5,636 nt of DNA from Nitrososphaerota archaeon (GTDB taxonomy: Archaea > Thermoproteota > Nitrososphaeria > Nitrososphaerales > UBA57): the NCBI GenBank assembly GCA_013378385.1, contig JACAFS010000056.1, positions 1 through 5,636 of the forward strand. Reading direction: 5' to 3'. The notes beneath the pieces were generated by a model, which was not told where the DNA came from, made no database searches, and saw nothing but the letters and a program-made list of their open reading frames with translations. Below, in pieces: positions 1 to 5,636 of the stretch (its first letter is position 1; each line of letters begins with the position of its first letter). The translations under genes and the position numbers were made by a program.

Positions 1-584
1 AAATATGTTTTTGATTTTTTATGCCATCCAATACATAAAGGTCGAAAACCACGAGTATCTCTAAATGCGTATATTTCATTATTAGGAGTTAAGATTACAA
101 AACAATATGCTCCAACTAGTTCGTCACATAATAATTCTATTGATTTAAACCAATCGAAGTTATTTGTCTTCAAGATAGCCAATAATCTTTTACCAACTAT
201 AGATGTATCATTAATTCTTCTAGGTTTTTTACCAGTAATTTTAGTATTTACAGAAGTAAGATCACAAACAGTGCCGTTATGTGCTATGCAGAATTTTTTA
301 TTTATAGAGAAAGGTTGAGCGTTGGAAAGAGATGTACCACCTGCTGTAGAATATCTCACATGACCAATTGCAACACTACTTTTCATTTGTTGAAGAACTT
401 GAGCAGAGTGATCCAGATTATCAGTGACTAATCCATTTTGTTTGAAAGGATTCATTGTTGAAGTAGCTATGCCCCAAGCTTCTTGACCCCTATGCTGCAG
501 ACCTCGTAGGCCGATTGTTACAAGGGGGATAACGTCAGTTTTGGAATTGGAAAATGCTGCAAATAAACCACATTTTTCTTTCAT
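1..584 (-). CDS. purF: Amidophosphoribosyltransferase (glutamine-PRPP amidotransferase), N-terminal ~194 codons; 3' end lies beyond the window
   Basis: Hand translation of the minus strand from ATG 584..582 gives MKEKCGLFAAFSNSKTDVIPLVTIGLRGLQHRGQEAWGIATSTMNPFKQNGLVTDNLDHSAQVLQQMKSSVAIGHVRYSTAGGTSLSNAQPFSINKKFCIAHNGTVCDL...AFRDTRGFRPLCIGWHKK..., with no stop down to position 1. Class-II (Ntn) amidotransferase hallmarks are present: the Cys-Gly nucleophile near the N-terminus, RGQE, GHVRYST.G, QPF, HNG and RD..G.RPL. It is probably absent from the ORF track because it is open at the window edge. Its ATG overlaps the purL stop (ATGA, 584..581). Confidence 0.9.
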   Translation of the reverse strand, partial: MKEKCGLFAAFSNSKTDVIPLVTIGLRGLQHRGQEAWGIATSTMNPFKQNGLVTDNLDHSAQVLQQMKSSVAIGHVRYSTAGGTSLSNAQPFSINKKFCIAHNGTVCDLTSVNTKITGKKPRRINDTSIVGKRLLAILKTNNFDWFKSIELLCDELVGAYCFVILTPNNEIYAFRDTRGFRPLCIGWHKKSKTY

Positions 585-2791
585 ATCTGGCCATCCATAA
601 ATTTAGATAAACTATCATAGACATAAGATCGGATGTAATCAAGATCATAGGAGAATAGATTGTCATCCTTATTGTAAACTTGGAAATCATGACCGCCAAT
701 TGAACCTATTATTGAAACAGGAATGTCGTGATTTCTAGATATATTAAGTAAGTTGGTGAAATTCTCTTTTTTAATGGTGGCAATAAATCGTGAATGAGAC
801 TCAGAGAACAGCAACTCATCCCAGCGTTTACAGTTAGAAGGGATGTTAGAAAGGTCTATTGAAGCTCCCATGTCACTAATAGTGCACATTTGGAGAAGAG
901 AATGAATTAAACCGCCTTTTGAACAATCGTTGACTGCGCCAAATAATCCAACTTTAATACCATCACGAACAAGTTTTTGAGCACGTTTTTCAAGTTCGAA
1001 GTTCAATTGTGGAACAATTCCAGATTTACTATGCCCCATAGATGAATAATACTCAGATCCTCCGAGCTCGTCAAAGGTTTCGCCGACCATAACAATAAGA
1101 GGTCGAGAAGGATGAAGTTTCCTAGTCCGAAGATTATGTTCGCCTTTTATTAATCCAGCAACAGAGATTACAGGACTTGGTTTAATAGCATCGTGTGTCT
1201 TTGCGTCTTCGTTATAGAAGCTAACTTTTCCACCAACACAAGGTATTCCAATATAAGAACAGAAATCTGAAATAGATTTAATCGTTTCATTAAATGTCCA
1301 AAATACATCAGAATTACTAGGGTTTCCAAATTGTAAATGATCCAACATAGCAATAGGTTCAGCGCCAACAGATATTACATTCCTCATTGCTTCTGCAACA
1401 ACTCCTGCCGAACCATTATAAGGATCAAGATAACAATGAGATGGATTGCCGTCAACAGAAATAGCAATAAATTTTTCAGGTGCAATTCGGATTACGGATG
1501 CGCCAGATTCACCAGGTTTAACTATAGTATTAGTTCCAACTTCATGGTCATATTGCTGAAAAATCCATGATTTGTCAGCAAGGTTTGGAGAGGATAAAAC
1601 TTTCAGCAATGTTTCTTTTATGTCTACAGGCAGTTCAGGTTTAGAAACAGGTTTACTATCGAGATACTTCGGTTTAGTCTTCGGCCAGTTAATTAATGGA
1701 GCATTAGCAATGAGTTCAGTAGGTAAATCGACTATCGTATCGCCATTATTAGTAATAATTACATGTTTTGTGTCAGTAACTTTTCCAATAACAGAATACT
1801 GTAAATTGTATTTATCAAAACACTTTGAGATAGTGTCAAGATTATCAGGATTTATTATGAACAGCATTCTTTCTTGTGATTCAGAAATAAGAATTTCATA
1901 TGGTTCCATTCCAGATTCACGTAAATGGATTTTTTCAAGATCCACTTCAACTCCAGTATTACCCATATCACTAACTTCTGACAAACAACAGGCCAAACCT
2001 CCTCCTCCTAGGTCTTTGAGTCCAGAAACAAGTCCAGTACTTAGGGCATCCATTGTACCTTCTATAATTAGTTTTTTAATGAATGGATCAGGAATTTGTA
2101 CTGCTGATCTGTCGGTAGGTATGTCGTCTAAATCTTTTGATGCAAACGAGGAGCCATGGATTCCATCTCTGCCAGTACTATTTCCCAATAATACAAGAAT
2201 GTCGCCAACGTTCTTTGCTTCAGAAAAGATCAATTGTTTCTTCTTGCCCACGCCAATGGATACAACGTCCACTAGACAATTTGTATCAAAACAACTATCA
2301 AAAGAAAGCTCACCTCCAATGGTAGGGATTCCAACGCAGTTTCCGTAATCAGCAATTCCACGAACAACATTTTGGAGCAGCCAACGATTATTTGGATTAC
2401 TCAGATTACCAAATCGTAACGAGTCAAGAACTGCGATAGGTCTTGTTCCAATTGATAAAATATCACGTAAAACACCTCCTACTCCTGTAGCAGCTCCGCC
2501 ATACGGATCTATTGCAGAAGGATGATTATGACTTTCGATATGCATTGTAAGTACTTGACCATTATCTACATCCAATACACCTGCTTCATACCCTGGGCCA
2601 AATAATACTCTCTTGCCCTTAGTAGGAAGGAGTTTAAGAAGTGATTTTGATGACTTGTAGCTGCAATGTTCAGACCATTGTGCGTCAATCATGGATAGTT
2701 CAACACTGTTAGGTTTACGATTAAGGGATTTTTCAACATATATCAATTCATTTTCAGTAAGAGAATGATCTACAAATTCAGTTTTGCTCAT
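581..2791 (-). CDS. purL: Phosphoribosylformylglycinamidine (FGAM) synthase II, small-type PurL subunit (736 aa)
   Basis: Tracked ORF of 736 aa. It has typical small-PurL motifs: DAQWSEHCSYKSS, ESHNHPSAIDPYGGAATGVGGVLRDI, the glycine-rich KDLGGGGL and the duplicated AIR-synthase-like halves. It sits after purS/purQ and before purF. ATG at 2791..2789 is preceded by GAGGTG 8 nt upstream. Confidence 0.97.
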   Translation of the reverse strand: MSKTEFVDHSLTENELIYVEKSLNRKPNSVELSMIDAQWSEHCSYKSSKSLLKLLPTKGKRVLFGPGYEAGVLDVDNGQVLTMHIESHNHPSAIDPYGGAATGVGGVLRDILSIGTRPIAVLDSLRFGNLSNPNNRWLLQNVVRGIADYGNCVGIPTIGGELSFDSCFDTNCLVDVVSIGVGKKKQLIFSEAKNVGDILVLLGNSTGRDGIHGSSFASKDLDDIPTDRSAVQIPDPFIKKLIIEGTMDALSTGLVSGLKDLGGGGLACCLSEVSDMGNTGVEVDLEKIHLRESGMEPYEILISESQERMLFIINPDNLDTISKCFDKYNLQYSVIGKVTDTKHVIITNNGDTIVDLPTELIANAPLINWPKTKPKYLDSKPVSKPELPVDIKETLLKVLSSPNLADKSWIFQQYDHEVGTNTIVKPGESGASVIRIAPEKFIAISVDGNPSHCYLDPYNGSAGVVAEAMRNVISVGAEPIAMLDHLQFGNPSNSDVFWTFNETIKSISDFCSYIGIPCVGGKVSFYNEDAKTHDAIKPSPVISVAGLIKGEHNLRTRKLHPSRPLIVMVGETFDELGGSEYYSSMGHSKSGIVPQLNFELEKRAQKLVRDGIKVGLFGAVNDCSKGGLIHSLLQMCTISDMGASIDLSNIPSNCKRWDELLFSESHSRFIATIKKENFTNLLNISRNHDIPVSIIGSIGGHDFQVYNKDDNLFSYDLDYIRSYVYDSLSKFMDGQI

Positions 2792-2964
2792 GTTTTAAAC
2801 ACCTCATCTTTTATCGTCCTTAATTCAAGAGCTATCTGCTCCAAAGCCTCTGCTATCCTTATTTCATTGTTGTTACAAGATTTACAGAAATGTTCGTGAC
2901 GATGAATTATATTTTCACTCACTGAATCGATTAACTTACATGACTCGCATAAATGGTCACTCAT
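2788..2964 (-). CDS. Untracked 58-aa small protein with two CxxC pairs (zinc-ribbon/knuckle-like) and a C-terminal amphipathic helix; function unknown
   Basis: Hand translation from ATG 2964..2962 to TGA 2790..2788 gives MSDHLCESCKLIDSVSENIIHRHEHFCKSCNNNEIRIAEALEQIALELRTIKDEVFKT. The start overlaps the purQ stop as ATGA (2964..2961) and the stop overlaps the purL start as ATGA (2791..2788). An in-frame upstream stop at 2982..2980 makes this ATG the first possible start. The cysteines are C6/C9 and C27/C30, with an HRHEH cluster between them. The ORF is shorter than any ORF listed in the track (shortest is 62 aa), so it was presumably excluded on length. I do not recognise the family, so coding status rests on sequence architecture only. 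Confidence 0.6.
   Translation of the reverse strand: MSDHLCESCKLIDSVSENIIHRHEHFCKSCNNNEIRIAEALEQIALELRTIKDEVFKT
2800..2805 (-). promoter_or_regulatory. Shine-Dalgarno-like GAGGTG 8 nt upstream of the purL ATG, embedded in the last codons (D-E-V) of the small ORF
   Basis: The minus strand reads GAT GAG GTG TTT AAA ACA TGA, with the purL ATG inside ACATGA. GAGGTG matches the complement of the conserved 16S 3' tail (..CACCUCC..). Similar weaker motifs occur before purQ (GAGGA, 3685..3689, 10 nt before TTG) and before the wHTH gene (GGAG, 5145..5148, 9 nt before ATG). Whether this organism uses SD pairing is not known from the window. Confidence 0.35.
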
Positions 2965-3674
2965 TCTTTTAGCATAACCTCAAGAGATAATATCATTGAA
3001 CGAAAGATTTCAATACCGTCGTCAGTAGAATAAGGGCTAAGTAAAGAATCAGATGCACGTTCGGGATGAGGCATCATGCCAAGAACATTACCGTTTGCAT
3101 TTGATACAGCTGCAATATTTGAGATCGAACCATTAGGATTATTGTCAAGGGAAGTATTGCCATCAGAATCAGAATATCTAAGGATTATTTGGTTGTTTCT
3201 TTCAAGTTCTTGAAGTTTATCATCACTAACATAATATCGTCCTTCATTATGTGCAATAGGCATACGTATCACAGAATCAGACTGAAATGAATTAGTAAAA
3301 AGATTATTATGCTCGACTTTGAGATTCACCCATTTACAAATAAATTTGAGGTTAGAGTTAGTCAGTAATGCTCCAGGAAGTAGGCCAGATTCTACCAATA
3401 TTTGAAATCCATTACAAATACCAATAATAGGTTTGCCTTTAAGAGAAAGTCTTTTGAGTTGTTTAATGACAGGACTATATGCAGCGATAATTCCTGCACG
3501 TAAACGATCGCCATATGAAAAACCACCAGGAAGAATTATTGCATCGTATTTTTCAAGATTATCAGTATTTTCGTGCCAAAACAAAGTAGCATCAACTTCA
3601 AGATGATCATTAAAAACACGATATGTATCAATATCGCAATTAGTTCCAGGAAATTGAATTATAGCTACATTCAA
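2961..3674 (-). CDS. purQ: FGAM synthase I, glutamine amidotransferase subunit PurQ (237 aa), TTG start
   Basis: Tracked ORF. The N-terminus is NVAIIQFPGTNCD. The class-I GATase triad context is present: GICNGFQIL (nucleophile Cys) and MMPHPER (His/Glu). The start codon at 3674..3672 is TTG. The frame opens only at 3725 (stop at 3728..3726) and has no ATG or GTG before the conserved N-terminus. Confidence 0.95.
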   Translation of the reverse strand: MNVAIIQFPGTNCDIDTYRVFNDHLEVDATLFWHENTDNLEKYDAIILPGGFSYGDRLRAGIIAAYSPVIKQLKRLSLKGKPIIGICNGFQILVESGLLPGALLTNSNLKFICKWVNLKVEHNNLFTNSFQSDSVIRMPIAHNEGRYYVSDDKLQELERNNQIILRYSDSDGNTSLDNNPNGSISNIAAVSNANGNVLGMMPHPERASDSLLSPYSTDDGIEIFRSMILSLEVMLKE

Positions 3675-3675
3675 G

Positions 3676-3942
3676 TCATTCAGTTCCTCGAATTGTACAA
3701 GAACTAACCAAAGGGTTGTAAAGTCTCAATTCATCACAAATAATAGCAGCTTTATTTTTAGCGTCGTCAAGATCATCTGCTTTAACAATTAATTGAATTA
3801 CTTTAGACACACTAACTGAAGTTACATAATCAAAATTATTACGTAATAATAAATCTTGTAAAATTGTATCTCCTTCCGGATTACGAAGTTCGGGTTTAGG
3901 TGATATTAGCAAGTCAATTTTGAACTCAGAGACCGTGGTCAC
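3676..3942 (-). CDS. purS: FGAM synthase PurS subunit (88 aa), GTG start
   Basis: Tracked ORF of PurS size, placed directly upstream of purQ. It has the typical PurS pattern: a beta-strand start (FKIDLLISPKPELRNPEG, compare the K.gv.DP.G motif). The start at 3942..3940 is GTG. The protein has no internal Met, and the frame is closed by TAG at 3984..3982 with no ATG/GTG/TTG in between. Confidence 0.88.
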   Translation of the reverse strand: MTTVSEFKIDLLISPKPELRNPEGDTILQDLLLRNNFDYVTSVSVSKVIQLIVKADDLDDAKNKAAIICDELRLYNPLVSSCTIRGTE

Positions 3943-3972
3943 TTTACCCCAATAGAAATGTGGGATTAATCT

Positions 3973-3980
3973 AATATATA
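3973..3980 (-). promoter_or_regulatory. TATA-box-like element (TATATATT on the minus strand), candidate archaeal promoter for purS-purQ-smallORF-purL-purF
   Basis: It lies in the only real noncoding gap in the window (3943..3997, 55 nt), 31-38 nt upstream of the purS GTG. With the usual archaeal TATA-to-TSS spacing (~ -26/-27) the transcript would be leaderless or have a very short leader. No convincing BRE is seen, and AT-rich background makes chance TATA-like strings common. Confidence 0.4.
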
Positions 3981-3997
3981 CCTAGTGGCAGGAAGAA

Positions 3998-4837
3998 TCA
4001 ATTTTCTAAAGAATAAATTTTATTTATATTATATTCGTCATCAAAAGTTTCGTCTATTGGAGTTTCAAGAATCAAAGGCAATTGTTTAATTGTTGAGTTT
4101 TTCAGAAGTTCCCGGAAACCATTTTCGCCGATAAATCCTCTGCCAATGTGCTGATGTCTATCCAATCCATTGCCCAATTCACCTTTTGAATCATTTAAGT
4201 GAACAACTTTAAGATATTTTAGGCCAATTATCTGATTAAATTTTTTGAGTGTGTCAATAACAGATTTACTTGTAGAAAGGTCATAACCAGCGGCAAAAGC
4301 ATGGCATGTATCAAAACAGAATCCAATACGAGATTTATCATTAACATTATCAAAAATATATTTTAATTCGTCGAATTTAGATCCAACGTTATTTTTTGTA
4401 CCGGCAGTATTTTCTAAGATAATCATAGTATTATTTGAAGAATTAGAAAGTGCGGCATTACAAGCTTTTACTACACGATCAAGGCCTTTTTCTAAACCTG
4501 TACCAAGATGACTTCCAATATGTGTAACAACATATTCGATTCCAAGCGTGTTACAGCGTTCAAGTTCAGAACTTAGAGCATTTATCGACATATTATGAAC
4601 GTCTTCTTTGGGCGAAGAGAGATTGGGTAAATAAGGCATGTGACAGACTACTGTGGAAATATTTTCAGATAATATTTTATTTTTGAAATTGACTATGTTC
4701 GATTCCTTAAGATCGGAAAATTTCCAACCTCGAGGATTTCTTGTAAATATTTGAAAAGTATTAAGGCCAAGAGATCTTGCTCGGTCGATTGATAAATCTA
4801 TAGAACCTGCAATAGATACATGAACGCCAAGTTTCAT
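3998..4837 (-). CDS. nfo: Endonuclease IV (AP endonuclease family 2, TIM-barrel, trinuclear-Zn DNA repair enzyme), 279 aa
   Basis: Tracked ORF. The metal-ligand and signature blocks of the Nfo family are present in order: GVHVS, FQIFTRNPRGW, CHMPYLPNLSSP, VTHIGSH, ILENTAG, CFDTCHAFAAGYD, VHLNDSK, DRHQHIG.G.IG, ILETP. ATG at 4837..4835. Confidence 0.93.
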   Translation of the reverse strand: MKLGVHVSIAGSIDLSIDRARSLGLNTFQIFTRNPRGWKFSDLKESNIVNFKNKILSENISTVVCHMPYLPNLSSPKEDVHNMSINALSSELERCNTLGIEYVVTHIGSHLGTGLEKGLDRVVKACNAALSNSSNNTMIILENTAGTKNNVGSKFDELKYIFDNVNDKSRIGFCFDTCHAFAAGYDLSTSKSVIDTLKKFNQIIGLKYLKVVHLNDSKGELGNGLDRHQHIGRGFIGENGFRELLKNSTIKQLPLILETPIDETFDDEYNINKIYSLEN

Positions 4838-4847
4838 TTATAATATT

Positions 4848-5135
4848 TTATAATTTCATTCCAAAGCTTTCTGCGAAATCTGCGAAATCAGAGTGAGATC
4901 GTAGATATTCAATTCCTTTATGGCTTAGGACGTATCTTTGATTATTGTCTATTGTAACTTGTTCAACTAAACCAGAATCAACTAAACGTGTAATAATTTT
5001 TGTAGCTCGGCCATAGGAAAGATTTGCTTTTTGAATTATTCTAGTAATTCCTAATCCAGATTCTCCGTCACTACCATCATTAATTGATGATAATACATCC
5101 GCTACAATTTTAACTTGAGTTCTATATACCGACAT
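4848..5135 (-). CDS. Small winged helix-turn-helix DNA-binding protein (archaeal COG3432 / HTH_45-like putative transcriptional regulator), 95 aa
   Basis: Tracked ORF. The pattern R..V.I.ADVL....(insert)..G.T.I..KANLSY......I..L...GLVE.......YVLS.KG.EYL matches my recollection of the archaeal wHTH family, where typical members read R...EI..dIL.....kT.Im..anLsy.....Yl..L...gLi......Y.iTekG...L. The ATG at 5135..5133 overlaps the upstream membrane gene by 14 nt and is preceded by GGAG. Confidence 0.72.
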   Translation of the reverse strand: MSVYRTQVKIVADVLSSINDGSDGESGLGITRIIQKANLSYGRATKIITRLVDSGLVEQVTIDNNQRYVLSHKGIEYLRSHSDFADFAESFGMKL

Positions 5136-5613
5136 TATTTTCTTCTCCTTTGTATGTGTTAAAACTACTTACTGGCGTATAAAGCATTATGAATCCAATT
5201 AATTTGACTAAAATGGAAGATATCATTAACGGACTTAACCCGGAGTAAAATAAGGCCAGCCACCTTATAAATTCACCGGCAGCTAATGAAGAGAATCCAA
5301 GGAACATAAAAAGAATTGGGCGTTTTTTTGACTCTAAATAAGATAAGAAAGTTTCAAATGAGCCATAAAGAAGAAAAACAAATGAAATTGACTTCAGAAT
5401 AGACAATACAGATATGGTAGTTAGAAATCCAAATGCGGCAGGAACTAGTGCTGATTTTTGATATGATTTGATTCCATGGCCCAATGCTAGAATAAAGTAT
5501 CCCAATAGTTCAAATGATGCAGCGATTATAAGAAACAGAGAAGTCAGAGCTATAGAGATTCCAAGAAGTTCGAGACGGAATTGAAGTAAATCGTATTTGA
5601 AAGTAAGATACAT
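5122..5613 (-). CDS. Hypothetical integral membrane protein (163 aa, roughly 4-6 hydrophobic helices), no recognised family
   Basis: Tracked ORF with ATG at 5613..5611. Hydrophobic helix-length segments are at about residues 14-34, 36-48, 54-73, 75-93, 99-116 and 118-145, separated by short polar or basic loops (KSYQK, ESKKRP), with a polar acidic tail (YKGEENNVGI). Composition and periodicity look coding. No catalytic motif was recognised. Confidence 0.6.
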   Translation of the reverse strand: MYLTFKYDLLQFRLELLGISIALTSLFLIIAASFELLGYFILALGHGIKSYQKSALVPAAFGFLTTISVLSILKSISFVFLLYGSFETFLSYLESKKRPILFMFLGFSSLAAGEFIRWLALFYSGLSPLMISSILVKLIGFIMLYTPVSSFNTYKGEENNVGI

Positions 5614-5636
5614 AAATTTAGGAAATATGTATGTAA

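Follow-up and report, generated by a model that had tools for sequence, protein, structure and literature searches.

Among described systems, those closest to the micro-protein treated here are small zinc-finger proteins of haloarchaea. The C(P)XCG proteins HVO_2753 and HVO_0758 of Haloferax volcanii and Brz of Halobacterium salinarum are small adaptors or regulators that are often lineage-specific (PMC6562870, PMC10716476, PMC2253796). In a set of 14 Haloferax C(P)XCG proteins that had been purified, five did not bind zinc, and a Cys4 pattern alone is therefore no proof of zinc binding. The 58-aa protein ORF58 resembles these proteins in that it is archaeal, shorter than 70 aa, equipped with two CxxC pairs, and of a kind often missed by annotation, but it shares no sequence homology with them. 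It cannot be counted among them, as its motifs, CESCK followed by CKSCN or CESCN, have neither Pro at position 2 nor Gly after the second Cys. ORF58 also differs in its additional HRHEH cluster, in the long coiled-coil helix predicted for its C-terminus, in being thaumarchaeal and not haloarchaeal, and in its location in a biosynthetic operon with a double ATGA overlap.

Two further comparisons suggest themselves. Escherichia coli DksA has the Cys arrangement C-x2-C-x17-C-x2-C with CESC as first motif and a helix after the second CxxC, and ORF58 agrees with DksA/TraR in all of these traits. This resemblance is one of spacing only: homology was rejected, as there is no zf-dskA_traR Pfam match at E <= 10 and hhalign gave a probability of 2.9% over 8 columns, and unlike DksA, ORF58 has no N-terminal coiled-coil hairpin with a DxxDxA tip. 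To our knowledge, archaea also lack the secondary-channel context of bacterial RNA polymerase that belongs to DksA. PurS, on the other hand, is like ORF58 a small protein of the same operon that is probably co-translated with PurQ and PurL, but PurS has a defined fold (PF02700) and, as far as we know, always accompanies purL and purQ when these are separate genes, whereas ORF58 is unrelated to it, confined to a narrow clade, and found also outside the operon.

The window, that is the whole 5,636-nt stretch analysed, comes from a marine ammonia-oxidising archaeon and carries part of a purine operon on its minus strand. Here, the 169-nt spacer between purQ and purL is filled exactly by ORF58 (type A copy, MSDHLCESCKLIDSVSENIIHRHEHFCKSCNNNEIRIAEALEQIALELRTIKDEVFKT; 177 nt, positions 2788..2964, minus strand). 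The TGA stop of purQ lies inside the ATG start of ORF58 in an ATGA (2961..2964, minus), and the TGA stop of ORF58 lies in the same way inside the purL start (ATGA, 2788..2791, minus). Pfam and NCBIfam identify the upstream neighbour as purQ, the glutaminase subunit of FGAM synthase (2961..3674, minus; TIGR01737, 1.1e-93), and the downstream neighbour as purL, FGAM synthase II (581..2791, minus; TIGR01736, 1.4e-265), and add purS, the first pur gene of the operon, with a product of 88 aa (3676..3942, minus; PF02700, 1e-14), while beyond the window the operon includes purF-purD-purE-purC-purM. The initial annotation, made from the sequence without database searches, had claimed the purQ and purL neighbours, the nucleotide-exact fit, the 58-aa product, the C6/C9 and C27/C30 pairs, the HRHEH cluster, and a GAGGTG in the last codons, and all of this was found again, with an identical product sequence. 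The protein contains the peptides LIDSVSENIIHR and IAEALEQIALELR, and an identical protein occurs in 82 blocks of public assemblies.

From the comparison of copies, it is strongly supported that ORF58 is a genuine protein-coding gene under purifying selection. Among 12 distinct DNA copies, its frame has no stop and is the only one open in all 12, variable sites are distributed over codon positions 1/2/3 as 17/5/37, and dN/dS is 0.096, which is what the initial annotation had hoped to see across homologues of a translated micro-protein (codon-position bias and a dN/dS well below 1). It had further expected the open frame and all four Cys to be kept; the frame is, and C9, C27, and C30 are invariant in the protein alignment (A1), but C6 is replaced by G in one copy (P0007/L090, on a 680-nt contig). 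The selection signal is present also when type A copies at purQ-purL (pN/pS 0.06 in codons 1-37, 0.21 in the other half) or type B copies at a second locus (pN 0.007-0.029 versus pS 0.26-0.33) are taken alone, and in L084 a 1-nt indel at the purL junction is tolerated, with ORF58 stopping 2 codons later at a TAA in an 8-nt overlap. Together with a GAGGTG for purL that is specific to the last codons of type A, these data strongly support the main inference of the initial annotation, that the spacer is not empty but a translated, and probably translationally coupled, micro-protein gene.

It could be argued that the spacer holds no such gene but a chance ORF, an RNA element, or an antisense 44-aa ORF (2765..2899, plus strand) as the real gene, since several gene callers skip ORF58 (NCBI MAG L094, Tara contigs L096-L098) or shorten it to 44 aa (JGI call P0008), and since the antisense frame has a low dN/dS of 0.16 as well. 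That latter value is a mirror-frame artefact, because the third codon positions of this frame are common with those of ORF58. The antisense ORF was rejected as a gene: its frame has 19 stops over the ORF58 span in the 12 copies, with every copy interrupted, and its start lies within purL and is missing at type-B loci, where ORF58 is conserved. Each of the five other frames is either closed, as the mirror frame is, or shows a ratio of about 1 or higher. When the 169-nt spacer is shuffled, the ORF58 frame remains open in just 0.57% of cases, an argument much weaker than that from the compared copies. No Rfam match to a structured RNA (riboswitch or attenuator) was obtained at E <= 1, and no unusually stable RNA fold was seen (z-score -0.49). 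The comparative data effectively refute the view that ORF58 is not a gene, which is thus hardly credible.

As far as sequence searches tell, the ORF58 family is an orphan confined to a narrow group of marine Nitrosopumilales. There are eight homologs, all with at least 82% identity, and a profile search in 1.84 billion protein representatives returned only the family's own cluster and one spurious repeat protein. Neither Pfam (above threshold) nor the PDB (significant matches) has a counterpart, in agreement with the initial annotation, which could assign no named family. Among the candidates below threshold, DUF6510 (PF20120) reached E 0.02 with 15.2 bits over residues 4-52 at a gathering threshold of 26.4, and was matched by 8 of 9 family members, DUF7685 (PF24734, threshold 27 bits) by 6 of 9, but as these nine members are about 85-90% identical, the repeated matches are not independent, and membership in either family was rejected on these grounds and on scores well below the gathering thresholds. 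Both families are uncharacterised, and no literature was found on either. A metal motif resembling that of HMA domains (PDB 2kyz, E 0.22) was also discarded: C30 pairs with the first HMA Cys, but N33 stands at the position of the second, and the ORF58 motif therefore differs from that of HMA. A viral or phage origin and a role as defence-system component were likewise dropped, as ORF58 has no match in IMG/VR and the phage collection, and none in PADLOC.

The protein itself consists of two recognizable parts. Codons 6-30 (2875..2949, minus) form a Cys/His module, C6xxC9-x17-C27xxC30 with H21-R-H-E-H25, which probably binds metal. Zinc-ribbon profiles match only below threshold, with fitting spacing (zf-FPG_IleRS, E 0.94; Zn_ribbon_NOB1, E 0.12, matched by a single one of the 9 members). 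Codons 34-56 (2797..2865, minus) are predicted to form an amphipathic heptad helix, with I37, L41, I44, L48, I51, and V55 in a 4-3-4-3-4 spacing. This a/d pattern over at least three heptads in a confidently predicted helix points to a coiled coil, and the only PDB sequence matches to residues 37-52 are designed coiled-coil peptides of the type IAxxLExIAxxLKxI. The AlphaFold2 model is a helical hairpin (mean pLDDT 77), with helix 33-56 as the part of highest pLDDT (block 81-90), and a Foldseek search of the model against the PDB gave no match at E < 1. The amphipathic or coiled-coil nature that the initial annotation had ascribed to the C-terminal ~25 residues is thus borne out by heptad pattern and model, whereas its zinc ribbon or knuckle is not what the model predicts, which is all-helical and has no beta zinc ribbon.

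In the same model, which was built on a shallow alignment of eight near-identical sequences, one CxxC pair lies at each end of helix 1, too far from the other for both to hold a common metal within a monomer. According to a published report (PMC11241148), AlphaFold2 does not reliably predict how the four Cys of such micro-proteins are arranged. The distance would suit an alternative in which both CxxC pairs act not as metal ligands but as redox-active dithiols, in a thioredoxin-like manner or in a disulfide-stapled helical hairpin, and serve a small thiol-disulfide relay or redox switch. Redox-active CxxC motifs usually sit at the N-terminus of a helix, and the model has the first CxxC exactly there, at helix 1. 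The model is of medium confidence only, however, CxxC-x17-CxxC combined with an HxHxH cluster is a pattern met more often in metal sites, and similarity to thioredoxin or CHCH folds was searched for in Pfam, in PDB sequences, and by Foldseek and not found, all of which makes a redox function improbable. Metal binding is thus the preferred interpretation of the module.

The insertion between purQ and purL is patchy across lineages. It is present where PurQ is 98-100% identical to that of the window (100% in L104-L107), and also at 88% (L001, L081-L084), 81% (L093), and 76% (L094), and it is absent at 83% (L092), 73% (L095), and 54% (L015). The purQ-stop/ORF58-start ATGA recurs in L001, L081-L084, L091, L093, and L094, and in the insert-less relatives L092 and L095 the same ATGA joins purQ directly to purL. 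ORF58 is absent from all 79 other purQ loci, bacterial and archaeal, and thus does not accompany split purL and purQ as PurS does; a contig scan with universally conserved PurQ peptides recovered mostly bacteria, with L001 and L015 as the informative relatives. The 5' end of purL co-varies with the presence of the insert: among insert-bearing loci the nucleotides of its codons 1-12 (MSKTEFVDHSLT) hardly vary, and pS in codons 1-20 is 0.00-0.18 for most pairs and at most 0.36, versus 0.63 in the flanks.

These distributions bear on the function that the initial annotation had proposed, namely that ORF58 could be a fourth, Zn- or redox-sensing subunit or an assembly factor of PurS/PurQ/PurL, or else a small nucleic-acid-binding autoregulator of the purine operon. 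The exact fit between purQ and purL with its double ATGA, which implies roughly stoichiometric co-translation, the purifying selection that keeps ORF58 at this position in many abundant lineages, and the co-varying purL 5' end speak for it. Against it stand the absence of ORF58 in L092 and L095, whose operon is otherwise the same, and in the other purQ loci, and there is no homology to a known FGAM synthase component or regulator in Pfam, NCBIfam, profile, or PDB searches. The protein is moreover net acidic (11 D/E versus 7 K/R), a composition that does not favour DNA or RNA binding.

Also the second locus argues against this proposal. A near-identical copy, type B, occurs at an unrelated locus without pur genes, after a 116-aa acidic orphan gene (carriers L085, L086, L089, L090, L096-L098, L100, and L103). 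That 116-aa neighbour has a marginal PADLOC match to PRTase_III-A (E 0.006). Homology between the type A and type B loci is limited to ORF58 itself, and both have chromosomal housekeeping neighbours. Seven diagnostic sites separate the types, which differ in the charge of the helix (A, E39 and E54; B, K39 and K54). The history of ORF58 is, finally, discordant with that of purQ and purL. Window and L094 are 95% identical in ORF58 nucleotides, but only 75% in purQ and 76-78% in purL, with a pS of 0.17 versus 0.63 (P 3e-7); against L001, pS is 0.28 versus 0.64 (P 3.5e-5). L081 and L084 deviate in the opposite direction (0.56 versus 0.33, P 0.007), and at the second locus L089 and L096 have a pS of 0.29 in ORF58 versus 0.06 in the adjoining gene. 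With absences, second locus, discordant history, and acidity combined, the subunit or autoregulator proposal does not hold up well, and we regard it as rather unlikely. An elaborated version, in which ORF58 is a clade-specific fourth partner of FGAM synthase or the purine pathway, whose Cys4/His module makes the activity or the assembly of the enzyme depend on metal or redox state and whose A and B helices pair heteromerically and thereby link the two copies, appears slightly less likely still.

The same data could be explained by a selfish or neutral, ORF-sized cassette that brings no benefit to the host and spreads by recombination between genomes and copies. Homology between the loci ends exactly at the bounds of ORF58, presence is patchy, pS is discordant in both directions, and there are hybrid A/B contigs in both reciprocal configurations, with every switch within nt 13-93. 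These hybrids have a low coverage of 1.5-2.5x, adapter sequence is found at the end of one sibling contig, and they may be assembly chimeras. A cassette of this kind would persist because the Shine-Dalgarno (SD)-like motif and start of purL are embedded in ORF58, so that the host would tolerate its loss only if the deletion were exact. However, both types are under purifying selection at the amino-acid level (pN/pS 0.02-0.2), and the protein sequence therefore matters to something, just two insertion contexts are known, and a search for a transposase or integrase, terminal repeats, and viral or plasmid homologs found none, which does not agree with a mobile element. A selfish or neutral cassette is thus unlikely, and from the sequences ORF58 appears to have spread by recombination only.

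The reading that we prefer, and consider fairly probable, is that of a metal-binding Cys4/His and coiled-coil micro-protein that is translationally coupled in the operon, was captured at an ATGA, is exchanged by recombination, and is a facultative passenger. The Cys4 module, with or without the His residues, would hold structural zinc or another transition metal, and the C-terminal helix would drive self-association or partner binding, by analogy to archaeal one-domain zinc-finger micro-proteins. ORF58 would be an internal cistron of a purS-purQ-ORF58-purL-purF operon, translated by termination-reinitiation, as the observed anatomy of the junctions suggests. Twelve nt before its ATG, the 3' end of purQ contains a GAGGT (codons L-E-V; 2977..2981, minus), and in insert-less relatives such a GAGGT precedes purL (in L092, ...CTCGAGGTTATGTTAAAAGAATGAGT...). 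ORF58 would thus begin at the purQ-ending ATGA with the motif that serves purL in these relatives, and is likely to have taken over the former initiation context of purL. Ribosomes would then pass to purL via the ATGA of ORF58 itself and the SD-like GAGGTG in its codons E54-V55 (2800..2805, minus), 8 nt before the purL ATG. This GAGGTG is kept in all type-A copies, whereas type B, which has no coupled gene downstream, has AAAGTA or AAAGTG (K54-V55).

As to its origin, ORF58 is a young gene. One copy, with the stand-alone type-B gene as its probable source, would have entered the ancestral purQ/purL overlap precisely, giving ATGA-[173 nt]-ATGA with microhomology at ATGAGT and AT(G/A)A. Recombination would later have led to exchange or conversion of ORF58 among lineages and among copies. 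We infer the direction from type B to type A, and also that both copies can reside in one genome; within single retrieved loci, two copies were never found. Because ORF58 is lineage-specific, present at two or more loci, and probably exchanged, it is best seen as a facultative passenger that is co-expressed with FGAM synthase and not a core subunit of it. Its co-expression with the enzyme cannot be dismissed as meaningless, and that it stays in the operon of many abundant lineages and is exchanged rather than lost is compatible also with a purine-related role.

The textbook picture of PurS/PurQ/PurL is at present unchanged by ORF58. What it adds is a well-supported, previously unnamed family of small proteins in abundant marine ammonia oxidisers, of a type that standard annotation pipelines skip or shorten, and an example of how a new cistron enters a coupled junction and leaves it intact, with the ATGA duplicated, the old SD-like motif apparently reused, and a new one provided in the last codons. 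The second copy and the discordant divergence indicate that recombination can act on a 177-nt gene across loci and across lineages, and this matters for the assembly and interpretation of Nitrosopumilales metagenomes.

ORF58, the 58-codon gene between purQ and purL, is a coding, constrained and clade-restricted orphan gene that occurs at two loci. On the minus strand of the window, the gene order is membrane protein, HTH_45 protein, AP-endonuclease-2 TIM-barrel protein, purS (3676..3942; Pfam PF02700, 1e-14), purQ (2961..3674; NCBIfam TIGR01737, 1e-93), ORF58 (2788..2964) and purL (581..2791; NCBIfam TIGR01736, 1e-265), and Pfam and NCBIfam uphold the identities of the three pur genes. Both junctions of ORF58 read ATGA, its start codon lying across the stop of purQ and its TGA across the ATG of purL; the protein, its four Cys and HRHEH cluster, and a GAGGTG that precedes the start of purL by 8 nt also match the description in the initial annotation. 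The anatomy is ATGA-[173 nt]-ATGA, and relatives have a simple ATGA at this junction. The 3' end of purQ contains a GAGGT that lies upstream of purL in the insert-less loci and upstream of ORF58 in the window, and the SD-like GAGGTG for purL sits within ORF58 and is new relative to the insert-less junction. ORF58 would be translated by termination-reinitiation coupling, with ribosomes relayed to purL. Directly upstream of purS, on the same strand, a trio of genes is conserved across the clade (window 3998-5135; L093:1346-3177; L104:7175-8967), encoding a 222-239-aa protein without a Pfam match, a winged-helix protein of 95 aa (HTH_45) and a TIM-barrel protein (AP_endonuc_2).

Twelve distinct DNA copies of ORF58 were gathered from related metagenome and MAG loci. 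None of the 12 has a stop in the sense frame, the variable sites at codon positions 1/2/3 number 17/5/37, and the pooled dN/dS is 0.096. Copies in the pur operon (type A) alone give a pN/pS of 0.06 for codons 1-37 and of 0.21 for codons 38-57, and copies at the second locus (type B) alone have a pN of 0.007-0.029 versus a pS of 0.26-0.33. The remaining frames are closed or have ratios of about 1 or above, except for the mirror antisense frame with 0.16, but as this ratio comes from third positions shared with ORF58 and the frame contains 19 stops in the 12 copies, the 44-aa plus-strand ORF at 2765..2899 was ruled out as a gene. When the 169-nt spacer is shuffled, the ORF58 frame stays open in just 0.57% of cases, and contig L084 tolerates a 1-nt indel at the 3' junction, as ORF58 there runs two codons further to a TAA. 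A riboswitch was rejected, as Rfam has no match for the region and RNA folding is no better than that of shuffles (z = -0.49). Public assemblies have the exact window protein on record in 82 blocks, the contigs reaching 71 kb, with the gene order purS-purQ-ORF58-purL-purF-purD-purE-purC-purM in the four listed places. Codon-position bias, constraint and the ATGA anatomy bear out the earlier proposal of a translationally coupled coding sequence, and ORF58 is almost certainly a real translated gene.

Gene callers often skip or shorten it: ORF58 is uncalled in the NCBI MAG GCA_013378375.1 (L094) and in three Tara-type contigs (L096-L098), and it is cut to 44 aa in JGI record P0008, which starts at an internal GTG. 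In L094, purS (102 aa, L094:3221-3529) and purQ (247 aa, L094:3501-4244) are called with extended N-termini and overlap by 29 nt, which suggests that start codons in this part of the genome were annotated wrongly. PurQ of L093 (L093:3501-4154) has 217 aa where the window PurQ has 237, the difference being an in-frame gap of 60 nt; either this essential glutaminase has truly lost a segment or the assembly is at fault.

Pfam gave only the sub-threshold matches DUF6510 (15 bits versus a cutoff of 26.4) and DUF7685, and NCBIfam and PADLOC gave nothing for ORF58. Among 5.8 billion proteins, a word-seeded search recovered eight relatives, all with at least 82% identity, an exhaustive HMMER search with the family profile against 1.84 billion cluster representatives recovered only the own cluster and one spurious repeat protein, and IMG/VR and a phage collection contained no relative. 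A mobile-element reading was rejected. The Cys spacing equals that of the DksA/TraR finger, but Pfam and hhalign ruled out membership in that family. As ORF58 misses the motif that defines the C(P)XCG zinc-finger micro-proteins and has no homologs in other families, it is a new family of a known type, the archaeal one-domain zinc-finger micro-proteins, and it is predicted to work most like these.

AlphaFold2 models ORF58, from a shallow alignment, as a two-helix hairpin (residues 7-29 and 33-56; mean pLDDT 77) in which the C-terminal helix is the most confident part and helix 1 has one CxxC pair at each end. Foldseek against the PDB found only generic hairpins for this model. A PDB sequence profile search matched residues 37-52 to designed coiled-coil peptides, which fits the 4-3-4-3-4 spacing of I37, L41, I44, L48, I51 and V55. 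The product would be a Cys4/His module, putatively metal-binding, followed by a coiled-coil helix, on the pattern of other archaeal zinc-finger micro-proteins (PMC6562870, PMC10716476), and the helix would serve self-association or partner binding. According to the Soppa laboratory, AlphaFold2 cannot predict the metal-binding geometry of the four Cys in such micro-proteins, and zinc was bound by no more than 9 of the 14 C(P)XCG proteins that were purified (PMC11241148). For ORF58, the modelled fold of residues 6-30 is accordingly tentative, metal binding through the Cys4/His module is slightly favoured, and a coiled-coil-mediated oligomer or adaptor is reasonably probable. In the type B record P0007 (L090:21-197, on a 680-nt contig), Cys6 is replaced by Gly (TGC to GGC). 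This reflects either an error in sequencing or natural variation that removes one of the four Cys.

The distribution was traced down a ladder of PurQ relatives, with identities measured against the window PurQ. The insert is present at 100% (L104-L107), 88% (L001, L081-L084), 81% (L093) and 76% (L094) identity, and at 83% (L092), 73% (L095) and 54% (L015) it is missing and an ATGA overlap joins purQ straight to purL. No relative of ORF58 was found near purQ in 79 other bacterial and archaeal purQ loci. The suggested role as an FGAM synthase subunit or autoregulator is not supported, as ORF58 is absent from L092, L095 and L015 and from all of these 79 loci; a dedicated role in FGAM synthase is improbable. 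ORF58 is not a universal subunit of the PurS kind. The HTH_45 protein encoded upstream of purS is the more plausible local regulator, and the textbook three-subunit FGAM synthase stands unchallenged by these data. In a comparison of the window, L001, L081-L084, L093 and L094, the purL start reads MSKTEFVDHSLT, whereas insert-less loci have MSSTQSVSYSLT or MSKLESLNLSLT. Codons 1-12 of purL (window 2756-2791, about 36 nt) hardly vary in nucleotide sequence among the insert-bearing loci, even at a pS of 0.63 in the remainder of purL, and differ in insert-less relatives. It seems that this stretch either moves together with the cassette or is under constraint from initiation. The overlap of purQ and purL would be the site at which ORF58 was captured, with ATGAGT as the 5' and AT(G/A)A as the 3' microhomology.

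At the second locus (L085, L086, L089, L090, L096-L098, L100, L103), the copies, among them P0004, P0006 and P0007, do not adjoin pur genes. Type B starts 25 nt after a gene for a 116-aa acidic orphan protein (L085:1518-1868; L096:4188-4538) and is followed by a convergent membrane-protein gene, in a chromosomal neighbourhood that also encodes the small subunit of DNA polymerase D and a HIT protein. The orphan protein is very acidic (MQKIYKVVKYVENDQ...DEDGEYDVDELMQ...), forms only two clusters in 5.8 billion proteins, has no Pfam match and a marginal PADLOC match to PRTase_III-A (E 0.006), and it may form a two-gene unit with ORF58. Further 5' lie tandem genes of small paralogous membrane proteins of 49-76 aa (L096:2702-3110; L085:28-737), all starting with MKNKTxTRLxIxGTV..., an unannotated small-protein family of these archaea. 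Homology between the two loci spans ORF58 from ATG to stop codon, and the flanks are unrelated. Seven diagnostic sites distinguish the types. Type A encodes the peptides LIDSVSENIIHR and IAEALEQIALELR, type B the peptide ALEDIALELK. Over the first 110 nt, the distance between the types (0.116) is only slightly larger than that within type A (0.093), and the 3' third is type-specific (0.24 between types versus 0.15 within type A). Codons 54-55 are GAGGTG in type A and AAAGTA/G in type B, so that the SD-like motif for purL is restricted to the operon copy. In the type B copy L102:1270-1449, the last four codons and the 3' flank are swapped for unrelated sequence (...KDIKNKLNTAH*), either a further rearrangement or a chimera.

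The history of ORF58 differs from that of its neighbours. Between the window and L094, nucleotide identity is 75% in purQ, 95% in ORF58 and 76-78% in purL, and synonymous differences are 0.17 in ORF58 versus 0.63 in the flanks (P 3e-7); the values are 0.28 versus 0.64 for window and L001 (P 3.5e-5) and 0.28 versus 0.67 for window and L084 (P 3e-6). The pair L081-L084 deviates in the opposite direction (0.56 versus 0.33, P 0.007), as does L089-L096 at the second locus (0.29 versus 0.06 in the adjacent gene), and the close pair L001-L093 agrees (0.03 in both). With discordance in both directions and concordant close pairs, the ORF58 tree conflicts with that of the neighbours, and synonymous sites are not generally frozen. 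The first 12-20 or so codons of purL have a pS of 0.00-0.18 in most insert-bearing pairs. From these patterns we infer that the cassette has been repeatedly exchanged by recombination or gene conversion, and the exchanged tract probably often reaches into the first ~12-20 codons of purL.

Three hybrid contigs join type A and type B flanks via ORF58, in both reciprocal configurations: L087:662-838 and L088:279-455 have the purQ 5' flank, a switch from A to B and the type B 3' flank, and L099:1190-1366 has the type B 5' flank, a switch from B to A and then purL. In all three, the switch lies within nt 13-93 of ORF58. The hybrids are either assembler chimeras at the 177-nt near-repeat or products of real recombination or inversion between inverted copies. 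Their coverage is low (1.5-2.5x), and the sibling contig L101 of a public ENA assembly terminates in an untrimmed Illumina Nextera adapter (2040-2116; CTGTCTCTTATACACATCTCCGAGCCCACGAGAC), which calls for caution on the quality of these short contigs. If the hybrids are real, purQ would be split from purL; chimeric or real, they imply that both ORF58 loci co-occur in the same samples. ORF58 is a solid hidden small gene of narrow distribution that is instructive for the anatomy of its insertion and for its recombination.
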